From Mobula hypostoma (taxonomy: Eukaryota): a stretch of DNA of 64,000 bases. The stretch is taken from positions 144,710,001 to 144,774,000 of the forward strand of contig NC_086097.1 of assembly GCF_963921235.1 (NCBI RefSeq), given 5' to 3'. How positions within the stretch are numbered: the stretch's first letter is position 1; each line of letters begins with the position of its first letter. The notes under the pieces are model-generated. The model had not been told where the DNA came from, searched no databases, and saw only the letters and a program-made list of their open reading frames with translations. The translations under genes and the position numbers were made by a program. Positions 1 to 64,000 of this stretch are shown in pieces.

Positions 1-790
1 GAGTGAAGTTATCTCATCTTGTTCAAGATTCATGGTTGAGGGGTAATAACCGCTCCTGAACCTGATGGTGTGAGTCCTGAGGCTCCAGTATGTTTTTCCT
101 GATGGCAGAAGCAATAAGGGAGTGTGGGCTAGGTGGTGGATGTCCTGCTTTCCTGCAACTATACTCCGTGTAGATGTGCTCAATGGTGGAGAGCATTTTA
201 TCTGTGATGGACTGGACCACATCCACTACTTTTGTAGGATTTTCTGTTCAAGGGCATTGGTGTTTCCATACCAGGCCATGATGCAACCAGTCAATATACG
301 TACTCTCCACTGTGCATCTATGGAAGTTTGTCAAAGCTTAAGATGTCATTGCCATATCTTTGCAAAATTCTAAGGAAGTAGAGGCACTGCCATGGTTTAG
401 CACTTACGTGCTGGGCCCAGGCCAGATCCTCTGAAATGACAACACTGAGGAATTTAAAGTTGCTGATCCTCTCCACCCTTGATGCCATGATGAGGGCTGC
501 CTTGCGGACATCCGATTTCCTCCTCCTGAAGATAATAATCAGCTCCTTGGTCTTGCTGACATTGAGTGAGAGGTTAGTGTTCTGGCATCATTCAGTCAGA
601 TTTTCAGTCTCCCTCCTGTATGCTGATTCATCTCCACCTTTGATTCGGTCTACGACAGTCGTAGTGTTAACAAACTTAAATGTGGTATTGGTGCTGTGCC
701 TAGCAACTCAGTCTTAAGTGTAATGTGAGTAGAGCAGGGGGCTAAACACACAGCCTTGTGGTGCAGTTGTGCTGATAGAGATTGTGGAGG
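1..790 (-). mobile_element. Rex1/Babar-type non-LTR retrotransposon, 3' RT fragment (decayed)
   Basis: The minus strand reads CVARHSTNTTFKFV..TTVV.RIKGGDESAYRRE...WCQNTNLSLNVSKTKELII.FRR and ends in an FRSGYYPST-type C-terminus. The + ORF 436-717 is its antisense. Confidence 0.85.
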
Positions 791-1184
791 ACTGTGGAGT
801 TTGCTAGTGAAATCAAGCTACCACTTTGCTCTGTATCTGATAATTCATTTTGCATCTGTAATGATTTATGTCCGGATGTCCTATAAAATATTTGTATTTT
901 AGCCTAAGAGATGTGATTCATCCATGTAGCATTGCAGCACCTGTAAAAGTGATTGGGAGAGTACAACAGGGATCAAGTCCCTCAGTGTGTCCAACAAAAG
1001 GAGAATTGTTTACACCATGACTCACTGACCTGTTCACTCTGCTCCAGGCGTAGAAATTTCTAATCATGAGATTTATGGCACTGCTTATGGAATTGCCTTT
1101 GTTGTAGCTACCACAATTAAAGCACGTTGAGTGATAGAGTGACCAGGCTTTCTAATAATCTTCACTGCAGACTCTCACCATCTC

Positions 1185-1495
1185 TATGACTGACTTAGAT
1201 CATAGCGCACTTCAGCTAATCTAGTCCATGCCAAACACTGATTCTGCCAAGTTCCATTGACCTTCACCTGGACTTTGGCCTCCACACTCTTCCCATCCAT
1301 ATGCTTATGAAAATTTCTCTTAAATGTTGAAATTGAACCCGCATCCATCACTTCTGCTGGCAATAGCTCCACCCTCTCACCACCCTCTGAGTGAAGAAGT
1401 TCTTCCTCGGGTTCCCCTTGAATATTTCACCTTTCACCCATGACCTCTGGTTCTGGTCTCTTCAAATCTAAGTGGAAAAACTCTGCTTGCATTAA
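1185..1495 (-). mobile_element. CR1 LINE 3' fragment
   Basis: ORF 1184-1372(-) LPAEVMDAGSISTFKRNFHKHMD matches the CR1 ORF2 C-terminus (LP.EVV.A.S..TFK..LD..M). Confidence 0.85.
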
Positions 1496-4484
1496 CTTCT
1501 TCGTATCTTCCCCCTATTTTTGGACTTGGCATCATCAAGTCTTATGCTAACATATGATTTTCTTCCTCATATGGAAAGCTTAAAACAGTGATAGGAATTG
1601 AAAAGAAACTATTAGAAGAGGAAGTTGCCACACTGAATCAATGGGCGATGCATTACTTGCTGTGATAGTGAGCCAAAAGGCTAGTAAGGACCAGTATTTC
1701 ATTGCTGGTCTGTGCTGAGTTAGCTGCTTTCAGTGGGACCAACAGTAGAGGTGTTACAGTTGGCATTACTACACCAGACTGGAAAAAAGGAAAATAAATT
1801 TTGCAAGATTTCTTGTTCTTGATTTCTATCCAATGAGCTCCTTTTGAAAAGTGTGCATATGTGCTATGCCAAGGTGGTGAGGACCAAAATGGGTTCATAT
1901 GCATTGCCTCCTGTAGTTGAGTCGCTGTGAAGTTCAGTGCCTCAGCATATGCAAATAAGGTATGACCATCTGGGCAAAATCATCAAAGGAGCCCACTGAT
2001 GCCTCCAGAACTGCTGATTGATGGCTTTGAGGAGGGTGAGAGAGAAAACAAAAAAGAAAATGTGGGAAAAAGAACAATTGTTGGAGAAAAGACACCAGCT
2101 GGCACCATCCGGCTGACCCACAGATTTAACACAAGTTCCATGACTGGTTCAGCTAATTGTAACTTCCACATGCATAGAGCAAAATTCAAGGTGATGACAT
2201 CGGCTGAACACATGCCTCCTTTCACACTATTCGTAGAATTTGGTGAAAAGAAGTCCAAATACCTTTCTTCACTTGACTTTTGGCCAGGAACAAGAATGCA
2301 AGGAAGACAATATTGTTAAACACTTGTCACTTTATCTGCCGCTGTTTTGTATCATTCTTCTGTCAGCTATTTCTGCTTTGTTTCACCTGCTTTATTTCTA
2401 TGCTCTACTCTCCTTATCTTTGTCTATTAATCACATACAGGTAGGCAGTAAACAGCAAAAAAATATAAGCATTTGTCCACAGAACTAGAAAAATGAGAAA
2501 AACAATTCTGAAAATTCTTCCTGATGTCACTCCTGTTTCATGAACCAGAATATCCTTGGTTGAAAAACGGTGGAGTTGCACAGAATGTTTTCTGTCCTTA
2601 ATGGAATGTGGAGCAATTATAGTTTACTTCTTGCGAAAGCAAGAGAAAAAAATAATGACCAAGGGTAGCATAGAAGGAGAACAGACTCCTCCTTGCTTGT
2701 CAGCAGTCAAGTTTGAATGCAAAACGGCCAGGCACACAAGGAAATTTTATGGCAAGTCATGGCCTGTTTGGATCCACAGGCTGAAGAATACTATGCACTT
2801 TCCGTGCAAACCCCTTCCCTTGCAGCCTTCCCATGCCCTGTTTATTGAAGAGGCTGCATGCTAGAACACTCGTCAGACCAGCTTTATAGACACTACAAAC
2901 TTGCATACAACTGTTGTCAATGCATTTACTTGCAGCTGCTTGGAAGCTTTCACCTCCAGCTCCTCCAGTACTTTTGACACGCCACCAAACAAAAAAAAAT
3001 GACTTAAGCCAATTCAAACTGACATTGGATTACCACCTGCTTGGCCCATACGCTACTTGATTAGCCAGATGTTCCTGCTTGGCTGTAGGCCACAGTAATG
3101 AGTCTTGCTGTTAGTTACATAGCAGGAAGAAAACTCAGAGATGAAGGAACATATGGAACTGGGTGGCACAATATGTTCAATCTTTGTCTTTTCACCTCTC
3201 AGCGCAGGGCTTGAATCCAGACCAAACAGTTCAAACATAGCTCTCTCTTTCCCTCTCTCTTTTCCCAATGGCTGTCAAAAAACTTAACTCAATATTGTAA
3301 GTTTGTATAGTCTCATTCCACATCCCAAAGGAGATGATTCTACAGCACATGGCTGCCCTAAATCTGACATTATTTGGCTTTAACTCAGCAATATTACTTA
3401 GAAAGGTCATAAGGATAGAAAGTGTGGGAATTAGAAATATCAAAAAAGTGCAACAAGGCAAGTTTAGGCCATGATAGGGTTGAGACTAGAGTGCATATCA
3501 GCGGTAGATGGGCAGTGACATGTTACAGAACACACGAAATGGAAATTCATATGAATCCATTGGCTCAGGCAATTGCATTGATGTTTACCAGGCAGATAAT
3601 TATAGTGACTGAGTGCCAGAATTAGAGCTTTTTTGCAGAAGTATGCTTGTCTGATTTGGTTTTCTGAAATTTATCAATTTTCAAGAGGCCACCAGTTGAA
3701 AGATTGAATTCATGTTAGGTAATCTGCCAGGTCAGAAGGAAAGGGTGGCAAAGAAGTTAACATAATTGGTCCATTCTCTTTGAATCCCATGAACTAATTA
3801 GAAAACAGCATTGTTGGTAACTATTACACTGGCTATTCCTATCTCGAGAGAGGTAGGAAGAGTGATATTATCAATATTTGTTATTGTATAATAGATTACT
3901 TTCATAATAAAATGCTTTTTTCTACAGCACTGAAAATTTTGTTTTACTTAGTGACTTTAGGCTGCATGAAAATCTACGTAAGTTTTGATGTATAGTCAAT
4001 CATGTAGAAATAACGATACTCCAGCAACTTTGTACAAAGTGCAATGGGACATATAACCAAGTGATGACTGTTTATCAGGACACTGGGAAGAAATAAGAAA
4101 TTCTTCATTTTTTTTTAAATGGTCCCGCAGAAAGGGTGGAGAAGAAATGAATTTAATGTCTTGTTTGAGTTGAATAAGGTGACACTCCTATAATTACACT
4201 GAAATGGGGATTGCAAAATGCCCTCTTTTCTCATTGTCCAAAGATACTGTTTCTTAAAGGACTGGATGCTTTGTCCATCTAATCTACATAACTCAGCTCC
4301 CCAATGAGGTCAGGTAAACTATGCAAACCTAGGATATAGAAGGCGGCCCTTTGTCTCATTAGATCTATGACTATGTGGTAGGGAAATTCTCAGCAGCTTC
4401 TAGAGTAGATGGCATGGTCATCACAACAACAAGGGCCTGTACTGTGCTGTAGTATTCAATGTTCTATGCTCTATGTTCTAAGGT

Positions 4485-5050
4485 GACTACAGGAGTGAAA
4501 CCTGATGTAGTCTTCTGCTGCTGTAGCCATTTCTGTGCTATGCATTCAGAAATTCTCTTCTGTACACCATTGTTGGAATGTATGGTTATTTAAGCTACCA
4601 TTGCCTTCCTGTCAGCTTGAACCTATCTGGCCATTCTCCTCTGATGTATCTCTCTAAGAAGGCATTTTTGCCCACAGAACTGCCACTCACTGGATGTTTT
4701 TTTTTTGTTTCTTACACCATTCCTTGTAAACTCTAGAGACTGCTATGCACAAGAATCCTAGAAGTTCAGCAGTTTCTGAGATACTCAAATCACCCCATCT
4801 GGCGCCAACAATCATCCAAGATCAAAGTCACTTTTCTTCCCCATTCTGGATGATTTTATGTATTGAGTTGCTGCCATATGAGTTGAGTGGGCTGAGGAAC
4901 AGAAAAAAGGACCTGCCATGATTGAATGGGGGAGCAGACTCAAAGGGCCAAATGGCCTAATTCTGCTCCATGCCTGATGGTCTTATACGATTAGTTGATA
5001 AGATATAACGAGCAGATGTACAGGTGTAATAAAATGGCCACTGAGTGTAT
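4485..5050 (-). mobile_element. Tc1-derived non-autonomous DNA transposon remnant containing a CR1 3' tail (about 4885-4987)
   Basis: Ends in the TIR aaaatggccactgagtg-TA. The interior resembles the reverse complement of the element at 40356-41209. Confidence 0.7.
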
Positions 5051-5149
5051 GTCAAATCTCAGAGAAATTCTTTCAACCCTATTTCCTCACTTATTTTGTC
5101 GTTACCTGTTTTCTTACATATGGCTTTTAACGGGCCCACAATCTCTCAC

Positions 5150-5355
5150 CAGTCACCTACATTAGGATAATTCACAGTCGCCAATTAAACTACATACCGG
5201 CACATCTTTGGGATTTGGGAAGAGACTGGAGCAACTGGAGCAAACCCATGCAGTCAAAGGAAGAATGTACCTACTCTATACAGACAGCATCCAGGGTTAG
5301 AATTGAACAGGGGCCACTGGAGTTGTGAGACATCTGCGCGACCTGCAGTGCCACT
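5150..5355 (-). mobile_element. V-SINE (tRNA-derived SINE)
   Basis: The reverse complement resembles the copy at 40400-40690 (V-domain gcatgggtttgctcc...tcccaaagatgtgc...ttaattgg). Confidence 0.7.
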
Positions 5356-5742
5356 GGGTCACCCTTGGCACACTCCATTAACTGAGATCACTGGTGCTAA
5401 TATGAGGCCTGTTTATGTTGACAGTACAGGGCTATGCCTCCAGAGATCAAGCATGATATACTGTGAAGGAAAGTCATTATGTACTTGTTTCTTTTTCATA
5501 ATTTGGGACCAGCCGCTAAGTTCCAAAGGTGCACCTATAATGAAATATATTTGGTATAATTTGAATAGTTTGTGCGATTCATTTGAAAATAGTCTCATTC
5601 AATAGCCAGCTCCAGACATAAAGAATTCCTATTACATAGGTGCTTTGAGATATCCTTTTTTAATAATCTTAGCAGCTGATTGCTACAACATGAAGAAGAC
5701 GCAATGCCGGCCTTATTTCCAAAAGCACTAATAGATGTCATA

Positions 5743-6328
5743 AAGAAGAGAAAATCTGCAGATGCTGGAAATCTGAGCAACACACACAAAATGCTGGAGG
5801 AACTCAGCAGGCCAGGCAGCATCTATGTAAAAGAGTACAACTGATGTTTCGGGCTAAGACCCTTATGGAGAAAAAAATGTTGAGGAGTCAGGGCTAGAAG
5901 GTAGGGGGAGGGGAGGAAGAAACACAAGGTGATAGGTGAAACCGGGAAGGGGAGGGGTGAAGTAAAGAGCTGGGAAGTTGATTGGTGAAAGACATACAGG
6001 GCTGGAAAAGGGGGAATCTAATAGGAGAGGACAGAAGGCCATCGAAGAAAGAAAGAGGGGAAGGAGCACGAGACGGAGGCAATGGGCAGGCAAGGAGATA
6101 AGGTGAGAGAGGGAAAATGGGATGGGAAATAGAGAAGGAGGAGGGTGCCCATTAGCAGAAGTTTGAGAAATTGGTGTTCATGCCATCAGGTTGGGGGCTA
6201 CCCAGACAGAATACAAGGTGTCGCTCCTCCAACCTGAGTGTGGCCTCATCACAACAGTAGAGGAGGCCAAGGATAGATATGTCAGAATGGGAATGGGAAG
6301 TGGAATTAAAACAGGTAGCCACTGGGAG
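5743..6328 (-). mobile_element. Penelope-like element, 5'-truncated 3' end
   Basis: Contains the GIY-YIG C-terminal remnant (VATCFNSTSHSHSD...LRLEERHLVFCLGSPQPDGMN) and the terminal repeat. Candidate TSD atagatgtcata (5731-5742) / atagatgacata (6329-6340). Confidence 0.85.
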
Positions 6329-7018
6329 ATAGATGACATATCATGTTAGATGATTATTGTTAAAATCAACTGGAAAGTTAAAAAAAATAATTCCCTTATT
6401 CTGTGAAATGTTTTGATCTGAAGTGGCTGAAGGAATAGAGGAAACAAGTTTGAAATGAAACTTTCAATAGCAAATTGGTTACTTTATATACTTGAAAATG
6501 ACAATGTTCAGGGCTATACCGAAAGAGCAGAAGAGTGAACCTAACTAGGATACCTTTCCAAAGAAGCGGGGCAAATGCCATTGGTTAAGTAGCCTTTTAT
6601 TGTATGGATGGATAATTCTATTGATATACAGTGTGGTGCTAGAAAGTTTGTGAACTCTGTAGAATTTTTTCTATTTCTCCATAAATATGACCTAAAATAT
6701 GCTCAAATCTTCACCTAAGTTCTAAAACTAGATAAAGAGAACCCAATTAAATAAAGGACACAAAAGTCATTATACTTGTATCATTATACATCTGAAACTT
6801 AGTAGAAGTTGGATAATGCAACAAGCCAATGATCTGAAAAATACAAGTAAATCAACAACAGAATAGTTTAGGAAGAAGAAAATTGGTGTTTTGAAATAGC
6901 TGAATCAAGGTCCAGACCTTAATCCTATAGAAATGTTGTGGAACGACCCGAAGCAAGCAGTTCATGCAAAGAAACCCACCAACATCCCAGAGTTGAAGCA
7001 ATTTCATAACAAAGAATC

Positions 7019-7295
7019 GGATTGTGTGTTCTAAATTTTACTTCGGTACTGAGGTTTGCCTGCGTAACTCTGTCTCTCCGTGTCAAGATAAGTATTGTCT
7101 GCCGCCTGCTTTTCCTCCTGTTTGCCATCAAACTCCAGCAACGCTCCGTGTCAAGATAAGTATGGCCTGCCGCCTGCCTTTCCATTCACCCTCCTGTTTG
7201 CAGTTCAGCTCCAGCCACGCTCCCGTGCTCATCTGCATCCTAAATCTATCTTCGTGCCAGTGTCCTGTCTTTGGGTTCACCTGTTCTATGCAACA
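7019..7295 (+). repeat. 5' LTR (5'-truncated, with an internal tandem duplication)
   Basis: Aligns by eye to 11882-12090 and ends ctatgcaaca. Confidence 0.9.
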
Positions 7296-7311
7296 GAGCC
7301 ATCTGGCCACC

Positions 7312-8350
7312 ATGGACCCAGCAGACACAAACTCCATCCAACAAGCCCTCGCCAGCCAGGGTTCCCTACTGGGACAGCACGACCAACTCCTCCAGGAGGT
7401 CATGGGGAACTTCCGTTCCCTGTCTGCTCACGTCACGCAGATCGGTGACCAGGTGGACCATGTCTCTGCTCATGTCCCTCAATACACTCCTGGAACCCAG
7501 TCTAGCCAGCCCAGACAGCCAGTAGCGGTAACCCCCCTAGCTTCACCAACATCCTCGCCCAGAGAGCCTTCACGTACCAAAGCCAGAGCACTACACGGGA
7601 GATTTGGGGAAGTGTTGGGGTTTCCTCCTTCGGTGCTCCCTGGTGTTTGAACAGCAGTCGTTGACTTACTCCACAGATAAATCTATAATTGCTTATGTCA
7701 TGGGGTTGCTATGGAGGAGCACATTAGCGTGGGCCACAGTGGTTTGGGACAACCAACCAGATATCTGCTACTCTTTTGCTAGTTTCATCACAAAGATGAG
7801 AAAAATCTTTGATCACCCCGTCCATGGTAAAGACGCCGCCAAGCATCTACTCATTCTCCGCCAGGGCTCCTGCAGTGTTGCTGAATATTCAGTGGAGTTC
7901 CAGACATTGGCAACCGACTCAGGGTGGAACGATGAGTCACTCCAGGAGGTTTTTCGGAATGGACTCAGTGACCTGGTGAAGGACGAGTTGGCGGTGAGAC
8001 ACAACTCTGACAGCTGGATTCCCTGATCTCCCTGGCCACCAGGATGGACAATCACCTCCGAGAGCGCCATAGAGAGAGAACTGGTCGTCCAGCATCTTTG
8101 GCCACTTCTCGGCTCTTTTTACCGCCTCCCAGCAGAACAAGCCTCTCTCCTCCTCCTGCACTCTGAGTAGCTCCCAGCCCCGCCGTTTCCACCAGCCCAG
8201 GAGAGGAACCCATGCAGTTGGGACGGGTCCGCCTTTCTCCCACTGAACGACTCCGGAGAATGAAAGCGGGCGTGTGTCTATATTGCGGTCAGTCCAGCCA
8301 CGTCCTTACCATCTGCCCCCTTCGGCCAAAAAGGGAGGGTTCACCAGTAG
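7312..8350 (+). pseudogene. gag: gag (frameshifted), with a CCHC zinc knuckle
   Basis: MDPADTNSIQQAL..., GFLLRCSLVFEQQ...LRQGSCSVAEYSVEFQTLATDSGWND, EEPMQLG...[15 protein letters not shown], split over several frames. Confidence 0.9.
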
Positions 8351-11300
8351 CAGGGGGGACCAGGGTGAGCCAGACAACCTTCCCTTTCATCCCCCGACCC
8401 CGGATGCAGCTTCAAGCCACTCTGTGTCACAGCCAACGGTCCTTGCCTCTGCTATTGCCAGTGGACTCCGGCGCAGAGGGAAGCTTCATGGATGAAAACT
8501 TAGCCTTCCAAGCTGGTATTCTTTGTGAACATATGTGTACCCCCCTGGACAACCAGGCGCTAGACAGTAGACTCCTGGCCCGAGTCACGCTCTGCACGGA
8601 ACCCCTGCTTCTCCTTCTCTCCAGAAACCACTGGGAACAGGTACGATTTAATCTAATTTCCTCTCCTCAAGCCCCTTTAGTTCTCCGCCACCCTTGGCTA
8701 AGCCGTAATAACCCCCACATCAACTGGCCCCCCGGGAAGATAGTCAGCTGGAGCTCGTTCTGCCATTCCTCTCACCTGCAATCAGCTCTTCCCCCAGTAG
8801 CGGTCGCTGCGACCTCATCTGCCTCTGAGCCCCCTGACTTGTTCACGGTTCCTGTAGAATATCACAATCTTGGAGAGGTGTTTATTAAGCAACAGGCCCT
8901 TTCTCTGCCTCCACATTGCCCTTATGATTGCGCAATTGACCTTCTCCCCAGAGCCTCATTACCCACCAGTCGGCTGTATAACCTGTCCCGCCCGGAAAGA
9001 GAAGCTATAGAGATGTACGTAAATGACTCCTTCTCGGCTGGCATCATTCGACCCTCATCTTCCGCTGTAGGCGCTGGTTTCTTCTTCGTGGGGAAGAAAG
9101 ACGACTTGCTACGCCCATGTATCGACTACCGTGGCCTGAACAACATTACCATAAAGAATAAGTATGCCCTGCCCCTGATCAACCCAGCATTCGAGCCCCT
9201 TCACGGAGCCACAGTTTTCTCTATATTGGACTTGCAGAACGTCTATCACCTGGTCAGGATATGGGAGGGAGAGAATGGAAGACAGCCTTTAACACCCCCC
9301 TTGGTCATTTTGAATACCTGATGATGCCTTTCGGCCTGACCAACGCTCCCGCGGTGTTCCAGGCTCTGGTCAACGACGTTCTTAGGGACTTCATTAACCG
9401 ATCTGTTTTCATTTATCTGGACAATATCCTAATCTCCTCCCGTAATCTCCAGGAGCACACCTATCATGTCCGCCAGGTCTATCAGAGGTTTTTGGAGAAC
9501 AAGCTATTTGTTAAGGCCGAGAAGTGCAAATTCCATGCCCGTTCCATCACTTTCCGGGGGTACATCATTGAGAGCGGGCAGGTGAGGGCGGATCCCGAAA
9601 AGACCCAGGTGGTGGCAGAGTGGCCCAAACCCACGATGCTTAAACAACTCCAGCGATTTCTGGGATCCATCAATTTCTATCATCGCTTCATCAGGGACTA
9701 CAGCCGGGTGGCAGCACCCCTTACTCAACTCACCTCTCCTGTGACCCCCTTCCACTGGACTCCAGAAGCGGACTCAGCCTTCTCAGAGCTGAAGAGGCGT
9801 TCCACCTCCGCTCCCATCCTGGTCCAACCTGACCCCTCTCGCCAGTTCATAGTGGAAGTCAACACCTCCGACTCTGGGATGGGAGTGGTCCTCTCTCAAC
9901 GCTCTGTCCCAGACCAAAAGCTCCATCCTTGCTACTTCTTCTCTCATTGTCTATCCCCCGCTGAACGGAACTAAGACATAGGGAACCGGGAGTTGCTGGC
10001 CATCAAACTTGCCTTGGAGGAGTGGAGGCACTGGCTGGAGGAAGCAGAACACCCATTCATTGTTTGGACAGACCATAAGAACCTGGCATACATCCAGACA
10101 GCTAAACGCCTTAACTCCCGTCAAGCCCGTTGGGCACTGTTTTTTGGCCGCTTCAATTTCACCCTCATCTACCGTCCTGGTTCCAAAAACGTGAAGCCTG
10201 ATGGTCTCTCTCGTCATAATGTCTCTGAGGAGGACCCTTCCAATCCTGCTACCATCCTTTCACCATCCTGTGTTGTGGCTGCCCTCACCTGGGAGATCAA
10301 GTCTGTAGTTAAAGAGGCCCAACGGACTCAACCTGACCCAGGCGATGGCCCTCCCCAATCGTCTCTTCGTGCCTGATGCTGTCCTTTCTCAGGTTCTCCA
10401 GCGAGGGCACACTTCCCTACCTGCCATCCTGGGAATCGGTCGAACCCTGTCCCTTTTGAAATGATATTTCTGGTGGCCCACCATGGACTCTAACACTCGT
10501 TCCTTTGTCTCCACCTGTTCTGTTTGTGCCCACGGAAAAGCCTCCCATTGACCACCTGCTGGGCTGCTTCATCCCCTACCTGTCCCTGGCCGCCCTTGGT
10601 CCCACATTGTTCTGGATTTCGTTACTGGACTACCCCCTTCACATGGTAACACTGCTGTGCTCACCATGGTGGACCGTTTTACCAAAGCCTTGCACTTCAT
10701 AGCCCTTCCCAAACTCCCTACTGCCCGTGAGACTGCCGACCTCTTTGTCCGACATGTCTTCCGCCTTCATGGAATTCCCTCTGACATTGTTTCCGACCGG
10801 GGCCCCCAATTCATTTCTCAAGTCTGGAAATCCTTCTGTCAAGCCCTTGGGGCTTCAGTAAGTCTGTCTTCCAGTTTCCATCCACAGACTAACAGTCAGA
10901 CGGAGTGAGCAAGTCAGGATTTGGAAGCAGCACTGCTCTGCATTTCCGCCAGTAACCCGTCATCCTGGAGCACACATCTCATTTGGATTGAGTACGCACA
11001 CAACTCCCTGGTCAGCACTGTCACCGGTATGTCCCCTTTCGAATGTTCCCTAGGCTATCAGCCCCCTCTGTTTCCTGCCCACGAAGACAACATCGCTGTG
11101 CCTTCAGTTCAGGCCCATCTCCGCCGGTGCCGCAGGTCTGGAAGGATGCACGCTCGGCCCTGCTCCTCCCCACTGACCGCAAAAGGCATATTGCTGATCA
11201 CCACCAGATTCCAGCACCCAGCTATCAGCCTGGTCAGAGGGTTTGGCTCTGTTCGAAAGACATCCCCCTCAAAACTGAATCCAAGAAACTCACCCCTCAT

Positions 11301-11640
11301 TACATCGGACCATTCGAAATCGAGAGCATCATCAACCCCTCCGCGGTCAAACTCAAGCTACCCAGATCCATGCGCATTCATCCCACGTTCCACCTCTCCC
11401 AACTGAAACCTCTGTCTGTCAGCCCTTTGTGCCCTCCTGCCTAACCTCCTCCATCAGCCCGGGTCATCGACAAGCACCCAGCTTACACCATCTGGTGAAT
11501 ACGGGATGTGCGCTACTGAGACAGGGGCTTCCAGTACCTCGTCGATTGGGAGGGATATGGTCCTGAGGAGTGCACCTGGATCCCTGCTCCTTCATCTTAG
11601 ACCCCTCTCTCATCCGAGACTTCCATCGCGACAATCCAGG
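8351..11640 (+). pseudogene. pol: pol (protease, RT, RNase H, integrase, chromodomain), with frameshifts and stops
   Basis: [37 protein letters not shown] (for YLDD); [35 protein letters not shown] motif; chromodomain [17 protein letters not shown] at about 11530-11580. Confidence 0.92.
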
Positions 11641-11693
11641 CAAGCCTGGTGGTTCACCTGGAGACTCCCATTAAGGGTGGGGTGGCGCGGTAC

Positions 11694-12090
11694 TGTCACG
11701 GTCCCGACTGTTAATTCCTGATATGTTCTCCTAATTCCCTTTTCCCGTGTTCTCCGGTGCTCCTTGATTGCAACGCCTGATTCTCATCTAAACCAGCAGC
11801 ATAAAAACCCCATCTTTGCATCCACTCGTTGTCAGATCGTTGTTTTCAGCCAGTCTGGTAATTCACGTTCCCGACCTCTTAGGATTGTGTATTCTAAGTT
11901 TTACTTCAGTACTGAGGTTTGCCTGTGTAACTCTGTCTCTCCGTGTCAAGGTAAGTATTGCCTGCCGCCTACCTTTCCGTTCACCCTCCTGTTTGCCGTT
12001 CAGCTGCAGCCACACTCTCGCCCTTGTCTGCATCCTAACTCTATCTCCATGCCAGTGTCCTGCATTTGGGTTCACCCATTCTATGCAACA
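11694..12090 (+). repeat. 3' LTR (397 bp)
   Basis: Starts tgtcacg after the purine tract, ends gcaaca, and has a TATA-like cataaaa at 11800-11806. Confidence 0.9.
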
Positions 12091-12794
12091 ATTTCAGGTC
12101 ATATATATGCAGAAATAGTGAAAATTCTATCGGGTTCACAAACTTTCTAGTACCACTGTATGCAGATGGAGTTACTTTACTGTACTTTTATGGGAATAGG
12201 GGAATAATAAGGAAAAATGCTATGGTCAATCTCTTTCCCCCAGACATCTTACTATTCACACAACTCAACAATAATGCATAGTACATCAACTCAATGAAGA
12301 ACAGTGGATATGATCTGGATGTGACTAATGTACAAATGACATGAATTTCGTTAGCATGTCAAATTTGATGGGTTTTCCACAGTCCCTCACAACTAATGGA
12401 ATCAATGGCTTTTGTAAGTTTGATAAATGCCATCTGTCATGGCTAGTGCAACTCCCTACTACAACACACAAACTTTATCAACCTTACTAAAGCGTTTTGC
12501 ATCTTAGCTTGGGAGGGACTAGGAACCACCTCCCAGAATTTAACTACTCTCACAAACTAGTATCAGAATCACAATCACAATCACAATTAGATTTAGTATC
12601 ACTGGCATATGTAGTGAAATTTGTTGTTCTGTGGTGGCAGCACAGTGCAATACAGAAATATTGCTGTAAGTTACAACAAAAACACATAAAAATAGATGAA
12701 CAACAGGAATTCTGCAGATGCTGGAAATTCAAGCAACACACATCAAAGTTGCTGGTGAACGCAGCAGGCCAGGCAGCATCTGGAGGAAGAGGTG

Positions 12795-12832
12795 CAGTCG
12801 ACGTTTCAGGCCAAGACCCTTCGTCAGGACTG
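12795..12832 (-). ncRNA. Minimal type I hammerhead ribozyme motif (Penelope-associated), core apparently intact
   Basis: Minus strand CAGUC-CUGACGA-A-GGGU CUUG GCCU-GAAAC-GUC/GACUG: stem I CAGUC:GACUG, full CUGANGA/GAAA core and palindromic ACGU stem III. Confidence 0.75.
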
Positions 12833-13556
12833 ACACAACAACAGACAGATTTCACTTACATCAGTTTGATCACTGAGCTTGTCTACCAGGAAGTCTGGAA
12901 TTCAATATAGTTTTTGTTCCAGGGTGCAGTTTGGGAACTGCGATTCACTTCCTAAACTAGAAGCAGACAATGCTTGCTGAGTATTTGGAAAATTAGTATG
13001 TGCAATTCTAAAAGGATTACAATGGTTAGACCACATACAAGTAACTTTTAAGTAAACAAAACTTCCACAGACAATGTTTAATTGTCCCAAACAATGTCGT
13101 AGAGTACCAATAGCAGCAAACCTTTGCTTAATAAATATTTTCCAATTTAAGCTGGAACAAAGAAAAATCCTGAACTTCATTTCCTTCATAGCAAGGTTGA
13201 GGGTTTCTTACTCCCCTCCACCTATAATCCTCAATGAGCCAGCTAATTAATTTTCCAATATGGTCATTAGTTTGTTGATTTGACTCTTTTGGGCAAAATG
13301 TGTACTGCAAAAACAAAATATCCAAACTATCATGTAAACAGACATTTGTGTTTCAATCATGGAAATGGAATATGTCAAAACTCCTCAGACGAGAAAACAA
13401 ATTTTACAAAGAAAGATCCACCAAGTGTGAGTGCTAAGTAAGCTTTTAGACTGGGCAAGACAGTTGAAAAGGAGAGGGAAACACACTAGAATAAATGAGA
13501 ACAGAAAAAGTAGGGATAAAAACGAGGAAAAGGTATCTACAACAACCTAGTTAACT

Positions 13557-13594
13557 TTGTCCCGACGAAGGGTCTCGGCCTGAAACGTCGACTG
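13557..13594 (+). ncRNA. Hammerhead motif copy with a mutated core (CCGACGA)
   Basis: gtc-ccgacga-agggtctcggcct-gaaac-gtc-gactg. It has a U4-to-C change and a shortened stem I. Confidence 0.55.
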
Positions 13595-13741
13595 CACCTC
13601 TTCCTAGAGATGCTGCCTGGCCTGCTGCGTTCACCAGCAACTTTTATGTGTGTTGTAAAAATAGATGAAGAGTGCAAGAAGGGTACAGAATAGCAAAGTT
13701 CATGCACTATTCAGAAATCAGAAGGCAGAGGGGAAGAAGCA

Positions 13742-14355
13742 AGAAATTTCTCCTTCTCTCTACTCCAAATGGATATCCCTCGGTTCTGAGGATGACTCGC
13801 CCACTATAGGAAACATTTTCTCTATATCCATTCTATCTAGGCCTTTCAATATTTGATAGATTTCAATGAGGTCCCCTCTCTTTCTTCTAAACTCCGGTGA
13901 GTACAGGAGGCCCAAAGCCATCAAACCCTCCTCACGCATTAACCCTTTTATTTCTGGAAAAATTCTTCTGAACCTCCTCTGGACCCTTTCCAAAGCCAGC
14001 ACATCTTTTCCTTAGATAAGGGACCCCAAACCGCTTACAATACTCCAAGTGCAGTCTGCCCAATGCCTTAAAAAGCTGCTGCATTGTATCCTTGCTCTTT
14101 TCTTCTTCTTCTTTCAAAATGAATGCCAACATTGCAATAGCCTTCCTCAACCTGCAAGTTAACCTTTAGCGAATCCTGCACAAAGACTCTAATGGGTGAA
14201 TTTTCTCCTCATTTAGAAATTAGTCCACACCTTTATTCCTTCTACCAAAGTGCATGACCATATACTTCCCTACATTCTATTTGCCGCGTCTTTACCCATT
14301 CTTCCAATTTGTGTGAGTCCTTCTGCCAACTCCCTCTGTTCTCAGCACTGCCTGC
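13742..14355 (-). mobile_element. CR1 LINE fragment
   Basis: ORFs 13760-14002 and 13932-14150(-): LALERVQRRF, RGDLIEIYQILKGLDRMD, RLHLEYC. Confidence 0.9.
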
Positions 14356-14499
14356 CCCAAATTAAAGGAGTAATGAAAAGCTGTTCAACCCATGCATGTA
14401 CCACAATCTTATTGCCATATCAGTGGATTTACAATACAGTATTTGCATCTATCAATAGTATGGAAAATTGCCCAGGTATATCTTATCTAGAAAATGCAG

Positions 14500-15890
14500 G
14501 ACAAATTCGTTCTACTTGATTACAACTCCATCAGTCTATTCTTAATCAGTATCAAAGTGATAGAACAGGTCATCAATGGTGCTTTCAAGTAATACTTTCT
14601 CACCAATAACATGCTCACCAATACCTAATTTAGATAAAAACCACTACCGCATGAATCCAACTTCATTAAGCTTTAGTGCAAACATGAACCAAAAGGCTAA
14701 CCTCCAGACTGCCCTTGACAGAAAACCAAACTCTTTAATCAAACATAAATAACCTTTGTAAAACCAGACTCAGTGGTCATCAGGGAGATAAATGCTTGGA
14801 GAACCTTACCAAAAGAAAAATAATAGTGGTTGCTGGAGGTCAATTGTGCTAGTCCCAGAACATTAATAGCAGAGTTTCTCAGGATATGTCATAGGTCCCA
14901 TGGTCATCAATTGCCTCATGAATAACCTTACTTTGATCAAGAGAACAAAAAGAGGGATGTTGATTAAAAATTACCTGCTGTTCAGTTCCATTTGAAACTC
15001 CTTAGCAAAGGAAATGGTTCATAATTGCATAGCTAAGATTTAGACAATTTGAAGCACAGGGGCTAGTAAAACTTGCAGAACACAAGTGATGTCAGTGACC
15101 ACTACCATCAACTCCTAACCACCTACATTCAGTGACTTTACTGGGAAGCTTGTACGTTCTCCCCATGACCATGTGGGCTTCCTCCTACATTCCAAATTTA
15201 CATGAGTCAGTAAATAAACTGGTCAGGTGGGCATAATTGGTCAGCATGAGGTCATTGGGCCAGAAGAACCTGTTACCATGCTGCATCTCGAAAATAAAAA
15301 AATCCTGCTAGTCACTGTTGAGCAGAAGCTTCAATGGGTATAAGCTCAATGGCTAGAAAAGCAGGTCAGAGGCCAGGTATTTCACAGCAAATGACTCATC
15401 TCTTGACAGTATGTCTGTATACCATCTTAAGGCCACAAGTCAGTGGTGTATTGGAATCTTGACCACTTGCTTAGATGAATGGTATCTGATAAAAGTCAAT
15501 AAACTTGACATCATCCAGCTCGAAACAGTCTGCTTGATTGGCATCTGATCTATTATCCTCTGTATTCTCTCAGTAGTGAGTGTCCAATGACTCCTGAGGA
15601 TGCTTTCTGCAAAAAGCACGTTTTTCTGCAAAATTCTCCATGACTACCCTGACAACACCTTTCAAACACACAACCGCTATCTCCTGGAAGGACAAGGGTT
15701 GCAGATATACTTTATTACTGCCTCTCCTCTCAGTCACACACTTCCCTGGCTTGGAAATATATTGCAGTCCCTTCATTGACAACTTGTCTAAGTTTTAGAA
15801 CTCCCAGCCATCTGCATTGTTAGAATATCTCCCAGCAGGATTGCAACTGTTCAGGATGCTTTCTCATTACCACAATGCCTACATTCAATG
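14500..15890 (+). mobile_element. Old, highly decayed CR1-group LINE RT region with an inserted V-SINE fragment (about 15145-15300)
   Basis: Remnants resembling NY.PISL..I.SKVME, a GV.QG.V.GP-like box, and the downstream AGQR.GI and KAQV motifs. Confidence 0.6.
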
Positions 15891-16459
15891 AAATAAATAA
15901 ATAACAAAACAAAAATACCATTAAATGCTGAACTTGAAAGGATCAGTTCTATTGCTTCCCCAATGTTTCAAAGAGATTGTTTCGTTGACTAAACATTCAC
16001 TCAAACAATGTTTCTGCAAGTTAGTTTTGAGCTTTCTTTCCTTTGCTGGACAAAGATGAAGTTTGGTCATGCTCTCCATTAGCATTCATTCCCGAGGGAG
16101 TTCTAACATTCTGTACGTTCTGATGTCTTTGCTCAGCTATCAGTAGGCCAAGTTGAGTTTCACTTGTTGTCTTTTATTCCAGCTCTCCCCTTCATTTCAT
16201 TGTAGGCCTGATCAATAGGAACAAATTCTAATTAACCAACTAAGGTAATGTATTCTACTGAAAGACAGCACCCGTGCTTAGAATTGGCTGAGTGTCAACC
16301 TTAAAACCTTAAACTACATAAGCAAGACCAAGACAACAGTCAGGCGCAGTGGCATGTAACACTGGCAGCACAGAAGCACTAGGCAAATGACCACTGGTAT
16401 CAAAACAGAGCCTAACCACCTCTGATATTCAAAGGCATTACTATCATCAAACTTGTTCA

Positions 16460-16890
16460 TTATAGCTTGTTTTCTCTGGAGCGTCAGAGCCTGAGAGGAG
16501 ACTTGATAGAGTTTTATAAAGTTATGACAGGAATAAATAGTGTCATAATCATTTTTCTAGGGTAGAAATATCAAATGCTAGAGGTCAGAGCTTTAATGTG
16601 AGATGGGGAAAGGAGATGTGCAGGATAAGGTTTTTACACAAAGGGTGGCAAGTGTATGGAATGCTCTGCCGGGGTAATAGTGGAAGCAGACATGAGAGGC
16701 CATTAAGAGGTATTGAGACAGGTACATGAACATGTAGGGAATGAGTGACATGGGGAAATGAATCGTGTGCAGGCAGACAGATTCAATTTAATTTGTTATC
16801 ATTGTCAGCACATGGTTGAAAAGTCTGTTCCTGTGCTCTACTGTTCTATGTTCTTTGTTTTATGATCAGTGTTCTATATTCTATGTTCTA
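16460..16890 (+). mobile_element. CR1 LINE 3' end with (tgttcta)-like tail
   Basis: LFSLERQSLRGDLIEFYKVM and WNALP motifs, followed by a tgttctatgttc tail. Confidence 0.8.
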
Positions 16891-16909
16891 AATTCCAATT
16901 ATTGGCAAT

Positions 16910-18660
16910 AGGTCTCTTTCTGCAAAAGAGAGGTGAGAGTTGATATTGGACCACTGGAAAACTATGCTGGAGAGGTAGTAATGGGGGACAATGAAATGGC
17001 GAACAAACTGAATAAGTATTTTGCATCAGCCTTCATGGTGAAAGACACTAGCAGTATGGTGGAAGGTCCAGGTGTCAGGGGTCATGAAGTTTGTTAAGTT
17101 GCCATAACTAGAGAGAAGGTTCTTGGAAAACTAAATGGTTTGAAGGTAGATGTGTCACCTGGACTAGATCATGTGCATCCCAGAGTTCTGAAAGAGGTGG
17201 CTGAAGAAATCGTGGAGGCATTAGTAATGATCATTCAAGAATCGCTAGATTCTGGAATGGTTCCAGAAGACTGAAAAATTACAAATGTCACTCCACTCTT
17301 CAGGAAGGGAGAGAGGCAGAAGAATGGAAACTATAAGCAAGCTAGTCTGACCTCATTGGTTGGGAGGATGTGGAAAGACATTGGAGTCGATTATTAAGGA
17401 TGAGGTCTCAGGGTCCTTGAAGGCACTTGATAAAATAGGCCATAATCAGTATGGTTTCTTCAAGGGAAAATCTTGCCTGACAAATGTGTTGGAATTCTTT
17501 GAAGAAATAACATGAAGGATAGATAAAGAAGAATCGGTTGATGTTGTGTACTTAGATTTTCAGAAGGTCTTTGACAAGGTGCCACACATGAGGCTACTGA
17601 ACATGGTATTACAGGAAATATTCCAGCATGGGTAAAGCAGTGGCTGATTGGTAGGAGGCAAAGGGTGGGAATAAAGGGAGCCTATTCTGGTTGGCTGTCG
17701 GTGACTAGTGTTCCTCAGGGGTCTCTATGTTGGGACCAATTCTTTTTACGTTATTTGTCAATTATTTGGATGATGGAATTGATGCTTTGTTGCAAAGTTT
17801 GCAGACAATATGAAGATAGCTGGGGGCAGGTAGTTTTGAGGAAGTAGAGGGGCGACAGAAGGACTCAGACAAATTAGGAGAATGGGTAAAGGAATGGCTG
17901 ATGGAATATTGTGTCAGGAAGTGTATGGTCATGTATTTTGGTAGAAGAAGTGAAAGGGCTGACTATTTTCTAAATGGAGAGAAGATACAAGAAACTGAGG
18001 TGCAAATGGACTTGGAAGTCCTTGTGCAGGATTCCCTAATGGTTAATTTGCAGATTGAGTCTGTAGTGATATACAATCTGTGGTTTCAAGAGGACCAGAA
18101 TATAAAAGCAAGGATGTAATGTTGAAACTTTATAACACACTGGTGACACCTCACTTGGAGTATTGTCAGCATGTTCAGGCCCCTTATCTTAGGAAGGATA
18201 TGCTGAAACTGGAGAGGGTTCACAGGAGGTTCACAAAATTATTCCAGGATTGAATGGCTTCTCATATAAAGAGCATCTGGTGTCTCTGGGCCTGTATTCG
18301 CTAGAATTCAGAAGAATGTGGGTTGACATCATTGAAACCTATTGATAGAGTGGATATGAAGAGGATGTTTCCTATGGTGGGAGAGTCTAAGACCAGAGGA
18401 CCCAGCCTCAATATAAAGGGGCACCCTTTTAGAATGGAGATGAGGAGTGGAATTCATTGCCACAGGCAACTGTGGAGGCCAAGTCTTTTTTTAAGGCAGA
18501 GGTTGATAGATTCTTGATCAGTCAGGGCATGAAGGGACATGGGGAGAAGACAAGAGATTGGGGCTGAGAGGAAAATTGGATCATCCATGATGAAATGGTG
18601 GAGCAGACTTGATGGGCAAAAGGCCTAATTCTGCTCCTATTTCGTATGGTCTTATGGTCT
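16910..18660 (+). mobile_element. CR1 LINE ORF2 (RT) 3' portion, decayed
   Basis: NVTPLFRKG, GKSCLTNVLEFFEEI, VDVVYLDFQKVFDKVPH, SVPQGS and HLEYC, plus a tatggtcttatggtct tail. Confidence 0.92.
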
Positions 18661-20835
18661 TTGTTGCCCAGTGACATATTCTACTCCATTCGTGGATTCT
18701 TGCAAAACACAGTAATCTACTTATGTCCTTCAGGGAACCAAATTTGCCCGTTACCCATTATGGCTAAATATGCTTTCAAACTCACATCAATGTACAGGCT
18801 CCAGTGTGAGCAACATGGCACACCACTCAATAATTTCAGAAAACCACAGCTAACATTTATTATTAGAACAAGGAGAGGCAAAGTGTACAAACAGGAATTA
18901 ATTTTCAAAACTACTCAGACCATTTCCTCACATTGTGCAGTATTACTTCACATATAGCTAAATATAACTATCAATAAGATTGCAGTAGTGGTAAGCAGGT
19001 AGATGTAGTCAGAAAGGATTTTAGATCAATAAAGCAGGAACTATTTTATGATGAAATTATTATGCCACTAGGTTGATAAACTGAATTAAGGGGATGATTA
19101 AAACACGAACACCATAATAATAACAAATTAGATTTTAGGATGCAATTAATTTTGTGAAGTCAGTCAATGTAAGTGGTATTTTGTTTTTGAAACAATGCAC
19201 AGAACTGCATGGTGTTGTTATTCACTGGGGAGTGGAGGGGAGTGAAGAAATGTTATTGATGAGGTTCCTTTGTCACTAGACTGAACATCTCTCCTCTCCA
19301 TCATCAACACTTTGGTGTTGCAGTATGTATGTACCACCCTTTGGAAGTACCACAGCAGTTAGGCAAATTTATCTTGACTGGATCTCCTATTTCCAAGCCC
19401 TGTAATGCCAGTAAGACCTGGACCAAGAAACAAACTTGATTTCAGACATTAATCTTCATGATCAAAATTCTGCAATTATCTAACATCAATGTAAAAGTAC
19501 CATTGGTCAGAAAACCTTGGTTACTTAAGGAGGAAGTCCTCCGTCACATTCTCAGAGCCAGATAGAGTTGGACAATAAAGTTGTGACTTTCACAACACTT
19601 TATGCCTGATTCGACAAAGGATTTGAAACAGTGGGAAAGTACAAACAATCTGTCAGCATGTGACATCACATTGGGAGGAAAGGTACTTTCATACAATAGA
19701 GAAATAGGCAAACTGACAAAAAAAAAGTTCACTTTTGACATCCTAGATTCTTTCTTATTAATCACAGTACACAAGTAAACTCTGATCATGGTCATCTACC
19801 TACAGACTGTATAAAATGTATGCTATACATAATATTATATTTTGTCTCCAATGTGCTCCTGCTGCAAAACATTTACTATTGTTTGAAAAACTTCAGAGCT
19901 TCTTGGGTCATTATGTCCCTAATTGTCCTGATAGTTGGCCAGATAAATGTTAAGCTCAAGATGATCAAAATAGTTTGAAGCAGATGCTATTCCATTTAAT
20001 TCCTGGAAACCTGAATGTCTGGTCATGGTTTTGCAGTTATAAGGGATACAACTTTTCATGTCCTCTGTTCAATTCCATCTTGAAAGGAATTGGAGCTCTC
20101 ATTTGGTCTCATTTCGGACAGTTTGAATCCACCTGGAGTTGTGTGACACTCTATGGAAACAAATACACATTTTATGGGGAGAAGTGGTGCCAAAGCTGAG
20201 CCATTATTGTTCCTAGTATTCCAAGAATTTGTTTTTTTTGTAAAAACACAATCAATTCTCTAATATCTTTCAGGGAAGGATATCTGCATCTCACCTAGTT
20301 AGTCCTAATGCCAGTGATTCTTTATTACTCTTGGAAGTAATATAGCAGTACACTCAAATTATCATAGCCATTCGGGATAGGCATGTAAAAATTCCCACTT
20401 CTCGCTAATATATAACAAGTAAAGTATAGTATTTTCTTATTTCAGAAGTTAAACAATAGTCTACCTTGTAAAGCATCTTGCCACATTGTATTGTACTAAA
20501 TTTACTTTAAAAATACAAATGGTGGTTGTTATTATTATCACTGATGTGAACATTACTACTGAAACAAAGTCTGAATGAAATCTTTTAAAGACTTTGCTTT
20601 CAGAATGGTGATGACACTGGGAAACAAGACCAGTTCTTATTCCTGCAGGTTGAATGATCTTTCAAGAAAGTTGCGGAGAAAAATAAAGAACTGTACACCA
20701 GCAAAGTTTCACTTCAGTGGTTGCAACTAATGCAGAGCCAACTGAACAATGTACCAGGTCACACTGCATCACCAGCAAAAGCCATTATCCTTATTTTTTT
20801 TTCTCCCAGCCCAAAACTTTGACTGTTTATTCCTT

Positions 20836-20948
20836 TCAGAATCAGAATCAGAATCAGGTTTATTATCACCGGCATGTGTCATGAAGTCGGTAAACATAGC
20901 AGCAGCAGTTCAGTGCTATACATAATATGGAAGAAGAAGGAAAAAATT

Positions 20949-20979
<31 letters not shown>

Positions 20980-22150
20980 TGCAGTATATGTATAATGAAT
21001 AGATAAAAAATCAAGCAAAAACAGAAATTACATATATTAAAAAAGTGAGGTAGTGTTCAAAGGTTCAATGTTCATTTAGGAATCGGATGGCAGAGGTGAA
21101 GAAGCTGTTCCTGAATCACAGAGTTTGTGCCTTTAGGCTTCTGTACCTCCTACCTGATGGTAACAGTGAGAAAAGGGCATGCCCTGGGTGCTGGGGGTCC
21201 TTAATAATGGGTGCTGTTTTTCTGAGACACCGCTCCCTGAAGATGTCCTGGGTACTTTGAGGGCTCGTATCCAAGACGGAGCTGACTAACTTTATAACCT
21301 TCTGCAGCTTCTTTCAGTCCTGTGCAGTAGCCCCTACCCCCCACCATACCAGACAGTGATGTAGCCTATCAGAATGCTCTCCACAGTACATCTATAGAAG
21401 TCTTTGAGTGTTTTTGTTGACTTACCAAATCCCTTCAACTCCTAATGAAGTATAGATGCTGTCTTGCCTTCTTTATAGCTGCATCGATATTTTGGGCCTA
21501 GGTTAAGTCCTCAGAGATCTTGACACCCAGGAACTTGAAACTGCTCACTCTCTCCCCTCTGATCCCTCTGTGAGGATTGGTACGTGTTCCTTCCTCTAAC
21601 CTTCTTAAAGTCCACAGTCTTTACTGACGTTGAGTGCAAGGTTGTTGCTGCGACACCACTCCACTAGTTAGCGTATCTTGATTCTGTAGGCCCTGTCACC
21701 TCCATCGGAGATTCTACCAACAATGGTTGTATCATCAGCAAATTTATAGATGGAATTTGAGCTATGCCTAGCCACACAGTCATGGGTATAGAGAGAGTAG
21801 AGAAGTGGGCTAAACACACACCCAAGGTGCACCAGTGTTGATTGTCAGTGAGGAGGAAATATTATCACCAATCCACACAGATTGCGGTCTTCCGGTTAGG
21901 AAGTCAAGGATCCAATTGCAGAGGGAGGTACAGAAGCCCAGGTTCTGTAACTTCTCAATCAGGATTGTGGGAATTATGGTGTTAAATGCAGAGCTATAGT
22001 TGATGAACAGCATCCTGACATAGGTGTTTGTATTGTCCGGGTGTTCTAAAGCCATGTGAAGAGCCATTGAGATCGCATCTGCCATTGACCTATTGTGGCG
22101 ATAGGCAAATTGCAGTGGGTCCAGGTCATTGCTGAGGCAGGAGTTCAAGT
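20836..22150 (-). mobile_element. Rex1/Babar-type LINE, 5'-truncated
   Basis: ORF 21810-22148(-) [17 protein letters not shown]...[16 protein letters not shown]...[13 protein letters not shown]. (TCAGAA)n tail at 20836-20857 and (TCAA)n at about 20948-20978. Confidence 0.92.
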
Positions 22151-25100
22151 CTAGTCTAGATCATTTTGATCATCACCTCCTTCTCATATCCAAACATAAT
22201 GATACCAGTGTACATAGTGACTGGTGAAAGCAGAACCAGCAGTCAGAAAGCCCTGATGGACACTCCTACTGCAGTCCCTTTTCATTGTTGTGGATAGGCA
22301 TGACATTGAGGGAGTGAGGTGCAAAGAATTTGAGCATTGGTTACATGGATAGCTTAATGTGAATTCTGGTATTTTTTAAAATCCTGATAAGCCTAAGGAG
22401 ATGAAATCAACGTTCTTTTAGTGGTGATCCTCTGTTACGTGCAACATGTACTGCAACATGAAATTGGGAAAACTACCAAAATGTGTTACTATATGCTTTT
22501 TGGGAACATAATACAAATGGTGGATATAGAAGGAATGATTCCTCTCTTGGGAGAATCCGGAATTAGGGGTTACTGTTGGAAAATAAAGTACCATTTACTA
22601 AAGATAAAGATATGCAACTTTCCTTTGTTTCTCAGTGATTCTCAAAGGCTGTGGAAGCAGATTTGGAGAAGTTCATGATAAGCAAGACGGTGCAATGCTA
22701 CCATGGCTACAAGAGCAAGCAGAGTTGAGATTGCTGTCAGATCAGCCATGATTATATTAAGTGAGACTTGAGGACTGAGGGATCTGCAACTTTAACAATA
22801 GGATATGGCACATCTCCGTCTGGAACCCGTCGGAGAATAAAGTCTCATCGGGAATTGATATTCTGTGAAGTTTACATTGAACGAATGTTTCCAGAAAGTA
22901 GTTTTTAAATCCCATCTTGTCAGCGCAGGCCAATGGAGCTCGTCATAAATTTTGCTTGCTTATTTTTGGCTCTGCACTGGATGTAGTTGAGGTATTCATG
23001 AGCAAGGACTGTTTCATTATTCTAAAGAACAAGCAATGGAGCTTAATGAAAGAATCAGGGTATGGTCTCACATAGAATATTGTTATTGATTGTAATTTAT
23101 TTTGATGATTTGGAGCTAGAAATCAACATCAGCATCAAACGCTAGAGATGAAACCAAGCTGTCAGTCATAGGCTGAGGCTGGAGTTGGTTGTGTAAAGTA
23201 AGGTACAGCTGATACTGAGGAAGAAAGTGGCGCAATTCAAAATTTCAATTGAATTCATGCTCCCAATTTAGTTAAGAACACAGACAAATCTTATGTTACA
23301 TACTTTAGCAAGAAAAGTTGAATCAGTATCTCTATGTCAAAATAAAAACTGAATGGATTGGAAAAGCAATAATAAGCTTTAGGGCTACAGGCTGGTAAAT
23401 CACTGAAAGCAAAAATCCAAGTTAAAAAAATACAATTACATTGCAAACAAAACACTGAGATTTACTTTTAAGATATTCAGAAATACTGTAATAAAATTAT
23501 TTCAAATTAAACCACTGATAGTTCTTTTCTCCATACTCTGAGAAGGACAGAGAAACCCTAATGAAAGAGCAGTAAAAATTATGAAGAACTGTGAGATTAA
23601 CATGCTTGGAGATTAAAGATTGAGATTTTTTTAGATTGAGGAGAAGGTTTCACCAGAGCTTAGTGTGAAGTAGCAACTGAATGTGTACTCCCCTTCTGCA
23701 AAATGGTTTAATGGAAGTTGTCATTTTCCTGAAGCTTTGTATGTGCATTAATTATGATCAACTTTCTACCCCAGTGCTGAAAAATCCAAAATCCAAAAGG
23801 TGATTGAACATAAGGCAGCTATCAGTAAATCAAATGGGGCATAAGAAGAAGTTGATTTACTCAATGAATGGTTAGAATGTGGAGCTTGTTACCACAGGAA
23901 ATGCTTTCAAATAGGAAACCAGACAAGTAGCTGAGAGAAGCAGGAATAGAAAACTAAAATTCTGCAGTGAGGTAGACAAAATAAAAAATAATGTATGGGG
24001 TATAAGTGCCAGCATGGGATTGTTGGAGCAAATGGCCTTTTTCTGTACACAAAAATATATCTATTCCTACATAAGATGAATATTTAGAAGAGTGTGTGCT
24101 TGAGAGGTATTGGATTTTAGGATGAATGCAGGTATTTTGTCTTATCTCTCTGCTGACTAGTATTGTAGAGTAGTATGGACCTGACTTTAGTTGTGTGGTT
24201 CAGAGCAACGTGTATGGACAACAGCACTTTTTTTTACAGTCCAAATCCTTATTAAGTATTTTTGGCATTTACTACCAAGTGAACAAGAGATTTGTTTTTT
24301 AACTGGGATCAAGTTATCCTCAACTTGTTTATTCATTTCTGAACTTGTTTGTCTGTCTTTTACATATCCCTGTGATTGCATATGAAAATACATCATTATG
24401 CACCTCATGAACACTACAATCAGGCCCGAATTATGTCAGAAGTTTCAAGATAATGATCTCAATCTCCAGAGGTTTTGTAATGTTACACAAGCTTTGTGCT
24501 TGGCTACTTGCCACCTCTGGAATTCATTATTTTTTGTTTCAGCCTGCACTGCGGGCAACCTGGCAGCACAGCACACCACACTGGTATTATAACAGTGAAA
24601 TCGGAGAGCCTGGGACTTATCGCCTCCCGCATTCTCTGCTCCAATTCTCCAGTGGACCACCTGAGAAGACAGTATGCGGAGGATGGGCCTTGCAAGGGAG
24701 GAAGCAGTGAACACTAGAGGGCAGGCATTTCTCTGCTGAAGAAAGCTCAACTCGTATCAACCATGCAGAGAAAGTTGGCCAGATACAATGACTTGGAAAA
24801 TCACCTTTGCGTGAAAAAGTGCACTAAAATAGTTCTGCGCAGGGGACTTGCAATGGCTTGTTGTTTGCCATTAGTACATGATTTCTGCCCATGCACCTCA
24901 GGCAAGGACTTGATACTTAAGGCGATGCCAATTGTAATGTTTTCCCCATTGCCATACATTAACTGTAAGTGATTTCAGAAGTTCCACACACCAGATGAAA
25001 ATAATCTGCACTATTTCACATTGCAGTGCTCCTGTGCTACTGAAAGGGGAGTTGAGAACCAAACCCAGCCAGTGTTGGAAGTCATTATTCAGCGTGGGGA

Positions 25101-25309
25101 GCATTCACAACAACTACAGAATCACAAGTGTGGGAGTAGACACACACCTCAACCTTGCTGATGATGGAAGAGTTTGAGTGCAGGGTGCGGGCCTGATAGC
25201 GAGCTTGGGAAGCCCCAGAGCCAGACACGGTGAAAGTGAGTGCAAGTGTCCTGAGAGTTCAATGCCTACAGTGATCTCCTAAGGATTTGGTTCCAAGTCA
25301 TAGAGGCAA

Positions 25310-25740
25310 GAAGTCATATACGATGGAAATGAGCCCTTTGGCCATCGCACCCATGCTGATGGTTGCCCAAAATAATCACATTTGCCTTCTTTAGGACCAT
25401 ATCATTCAATGAGGCTCTCCATTTCAACCTCTCAAATGTAGTAATAATGCATATCTGATTCCATCACCCGCTCTAACAGCACACTCTAAATGCTAACCAT
25501 CCTTTGTGTAAGAACCTTACCCTTCAGGTCCACTCTAAAGTTCCATCTTCTCATCTTAAACCTGTGCCCTTGCATTTTTCAAACCCCTACCAATGGAAAA
25601 AGGCTTTTACTATCAACTCTATCTATGCTTTCTTGGTCTTATATATTTAAAACAGGTCACTGTTCAGCCATTTTCATTCCAAGTAAAGCAAGCCCACCCC
25701 ATCCAATCTCTCTCCTCATAGCTGAAGTTCTCCAATCCAG
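25310..25740 (-). mobile_element. Old CR1 LINE 3' fragment
   Basis: Antisense pattern of a CR1 3' end (atcttaaacctgtgccct, tatcaactctatctatgc). Confidence 0.6.
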
Positions 25741-26875
25741 GGACCGTTCTGGTGGAATTCAGGGTAAGATGAAACACCCAGTGTGAGTGGGTTCAGCCAT
25801 TTTAGGGAGATGGGCAGTACATGTTTCAGCATCTTAGAGGGTGAATTCTCACAACAGTCTGCTCTAAAGGGCTCAGGAAAGGACTGTGATGCGGAAACAT
25901 ATAGATGAAGTGTCTGCATCAAATCTTTCGGACAGAAGGGAGCTGAACTCCAACCTTCCAATGTGGAAATGGGACCCACTTCCACATCAATAATTGCATT
26001 CATAACCATGGGAAAATCTGGCCCAAATCACAATGTCCATGACAGCCCATTTAAAGCCACTGGGTATCCGCGATGCCCAGAAAATTCTGACTTTGCCATC
26101 GTATCTCTTAGTTCAACTGTTGGCAGGGCATTATAAACTCCAGGAAATCAGGCCTCTGGCAGACCGCTGGGTCAGCTAAAGGCATATCCCAGGGTACCAC
26201 AGACATACTGACAGCACCTTGTAATTTGCCCATTGGCAAACTAATCTAGTCCGTTCCTGTTTTTTCTTCCAATGTTGTAGTCTAAAAAAATACCACCAAC
26301 TGGAAGAGCTAAAGCACGAAAAGCTCTGGATTTGGGAGCTGAAGCACAGCTGGTGTCACTACTGTCCATCCTGGAGGCCGAGCACTTTGAAGTCTGCACA
26401 TTTCATAAGGTGGTTATATCACACCTCTAGCATGCAGAAAGAAGTGGGAAGGGTAGCTGTCTAATGAACAAAAAAAAAGCAAGCAAGCAGGTTGTTCAGG
26501 AGAGTCGGGGGGCATCTTACTGTTTAATTCCTGTTCGTCTCCAATGGGGAGAGGTTTTCCCAGGGGAATGCACTCAAAGCTAAGACAACAGTATTATGGG
26601 TAGCATAGTCACACACAAATAGAGGAGAAAGCTCAAGAGAATAATTAGTTTCCAATTCCCTCATTCAGACCACTGGATCTTCGCCAATGACATACAATCC
26701 CTTTACCTTCCATCTCACATCTGGAGAGTCCAAAGGAAGAGTTCGTGTATCAGTCGTGCTTAGGCTTGGTCCCCCAAAGCTATATCCATTGCTTAAATAA
26801 CAATTTCATTTAAGTTGCTTACTGCACTGAAACATCAACACTTCTGCTGGCACTTAACACCGGGCTCTCATCTTC

Positions 26876-27746
26876 AAGGATTCAAAGGTTCAAAACACAT
26901 TATCAATGTATGTATGCAGTACACAAAACTGAGATTTGTTTTCCCAAAGATAGCCACGAAGCAAGGAAATGCCATGGAACCCATTCAAAGAAAAACATCA
27001 AACTCCTAACATGCAAAAAAAAGAAGAAATCATGGATATGGCAAAAATTACAGAATATAAAAGATCAAGGGACCAAGTCAGTGAGCAATCAGGTTCATCT
27101 CAGTTCAGTTCAATCTAGTGCTGTGTTAGTCATTGACTACAGGCCACAGAGCCAACCCGCCCAATCAAAATCACACAAATTACCAACAAAAAAGGAGCAA
27201 CCAGAAACCAGAAACACATCATAACATGAACTACAGAGTGCAGTCCACAAACTGCATCGATAAAACCTTGCTGAAGACCCAAGACTCCTGCACGAATGAA
27301 AGAGAGGGGGAGAGAGACCAACCAAATGTAATTACCTTCCTGCAGAAGTAGTGAACGAGAGTGAGGGAGAGACCGATCACTTGCAAGCAAATGGTACTGA
27401 CTACACACTCACCTTCCACTCTTGTCCTGGCTGATTTCAATCTTCCTGGATGATTTAATTGGTGAGTTGGGTGAGAAATGGAGTTAGGTGATGGGTTCAC
27501 GTCCCATCTCCAGGCTTCTTGGCACCCATGCCACACACTAGGCTCAAAACCTCACCCAACTCCCTCAGAGGCAGTAGAGTGCCAAGTCACTCAATTGACC
27601 CCAAAACACACAGCAAACTATGATCGCAGGCTCCAATTATAGCTCAATCATATTTGGAAAAAAGAAGTAAAAGAAGTAAAAGGAGTAATTTAGTGAACTG
27701 TCTGATGCATGTCTCCTTTGGTCACATAGTTTACTAGTGACATCTT
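26876..27746 (-). mobile_element. Probable non-autonomous LINE-derived interspersed repeat
   Basis: On the minus strand it starts aagatgtcac (like the aagatggc 5' start of Rex-type elements) and ends in a tgaacctttgaa-type tail. No coding remnant seen. Confidence 0.4.
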
Positions 27747-27859
27747 CACATGGTCTATTCTGGTTCTCTCCATCACCATCTCAGAGATCAGGGTAGACAC
27801 AAGCAACTACTATATGACCACAAGCTCCTACATGGATTCCCAAAAGGATTGTATAGTAT

Positions 27860-28375
27860 GATCATTTAAATCGAGTATGATGTTTTCCTAAGGGGTTGTC
27901 TATTGGTGGACCCGCAGGTGATTGTAGAGGGCGATCCGGGATTTCACATATTCTGCCAGTGTGGGCATGAGTAAGTGGTGGCTGGGTTAGTTGTTGGGTC
28001 GGTTGATTGTTCAGTTGCTCCTTTCACAGCTGCCACATGTTCTCTGCAGCACAGTGAAGATTGCTGTCATACTACACAAGTCCTCTTGAACAGTTTTCTT
28101 CCAGGTGTGCTATTTAGTGCAAGGTTTACCCAGTTTTTAAATGTAATGTTGAATTCCTTCAAACCACCAGGGCTCGTTAACCTTCCTTTAACTGGGAGTA
28201 AATGATCCGTTTGGAGAGAAGTGAGTTAGGCATCTGGGTAACATCACGTATCTATCAGAGTTGGTGATGTTTTATCATGATGGAAATGATATCCATGTTG
28301 GCCTCCCCCAGTATGCCAGTGTTAGTACATCTGACCTTCCAGATGATCCTCAAAATCTTTCATAGGATTTAGTGT
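27860..28375 (-). mobile_element. RTE-clade LINE 3' fragment
   Basis: Minus strand KILRIIW....TN..IL.EANM, an MP.S..K.I.YSQLKEG-like segment, and a terminal SCPH...SRIALYNHLRVHQ zinc-finger-like end. Confidence 0.75.
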
Positions 28376-29669
28376 GTCTGTCCTTCCAGCTGACTAATAA
28401 GGATTCCATTCCATTCTTCAGTCCCTCCATTTCTATTGCATTTGTTCCAATGAAAAGATATTCCACTGAAGTCCTCCTTAGCCACAATTACCCTTCTGTC
28501 ACAGCGGACAGAGCATTTGACTCACTCTCGGGTCGGCACCCTTCCACTTCATGTCAGCCCGTACCCACCATGCAGCCACAACCATTCTTCAGCTTTGAGA
28601 TTCCAGTTCACCAAGCCCCCGGAAAACCACAAGAATGCCAGCTATGAGGAGCATGTGATGGCTCTGGGCCTGTAGAAGTTTTAAAAGGATGAGGGGAGGG
28701 GAATCTCACTGAAACCTATGGAATATTGAAGGTTGATAAGTTCTTCATTAATAAGGGCATCGAAGGTTACAGGGAGATGGCAGGAGAATGGAACTGAGAG
28801 GAATAATAAATCAGCCATGATGGAATGCTCAATGAGCCGAATAGCCTAGTTATACTCTTATGTCTTATGGTCTTATTAGTTCACTATGTTTTCAATTAGA
28901 TTTCATTCACCACTAATCTGAACTAATTCCATGACTTACTGACTCACTTTCAAGTAGTCTTTAAGCCAATCATGCTCTCAGTATTATTTTTATTTCCACA
29001 GTTTGTCATATTTTGCAAGAAAATGTAAGAATGAAAACTGACCGACGCCTCTCCTTTCTGAGGAGGCTGAAGAGACTGGACAATGCTCATCTATGCTTAC
29101 GTCCTTCTACAGTTAATTTGCTCTGCAAAGGATCCAGAGTAACAATTATTTAATTCTTTTTTATAGCTGTGTACTGGAATTGATATTAAACAATCTTGAA
29201 TCTTGAATCACAAGATTGTATATGTAACATATACATACTTTGATAATAAATTTACTTTGACCTCACTTTCAATTGCCCATGTGTTTTGTAGATTTAAGCC
29301 ATTTTATATTTACAGAGTTGCAGTATGAACAAGAATTGAACGCAGTTAAAATACATTCAGCCGTCGAACTGGAATTTTGAGTGAAAGGCAAGTTTTTACA
29401 CCTGAAGACTACTCTGAAATATGAAGGCCAATGTAAATGCATTAATATGCGTCTCTATGATATGAGATTAGATTAAGATTCAGCATCAGTAAATAGTGGA
29501 TAATAATTTACTCAAAAGTGCATCGTCTAAAAAGGCAAGTCAAACCAATGTTGTTTATGCGATTTTGGTTGAAGTTTCACAACATGACTGGCTCTATTAT
29601 ACACCAAGGTGGATTACAGACTAAGTGAGCAGGAGCAATAGAGAACTCTTTAGTCAGGATCACGGACAG

Positions 29670-30300
29670 GCATTACTGTGTCCATGAACAAAGCCTCCCT
29701 GGTGCCAGAGTGGGCACAGGGCATTCCGAATGTAAGCAGTCAAAGGTCATGGTCCATATTTGTACTCATGACATAGGCAGGAAGAAATAAAACACCAGTG
29801 GAACCGTACCGCATGCAAGTGAGGCAAGAAATGGAAAGACACGACAGTTAAACACACGGCTAAGCATCTGGTACAGAGGGGAAAGCTTCAGAAACATTGA
29901 TCATTTGTCTCTCTTTCAAATTCGGTGGGATTGTACTACAAAAACAGGTTGCACTTGAACTGGGAGGGCATCAATATGCATGCAGAGAGGTTTGCTGGTG
30001 CTCCATAGCAGGACTCTGGGAACCAGGGTAATAGCTTAAATGCTGGAAAGCTTTAAGGTAAGAGGAGAACACTTAAAGGAGATTTATAAAAGTATTTTAC
30101 ACAGAGAGTGACAGATGTCTGGAACATGCAGCTGGAGGAAGTGGTGGAAATAGATAAAATAGCAATGTGTAATAGGCAGTTAGACAGACGCATGAGCAGG
30201 AACGGAAGGAGGGATTAGACCATGTGCTGGCAGGCGTGCAGTTTAAATTGGCATCATAGTTGGCAAAGACATCATGAGCAGAAAAGCCTATCCCTGTGTC
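29670..30300 (+). mobile_element. CR1 remnant: ORF1 SGNH/esterase fragment joined to a CR1 3' end
   Basis: LPGARV, VMVHICTHDIGR and LHLNWEG.N motifs, then a CR1 3' UTR. Confidence 0.65.
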
Positions 30301-31121
30301 CAACACCCACCACATTCTATTGTGCACAAGATACTTCGAGAAAAGGCAGGGTGGGGTGTGGCATTGCAAAATTAGTAGTTTTGTTGATGGTGAAGAAAGT
30401 AAAGGATAGAAAAGGAAGTGGATATGGAGTTTGCAATGCACAAGATTGGAAAAATCTGCAGAGGATTGTAGAATCAACTAGCTCCATTATGGATGCTAGT
30501 CTCCTCACCATGAAGAATATCTTCAAAAGCTGACGCTGCTAGAAGGCCACGTCTATCATTCAGCATGCTTGCTATCCAGAACATGCCCTCTTCTCATTAC
30601 TACCACTGGGGAGAAAGTACAGGAGCATGAGGACATACACACAATGTTTTAGAAACAGCCTCTGCCCCTCTGCCACGTAGGAAGGATGTGATCGCCCAGA
30701 GAGCATGCAGGGATTACCAGGATGTTACACAGATGGATTAGTTTAATTATGAGGAGAGACTTGATAGACTGGGTTTGTTTTCCTTGAAGCGGAGGAAACT
30801 GAGGGAAAAGCTAACAGGGGGTATTCAAAGTTATGAGCCAGCTCCAGCCTGGTCTGCTTCTTTTCAGAGATTTGAAACATCTTTAGCACCAGAAGAAGTG
30901 CCAAAGAATTGCATGTTAACGAATGTTTTTCCATTGTGGAGAATGAGATGAGGGAGATCTTGAATGAAATGTTTTCATCTGTATTTACACAATGTCTATT
31001 GAAGTGAAGCAGGAGAGCAGTGAAGTCATGAAATGGATACAGATGACAGAAAAGGAGCTGTTTGTTGCCTTGAGGCAAATTAGGGTGGATAAATTGAAAG
31101 GCCAGACAAGATATTCCCTCA

Positions 31122-31220
31122 ACACACTTAAAAAATGCTGGTGAATGCAGCAGGCCAGGCAGCATCTATAGGAAGAGGTACAGTCGACTTTTGGCATCTG
31201 CAGATTTCCTTGTGTTTGCG
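31122..31220. mobile_element. Tiny Penelope-derived insertion with inverted halves
   Basis: 14-bp TSD aagatattccctca at 31108-31121 and 31221-31234. Minus-strand arm about 31122-31193 and plus-strand tail about 31194-31220. Confidence 0.8.
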
Positions 31221-31472
31221 AAGATATTCCCTCAGACCTGTGGGGGACTGTGCAGAAATTGCAAAGGGCCTACCAGAGATATTTAAAACATCTTCAGCAA
31301 CAAATGAAGTGCCGGAGGATTGGAAGATAACTAATGTTTTCTGTTGTTCAGGAAAGGCTCAAAGAGTAAGTCAAGGAATTACAGGCCAATGAGCCTGACA
31401 TCAGTAGAAGGTAACTTACTGGAAGGTATTATAAGAGACCAGGTACAGTATGTCAGTATTTGCTTAGACAGC

Positions 31473-34400
31473 TGTTATGTCTTATATCTCCAAAACATAG
31501 AATTAATCAAAAGAAAAACAAGGGAGCCTCAGAGATGCGTGTAAACTTTGTCTTAACTTTTAGTGAGACATTCACTTATGACGCGGTGGCATGATGACAT
31601 ATGCCATTCACGTACTTTTACAAATGACCCATAATGCATTGTGTAAACAACAAAGAATGCTTAATCAAACCGTATATTTACAATACTGCTCAAATATTAC
31701 TGAAATATTAAATGTACAAAGCTCTTCCCTGCTTATCTATAAACTCCAAATCAACATAGAATACAACAATTCAAATATGCAACTTATTGGAGGATTTTTT
31801 ACTCTTTTGTGAAAATACCTTTACTGACAAGGGGGAAGGGGCACTCTGTAGTAATGAGTTCAAGTGTGGAGCACAGAAGCAGGAACCTTTCCCTTATTCA
31901 TATATATTGGGCGTGTCCTACTTTGGAAAAATTTTGGAAAGATGTTTTTATCACTTTATCTTCCATATTAAATTGTCATTTGGAACCTGATCCTTTGATC
32001 GCTTTTTTCGGTATTTCTCGAGACTCTGACAAGCATTTGATCCCAGCTAAATGGCGAACATTGTCTTTTGCCTCTCTTTTAGCTAGACGTGCAGTACTCC
32101 TTAAGTGGAGAGATGTAGTTCCCCCTACCCATGTTCAATGACTTAGGGATATATGTCTTGTTTAGATCTTGAGAAGATTTATTATTCACTTTTTAATTCA
32201 GACATGACGTTTCATAACGTGTGGGGACCTTTTCTTGAATATTTTCATAATTTTCACCTAGATTGACAGGTGTATTTTTTTCTTCCCTTGATGGTCAGAT
32301 CCTGCATTTCCAGCTTTCTTTGATTCTTTGATTAGGTAGCGGGCCGCTTTATTATTATTATTATTCATTTCTCTTTTTACTACAATATATAGTTCTGGGG
32401 TGATAAAAGTTTATCTCAAATGTCCTTTAAAATATTTATACTTATAATATAATGGTTGGCTTGGAGTTGGATAGTGGGTGGGTTGGGAGCTTTCCATTCT
32501 AATTTTTCATTTTTAATATGGGTGACTTGCTCATTTGTTAAGATATGTATTATTGCTATTTTTGTCTGTATTGCAATGATCCTTCTATTTATACTATTGA
32601 TTTTTTTATTCTGTGCTGTAGTTTGTAGAAAATCATAAATAAAATATTTTTTAAAAAGAAAAGAAGCAGGAACCTGGTATAGTAATAGGACCGCAACTCT
32701 CACACGTTCTTTGGCCTTAGGGCATGCATGGCTACTTGACCACAGTAAGTGATGCTTGTTTTAAAGAATTCATGCTTGTCATGTCATGCTCTGAGCCCAT
32801 TATCTTCTAATCTTTTTAACATTCTCTTGATATTTTGGAGATGTTCCTTGTTATTCTTACCAGTAAAAGTGATGTCAGCCAAGTAACACTAAGTGTCTAG
32901 GCACCCTTGTAGCACCTGGTCCATGGCTTTCTGCCAGAGTGCAGGTGCAGATGCTACTCTAAAAATAAGACTATTATAGCAATATAACCCTTTGCAAGTG
33001 TTTATGGTGAGAAACACTTTGGACTCTTCTTCCATTTTCATCTGTAGTTAGGCCTCAGCTATGTTCACATTGCTTAAATGTTTTCTTCCAGAAAGGTTTG
33101 CAAAGATATCCTTTATCCTAGACAGAGGGTATTGATCTAATTTGAGTACTGGGTTGATGGTGACCTTAAAATCACCACAGATCCTGACAAACCTATTTCT
33201 CTTGGCTACTGGGAGCACTGGCATTGCCCAAAGCTCCACTCAACCTTGGAAAGAATTCCTGCAGCTTCCAAGCAATCTAGCTCACCGGCCACTTAATCAT
33301 AGATGGTATAAGGAACTGGACTAGCTTTGTAAAACTTGGGTATGGCATTTTCATTTAACACTATTTTACCCTTGATATATTTGAGTTTTCCAGTGCAATC
33401 CTTCAACACTCCTGTGACATCATCCAGTAACTTTTCTAACTTGCTTTCAGATAACTCCATTGCAGAGGATGTGACGTGCAAATGGTAGATGGATCTCCAA
33501 TCAAGTTATAGTTGTCTCAGCCAATCATGGCCCCACAATGCTGGCCCTCCTGTTTTTACCACATACAAGCCAAATGTGGCTTGTTTGTTGTATTTCGCTG
33601 TTACGAAAGTTATTCTCACAGGAGTTACCTTTTTCTCAGTATAAGTTTTTAGTTGGATATCTGCAGAACTCAGTTCAGTATCTTTGGAATGCCATTCAAA
33701 CTCATCATATATAATGACTGAAACAGCTGAAACAGTGTCCAATTTAATTTTAATTAATTTGCCGTTCACATCTGGCATAAACCATATTGCTTGTCTCTTG
33801 TTAGTTTTCACAATATAAATCTCAAAGCTACCAATTTCTGTGTCACTCTCATCATCAGATTTTTCATTAACATCATGCAATTAGTGCTCTTTTTGAAAGT
33901 GCAACTTGACTTTTTGTCTTTTTTTCTTCCTTGCGCAGTCCATTTATTTTTGTCTGCCTGACATGTTCTTTGTACAGAATGTAACCTACTTTGTTGCATT
34001 TTCTGCAAGTTTCACCTTTAAATCTGCATTTGTCTGGTGCATGTGAGCCCCTGCCACAATGGTAGCACAATCTGTTCAGCCAGGGAGGTTTCTGTTTAGA
34101 CTCACTTTCATTCTTGAATTGCTTCTCAGTTGTGTTTCTGTCTGCTGTTTCTATTGTTTCCATTGATACAGTGATTTCGACTGCTCTTTTAAATGTATGT
34201 CGCACTTCAGATTGGACCGGTTTTTGAATGCTTTTTTGTGAGATTCCATAGACTAAGTGACATCTCATTGCATCATTAAGCCCATCACTGAAATTGCAAT
34301 GGTCAGACAACTTCTTCAATTCAGCCACATAAGCTGTAATGGACTCCAGTTATGAAATCTAAAGTGTTCTGCAATCAACAATAGTTTCAGTTCTAAATTT

Positions 34401-35098
34401 TCCTTGCATTTTTTCACGATATCGGCAGAGCTAATTTAGACTGGTTTGGTTGGAGAAAGCAAACTTCTAAGCAAACTATTCCTTTCACCCAATGCACTCA
34501 GTAAAACTCGCCTTTCATTGGCTATTTAATTTGCTTCAAAATACTGCTCAATTCACTCTGTGTACCATCTCCAATTATTTCTTGTGCAATCAAACACATC
34601 TATCATTCCAATATAGTCAGCCATTTCTGCTCCTTTTTTTAAATTTATGATGAGAATCACCCTGTACTCACTGTTTATGAACCCGTGAATTTCGTCTGTT
34701 TTCTGCCTTTTTAAAAAAATTCAGCTGTCTTTCTCTTCTTTTTGTGAAGAAACCAAATGTTGCACTTTTTTGTTTAACTTAAGTGTCTCACTGTTCTTCA
34801 AGAGGTAGGTTGTCATCTTGGGTTCATTTTAAAGCTTATTCACCACCACTATTATGTTTTGTAACTCCAAATCATAAAGCTAATTGAAAGAAAAACAAGG
34901 AAGCCTGAGAGATAGGTGTAAACTTTATTTTTACCATTAGCGAGCCATGCACGTATGATGTGCTGGCATGATGATGTATGCCATTCCCGCACTTTTACAT
35001 ATAACCTGCATTGCATTATATAAACAGCACAGTATGCTTAATCAAATAATATATTTACAATATTACTCAAATATTCCTGAAATATTAAATACACAACA
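31473..35098 (-). mobile_element. Gypsy LTR retrotransposon (Mag-like), decayed and internally deleted
   Basis: LTRs about 31473-31720 and 34850-35098; TSD acagc/acagg; PBS-like TGGTGGTGA next to the right LTR; gag MADYIGMIDVFD with twin knuckles CYHCGRGSH..C / CRKCNKVG; PR LDTVSAVSVI; RT VRICGDFKVTINPVL. Confidence 0.9.
31870..32663 (+). mobile_element. L1-clade LINE 3' end inside the Mag-like element
   Basis: LIHIYWACPTLEKFW...LLARRAVLLKWR...PPTH and F..VWGPFLEYF, then aataaa and an A-rich tail at about 32637-32663. Confidence 0.85.
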
Positions 35099-38000
35099 AC
35101 AGGGATTGATTAGAAATGGTCACTATGGATTTGTATACGGTAAGTCATGTGTAACCAGTCTTAAAGAGTTTTTTGAGGAAGTTACCAGGAAAGGTGATGT
35201 AGGCAAGGCAGTGGATGTTGTCTACATGGACTTTAGCAAGGGCGTTGACAAGGTCCCTCATGAGATGTTGGTCAAGAAGGGTCCTTTGCTTGGCATTCAA
35301 GATGAGGTAGTAAATTGGATTAGACATTGGCACTGTGGGAGAAACCAGAGAGTGGTAATAGATGGTTGCCCCTCTGACAGGAAGCCTGTGACTAGTGGAG
35401 TGCTATACCGACCAGTTTGTCACCGAATGATAACATAGTAAACTGGATTAGCAAATTTGTAATGACACCATGATTGGGAATACAGTAGACAGCAAGGAAG
35501 GCTATCAAAGCCTGCAGAAGGATCTGGACCAGCTGGAAAAATGAGCTAAAATATGGCAAATGGAATTTTATGCAAACAAGTGTGAATTGTTACACTTTGG
35601 GAGGACAAACCAGGGTCAGACGGACATGGTAAGCAGTAGGGTGAATGTGCTACAACAGAGGTATCTGGGAATACAAATTCATAATTCCTTAGAATTGGTG
35701 TCAAAGGTAGATAGGGTTGCAAAGAAAACTCTTGGCACATTGGCCTTCATAAATCAAAATATTGAGTACTAGAGTGGGATGTTATGTTGAAGTTGTATAA
35801 AATGTTGGTGAGGCCTAATTTGGGGTATTGTGTGTAGTTCTGGTCACCTACCTATAGGAAAGATATCAATAAGATTGAAAGAGTACAGGAAAAATTTACA
35901 AGGACATGAGGACCTAAGTGAGAGGGAAAGGTTGAACAGGTTAGGACTTTACTCCCCAGTGTGTGGCAGAATGAGTGAGATTTGATAGGGGTATACACAG
36001 TTATGAGGGGTATAGATAGGATAATTGCAAGCAAGCTTTTTCCACTGAGGTTGGGTGAGACTAGAACTAGAAGTCATGGGTTAAGTGTGAAAGGTGAAAT
36101 GTTTAAGGGGGACATGAGGGGGAACTTCTTCAGTCAGATGGTGGTGAGAGTGTGGAACGGGCTGCCTGTGTAAGTGGTGGATGAAGGTTGGGTTTCAACA
36201 TTTAAGAGAAGTTTGGGTAGGTACATGGATGAGAAGGGTATGGAGGGCTATGATCTATGTGCAGGTCAATGGAACTAGGTATATTAATAGTTTGGCATTG
36301 ACTTGATGGGCCAAAGGGCCTATTTCTGTGCTGTAGTGTTTTATGACTCTTTACAGTAAAAATATCAAAGACAACTTGTTTTACATCTTATATACATGCA
36401 TCACAGCAAGAATCCAGATGTCAGGAGAAGGGCTGGGGGATTGAGGAGAGAAGCTGGGCCATATGAGGGGCTGGGGAAATAAAGAAGGAAGCAGAGAAAA
36501 GTAAAACGGAGAAAGCGTGAGAAAGAGCTGTTGTTGGAGAAATTAGAGAGGATGCCAGCTGGCATTATTCAGGTTTCCCACATTCCACCAGACTGCTGCA
36601 TCAGTTTTTAGTGACTATGAATCCTGCCTTTCCAACATGACAGCTGATTTCTTATCAGACGCCTGCAACAGGGTTCCTCATTTGGCACCGCGTGTGCTGT
36701 TTTGGATGAAGGAGTTAACAAAGCTCTGAAACCACCTTTCCTCGGAGTAAATATTTTGATTATTTTATTTAGCATTGCCTAGTTTCAGTACAGCAGCTGA
36801 AGCCCAACTCAGCAAGATGCTGCAGGCAATGCTTCATGTACAATTACCCCACAGGGGGTTTGGGCAAATGTTCAGTTTGTGCAGATGTGGAGAAACACCA
36901 GTTGACCAGATTAGTGTAGGACAAAGTTTGGCGTGGCAAAATCGGTTTGTTCCTTAATAAGGTGTTTCCTCTCAACTGCAGCAACTAAGAGGGACTGGGA
37001 AATAAATTCCCAGAGAATCAGTCCAATATTTCAACATATTTTATTAGAAAACTAAGCTATCAATTGAAAACAGCCTGCAAACAGATCTGTTCCTTTCAAA
37101 TATACTTTCAGATGCATACAGAGCCTCCTAAAGCTTACTTATTATTTTTTGAACTATATGAGTGTTAAGGACAAGAACTCCTCACCATTTCTATTTTGTT
37201 TACTTTGTTAATGATCCCATATACATGGATACTGATCTTTGCAAGAAATTAATATACAACCTTGGTAAGGTTATCAAAGATGTTAAAAGACAGTACCAGT
37301 CCCAAAGTGTGCCCCAGGCGAGCCATCAGTTGTGGCAGGACTTACGTGCTACAAAACAGTCAGGCAGCATTGTCGCCTACAGCACAACTCCTCCCAATGA
37401 GCAAAATGCATTCCATGCCCATTCTGAACAGTAGGGAACAGTTATGTTAACTCCCCACCCCAACAGCCTCCAGTGCCTCTGAACCCACAGTTACGGTTGC
37501 AGATGTAAGATCGGTCCTCCAGAGAGTGAACTCGAAAAAAAGCATCTGGTTCAGATTGTGTCCCTGTCAGTTTCCTTAGATCCTGTGCTGTTCAGTTGCA
37601 GACATTTTTTAACCTTGTCCTACATCAATCTATGGTTCCCTTCTGCTTTTAAGAACAACACTGTCATTTGACTACCTAAGAAAAACAAAATAACTTGCCT
37701 TAATGACTACTGCCCAGTGGTCATGACATCTATTATCATGAAGTGTTTCAAGAGGCTGGTTATGGCACACATTAATTTCAACATTCCAGATGACCTCACC
37801 CCTCTGTAACATGCCTACCGTTAAAACATGTCCATTGTGGATGACATCCCCCTGGCCCTACACTCATCCCTAGAACATCTGGACAGTAAATACATCTACA
37901 TCAGACTACAGCCATCAACTACAGCACTGCCTTCAATACTACAATTCCAAGCAAACTGATATCCAAACTCTGAAGCATAGGACTCAACACCTCCCTTTGC

Positions 38001-38657
38001 AAGTGGGTCCTTAACTTTCTGACCAACAGATCCCAATCAGTAAAGATAGGCAGCAAGACCTTCACTGCGATTATTCCCAGCACGGGTGCTGCACAATGGT
38101 GTGTCCTCTGCTCCCTACTCTACTCCTTGTACATTCATCACTGTGTGATCTGATTCTGCTCCAAATCCACCTACAAATTTGCAGGTGATATCCCTAATGG
38201 TCCATATCTCAAATAATGATGAGTCAGAGTCTAGCAAGGAGATGGAGAGCTTAGTAACATGGTGTCATGACGATAAGCTTTCCCTGAAAGTCAGCAAAAG
38301 AAAAGAGCTGGTCATTGTCTTCAGGAAGGAGGTGATGCACATACATCAGCCATGCTCAGGCTGAGAGGGTTGACAGCTTTATGTTCCTAGGAATGAACAT
38401 CGTCAGTGACCTGCTATGGTGCAAACATTTAGACATAATGGCCAAAAAAGCACTCAAATTCCATTACTTCCTTGGAAGCAAAAGAAGTTTATCATGTTCC
38501 CATCAATGTTGACTAATTTTTATTGATGCACCATAGAAAGTATCCAAATTGAATGCATAACAGCTTGGTATGGCAAATGCTCTGCATGTCTTCATGAGAA
38601 ACTGCAAAGAGCTGTGGACAGAGGTCAACACATCATGGAAACCAGACTCCCTCTGTC

Positions 38658-40342
38658 AAGCAACATGCACAAAATGCTGCATGAACTCAGCAGGCCTAAA
38701 CAGCATCCACGGAAAAAAGTACAGTTGATAATTTGGGTCAAAACCCTTCAATGGGACTGGAGAAAGAAAGCAGAGGAGTTGACTTGAAAGATGAGGGGAG
38801 AAACGCCAGACAATAGGTGAAATTTGGAGGGGAGGGATGAAGCAAAGAGCTAGAAAATTGATTGCTGAAAGAGACAGAAGGCCATGGAAGAAAGAAGAAA
38901 GGGGGTTGGGAGGAGCACCCGGGGGAGGTGATGAGCAGACAAGGAGTTATCATGAGAGAGGAACACGGGGATGGGAAATGGTGAAGGGGGAGGGGTGGTG
39001 GTGGCATTACTGGAAGTTTGAGAAATCGATGTTCGTTCCATCAGGTTGGAGGTTACCCAAATGGAATATAAGGTGTGGTTCCTCCAACCTAAGTGTGGCC
39101 TTATCCCAACAGTGGAGGCGGCCTTGGATGGACATATCAGAATGCAAATGGGAAGTGGAATTAAAATGGGAGGCCACTGAGAGATCCCACTTGTTCTGAC
39201 GGACAGAGCTCCGATGCTCGGTGAAGTGGTCTCCCAAACTAGACTGGGTCTCACCGATTTACAAGAGTCCATAGTGGGAGCACCCCAACAGACTCACAGG
39301 TGAAATGTTGCCTCACCTGAAAGGACTGTTTGGGGCCCTGAATGGTAGTGAGGGAGGAGGTAGAGGGGCAGGTGAAGAACTTGATCCGCTTGCAAGGATA
39401 AGTGCCACGAGGGAGATCAGTGGGGAGGGACGGATGGACAAGGGAGTTGCATAGGGAGCGATCCCTGCAGAAAGCAGAAAGTGAGGGAGAGGGAAAGATG
39501 TGTTTGGTGGTGGGATCCAGTTGGAGCTGGTGGAATTTTCAGAGAATTATTTGCTATTCGCAGAGGCTGGTGGGGTGCTAGTTGAGGACAAGAGGAACCC
39601 TATCCCTGTAGTGTGGCAGGAGATGGGGTAAGAGCGGACGTGTGTGAAATGGAGGAGATGCAGTTGAGGCCAGCTTTGATGGTGGAGGAAGGGAAGCCCT
39701 TTTCTTTGAAAAAGGATGACATCATCTTCACTGTTGAATGAAAAGCCTCATCCTGAGAGCAGATGCAGCAGAGACCGAGGAATTGAGAGAATGGGATGGC
39801 GTTTTTACAAGTAGCAGTGTTGGACGAAGTATAGTCCAGGTAACTGTGAAAGTCCATTGATTTATAACAAACATTGGTGGATAAGCTGTCTCCGGAGATA
39901 GAGAGAGCAAGATCGAGAAAGGGAAGGGAAATGTCGGAAATGGACCAGGTGAATTTATGGGCTGGGTGGAAGTTGGAGGCAAAATGGATGAAATGGATGA
40001 GTTCAGCACAGGTGCAGGAAGCAGCACCAGTAGAGTCGTCAATGTAGCCTCCCTCTGGTGTTCCTCCCTCCCCTTTCTGTCTCTTTCACCAATCAACTTC
40101 CTAGCACTTTGCTTCATCCCTCCCCCTCCAAGTTTCACCAATTGCCTGGTGTCTCTCTCTCTCTCCTCTCTCCCCACCTTTCAAATCTGCTCCTCAGCCT
40201 TTTTTCTCTAGCCCTGCCAAAGGATTTCAGCCTGAAACATTGATTGTACTTTTTTCCATCGATGCTGCCTGGCCTGCTGAGTTCCTCCAGCATTTTGTGT
40301 GTGTCGCTCGGACTTCCAGCACCTGCAGATTTTCTCTTGTTT
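38658..40342 (-). mobile_element. Penelope-like element (RT C-terminus plus GIY-YIG endonuclease) with an inverted terminal arm at about 40050-40342
   Basis: YIDD at about 40036-40047(-), NFTWSISDISLPFLDL, FHSYLDYTSS, KNAIPFSQF, IGET...GDHFTEH, QPDGTNIDFSNF. TSD ctccctctgtc (38647-38657) / ctccctttgtc (40343-40353). Confidence 0.92.
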
Positions 40343-40355
40343 CTCCCTTTGTCTA

Positions 40356-41209
40356 CACTCAGTGGTCAGTTTTTAATTATACCTGGACACCTGCTTATTG
40401 GGTTGGCACGGTAGATAGTGGTTAGCACAGTGCTTTACAGTACAGGTGACCCAAGTTCAATTCCCGCTGCTGCTTGTAAGGAGTTTCTACATTCTGCCCA
40501 TAACTGCATGGGTTTCCTCCGAGTGTTCCCGTTCCCTCCCACAGTCCAAAGACGTATGGGCTGGTAGGTTAATTGGTCACTGTAAATTGTTCTGTGATTG
40601 GGCTAGAATTAAACTCGGAGAATGCTAGACGGTATGGCTCAAAGGGCCAGAAGGATCTACTCCGTGCTGTATGTCAATAAATAAATAAATTATCAATGCA
40701 AATTTCTAATCAGTCAATCACGTGGCAGCAACTCAATGCATAAATACATGCAATCATAGTTGAGAGATTCACTTGTTGTTCAGACCAAACTTCAGAATGG
40801 GGAAGAAATGTGATCCAATTAACTTTGACCATGGAATAATTCCTGGAGCCAGAGGGGGTGGTTTGACTGCTGATTCCAGGGATTTTCATATACAACAGTC
40901 TCTAGGCTTTACAGAGAATGGTACGAAAAATTAAAGAAGAATCCGGTGAGCTGGGGGCAAACACGCCTTGTTAATGACAGAGGTGAAAGGAGCATGGCCA
41001 GACTGGTTTAAGCTGAAGGAAGGCAACAATAACTCAGATAACTACACATTTGTACATGTTACAACAGTGGTGTGCAGAAGAGCATCTCTGAATGCACAGC
41101 ATGTCAAACTTTGAGGTGGATGGTCGACAGCAGTAGAAGACCACGAACATATGCTTAATGGCCATTTTTTTTAATTTCAGGAGGTACCTAACAAAATGGC
41201 CACTGAGCG
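40356..41209 (+). mobile_element. Tc1-derived non-autonomous DNA transposon
   Basis: TA-flanked TIRs cactcagtgg... and ...ccactgagcg. The interior resembles the start of a Tc1 transposase (MGKKCD..NFDHGII.GARGG). Confidence 0.85.
40400..40690 (+). mobile_element. V-SINE, near full length
   Basis: tRNA-like A/B boxes (ggcacggtagatagtggttag; gttcaattccc), V-domain and an (aata)n tail. Confidence 0.85.
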
Positions 41210-41959
41210 TATACTCCTTACTGCCTCTGCAAAGCAGCCAACATGATCAAAGACCTCACCCACCCCAGACATTCTTTCCTCCCCTCAACATGCAGAAGAT
41301 ACAAAAACCTGAAGGCACATACCATGTCAAAGCCAGATTCTACCCCGCTGTAGTAAATCTACCAAGTGGTTCCATAGTACAATAAGATGGACTCTTGACA
41401 TCACAATCTACTTTGTTGTAATCTTGCACTTTATTGTCTACTTATACTTTCTTTGTAGCAGTTACAATTTATTCTGCATCGTTATTGTTTTCACTCGTTC
41501 TACCTCAATGCAGTGTATTGATTTGATCTGTATGAACAGTACACAAAACAAACTTTTTACTGTATTCCAGTACATTTGACAACAATAAATCAATTCAAAT
41601 CCTCTGCTGGATACCTGTGCTCCCAATAATTATTTTGATACATTCTCCCTCTTCTTCCTTACAATATCGCGAAGCTGCAGATCAAGGGACATCGCTCGTT
41701 TCTTCTATTTGCTCTCTCTTTAATGAATGGGGCCTTGTGCCAAATATCTGCCCCTATAATTTGGCCACCAAAATTTTCATCTGTTTATTTTGCTTACCGT
41801 GGCAGTTAGCTGCTCACCAACTGAAGACTAAGTATATGGCATATTTCCCAGACAGAAGTTTGAACCCAAAGGGGTGAGATTGGAATAGTGGATAGCAAAG
41901 GACCAACAACAGCTACACACTAACACCAGTGAATGTGAGCAAATGCACCAGCCTAAGTA

Positions 41960-42370
41960 ACCAGAGGTGGAGAGCCGTTGGCCAGAGGCCCATGTTGGCA
42001 ATCTTTGTGAGTCCACTGGGGTAGTCTAAGGCCAAAAATCTATGTGTCCGCTCCGAATCCAGGTCCGCTGGATGCTGGAGGCTAAAGAATATGGACTGTT
42101 TTTGGGTTAGAGGACTGCAGATGTGTGTGTGTGGGAGGGAGGAATGGGGGCTTGTTTTGCTGCTGTTGTTTAGTTGCTTGTGTTCTGGTTTGTTGTGTCC
42201 TGTGTTGTTCTGCCGAACATTGTGGGCACACTATTCCGACCCTTGCGGTCTGCCCCCAGCACACCCGCAGATGTGTTAGTTGTTAATTCAAACAATGTAT
42301 TTCACTGTATGTTTAGATGAACTGCATATGTGACAAATAATTTTGAATTTTGAATCTCAAATCTTGAATT
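41960..42370 (+). mobile_element. Short interspersed repeat with a Rex-like 3' tail
   Basis: Ends tttcactgtatgttt...tgtgacaaataa followed by (ttgaat)-like repeats, resembling the Rex tails in this window. Confidence 0.45.
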
Positions 42371-43429
42371 CAAGTTACTACATCTTAAATATTATCAACA
42401 ATCACCTGCATTTATATGGCAAGTTGAACACTGCATATTGCGTGACAAATAGATGAAAGTGGAAGCAGTCAGAGGTCAAAATCGCAGGTTTCAAGTGGCC
42501 TAAAAGGCAGAGTCAGAGGGGTGGAATTGGAAAGATTTAGCGGTATAACACAGACCTCAGGACTTTGAGAATTAGAACTAAGAGGGGCGGTGGAAAAAGT
42601 AGTGCCTGGCATATAGAGATAGGATAAAACTCAAACGTATAATTAGATTGCAGTTTGTACTATCACAGGGGCAGGGAGAAAGCATTCCCAGCATGATAAG
42701 GTGAAAATGGCTTCACAGTCTTGTATGAAATACTGCCCTGGTGCTGAGTCATGTAATTTTCACAGATCATGATGTGATTGTTTTTCTTCCTGTAGCTGGG
42801 CTGGGAAAGACTGGCAAGGCTGGGCACAGGCACCATTTAATTATATGAACTTCATTTCCATTGGTCTCCACTGAAGTCAGCCAGACCCCTGGCTGATTTG
42901 GCTTTGACATGCCTGGGAAGGGTATAGAGAGGAAATGGGTGGGTTTGCCCTAGTAGCACAATCTGGGGGGGGGGGATTTTTCTGAAGGGCTCTGAGCTCA
43001 TAGGCTGCCTTGACCTGGCAAGAGCATTTTACGATCTGTGATAACTAAAAGGGATTGGAGTCAAAGGGTGGGTAAAGAAAAACACAGCAAGAAACATCAG
43101 ACTGGGTGTCAATACTTTGTTCAGAAGGGAAACAATCATTAAAGCAACATTACAATCCCTGAGAAAATGACTCTCCTTAAAGGGGCAACACCAGCAGCAC
43201 CTTTCATTACATGCTGTGTCAAATTACTGCATTTAGCCATGTTGACATACAGCTGTTTTGTTCCAAAATTAAATTCTCTCCGATCTCTTCTCATACAGCA
43301 CTCCAAAGTCAGATTCAGACAGGGTTAGATTCAAATTAAGCAAAAAATCCCCAGCAAGCAATCCCAGGCCTAATTATAGTACTAATCAAATGCAGAATAA
43401 AACTGTTTCATGCCAGCCTAGGCTGACTG

Positions 43430-43650
43430 CTGGCACTATCTCTAAATCAGAAGATCAGAAAGTTGAGGGCTGCAATCAACACTGAAATTACTATAACCCA
43501 TTGATGAATGTTGACTATTAGGTATGCTTTCATTTAGATGGGATGCTAAATCGAATCTTTGCCTGTGTCTTGCACATGCACAAAGCAATTTTGCTTTGCA
43601 ATCTGCATGTCATAAGCAACACAAAGAAGAGGAAGTTGCCTTTTGTTGTT
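43430..43650 (+). mobile_element. Ancient Deu-domain-type SINE remnant (similar relics at about 57625-57900 and 61640-61800)
   Basis: Degenerate resemblance, from memory, to the shark tRNA/Deu SINE pattern cctctgagtcagaaggttg...tttcggatgagacgttaaaccga. Confidence 0.4.
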
Positions 43651-44575
43651 CTTTTTTAAATTGAAGTTTATGGGATCTTTGTGTATAAGGTGCAATGCAG
43701 AATTCTGACCAGCTGAATTCACAAAACGAGGTAGACTTGGAAGAATTAGGGTAAAGGCCAGAATGTCACTGATGGTTCTCTGGAGTTTCTCCCGGAAGAA
43801 GTTAAAGTGAAGGCAGGCGTCTTCTCTCTAATCACTATTGAGACAATCCCTACACAAGTTAATTGGCTGTGAGAAGACAAGCAGAGGTAATTTTCAAGAG
43901 CATCACCCCCAAGGGCCTGTATCTAGTGCAATAAACAATTCATGAGTAATAAGGCTTTGCATTTCTCCAGTCTCGCAAGCTCATAGAGTCATAAAGCACT
44001 ACAGCACAGAAACAGGCCCCTCGGCCCATCAGGTGCATGCAAGCCTGGTCTGCTTTGTTCCATCTACCTGCACCTGGTCCACAGCCCTCCACACCTCTCG
44101 CATCCACGTACATATCCAAACATCTCTTAAATGATCCAGTTGACTTGCTGCCCTACTGACTCTCCCTAATCAGGCCTCGTCTATTCAAAAACTTATATAA
44201 CCTGCCCTTATAATACATTCCAATCATTTACCCACAACCGATGTCAGGCTCACTTGCTTGATCCATTCTTATTGGTTTCATTGGTAGGCTTACCACCTTT
44301 TGCTGTGGCTTCTTCTTCTAAATGAACACTTTCTGCTCAATATTATTCAAACTTGGCTGCTTTTGCTTTTTTTACCTCTGAGTAGTTGTGCAACAATCAC
44401 AACGCCCACAAAGTTGAATGGTTTTTCAACAGAGAAACTCAATCACTTTTGCCTTTTCTTTTTCTGCAGGATAAGACAATGCAATGTATAGCAGTTCGAT
44501 TTTCTGTTTACTTTGGGAATCTCACCTGAACTTGGAAGGTCAGCCTTTTCTGAAGGTACTCCCTTGGTGGGAGAG

Positions 44576-47500
44576 TGTCACGGTCCTGTTTGATCAGCGG
44601 TGGACATCCAAGTTTCAGCACACCAAACCATGGAGTATAGTTAGTTGCCACTGTCTCTTTAATACTCAGACCGTCAATTATTGCCTGCCACATTCATGGA
44701 AAGTAGGCCTCATGCTGAGCACCCAGTGCTCAATCGTATGAGTTCCATTTCTAATGCTACTGTTTGCGATTTTGCGTTTAGATTTTGTTTGTGTTGGAGT
44801 CTGAGGCAATTCTAGATCTTACTCTGCACTTGGATTCACCACCATCCACAGCTCTCTTGTTACAGCACAGCGGAATGATGAACCCAGCAGAGTATGAAAG
44901 TCTGCGAACAACATTGGCCTGCCAGAGAGAAACTGTTGGCATGCTTCAGGAGGTCTTTACCACTCTCCAGAAACTCTTTGACCCCAGTTTGGCTGGATCA
45001 GCCGTCAGTTCTGGGCATGTTCAAACTAGAGACTCTGTCAATGTTCATGAGTGTTTGCTGCACTCAATGGCTCATGGGTGGTATGACGATAACCAAGAAG
45101 TATGCTGAGGATTCCTGGCTTAATGCTCCTTGGCCTTTGAGTTGCAGCCATCCAAGTTCCCATCGGAACAGAGTAATGTAGTCTTTATCATCTTGCTCCT
45201 TACTGGAAGAGCCCTTGCCTGGGCCATCACACTCTGGGAGAAGGCTTCACCCGCCTGTGCCAGTGCAGACATCTTTTCAAAGACTTTGAGGAGAGTGTTC
45301 TATCACCCTGATGGAGGACAGGGGTCTGTGATAAAGCTCCTCAACTTGCACCATGGGAGTCAATCTGTGGGCGACAATTTCATAGAATTTTGTACCCTGG
45401 TGACCGAGAATGGTTGGAATATGGAAGCACTAACTGCTTTGTTCCATAAGGGATTGAGTGATGGTCTAAAGGATGCCCTTGTAAACAGAGATCTGCTGGA
45501 GGATCTAGAGAGTCTTATGGATGTAAGGGTCTTTGCCCCACTGACCCCCCCATTGCCTCAGGTGAATAGCCATCAACCCCGCCAAACAGTGCAATTGCTT
45601 TGGTGCAGATAAGGTGTGAGTCACCCAATGATCAGCCACGACACAAATATGAAACAATATACAAAGTGCGAGTAAAGAATTATACTTCATAGCAAATTTT
45701 TGGTGATGGGTTAGTAGAAACAACTACCAGAAGAGGCGCCACATAACTAACTTATCAGTCTTGTGCACATAATATTTTAATACGTTGGAGCTCACGCCTC
45801 CGATTCCATCCACAACGTCCTTTCAAGACTCCAGCCACCCTCTGAACCCCCGAGGTCCGGTGTCCACCACCCGGGAACAGCTGTCCGTTCCTCATGTTTC
45901 CGTCCTGTCTGCTCGCCTCCCGAAAAAGCCCGTGCTCCTCAACTCAGCACACATATGCAAAATAACAGAACATGACTTCCATTGGCTAGCAAATGAATAC
46001 AATTTCCATTATCTCCCTGTATAACCCAAACATTGCAGTTACAGAGAACCCCTTGCTCAGCAGTTAACATTACGAGAAGCCATTTTAATATAACACTTCA
46101 GAGAAGCCATTTTGGTAATAAGTGATCAACAGTTAACAATCCGTCTAGTATACTGAGAGCCCTACATGGAGAAGGAATAAACACCAAGGAAATTATTCCG
46201 AAGAGACTGTCTCATTGATTATTTTCTGTCCCCACCTATTCCCAACCCTAGACACCTTTGTTGACTCTGGTGCAGCGGGGAATTTTTTTGGACCGGGACA
46301 GGTCAGAAGGTTGAAAAACCCCTTTTCGCATCTCAACCAGTGGCTTGTTACCACAACCCTTGATGGGATACCTTTGGCGCCAGGGTAGATCAACCACCAA
46401 ACACCCCCACTCAAGTTCAAGATTGGTCAGCATGTCAAATCAATCCAGCTCTATCTCATTCACTCCCCAGAAATACCACTCATTCTGGGTCATTCCTGGC
46501 TCTCATCCCACAACTTGAGAGCCAATTGGACTACTGATGTTGTTCTGGGCTGGTCAAACCAGTGCAAAAAGAAATTCCTCCAAAAGGGGCCAAAGACATC
46601 TTCCGGGTTACCTCCGAGAGGACCTCCAACATGCCTCTGAATTACCTGTTGTATCTGCCACCTCTAATCCCAGTGTATCTGATTTGTCTAGAATGCTATT
46701 GATCTGCTACTGGGTATTTGTCCTGATTGGGGATGGCTCTACTCTCTATCAGCCGCAGACAGAGAAGCCATGGAGGACTACATCCAAGTAGCTCCGGCAT
46801 CTGGGTTAATTCAACCAACCACATCTCCCATCGGGGCTGGGTTTTTCTTCAACTCACCAAGGAGGATAGTGGACTAAGGCCCTGCATAGAGGATGGGGGC
46901 TAAATAAGATCACTGTCAAAAACCAGTACCATCTCCCTCTCATGCACACTGTCTTTGAGATTCTCCAGGGAGCTACAATATTTACCAAGTTGGACCCCCG
47001 TCACTGCGCATTCATAAGTCTCTCAACAAGAGATTTTCCCACGTGGGTTGAATCCAGAAAACCGGGCCCTTGTTACATTGGTCTATTCAAAAACCTGTGA
47101 CACATCAACCCAGTTACCTGTTGCCTCCAACTCCCAAGCATCATGTGGAATCACATCACTTTCCACGTATCCCACCTCGAGCCCCTTAGCTCCAGTTCCC
47201 AAACCTCCTCCGCCACCCAGAACTGTTGAAGAACAACCCGCGTACAGTCTGGCGACTTTTGGACACCCGTGTTTTTCGAGGTAAAAGGCAGTACCTTGTA
47301 GATTGGGAGGAATATATACCAGAAGAAAGAAACTGAATTCCTTCATAGGACATCCTTGACCCTACCTTAATAAAAGACTTTCACCAGCACCATTCTGATC
47401 ACCCTGGGCCATCAGGAGCCAGCTGTGGGGGCCGTTCTGTCATGGTCCCAAGTAAACAGTGACAGTCATCCAAGTTTCCGCACTCCATTTTCCCAGAGTA

Positions 47501-47743
47501 TGGTTAGCTGCCACTGCCCCTTGATGACTTGAACTGCCAATTATTGCCTGCCACATTCCTTCATGGAAAGTCCGTACTTACAGGCCTCATGCTGAGTACT
47601 CAGTGCTCAATCATAGAAGTTCCATTTCTAGTACTATTGTTTGTCATGTTGCCTTTGGATTTTGTTTGTGTTGTCTTCTTTATTCCAAGTCTGAGTTAAT
47701 CCTAGGCGGTCTCTTCACCACCAGCTATAGCTCCCTTGCTACA
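44576..47743 (+). mobile_element. Second sushi-type Gypsy element, old and internally deleted
   Basis: LTRs 44576-44864 and 47438-47743; TSD gagag/gagac; gag MNPAE...LLTGRALAWA...GWNMEAL; PR FVDSGAAGNF; partial [10 protein letters not shown]...GATIFTKLD joined to the integrase tail/chromodomain (YLVDWEEY). Confidence 0.9.
45522..46166. repeat. Solo LTR (645 bp) of a different family inserted in gag
   Basis: tgtaaggg...gccctaca termini and a perfect 4-bp TSD tgga (45518-45521 / 46167-46170). Confidence 0.8.
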
Positions 47744-48779
47744 GAGACTTCAGCCTTTATTCTCCATGGTGAAAGTTGCTATTAAGTAAGGCTCAGATAA
47801 ATCCTATGGATTATATATGCTATCTACTGAATGAAGGATGTGTTGGTATAGGCATGAATGAATATCCACACAGGTCACGCAAGCTAACCCTGTGGCACTT
47901 CTAAGGTTGGGGAAAGAAGCTGGGGAAACCGTTTAGAGTTTGGAATCATGCCATCCCTGAAGCAGAGTCTTTCTTGAACCCAGAATAATAATCAGGAAAC
48001 TTGAGTACGTCAAGCTGCACCATGTAGTTATCCACCTCTACGCTGTCTCAGTGCCATGGTGACCATTGCCCCTATTTCTTTTTCAGTTTTATTTTTTCTC
48101 TCAGCATCTGGAATCGATTGAAGGCAATGCAGGGGCGGAGACTGCCTCAGTCACTTGTGTCCCAGATGGAAGAACAAATGAGCAATAGTCTAATCACAGG
48201 GAGAAACTGACTGATGTGCAAATAATTAAGTAAAATAGGAACCTGTTGAATATTAGAAACATTATGCATTGGGAAATTAATAAACAAAAAAAACACAAAC
48301 TCCCAAAAATGGTGAGAGTAGCTGATTAGTGAAAGGAGTGATCTAATATCCCCAGTCACCCATGGAACTCCAGTGCCTTTGTTCTTTACTCAAATAAGCA
48401 ACTTTGCACCTCCACGTTAAATATTTCTAAATGCTGAACTATTCATTTTTCTTTCTATTTAATCTGGGCAAGATCCCTTTCCATCTTTTTATAATCAACT
48501 TTTGCTTCCATCATCATTTACTCTATCCTCAACTTTTCTTTTTCTTTACACTCCCATAATTATTCTCAGGTCACTGTTTCCATAACATACAATGACCATT
48601 GGGCTTTCTGTTTGCTTGGCTTCATTATCCACAACCAGTTGGCATTAAAAATGGACAAAGAGATCCACTTTTCCTGGGAATCACAAAAGGTAGGAGACCA
48701 TTTCAGAGTCTGGTGCCTGCTCTAGGTCTTTACAGAGTTAAACAATGTCATGTTCCCTCACTCATTCTCCACAATCCTG

Positions 48780-49175
48780 AAAATGAATATTGAATTCTCC
48801 AGTTTCAGACCACCTACTTCCCTCTGCTCCTTTCTCTCTCCTGATATACCCACATCCTCTCCTACACTGCCTTCTTTGTAACATCCCCATTTCCTACAGC
48901 CCCTTATCACCCAGTTTCTTACTTTTCCCCACTTGTTCCATCTGCCCATTATCCACACCCTCCTCATACTAGGTCCCCTAACTCCTCCCTCAGTTGTTCT
49001 CACCTGATCACCATTTGTCCCAGAAGACTGTAAGACCCAAAGACATAGGAGCAGAATTAGACTATTCATCCTATCAGGTCTGCTCCTCCAATCCATCTTG
49101 GCGGATTCATCATATCTCTCAACCCCATTCTCCCGCCTTCTCCCTGCAAACTTTGACACCCTTATTAATCAAGAA
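48780..49175. mobile_element. Old Penelope 3' fragment (+) followed by a CR1 3' tail (-)
   Basis: aatattgaattctccagtttcag (NIEFSSF) plus a pyrimidine-rich UTR, then gacataggagcagaattag...ccccattctcccgccttctccc. Confidence 0.6.
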
Positions 49176-49947
49176 TAAGGGTGGGGGAATGGAACTAATG
49201 CTTTTCAATGATCAGGCATGAACTCAATGGATTGAATGGTTTTCCTATATGCCACAACATTTCCATCAATCTATCATCAACCTATCCATAATCACTCTGC
49301 TTATTTTAGCAAATTATCTTTACTATGGGCTTTCTGCAGATAAATTACCTTCCTAATGAAAAAACTTCCTTTCACTTCATGAATTATTAATGAATCATTA
49401 AAACCTTCATAATTCCGATTATCCACCTTAAATCTCCTCTTTGCCTTTGCTTTTCATACAGCCATCCTAATATCCTTCCTCTCTCCACTCAAGTGAAATA
49501 TTTAATAAATCACCTCTGCAGCATTATGAGTTTATGTGTTGCAGAATAGGGAGTTCACTTTCCGCAGGCACCTGCTCAGTTCTAATGATCAGCAACCATG
49601 GGGAATACAGGATAGTGTTGTTATTTTAAAGGAGCCCTTCAACATTTTAGACCTCCTTCTGCACAACATAATCCCAGGAGTCTGCACATTTCCAGGGCAG
49701 TCAGTCAGCGCAATATTTTCCATACACTTGCTCCTCTGCACACATGTTTTATTGATATTCAGTCATGAGTCAAGTTGTGTTCTAATACCTGCAACAACAT
49801 ATTTGACAACATTACAACCACCAGTGTTTGACAACAGTCTCAGTAGTGACAACGGAAGAGTTGACAGTGAGCCAATTGTCGCCAATCCTGAAACATGGAT
49901 AGCAATGAAGTGATGACACCACATTTTTCATGGTCATTGAAATTTGT

Positions 49948-50240
49948 ATCAGAATCAGAATCAGGTTTAATATCATTGGCATAAGTTGCGAAATACAATG
50001 CAATACATAATAATAGAGAAAAATGTGAATCACAGTAAGTACTTATGTGTGTGTATATATAAATAATAGTTATATTTGATACTGTATGTAGTGCAAAAAT
50101 AGAATTAAAAAAGTAATGAAGTAGTGTTCATGGGTTCAATATTCATTCAGAAATCTAATAGCAGAGGGGAAGAAGCAGTTTCTGAATCATTGAATGTGTG
50201 CCTTCAGGCTTCTGTACCTCCTCCCTGATGGTAACGATGT
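49948..50240 (-). mobile_element. Rex1/Babar-type 3' end
   Basis: atcagaatcagaatcaggtttaatatc tail and body similar to 20836-21170. Confidence 0.8.
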
Positions 50241-50984
50241 GACCTGGGAGATGGTGTGAGAGAAACAGAGTTAATGCTTCAGCTTCAAGACCCTTCAGAA
50301 TTCTCTCACAGTCCACTAGTTAGGCTGTTACTGAGGTAGAAAAGCTAATTAATATTAGCAATGACCTAGTGTCACCCATGCTTTGCAATAGGACATTGTA
50401 CTCAGAAATTGCTCTACACAGCATTCAATTTATGCATTGCTCTTTTGACAAGTTTGTGGATAGGAGAGGTTTAGTGGGCTGCAGGCCAAACATGGACAGA
50501 CAGGATTAGCTCAATGGGCAACACTGTCAGCATAGATGAGTTGGCCCAAAGGACTTGCTTCCGTGTTGCATATGACTGATAGTTCTAGTGACTACGACAG
50601 TTGTAAGGAAGGTTGACTCCCTTGTTCAGTAATAGTACAGATTATCCATGACCAGTACACTGGACTGCTCCAACAATAAAAGAAATCTTACCTTTTCAGT
50701 AGTCATAGCTGAAACAGTAACCACACATACACTATATCATATAATTAACAAAGTATTGATTCAACTTCACAACATGTTTACAAATTCTGGCAATTTTGCT
50801 CTGGTGTCATCTCTGTTCCATTACTCTCTTCGGAAGGAACAGTCTCCTTTCTAAATGCGTCTAATTAACTGTGGGCAACAGATTCATTCCCTGAAATCAC
50901 ACTATGTTCTGCAGTTTAAATCTGACCTCGCTACTAATTCTGCTTTTATCACTACTGAGATTGTTGTCAAATGCTGTAACTATT

Positions 50985-51370
50985 AGAACATGGAACATAA
51001 AATGTGGAACAGTACAGTACAGGACAGGCAGTATGTTTTATAATATCAAAGTAAGCTCAATCTCTTCTGCCTATTCATGATCCATATCCCAGCATTCCCT
51101 GTATATTCAGGGTTTTAAAGGGTCTCTATTGTATCTGCTTCCACCACATCCCTAGCAACCCATTCTATGCACGTATCACTCTCTGTGGGAAAAAAACCCT
51201 GCCCTACACATCTCCTTTAAACTTACCGCACCTTACCGTAAATACATGTCCTCTAGTATTTGACATTTTTACCCTGGGAAGAAAAAGATTCTGGCTATCG
51301 ACGCTTCTCATAATTTTATAAACTTCTATCAGGTCTCTCCTTAGCCTAGATCACTCCAGAGAAAACAACA
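50985..51370 (-). mobile_element. CR1 LINE 3' fragment
   Basis: tagaacatggaacata tail and antisense RGDLIEVYKIMR (ataattttataaacttctatcaggtctc). Confidence 0.75.
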
Positions 51371-51559
51371 TCTGTATGAGAATAGGAATTAAACACAGAT
51401 GCTGCTCGACCTGCTGAGTTCCTCCAGAATATTGTTTGTTTCTCCAGATGCTGAAGTATGTTTGATACCATCTGCTCACAAGATCCTGAGTGAAACTATG
51501 GTCCAGTGTCAGAAGCTGTTTCCTTCAATAGACTATAACATGCAAACATGTTTTTTGTA

Positions 51560-52900
51560 ACTCATCTAAGGTATGCTTCATGTAGATTCCAATAGGCTTA
51601 ACTTCCAGCCACTTCAAAAAATGAAATTAACGACTCAAATCTCTTTTCACAGAAGTCTATATGCACTCATTGCATAAGTTTCTTTAACCATATCACACTT
51701 GCAATGCTGTTCCCCTGATGTTGAACTCCATCGCTGAAAAACAGTATATTGATTTGCCAGTTTTCCACATTTTCATTCAAACCTTGTTAGTGCAAAACAG
51801 TGAATGATTGCCTTCATTGTCCCTATACCAGTGTGCTCTATATGTAACTTGATCAATATCTTTGCTATTAGGACAGCAGGCATTACCACATCCATGCCAT
51901 ATGATTACCAATTTTGGTGGAAATAAAATTGCCTTAACTCTTCAGCTGTATATTTGCCCATATCTAACCAATTCATAAAACCATGTTCAGAAGCACAACT
52001 CACAAAATCTTTCCATGTTTGCCTTGTAATTTCAGAAACTATCAAGAGAAAATCTTCACTCTCTAACTCTCTAGAGTTAGAGTGCAAATGCCACTTGCAC
52101 AGTTTGCAGTTGAGGTCTCATGAGGTAGTTTAGACCAATGCATTTGACACCACATTTAGCTTCGAGGCATTGGATCTGCTTGCGTATTAATCAGAAGTAG
52201 AAGAATTGAGTATCATTGCATTCGTAGGTTTGCCCTTCATCCCGTATCAGATTTCAGCCCAAGAATTGCTTCTGGTCGCATTTGGTCTATTACTAACGTG
52301 AATAGTCATCCAAAATGAATTGATGGAGTTTTTGACATTAAATGTGATGAAAACTCCTTTGACATAGTTTATTTTGTAGGTACAAAGTGATTTTTTTCTG
52401 GCTGTCATTCATCACATGGCTGATAACTACCCTAGTGCTGGAGCTTGAAGTATCATTCAATAAACTTAATTCATGGATGAGGGTATAATGGATTAGAATA
52501 GCTTTACTACCTCACAGTGCCTTATATGTATCTTAAGCACATCGTTGCACTTTGGCTGAGGTCCACAGAACATCCTTTTCAAATAAATGATGTAAGGGTG
52601 AGAGAACTGGTGCCAAATCCAGTGGAAGACCTGCTTAATATTGTACCATTCCCAAGAATGACCTCAATTCAGGTGCATTCTCAGGTTTCTGGAACTTTAT
52701 AACCACATTTTAGTTTTCTTATACAGACTACTAAACATATGCATCTGCTCTTATTCCAAAATAGAGCACATTTGTTCCTTTTTAATTTCACATTATGCTT
52801 ATGTAATCATATTAGTTCCTCTGTGAAAATTTGAAGACTTCCTATTTCAATGTTCATAGTAATCATAACATTGTCCCAATTGCACAAGGGGTGATTTATT
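51560..52900 (-). pseudogene. pol: Ancient Gypsy (Mag-like) pol relic
   Basis: Minus-strand fragments in the expected order: WDNVMIT...HNVKLKRNKC (RT), PENAPELRSFLGMVQY, DTSS...VVISHVM (RH), LNVVSNAL, VVMPAVLIAKILIKLHIEHTGIGTMKA (IN zinc finger), VHIDFCEK, KWLEV. Confidence 0.75.
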
Positions 52901-52904
52901 CACA

Positions 52905-55120
52905 GAATCATGAAAGTTTAGAGTACAGAAGGAGGCTTTTCAGCCCATCAGTTCTGTACATGGAAATATTAAAAATGGAAACAGGTGACGTCTTTTCAGC
53001 CCTTTGAGTTTGCACCACCATTTAGCAGAAACATCGCTGATCATTTGCTTCAGTACCATTTTCAGATACTTTCCGTATAAATTTTGATATCTACACATCT
53101 AAAAAAATGGTCTCTTTGTCAGTCTATTTAGTGACATGGCTCCTACAGCCCCCATGGCAGTTAATTCCACAGGCTCACCATTCATTAAGGTTTTAAATGG
53201 ATTATCTCTCATTCTTTTAAACTCTTGTGAATACAAACCAATTGACCTAATTTCTCCTTAAATTACATCCTACTATCTGAAAAAATCTGTCTGATCAACC
53301 TCTGTGCACTCCCTCAAGGCCAAGTATATTCTTTGTTAGAGAATGAAACCAACACTACACAGACTACTCCAGGTTTGCTCTCACCAAGGTCCTATATAAT
53401 TATAACAGTGTATTATAACAGCTCCTGTGTTCAAAACCACTTGCAACAAAGACGAACATTTTATTGGCCTTTTTAACTGCTTGCTACATCTGCATGTTAA
53501 CTTTCAGTAACTAGAGTACAATGTCAAATAAGTCTCTTGGTATATAAACATTGTTAAATAACGCATCATTTTCATCTTACTAACATGCATAGCTTCATTA
53601 TGCTGTGTTTGCCAAATTTCTGCTCACTAACCATCTTATTTTCAATTATCACATTCCTCTACCCTCTCCCCATAACCCTACAAATTATTTCTTCTCAATA
53701 ATTGGTTATCTCCCTTTTGAACATTACAATTTAATCAGTCCCCACTACAGACCCTAACTCAATTATAGATGCTCACTGCAGCCTTTCCAAAGCTTTCACA
53801 CATTTCTTAAAGTGTAGCACCTAAGACTAGACACATTTTTTCAGTTAAAACCAATTCAGTGTTCCATATTTGCTTTTTATACACTTTGTGCTTTTATTTA
53901 TAAAATAGAGGAGCCAAAATTCTTTGTTTACTACTTTTGCACCCAGTTATAGCATTTTGAATGGATTAAGTCTTAAGATCACTGTGCTGTGATGTGTTTT
54001 AGCATTGCTGCTTTAAGACTATATTGGTCTTTCTCATTCCTCCTACCTGAATACAGTATAGCATTGCATTTCTCAGCACCAAGTGCTTTACCCACTTCTA
54101 ATGCAGCAAACTTTTTTTCAGAATGTCTTTTTAGCTCATACAATATATCAACCACATCTAACTTTGCTGAGATTCCAGCATCAACTTCTTCCTTGTTGCA
54201 GAACAATATAATTTGTCACTTAGCAGCTTAGGCATGTCCTCAGCCTCGCTAAGTAAATTTATATTTTGGCATCTAATCGGTGCCACCTCTCCTATTACAA
54301 AACATATCCTATTCATATACCAGACAATTTTTAGGATTATCTTTTATTTTCATTGCTAGTCTTTCTTTACGTTCTTTCCTTACCCTTTTCCTTCCTTGAA
54401 CTTTCTGTACTCATCCTGGTTCTCACATGTATTAACATCCTGGTATCAGCTTTTTATCTCAGCTTTATTTTGTTCTCTATTCTTTCACTCATCTAAGGAA
54501 CTCCGGTTTTACTACGTTTGTAGTTTCCCTACCCTCTCCATCAGGGGAATGTATACAGAGAGTAGTTAAATTAAGTCCTCTTAAAGATCCGCCATTCACT
54601 ATTGAATGACAGCTTAGCCTGCCAAGCTTTATATCCACTTTACTCATGAGGACTGATCTGTTTTCATCTCATTGCAACTGGCCCTTCTCCAATTGGCTAT
54701 TCTGTACCTTGTAGTGATCTTCCTTCTTTTCCACTGCTATTCTGAAGCGTAGGATATTAAATTCATTTTTCCTTAAATGTTCCGTCATTGACTCTTAGTT
54801 CAGTTAGCCTGGTTCATTTCCAAGAATTCCAGCAATGCAGTTTTCCTCATTAGTCCAAAGACTGATGAAGAAAATCCTTTTGAGCACTAAAGACATTGAT
54901 GTTCCAGTCTACCTTTGGATGCTGAAATTCCCCATCATCACTACACCATGGCTTTTGCACATCTCTGTCAGTTTCCTTCAGGATTATTTCTCATTATTTT
55001 CTTCTCAATGGTCAAAATCCTACAGACTTGAAAATTGTACCTTCATTGCTTCACAACTCTAAGCTTGGTTGGTCTATACATCTTCTCTCTCCAGCATCAT
55101 TACATTTCCTTTATCAATAC
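52905..55120 (-). mobile_element. Patchwork of very old CR1 LINE fragments
   Basis: Antisense CR1-like segments (cacagactactccagg, tctcaccaaggtcctatataa, gctgaaattccccatcatcactac). Confidence 0.55.
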
Positions 55121-55395
55121 ACAACCTCAATTGCTTGCTCTTTCTCTCTCTCTCAGCCATGCTGTATTTCTCTGATGAACCATAAATTAGCATGTCTCCC
55201 TTATTAGAGACTCAGGTAGTTTCTTAGCAATAATTTCAGAAGAGATGGTTTACAGTTTGCTGGTTTTTCCTCTCTCATTTTTTAAAATAGTGGCATTAAA
55301 ATTTTCCTATCGAAGTACATGGATCCTGGCTCAAGACAACTTCACTGTATTACGTTTAAGATACTTGCAAAGTTCTCACATTTTCGTTTAGAATC

Positions 55396-55525
55396 GTCCT
55401 GAAAAAGGGTCTCAGCTCAACTGTTTACTCTTTTCTATAGATGATGCTTGACCCACTGAGTTTCTCCTGCATTCTGTGTGTGCTGCTTTGTATTTCCAGC
55501 ATCTTTAGATTTTCTTGTGCTTGTT
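55396..55525 (+). repeat. Short Penelope-derived terminal repeat (degenerate hammerhead region); older relics at about 55710-55830, 56445-56540, 56770-56895 and 58960-59025
   Basis: gtcctgaaaaagggtctcagc...gatgatgcttgacc...tatttccagcatct...gattttcttgtg. Confidence 0.65.
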
Positions 55526-58500
55526 TTCCTTTAAAATGCTGGTACTGAAATCCATGAGTCCATTTAACATTAGCAATACATTATAGACAAAACTTTATCT
55601 TACCTGCCTCATTATTTCACCCTAACAGAGAAATTACCTTTGTTCCACTCACATCCCCAAACTCCCACACACTTTCTCTGCTACCTAGACTAACTTCTTT
55701 CTTTCTTTCTCAGGTCTGATGGAAAAGTGCAGATCTGAAACACGATCTGCTGCCCTTTCTGCAGAAGATGATTGACAAGCAGAGTTTCTCCAGCACTTCT
55801 GGTTTTCTTTCTGATTTTAAACATCTACAGAATTGGCTTTGTTGATTGGTCACACATCAGCATTATTATTTTCTTTATCAGTGATATTTTACTTGTGTTA
55901 ATTTTGGCACACCTCTGTCCCTTATTCCACATTAATTTTCTGAGGTAATCTGAAATCTAATCATTTTCATTTGTAGTTATGTAAAATTTGATTAACAAGT
56001 AATCACTCAACATTACTGACACTTACTTGCTTCTATTTATAATATAATTTTAATTCATCTGTATAGAGCCAAATTGTCCTCACCACCCTGTTCTCCCCTC
56101 AACCAATTGTAGCCTTTTTATATGGATTTAATTTGCAAGCTGCGTATTCATATCCATTTTATTATTGCTACTGTCTGGTTCTTCACCTTTAGCTGTTCCC
56201 TCTGTCTCTCCCAATCATGGAGAGCTGAGCTGTTTTTTTTTACATTTTAAAATGTTTTTCTTTTGCTTTTGTGTTGTCCTTGCCTTTAGTCTTCTATGAC
56301 TAATTTTGTTTTGTAACTCAGCTGCATGTCTCTAGGGATATAAAGTGACTGTGTGTCAAATTACATTTCTTTCTCAGTACTTCCCTGGGGTCTACTTAGT
56401 GGATTTATTCATATTTGCAATAGATTCCCTCAGTATCATGTCTTTGACCTGAAACATTCTCTTTCTCCTTCTACAGATGCAAATTGACCTAATGTTTTCC
56501 AGCAATTTTCCTTGTCCTTTCAGACTTCCAGCATTCTCCATTGATTTCATCTTCTGCAGCAACTCTCACGTGGATATCACAATTTCCACATCTTCCCTTT
56601 GCTTGTTTTCCCACTATAGCTCCACATCATAGTATCAACTCGACAACGTTATAAACTAGCTTATGCCAAGGGAGTTCTGGTGTCAATTCATCAGCGATAT
56701 TCGCCTAATCTTTCCATCTTTCCCCAACCCTTTCTACAATTTTAAACTCCCTTGTTTTCTCATTTTTCCAGTTCTGATCAAGGATCTTTAAACTAAAAGA
56801 CTTACTCTGTTTCTTCTTTAATTCACTCTGGTGCCTATCTGACCTGCTGAGTGCTTACAACATTTTCAGATTTTATTTCAAACTTCCAGCATTTAATTTG
56901 TTTGTTGGTGTCTTCTGTCTCACCTGTCTCTGCATTAACTAAATCTGGAATGTTACTAATTGTTTTGCATTCCCTCTTTCAAACGTAGCATTGAATTTAG
57001 TGTTAGATTAGCTGCTAACAGATGTTAATGGACTATTTGTTTGTTCATCAAATTTGGCTCATTACTTCATATTAAATCTAATATGACCTGCTCCAAAATC
57101 ACAATGCAAAGGAAATATGAATAGGATAGCACCATAAAATTTATCCGAGAATCTGAAATCCAGAGATCAATGACCATATATTGTAAAATAGAGAAAGGAT
57201 GTGATTCAAGAAAGCTGGAGCCCCAAGGTGAGATCATATAGCCAATTGAATGACAAGCCTAATCCTATTTCCTTCCCAGAATTTTGAGGACACATTCCTC
57301 CTCGGTGAATGGACTTGTTCAGTTGCTTTTGTTCTAAATGTATATATTTTCCTTAATTATGCTGAGGCAGCCTAAGCAAGAGTTCAGTTGATGAAAACAA
57401 GTAGCTGTACAGAACAAGAATGTCTCAAATTTAATTCCCAGCCTGTCCTAAGCTAATTGACCTGAGCCACTTTGGTGCAGAAAGCTTTGGATGTGGATGA
57501 CAGCCAGGAACTGAGCCATCTTGGCTACTTTGTTCACAAGAACGGTTTGAATCGAAAGTTTGCATTCTCTAAAAACCCTTAGTGACCAACCACCTCAACT
57601 GATTCTGTATTAATCATTTTCATACTTTAGCCTCTGAGTTATAAAGTTATAGCTCAATACCCATCCAGAAACTTGAGTACTACTCTTGGGCTGCAGAATG
57701 CTTGAGAGATTACTATTCATCAGGCTGAACTTCAAGTGGGTAGACATTCTTCTAATCAGCTAGGCTATTTGAAAAGTCCCGAGTACCACTGATTATCATT
57801 CTTATGTGTGGGACTTGCATGCAAACTAGCTGCCTCCATAAGAACAGTGACTACATGCTAAAAGGGATAAATGATTGAATTCTCCTGATCTTGTGGAAAT
57901 ACACCTTGGAAATTCAAGCCCTTTTTGGAGATTGTTCACAGTGTACTCAAAGAAGATTGTACAGCTGAGATAAAAATCCTCGTGGGATATATTGCCTATG
58001 AAATGAAAGGGCTTGATGAATTAATGAACTTACTTATTCCATACACTTTATCTTGCTATAACTAATAGATATAGAAGCTTTAAATTACCTTTTAAATATA
58101 TTAGACTTTTACTTTGAACTAGACAAACTTTTTACAAAGTTCCTGCACAAATTGCTCTTTACTCGTTAACAGTTTATGCTTTGATATTCAAAAACATTAG
58201 TTACAAGAAGTTGTTTCCTAAATAAACGTTGACAACTTTTTGGAATCAGATGTTATTGAATTTCTCTTCGGAAAAAAAGCAGGACTGGTTTATATGTAAG
58301 CTGTCACATGGGCTCAGTGTCGAGTCGGAAAAGCTGTAACACCAGGATTATTCTTCCGTGGCAACATGCTGGGTTGCAAGAAACCATCCCTGATGTCAGC
58401 ACTCAGAGTTGACTATCAGCTCAGTGGTGTTTTCAGTGTATTGGGTAACATACTGAGCTGAAAATTTAACACACTTTTCGATTTCAAACACACAGCCACA

Positions 58501-61027
58501 GTGAAATATTGCTTTACGTTTATTACACATATCAGTGTGAAAAGTAACACTCCATATATCTGCTACAAATTAAGCCCCAGCACTGATTGTGTTTAGTTTT
58601 TTGTAAAAATACTTCGACTCATTTGTAGGATTAGACGTTACTTTTAGTTCACTGCCCATAAGATTCCACCCTGCTCTCTAAAGGAACACATTACGAGCTA
58701 AACTTTCTTTCCTTTTTTCCACACTCCTCTCCTGCAGGCCTGATTAAAGTTAGAATATGATTCCATGGATACCTATAATGCTATAGAAGCTCATACGCCA
58801 GAGATTTTCTAGACGTGAAAGCCCAGATATTTTCTGACACCAATCAATTCAACACTGAAAACAACAATTTAAGAAACAAATCTTCTCTTTACTCTACCAA
58901 AAGAAGACATCGTTAATCTTCAGTCCTATTCCTTGCACACTAGTAATTTTCTTCAAGATGCAAGAGACAGTAGATGCTGGAATCTGGACCAACAAACAAC
59001 CTGCGGGAGAAACTCGGTGGGTTTCTTCCACTCCTAACCCTCTGGATAAAAGGAACACTGATACACTTATTCATGTCTTTAATTCCCAGTTTAAACTCCA
59101 TATATCCCATTGAAGGATTACTTCATTGTCCTTGTTCTTGGCTTTAAACGTTTCCATGTTCTCACCCAATCAAAGAACAGCATCCTTCAACCAGGTACTC
59201 AGGAGCAGAAGTAGTCCATTCATCCACTTACATATGCACCATCTTCAATTCCATTATGGCTACTAGGCTCTTCAACCACTTATCTATCTTTAATCCATAT
59301 TTGTGAATAACTTACCTAAAGGTGAGTTCCTAAAAGTCATAAAATACAAGATCCATAGACCATTGGAAATATAGTTTCTACGGCATTTTTATTACCCTTT
59401 CCACACAATATGTGTGTCTCGAACCCTCTCCTAAATAATCTATGGTGCTTTACTTCACATTCAAATATTTTTAATCAGATTAAAAACACCAACTATATTA
59501 GTTCTCAATTTATTTTGCTCAGTGAATTTACTGTATATAATCTTTTTGCATGATTTAACCATTCAATCCTCTATTATCGCGATGAGTAAGCACATTCCCA
59601 TTGCTATGCTGTCCAGAGCAAAGCTATACTTCCTGAAGGGCGATGCCCAGATCTGAATGAAATATCCCAAAAGTGTTTTGATCAAACTACTCTTCAATGG
59701 AGCGGGTCCTTCAATAGATTGTATTTTGTGGACTATATTCAATTAATTGATTGAGGTTTTTTTTTCTGCGTGAAGGAGACCACATAATTATAAGTTATCA
59801 CAGAAGGGTTAATCACAGAAGTATTATCTGCATTTGCCAGCAGCCTATTCCTTGTACTGAGCAGAAAAATAAATTTCTTCTGATCTCCGATTTTGCTTAG
59901 GGCTTGTTAGTATTACTCATGTTCTCCATCTCTGCATTCACAGTTGAATCCAGGATGGCTGCCAGCACCAGAGCAGCTGAAATAGCTGAACTATAGCCCC
60001 AGGCTTTGGCCTACTTTTTTCTCAAACTGTAGCACATTCTGAAAGCCAGATTGACACTGCTAATATATGATGCCAGTCAGCAGTAGTAGTATCTCTTGGT
60101 CACACTGCCAGTTGAATATATGTAATTACTATTCAATTTGCGATACATAACTACATATATATAGAAAGCATAGTCATATTTACCACACATTCAATATATC
60201 AAAATTATATGAGTGTTGAAGACCTGTAATAAAGCCTAAAGTGTCAGAAATGTACAGAAGGCATGCCAAAGAAATAATCGATCAATATTTCAGATGGAAA
60301 TCTTTTGTGTGAACAAATTAGCGTTCTGAATTTTCCCCAAAATCCATCTTCAAATCAGAAAAGACAAGTGCAGGAACAACAGCACAAGACTAAATGATAA
60401 GGACTCTAGCCGCCTTAATTTGGATTTTCTACTTACATGTTTTCTGCTGGCTGTGACACCAGCTTCCAACCCAGCCATTTATACATGCAAATGTTACGTT
60501 TCCCGGTCCCTTTTCACTCGCATTCTCAGCTTCTGCTGTGATGCTACCAGTACCCAAGGCTACAGGTAACCACAATAGTAATTCTTAAACAGCAGCATGG
60601 AAAGACCTTAGTCTCTAGCTAGGAAAGGGATCTTCATTATTGTCTCTTCTCCGTTTAGTTATTCAAGATTCACTTCTAAAACTCCCCAGCTAAAGAAATG
60701 CAAAGAAAATGCACTGAAAAATCTCTTTAAAAGATGGAAAATTATATTGATCTATCCAAAAGAAGCTTTTGTCTAATAAGAGCAAATCTTTAAGCCCTTG
60801 ATGTATTAAGGCAAACAAGACCACTAATAATAAGTAGGGGATTATCTCTAAAATAGTTGTAATTTCTCAGTTTCCTTCTTCATTACTCCTTCTGCAGAAA
60901 CACATTAGTTACATCTTGAAGCCACTCAGTTCCTTCAGATTTGTCCATGATAATTTGTTGTCTCTCAGAATGTATGCAAAATATTTTTTACTCTATGTCT
61001 ATGCTTTGTTTTATGTAATGTCTGATA

Positions 61028-61046
61028 TCAATAGCATCTGTATATA

Positions 61047-61081
<35 letters not shown>

Positions 61082-61087
61082 TGTGTG
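61028..61087. repeat. (TG)n microsatellite
   Basis: Direct observation. Confidence 0.95.
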
Positions 61088-61804
61088 GGAGATTTTACAT
61101 ACTTATCCAGTCCCCCACCCCCCCCCCCCAATTTCTGGGCAAAATGTAACAACTTAAGGCAGGTCATACGGAAGAATCATTGGGTTCCCAGTGTTTGGTT
61201 ATCATCCTCATTATTTTGCATTGCAAATTCTTAAGAGCAATAATGATTCCGTGCTGTAGTAACCAATATGTACAAAGTGTTCCAAATGGGATTGAATCAG
61301 CTGTAATATTAGCCCTGTTGTGGAAAATGGTATGTAACTTTTGAGATCAATTTTTAGATTTGTTTGGGTTTGGAATTTGGCTTGTAGCAAAATGCATATA
61401 ACATGTGAATCCTGAGCCAGTTTATAGTTGGAGAAATAGCTTTCTTTGGAGTCTCAGATGCTAAGAAATTGAGCTAGGTCAATAGAGTTTAGAGTTAGCA
61501 TCCCAACTCATAATCATCATTGGAGGACACAAAATTGGACCTATCCATACAAAATATCTAATAATACTGCAGTATTAGCAATAAACGATAATTAATGACA
61601 TTGATCTTAACATTCCCAATAGTTCAAAGCACTACTACCAAAACCTCTTCAGAATCAGAAAGTTATAGATTCAACTCTTTTTCCAGAAACCTGCATAAAA
61701 ACACTCAGCTGGCATTTCTGTGAAGCGATAAGGGAGCAGAGGTATGTTATTAGGATGCAATGCCAAACCAATCTATCCTCTTAGATGTTCAGGAGAGCTT
61801 ATAC

Positions 61805-64000
61805 TGTAGCGATGTGCTACACACATTGCTAGAATAACCACACGGAGTCGGTGAGTTAGAGTTGCGATGAAAAAGATTTATTCAAACTTCGCGGCCCACT
61901 TTAAAGCCTTCCCATTCCCGCCCTCCCAGGGCGGGATTGCTGTGGGGAATGCATATTCCCAGACCCTTTCTGCGCGCGGGATTCTCCCCCTGCCGGTGAA
62001 GATGGCCTGGCGCCCTTTTTGGGGCCGGCCCTCTGCCTACGCGCGCTGTTGTGAGCCGGTTCGTGTGTGCCAGAAAGTGGGTCGCCACAAACCCCCCCCC
62101 CCCCAGAACCGGCGATACCTCCCCCAATGTCCACAGTCTGGATTGGCCTCTGTTTGGGAGGTCTGCCCCTGCGCCGCGGTGCCTGAGCCTGGACCAGTTG
62201 CGCCAAGTCCACATGGGCCGGTTTGAGTCGGTCCACCGTGAAAACCTCCTCTCTTCCCCCAATGTCCAGCACGAACGTGGACCCGTTGCTCCTGATCACC
62301 CTAAACGGTCCCTCGTAGGGCCGCTGTAGCGGTGCCCGGTGTCCGCCCCGTCGTACAAAAAGAAACTTACAGTTCTGCAGGTCTTTGGGTACGCAGGTCG
62401 GGCTCTGTCTGTGCTGTGAAGTGGGTATGGGGGCCAGGTTACCGAGCCTCTCCCGTCGTCTGTCCAGGACTGCTGTGGGTTCTTCCCCTTGCCCCCTTGG
62501 GGCTGGTATGAACTCTCCTGGGACGACCAAGGGCGCGCCGTACACCAACTCGGCCGACGAGGTGTGTAGATCCTCCTTGGGCGCCGTGCGGATTCCGAGC
62601 AGGACCCAGGGAAGTTCGTCCACCCAGTTAGGCCCCTCCAAGCGGGCCATGAGAGCCGATTTCAGGTGACGGTGGAAGCGCTCCACTAGTCCATTCGACT
62701 GTGGGTGGTAGGCAGTTGTGTGGTGTAGCTGTGTTCCTAAAAGGCTGGCCATAGCCGACAACAGGCTGGAGGTGAACTGAGCGCCCCTGTCGGAGGTAAT
62801 GTGGGCTGGTACCCCGAAGCGTGCTACCCAGGTTGCGATCAGTGCTCGGGCACAGGATTCGGAGGTGGTGTCGGTGAGCGGGACTGCCTCTGGCCATCTG
62901 GTGAACCGGTCTATCATAGTTAGGAGGTACTGCGCTCCTCGCGACACTGGCAGGGGCCCCACGATATCCACATGGAGGTGGTCGAACCTCCAGCGGGTGG
63001 GTTCGAACCGCTGCGGTGGAGCCTTGGTGTGCCGCTGCACCTTGGCCGTTTGGCACTGCATGCACGTTTTGGCCCATTCACTGACCTGCTTACGAAGTCC
63101 ATGCCACACGAACCTGTTGGCGACCAGCCGGACGGTCGTCCTGATGGAGGGGTGCGCTAAGTTGTGAATGGACTCGAAAACCCGCCGGCGCCAGGCTGCT
63201 GGGACAACGGGGCGGGGTTGGCCGGTAGCTACGTCACACAGTAGGGTCCTCTCACCTGGGCCTACGGGGAGGTCTTGGAGCTGCAAACCGGAGACTGCAG
63301 TCCTGTAACTGGGGATCTCAGCATCTGCCTGCTGTGCCTCTGCCAGCGCTGCATAGTCCACCCCCTGGGACAGGGCATGTATGGTAGGTCTGGATAATGT
63401 GTCCGCCACAACGTTGTCCTTTCCAGAGACACGCCGGATGTCCGTCGTGTACTTGGAGATGTAGGACAGATGTCGCTGCTGGCGGGACGACCAGGGGTCA
63501 GACACCTTAGTGAACGCAAAGGTAAGCGGTTTGTGGTCTGTGAACGTGGTGAAGGGCCTACCTTCTAAGAAGTACCTGAAATGCCGGATTGCCAGGTATA
63601 GTGCCAATAGCTTCCGGTGGAAAGCACTGTATTTGAGTTCGGGTGGTCGTAGGTGTTTGCTGAAGAACGCCAGGGGTTGCCAGCGACCCTCGATGAGTTG
63701 TTCCAGCACTCCACCGACCACTGTGTTGGATGCGTCCACCGTGAGGGCAGTAGGAACGTCCATTCTGGGGTGCACTAGCATCGCGGCGTTTGCTAAGGCT
63801 TCTTTGGTTTTAACGAAAGCGGTTGCGGCCTCTTCGTCCCAGGTAATGTCCTTGCCCTTACCCGACATCAGGGTGAACAGGGGGCGCATGGTTCGGGCTG
63901 CTGAGGGGAGGAAACGGTGGTAAAAATTCACCATACCCACGAATTCCTGCAAGCCTTTGATTGTGTTGGGTCGGGGGAAGTGGTGGACCGCGTCTACCTT
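61805..64000 (-). mobile_element. Young Gypsy LTR retrotransposon, 3' part (continues past the window)
   Basis: 3' LTR 61805-62089 (minus strand TGTGGCGA...TCGCTACA), G-run PPT about 62090-62103, AATAAA about 61877-61882, and a CpG-rich open pol frame. Confidence 0.95.
61901..64000 (-). CDS. pol: pol C-terminal part: RT thumb, RNase H, integrase (partial CDS)
   Basis: Uninterrupted frame to the window edge. VDAS, FTDHKPL, IHNLAHP...CMQC, HVDIVG / ITSDRG / NGLVERF (DDE), PYEGPF. Confidence 0.93.
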   Translation of the reverse strand, partial: KVDAVHHFPRPNTIKGLQEFVGMVNFYHRFLPSAARTMRPLFTLMSGKGKDITWDEEAATAFVKTKEALANAAMLVHPRMDVPTALTVDASNTVVGGVLEQLIEGRWQPLAFFSKHLRPPELKYSAFHRKLLALYLAIRHFRYFLEGRPFTTFTDHKPLTFAFTKVSDPWSSRQQRHLSYISKYTTDIRRVSGKDNVVADTLSRPTIHALSQGVDYAALAEAQQADAEIPSYRTAVSGLQLQDLPVGPGERTLLCDVATGQPRPVVPAAWRRRVFESIHNLAHPSIRTTVRLVANRFVWHGLRKQVSEWAKTCMQCQTAKVQRHTKAPPQRFEPTRWRFDHLHVDIVGPLPVSRGAQYLLTMIDRFTRWPEAVPLTDTTSESCARALIATWVARFGVPAHITSDRGAQFTSSLLSAMASLLGTQLHHTTAYHPQSNGLVERFHRHLKSALMARLEGPNWVDELPWVLLGIRTAPKEDLHTSSAELVYGAPLVVPGEFIPAPRGQGEEPTAVLDRRRERLGNLAPIPTSQHRQSPTCVPKDLQNCKFLFVRRGGHRAPLQRPYEGPFRVIRSNGSTFVLDIGGREEVFTVDRLKPAHVDLAQLVQAQAPRRRGRPPKQRPIQTVDIGGGIAGSGGGGVCGDPLSGTHEPAHNSARRQRAGPKKGARPSSPAGGESRAQKGSGNMHSPQQSRPGRAGMGRL

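Follow-up and report, generated by a model that had tools for sequence, protein, structure and literature searches.

Host DNA at the internal join of a head-to-head Penelope-like insertion in the ray Mobula hypostoma: a probable capture event

In a 64-kb stretch of the Mobula hypostoma genome (64,000 nucleotides, referred to below as the window), an insertion unit was confirmed that consists of two head-to-head Penelope (Poseidon-type) ends, a one-sided 33-nt tail and an exact 14-bp target site duplication (TSD), with 722 bp of non-coding host DNA between the two ends. This cargo is a copy of a locus elsewhere in the genome that lacks Penelope ends (hereafter arms), and we consider it probable (about 0.7) that one Penelope integration captured the host sequence at its internal join. 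On the best reading, the integration left a dead duplicate of non-coding DNA as a one-off outcome. The layout of the unit and of the retroelement that it interrupts is as follows (RT, reverse transcriptase).

12560..12686, minus strand: interrupted non-LTR retroelement tail, left part, with high contig depth
12687..12700, plus strand: left TSD, 14 bp, 12 of 14 positions A/T, exact repeat, word TAAAAATAGATGAA
12701..12831, minus strand: left Penelope end, extending from the hammerhead 5' edge to the 3' tail, with CAACA at the start of the new strand
12701..12733, minus strand: one-sided 33-nt tail of the left arm (second RT start site); the right arm has no tail
12796..12831, minus strand: minimal hammerhead of the left arm, with intact core and 4 of 4 helix-I pairs in a descriptor scan
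12832..12833, no strand: left junction bases (n=2), untemplated or mutated arm bases
12834..13555, no strand: non-coding host cargo, 722 bp, copy of an armless locus elsewhere; left end CACAACAACAG
13556..13558, no strand: right junction bases (n=3), untemplated, or arm bases with one change
13559..13655, plus strand: right Penelope end, tail-less, hammerhead core changed at 13563
13656..13669, plus strand: right TSD, exact copy of the left word TAAAAATAGATGAA
13670..13741, minus strand: interrupted non-LTR retroelement tail, right part, with matches to in-window copies

The perfect 14-bp TSD that the original prediction had placed on both sides of the unit is exact at 12687-12700 and 13656-13669, and its word TAAAAATAGATGAA occurs only twice in the 64 kb window, both times at the unit edges. 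A match of this kind is expected by chance at ~1.7e-8 per placement, or ~2e-4 if 100x100 offsets are allowed. The plus-strand Penelope end at 13559-13655 was likewise recovered as predicted, its 97 nt being 95% complementary to 12734-12830 of the left arm (5 differences in 97). For the minus-strand end, placed at 12701-12832, identity and strand held and the inner limit was corrected to 12831. Both arms are 71-88% identical to other Penelope ends within the window, the left one 76-88%, and such ends are dense there (9 ends aligned). At the left junction, donor contigs begin at 12834, and the continuation of the Penelope family past 12831 starts AAC. Between the arm consensus and the donor boundaries, as defined from contigs, the left side allows an overlap of no more than 1 nt and the right side none (0 nt). 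For comparison with DNA repair we used the category of templated sequence insertion at a repaired break.

According to the same prediction, the tail of an interrupted retroelement, which we take to be Rex, continues across the insertion site. Both flanks match 20836-21164 and 49948-50235 in the same order with 75-88% identity, and the family of the interrupted element has an RT. After subtraction of the insert, the anchors are spaced 113 nt apart as compared to 179 and 165 nt in the two in-window copies, and the ~60 nt nearest the TSD align poorly with both. Because of this poorly aligned stretch, continuity of the tail as read from these alignments is likely and falls short of base-by-base proof. 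A non-LTR element on the minus strand occupies 20836-22160; it contains RT fragments (Pfam RVT_1), and its tail is the same as that of the interrupted element.

The parent of the arms can be approached through a longer in-window Penelope copy, whose 3' end is 71-76% like the arms and whose peptide is 63-74% identical to 10 ray proteins, which by itself makes a ray-like cartilaginous fish the most likely host. Three of these proteins were scanned and two gave a GIY-YIG match (E 5e-4 and 8e-4, below the Pfam curated cut-off), located downstream of the RT end; three Penelope peptides from the window gave 0 matches in Pfam. The features of EN+ Penelope-like elements are present in the insertion: an AT-rich TSD (14/14 identical), an inverted 5'-truncated copy and a tail of the 30-40 bp type. 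Judged from sequence, the insertion is of the EN+ Penelope-like type, with a predicted parent ORF made up of an RT followed by a C-terminal GIY-YIG; the Poseidon-clade label is given by likeness and not from a tree. Two of the database proteins, P0002 and P0008, bear host-gene names (chitinase domain-containing protein 1; divergent protein kinase domain 1C isoforms) and are 63-74% identical to the Penelope RT peptide; they may be mis-annotated or exonised isoforms.

By its motif, a minimal hammerhead is carried by both arms in the terminal repeat, the right one with a core change (T>C at 13563), and cleavage is predicted only. The descriptor definition was that given in the available text of PMC4209133. 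Rfam returned 0 gathering-level matches in the window and, for 12600-13800, four chance-level matches only (E 1.1-3.6); plain folding of the two hammerhead regions gave no significance (z -1.1 and 0.07). A second hammerhead-core-like word at 13782-13821 (plus strand) has only 2 of 4 helix-I pairs and is probably due to chance.

As the original prediction had noticed, the arms both come to an end at the hammerhead 5' edge; the position was seen in both and is not peculiar to this unit, being common in cargo-less joins. Hammerhead cleavage was rejected as the cause of the stop because the arms retain the whole motif and end ~30 nt upstream of the predicted cut. The stop position fits YYANWYY, the initiator consensus, as do 1.2% of window positions, and this fit suggests run-off at the 5' end of the RNA. 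It also coincides with a pyrimidine tract followed by AG, resembling a splice acceptor. In long copies, at 38758-38790 and 40185-40210, a pyrimidine tract and AG lie directly at the hammerhead 5' edge, possibly as a conserved splice acceptor or transcription start. The stop could alternatively be due to splicing, given this tract and AG and the intron end of the Drosophila virilis Penelope, which maps to the 5' end of helix I in the accessible text of PMC4209133. Fold-back extension on helix I was also considered and dropped, as it would account for only one of the two left junction bases. A solo copy near 55396 that begins at the same hammerhead edge was ambiguous and was left out of the count.

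The middle of the unit had been described as ~725 bp (12833-13558) without recognisable similarity. Its extent was corrected to 12834-13555 (722 bp), and its unrecognisable character stood: there is no long ORF, no second copy in the window and no Rfam match, and comparison with the in-window Penelope copies gave no match. The cargo has a GC content of 35.5%, no TSD of its own and no poly(A), the longest run of A or T being 5, and no mark of splicing, polyadenylation or editing was seen in contigs, the only material available for this purpose. Its left end consists of 10 nt of pure A/C holding CAACA, the word that starts both arms; ends of this kind occur at 0.3% and 0.9% of window positions, and the coincidence was noticed post hoc. 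The cargo differs from organism C (see below) at 42/698 sites and the flank at 8/133, both 6.0%, and because of this equality we regard the cargo as ordinary, vertically inherited host DNA. The 'foreign' sequence of the original prediction is thus host sequence from another locus, 6.0% from C like the flank. With no ORF and a divergence like that of the flank, the cargo looks neutral.

Evidence of the donor comes from contigs of public sequencing runs. Of the 24 runs listed, 20 contain the cargo in whole or in part; they represent seven coded organisms, and contigs were compared for four of these runs: X1 (possible source sample, organism A), X5 (a second A sample), X9 (organism B) and X10 (organism C). 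Six of the 20 cargo-holding runs are guessed to be RNA, none is on record as such, and of these six only X5 is among the four runs compared. In all four runs, cargo-matching contigs exit the window sequence at 12834 and/or 13553-13555 into sequence that is not arm, the left boundary being 12834 in each of the four; the contigs run on at both sides in three runs and at the left side only in X1. A 1639-nt contig of C (X10 record 10) covers 12834-13553 with 505 and 436 nt unlike the window on its sides. In the second A sample (X5 records 17 and 18) the run-ons measure 273 and 150 nt and both boundaries are crossed unspliced, in B (X9 records 27 and 32) they extend over 4435 nt on the left and 742 nt on the right, and X1 record 6 runs on for 831 nt on the left and ends at 13555. 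These armless run-on contigs establish that an armless donor locus exists elsewhere in the genome. The original prediction had named a donor locus without arms as the observation that would speak for capture, and this is what all four runs contain.

Comparison of the cargo versions gives an indication of age. X5 differs from the window at 17/719 cargo sites; of the two versions present in X9, one has 2 differences in 133 nt and the other 5. As to the 29 cargo differences listed (42 difference rows in all lie beyond the listing), five group the window and a B version against X5 and X10, one groups X5 and B against the window and X10, and seven separate the window from at least one contig in each of X5, X9 and X10. 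The alleles shared in these ways suggest a donor and copy pair created by duplication after the split of C and before that of A and B; the two versions in X9 could instead be alleles of one locus. Over its 722 nt the cargo is matched by X1 record 6 at 100% identity, and still this contig runs on into flank without arms. We read this contig as a collapsed mosaic of donor and copy, as X9 record 32, which joins window alleles at 13503 and 13523 to donor flank, appears to be; it also fits a single native locus in the X1 sample, or a very recent copy. A second cargo version in X1 is indicated at only one listed site (13415), in AT-rich sequence. A half-depth donor flank hinted at by a rough depth split of X1 record 6 was dropped when X9 record 32 disagreed. 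In X5 the left flank 12200-12534 has no cover while the cargo is covered.

Head-to-head units of the same build without cargo are present in the window and support capture at the join. Two of them served as internal controls.

31108..31234, no strand: cargo-less head-to-head unit (internal control), 99 bp, exact 14-bp TSD, one tail-less and one tailed arm
38647..40355, no strand: older cargo-less head-to-head unit (second control), 1.7 kb, TSD 11/13 identical

The minus arm of the older unit is a remnant with broken RT-end and GIY-YIG frames, and its join lies near 40050. In the unit at 31108-31234, at most a few bases separate the end of the minus arm from the predicted hammerhead cut. Joints in the contigs agree with these controls: among the 15 joint rows listed (809 more exist, most sides being shorter than 31 nt), 11 connect 12829-12835 straight to 13559-13572, in at least 66 contigs in X1 and at least 48 in X9. 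Cargo-less head-to-head joins at the hammerhead edge are, on this evidence, common; the pile-up at 12831 comes in part from clipping of longer arms to this reference. The empty-site joint (12700 to 13670) is absent among the 15 rows listed.

The events leading to the unit probably ran as follows. The endonuclease of the element would have cut both strands of the AT-rich site 14 nt apart, the TSD being seen and the enzymatic step modelled on PMC11167929. Reverse transcription of Penelope RNA would then have been primed by each 3' end, in one case from the tail start and in the other from 33 nt inward, giving head-to-head arms; this offset is seen in the sequence. Both cDNAs would have ended at the hammerhead 5' edge, a position that is observed, most simply by run-off at the 5' end of the RNA. 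Finally, the usual direct joining would have been replaced by 722 nt from the armless host locus bridging the two ends; the donor is seen and its use at this moment is what we infer. According to the accessible text of PMC11167929, synthesis by the Penelope protein proceeds on both strands from a pair of neighbouring internal sites, and an RNA truncated at its 5' end yields a shorter product; the PAc protein of Anolis cuts and extends both strands, the spacing of its two internal start sites corresponding to the tail.

Capture between two priming events, one of the routes first proposed for this locus, is therefore supported by the armless donor and is the best reading. Within it, two sources of the bridging sequence are almost evenly placed. 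The left-hand RT may have jumped to an unspliced host RNA, landing on a UGUUG-like site similar to those at which it normally starts, or the cargo may have been supplied by a DNA-templated repair patch. The CAACA start word at the left end of the cargo, seen post hoc, tilts us slightly to the RNA template jump. A more general proposition is that, in rays, reverse transcription by Penelope regularly ends on both target strands by run-off at a fixed 5' end of the RNA, located at the hammerhead edge, and that the enzyme can start anew on any host RNA containing a UGUUG-like site; we hold this to be tentative and rather doubtful. If it were true, head-to-head insertions would quite generally and at high frequency trap unspliced host RNA, with no need for element sequence at the donor. 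Vertebrates would then have a duplication route different from L1 transduction, and both the tandem of Penelope terminal repeats (pLTRs) and intron-retaining capture would be explained.

The main rival is a history in two steps, in which a cargo-less head-to-head unit, a near-perfect 100-bp palindrome, was inserted first and a later break at its centre was patched with host DNA. It owes this place to the fact that the arms can be read as ending at exact mirror positions: if the junction bases are counted as arm, the ends fall at 12833 and 13556 and the palindrome is tight. The frequency of cargo-less joins and the lack of poly(A) in the cargo would also suit a late patch. However, measured against the common stop point, no bases are missing from the central end of either arm, the cargo begins with Penelope's own start word, and the divergence between cargo and donor (2.4%) is not clearly younger than that between the arms (5 differences in 97). 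We consider this history unlikely.

Less likely still is transduction by RNA processing, in which a Penelope end at or near the donor would have given rise to a read-through or spliced RNA, the host piece being joined to the acceptor at the hammerhead edge, copied and provided with an inverted second arm. The pyrimidine tract and AG at the hammerhead edge of longer copies, the D. virilis intron that ends at the 5' end of helix I (PMC4209133) and the formation of such spliced chimeras by L1, as described in the available text of 10.1101/2025.02.02.635956, would be in keeping with it. Against this, the donor contigs are armless past both ends in X5, X9 and X10, they leave the 2-3 junction bases and the left AG uncovered, and those of X5 are unspliced across both boundaries.

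An assembly chimera, the middle having been wrongly joined in from its native locus, would account for X1 record 6, identical to the cargo and running into armless flank, and for the fact that none of the contigs listed for the four runs bridges an arm and the cargo; X9 record 26, which crosses the left TSD, includes only 23 nt of arm where the bridging rule is 31 nt. The armless donor, however, offers nothing to mediate such a misjoin, the TSD and the tail stagger are exact, and B has two versions, one of which carries window alleles, with X9 record 32 also mosaic. This explanation appears very improbable.

The idea that two separate insertions flank native DNA, whether or not a local inversion took part, is largely refuted. 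Penelope ends are dense in this region and the two arms differ at 5/97 sites, as separate insertions might; yet the unit has a single outer TSD pair and no inner TSDs, the host tail probably continues across the site, and the donor flanks (436-4435 nt) contain no listed piece on 12200-14200 on either strand, which also argues against a local inversion. The least probable and likewise largely refuted alternative is the other route of the original prediction, a non-autonomous ribozyme-flanked family mobilised by Penelope: Penelope-derived non-autonomous retrozymes do exist (10.64898/2026.07.22.740005, available text), but the contig depth of the cargo (5-22, depth not being copy number) is close to that of the single-copy flank (6.7-9) as against ~10^6 for the arms and so argues against a family, the window holds no second copy (best other match 22 nt, E 0.011), and the hammerheads lie on opposite strands and not in tandem, the right one being mutated.

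Capture at the join can be compared with published systems, in each case as far as the accessible parts of the papers describe them. Arkhipova et al. 2013 (PMC3846280) report for the rotifer Adineta vaga that Penelope repeats within TSDs enclose an intron-containing gene and several non-coding pieces. In Table S1 of that paper, two Penelope2 ends (76 and 40 nt, -/+ orientation) are entered on scaffold_334 with ~800 bp between them; the accessible part of the table does not state the content of the gap. The present unit resembles these captures in that unrelated sequence lies between pLTR pieces inside one TSD, and differs in its vertebrate host and in a donor that is armless at both boundaries in relatives. 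For the A. vaga NRPS case the arms are direct pLTRs and an empty site was proven, whereas the arms here are inverted. PMC3846280 concludes that flanking pLTRs mobilise what lies between them; here the armless donor leads us to favour capture at the join.

An adjacent inverted truncated copy and a one-sided tail of 30-40 bp are typical of EN+ Penelope-like elements (PMC8557442). The head-to-head arms, 33-nt one-sided tail, AT-rich target and minimal hammerhead of our unit are shared with these elements and with Anolis PAc (PMC11167929). In the usual inverted form, however, the copy is immediately adjacent, whereas here 722 bp of host DNA occupies the join. Opposite-strand hammerhead pairs 100-700 bp apart are described in a flatworm (PMC4209133). 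The unit also resembles the twin-priming, template-switch and two-RNA chimeras of L1 (PMC11702581; 10.1101/2025.02.02.635956), in which RT extends both ends of the break, a discrete TSD of 12-18 bp is kept and a template switch can supply the middle piece. It departs from them by its GIY-YIG and telomerase-like RT, by primed ends without poly(A), and by having both ends derived from the element and starting at fixed internal sites. Like non-LTR retrozymes (10.64898/2026.07.22.740005), it is short, hammerhead-bearing, Penelope-derived and non-coding; unlike these multi-copy and often tandem elements, it has opposed hammerheads and a near-unique body.

The unit behaves as a Penelope capture event and, on most of the features tested, is one. 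The capture route is already published for rotifers in the text available from PMC3846280; what the present unit adds is a vertebrate case with a donor lacking element ends. No vertebrate report of this structure was found in open-licence PMC and bioRxiv, a scope outside which most subscription papers fall. The accessible text of PMC11167929 and PMC8557442 leaves unsettled in what way Penelope elements complete their integration and acquire host sequence, and the value of the present case is mechanistic: since the donor is armless, a sequence can be moved without having been flanked by terminal repeats beforehand. Two predictions follow from the fixed stop point and the CAACA-like start of the cargo; both lend themselves to genome-wide counting and to trial in the PAc in vitro assay.

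Minor observations concern the neighbourhood of the unit. A bacterial promoter scan of the window gave chance-level results, the model not being applicable to this host. A decayed LTR retrotransposon occupies ~7019-12090, with terminal repeats near 7019-7295 and 11882-12090 that are 83-88% alike and a weak RT match at 8167-9321. Finally, an imperfect inverted repeat lies at 12381-12520, its arms (12381-12427 and 12474-12520) being 78% identical over 49 nt.
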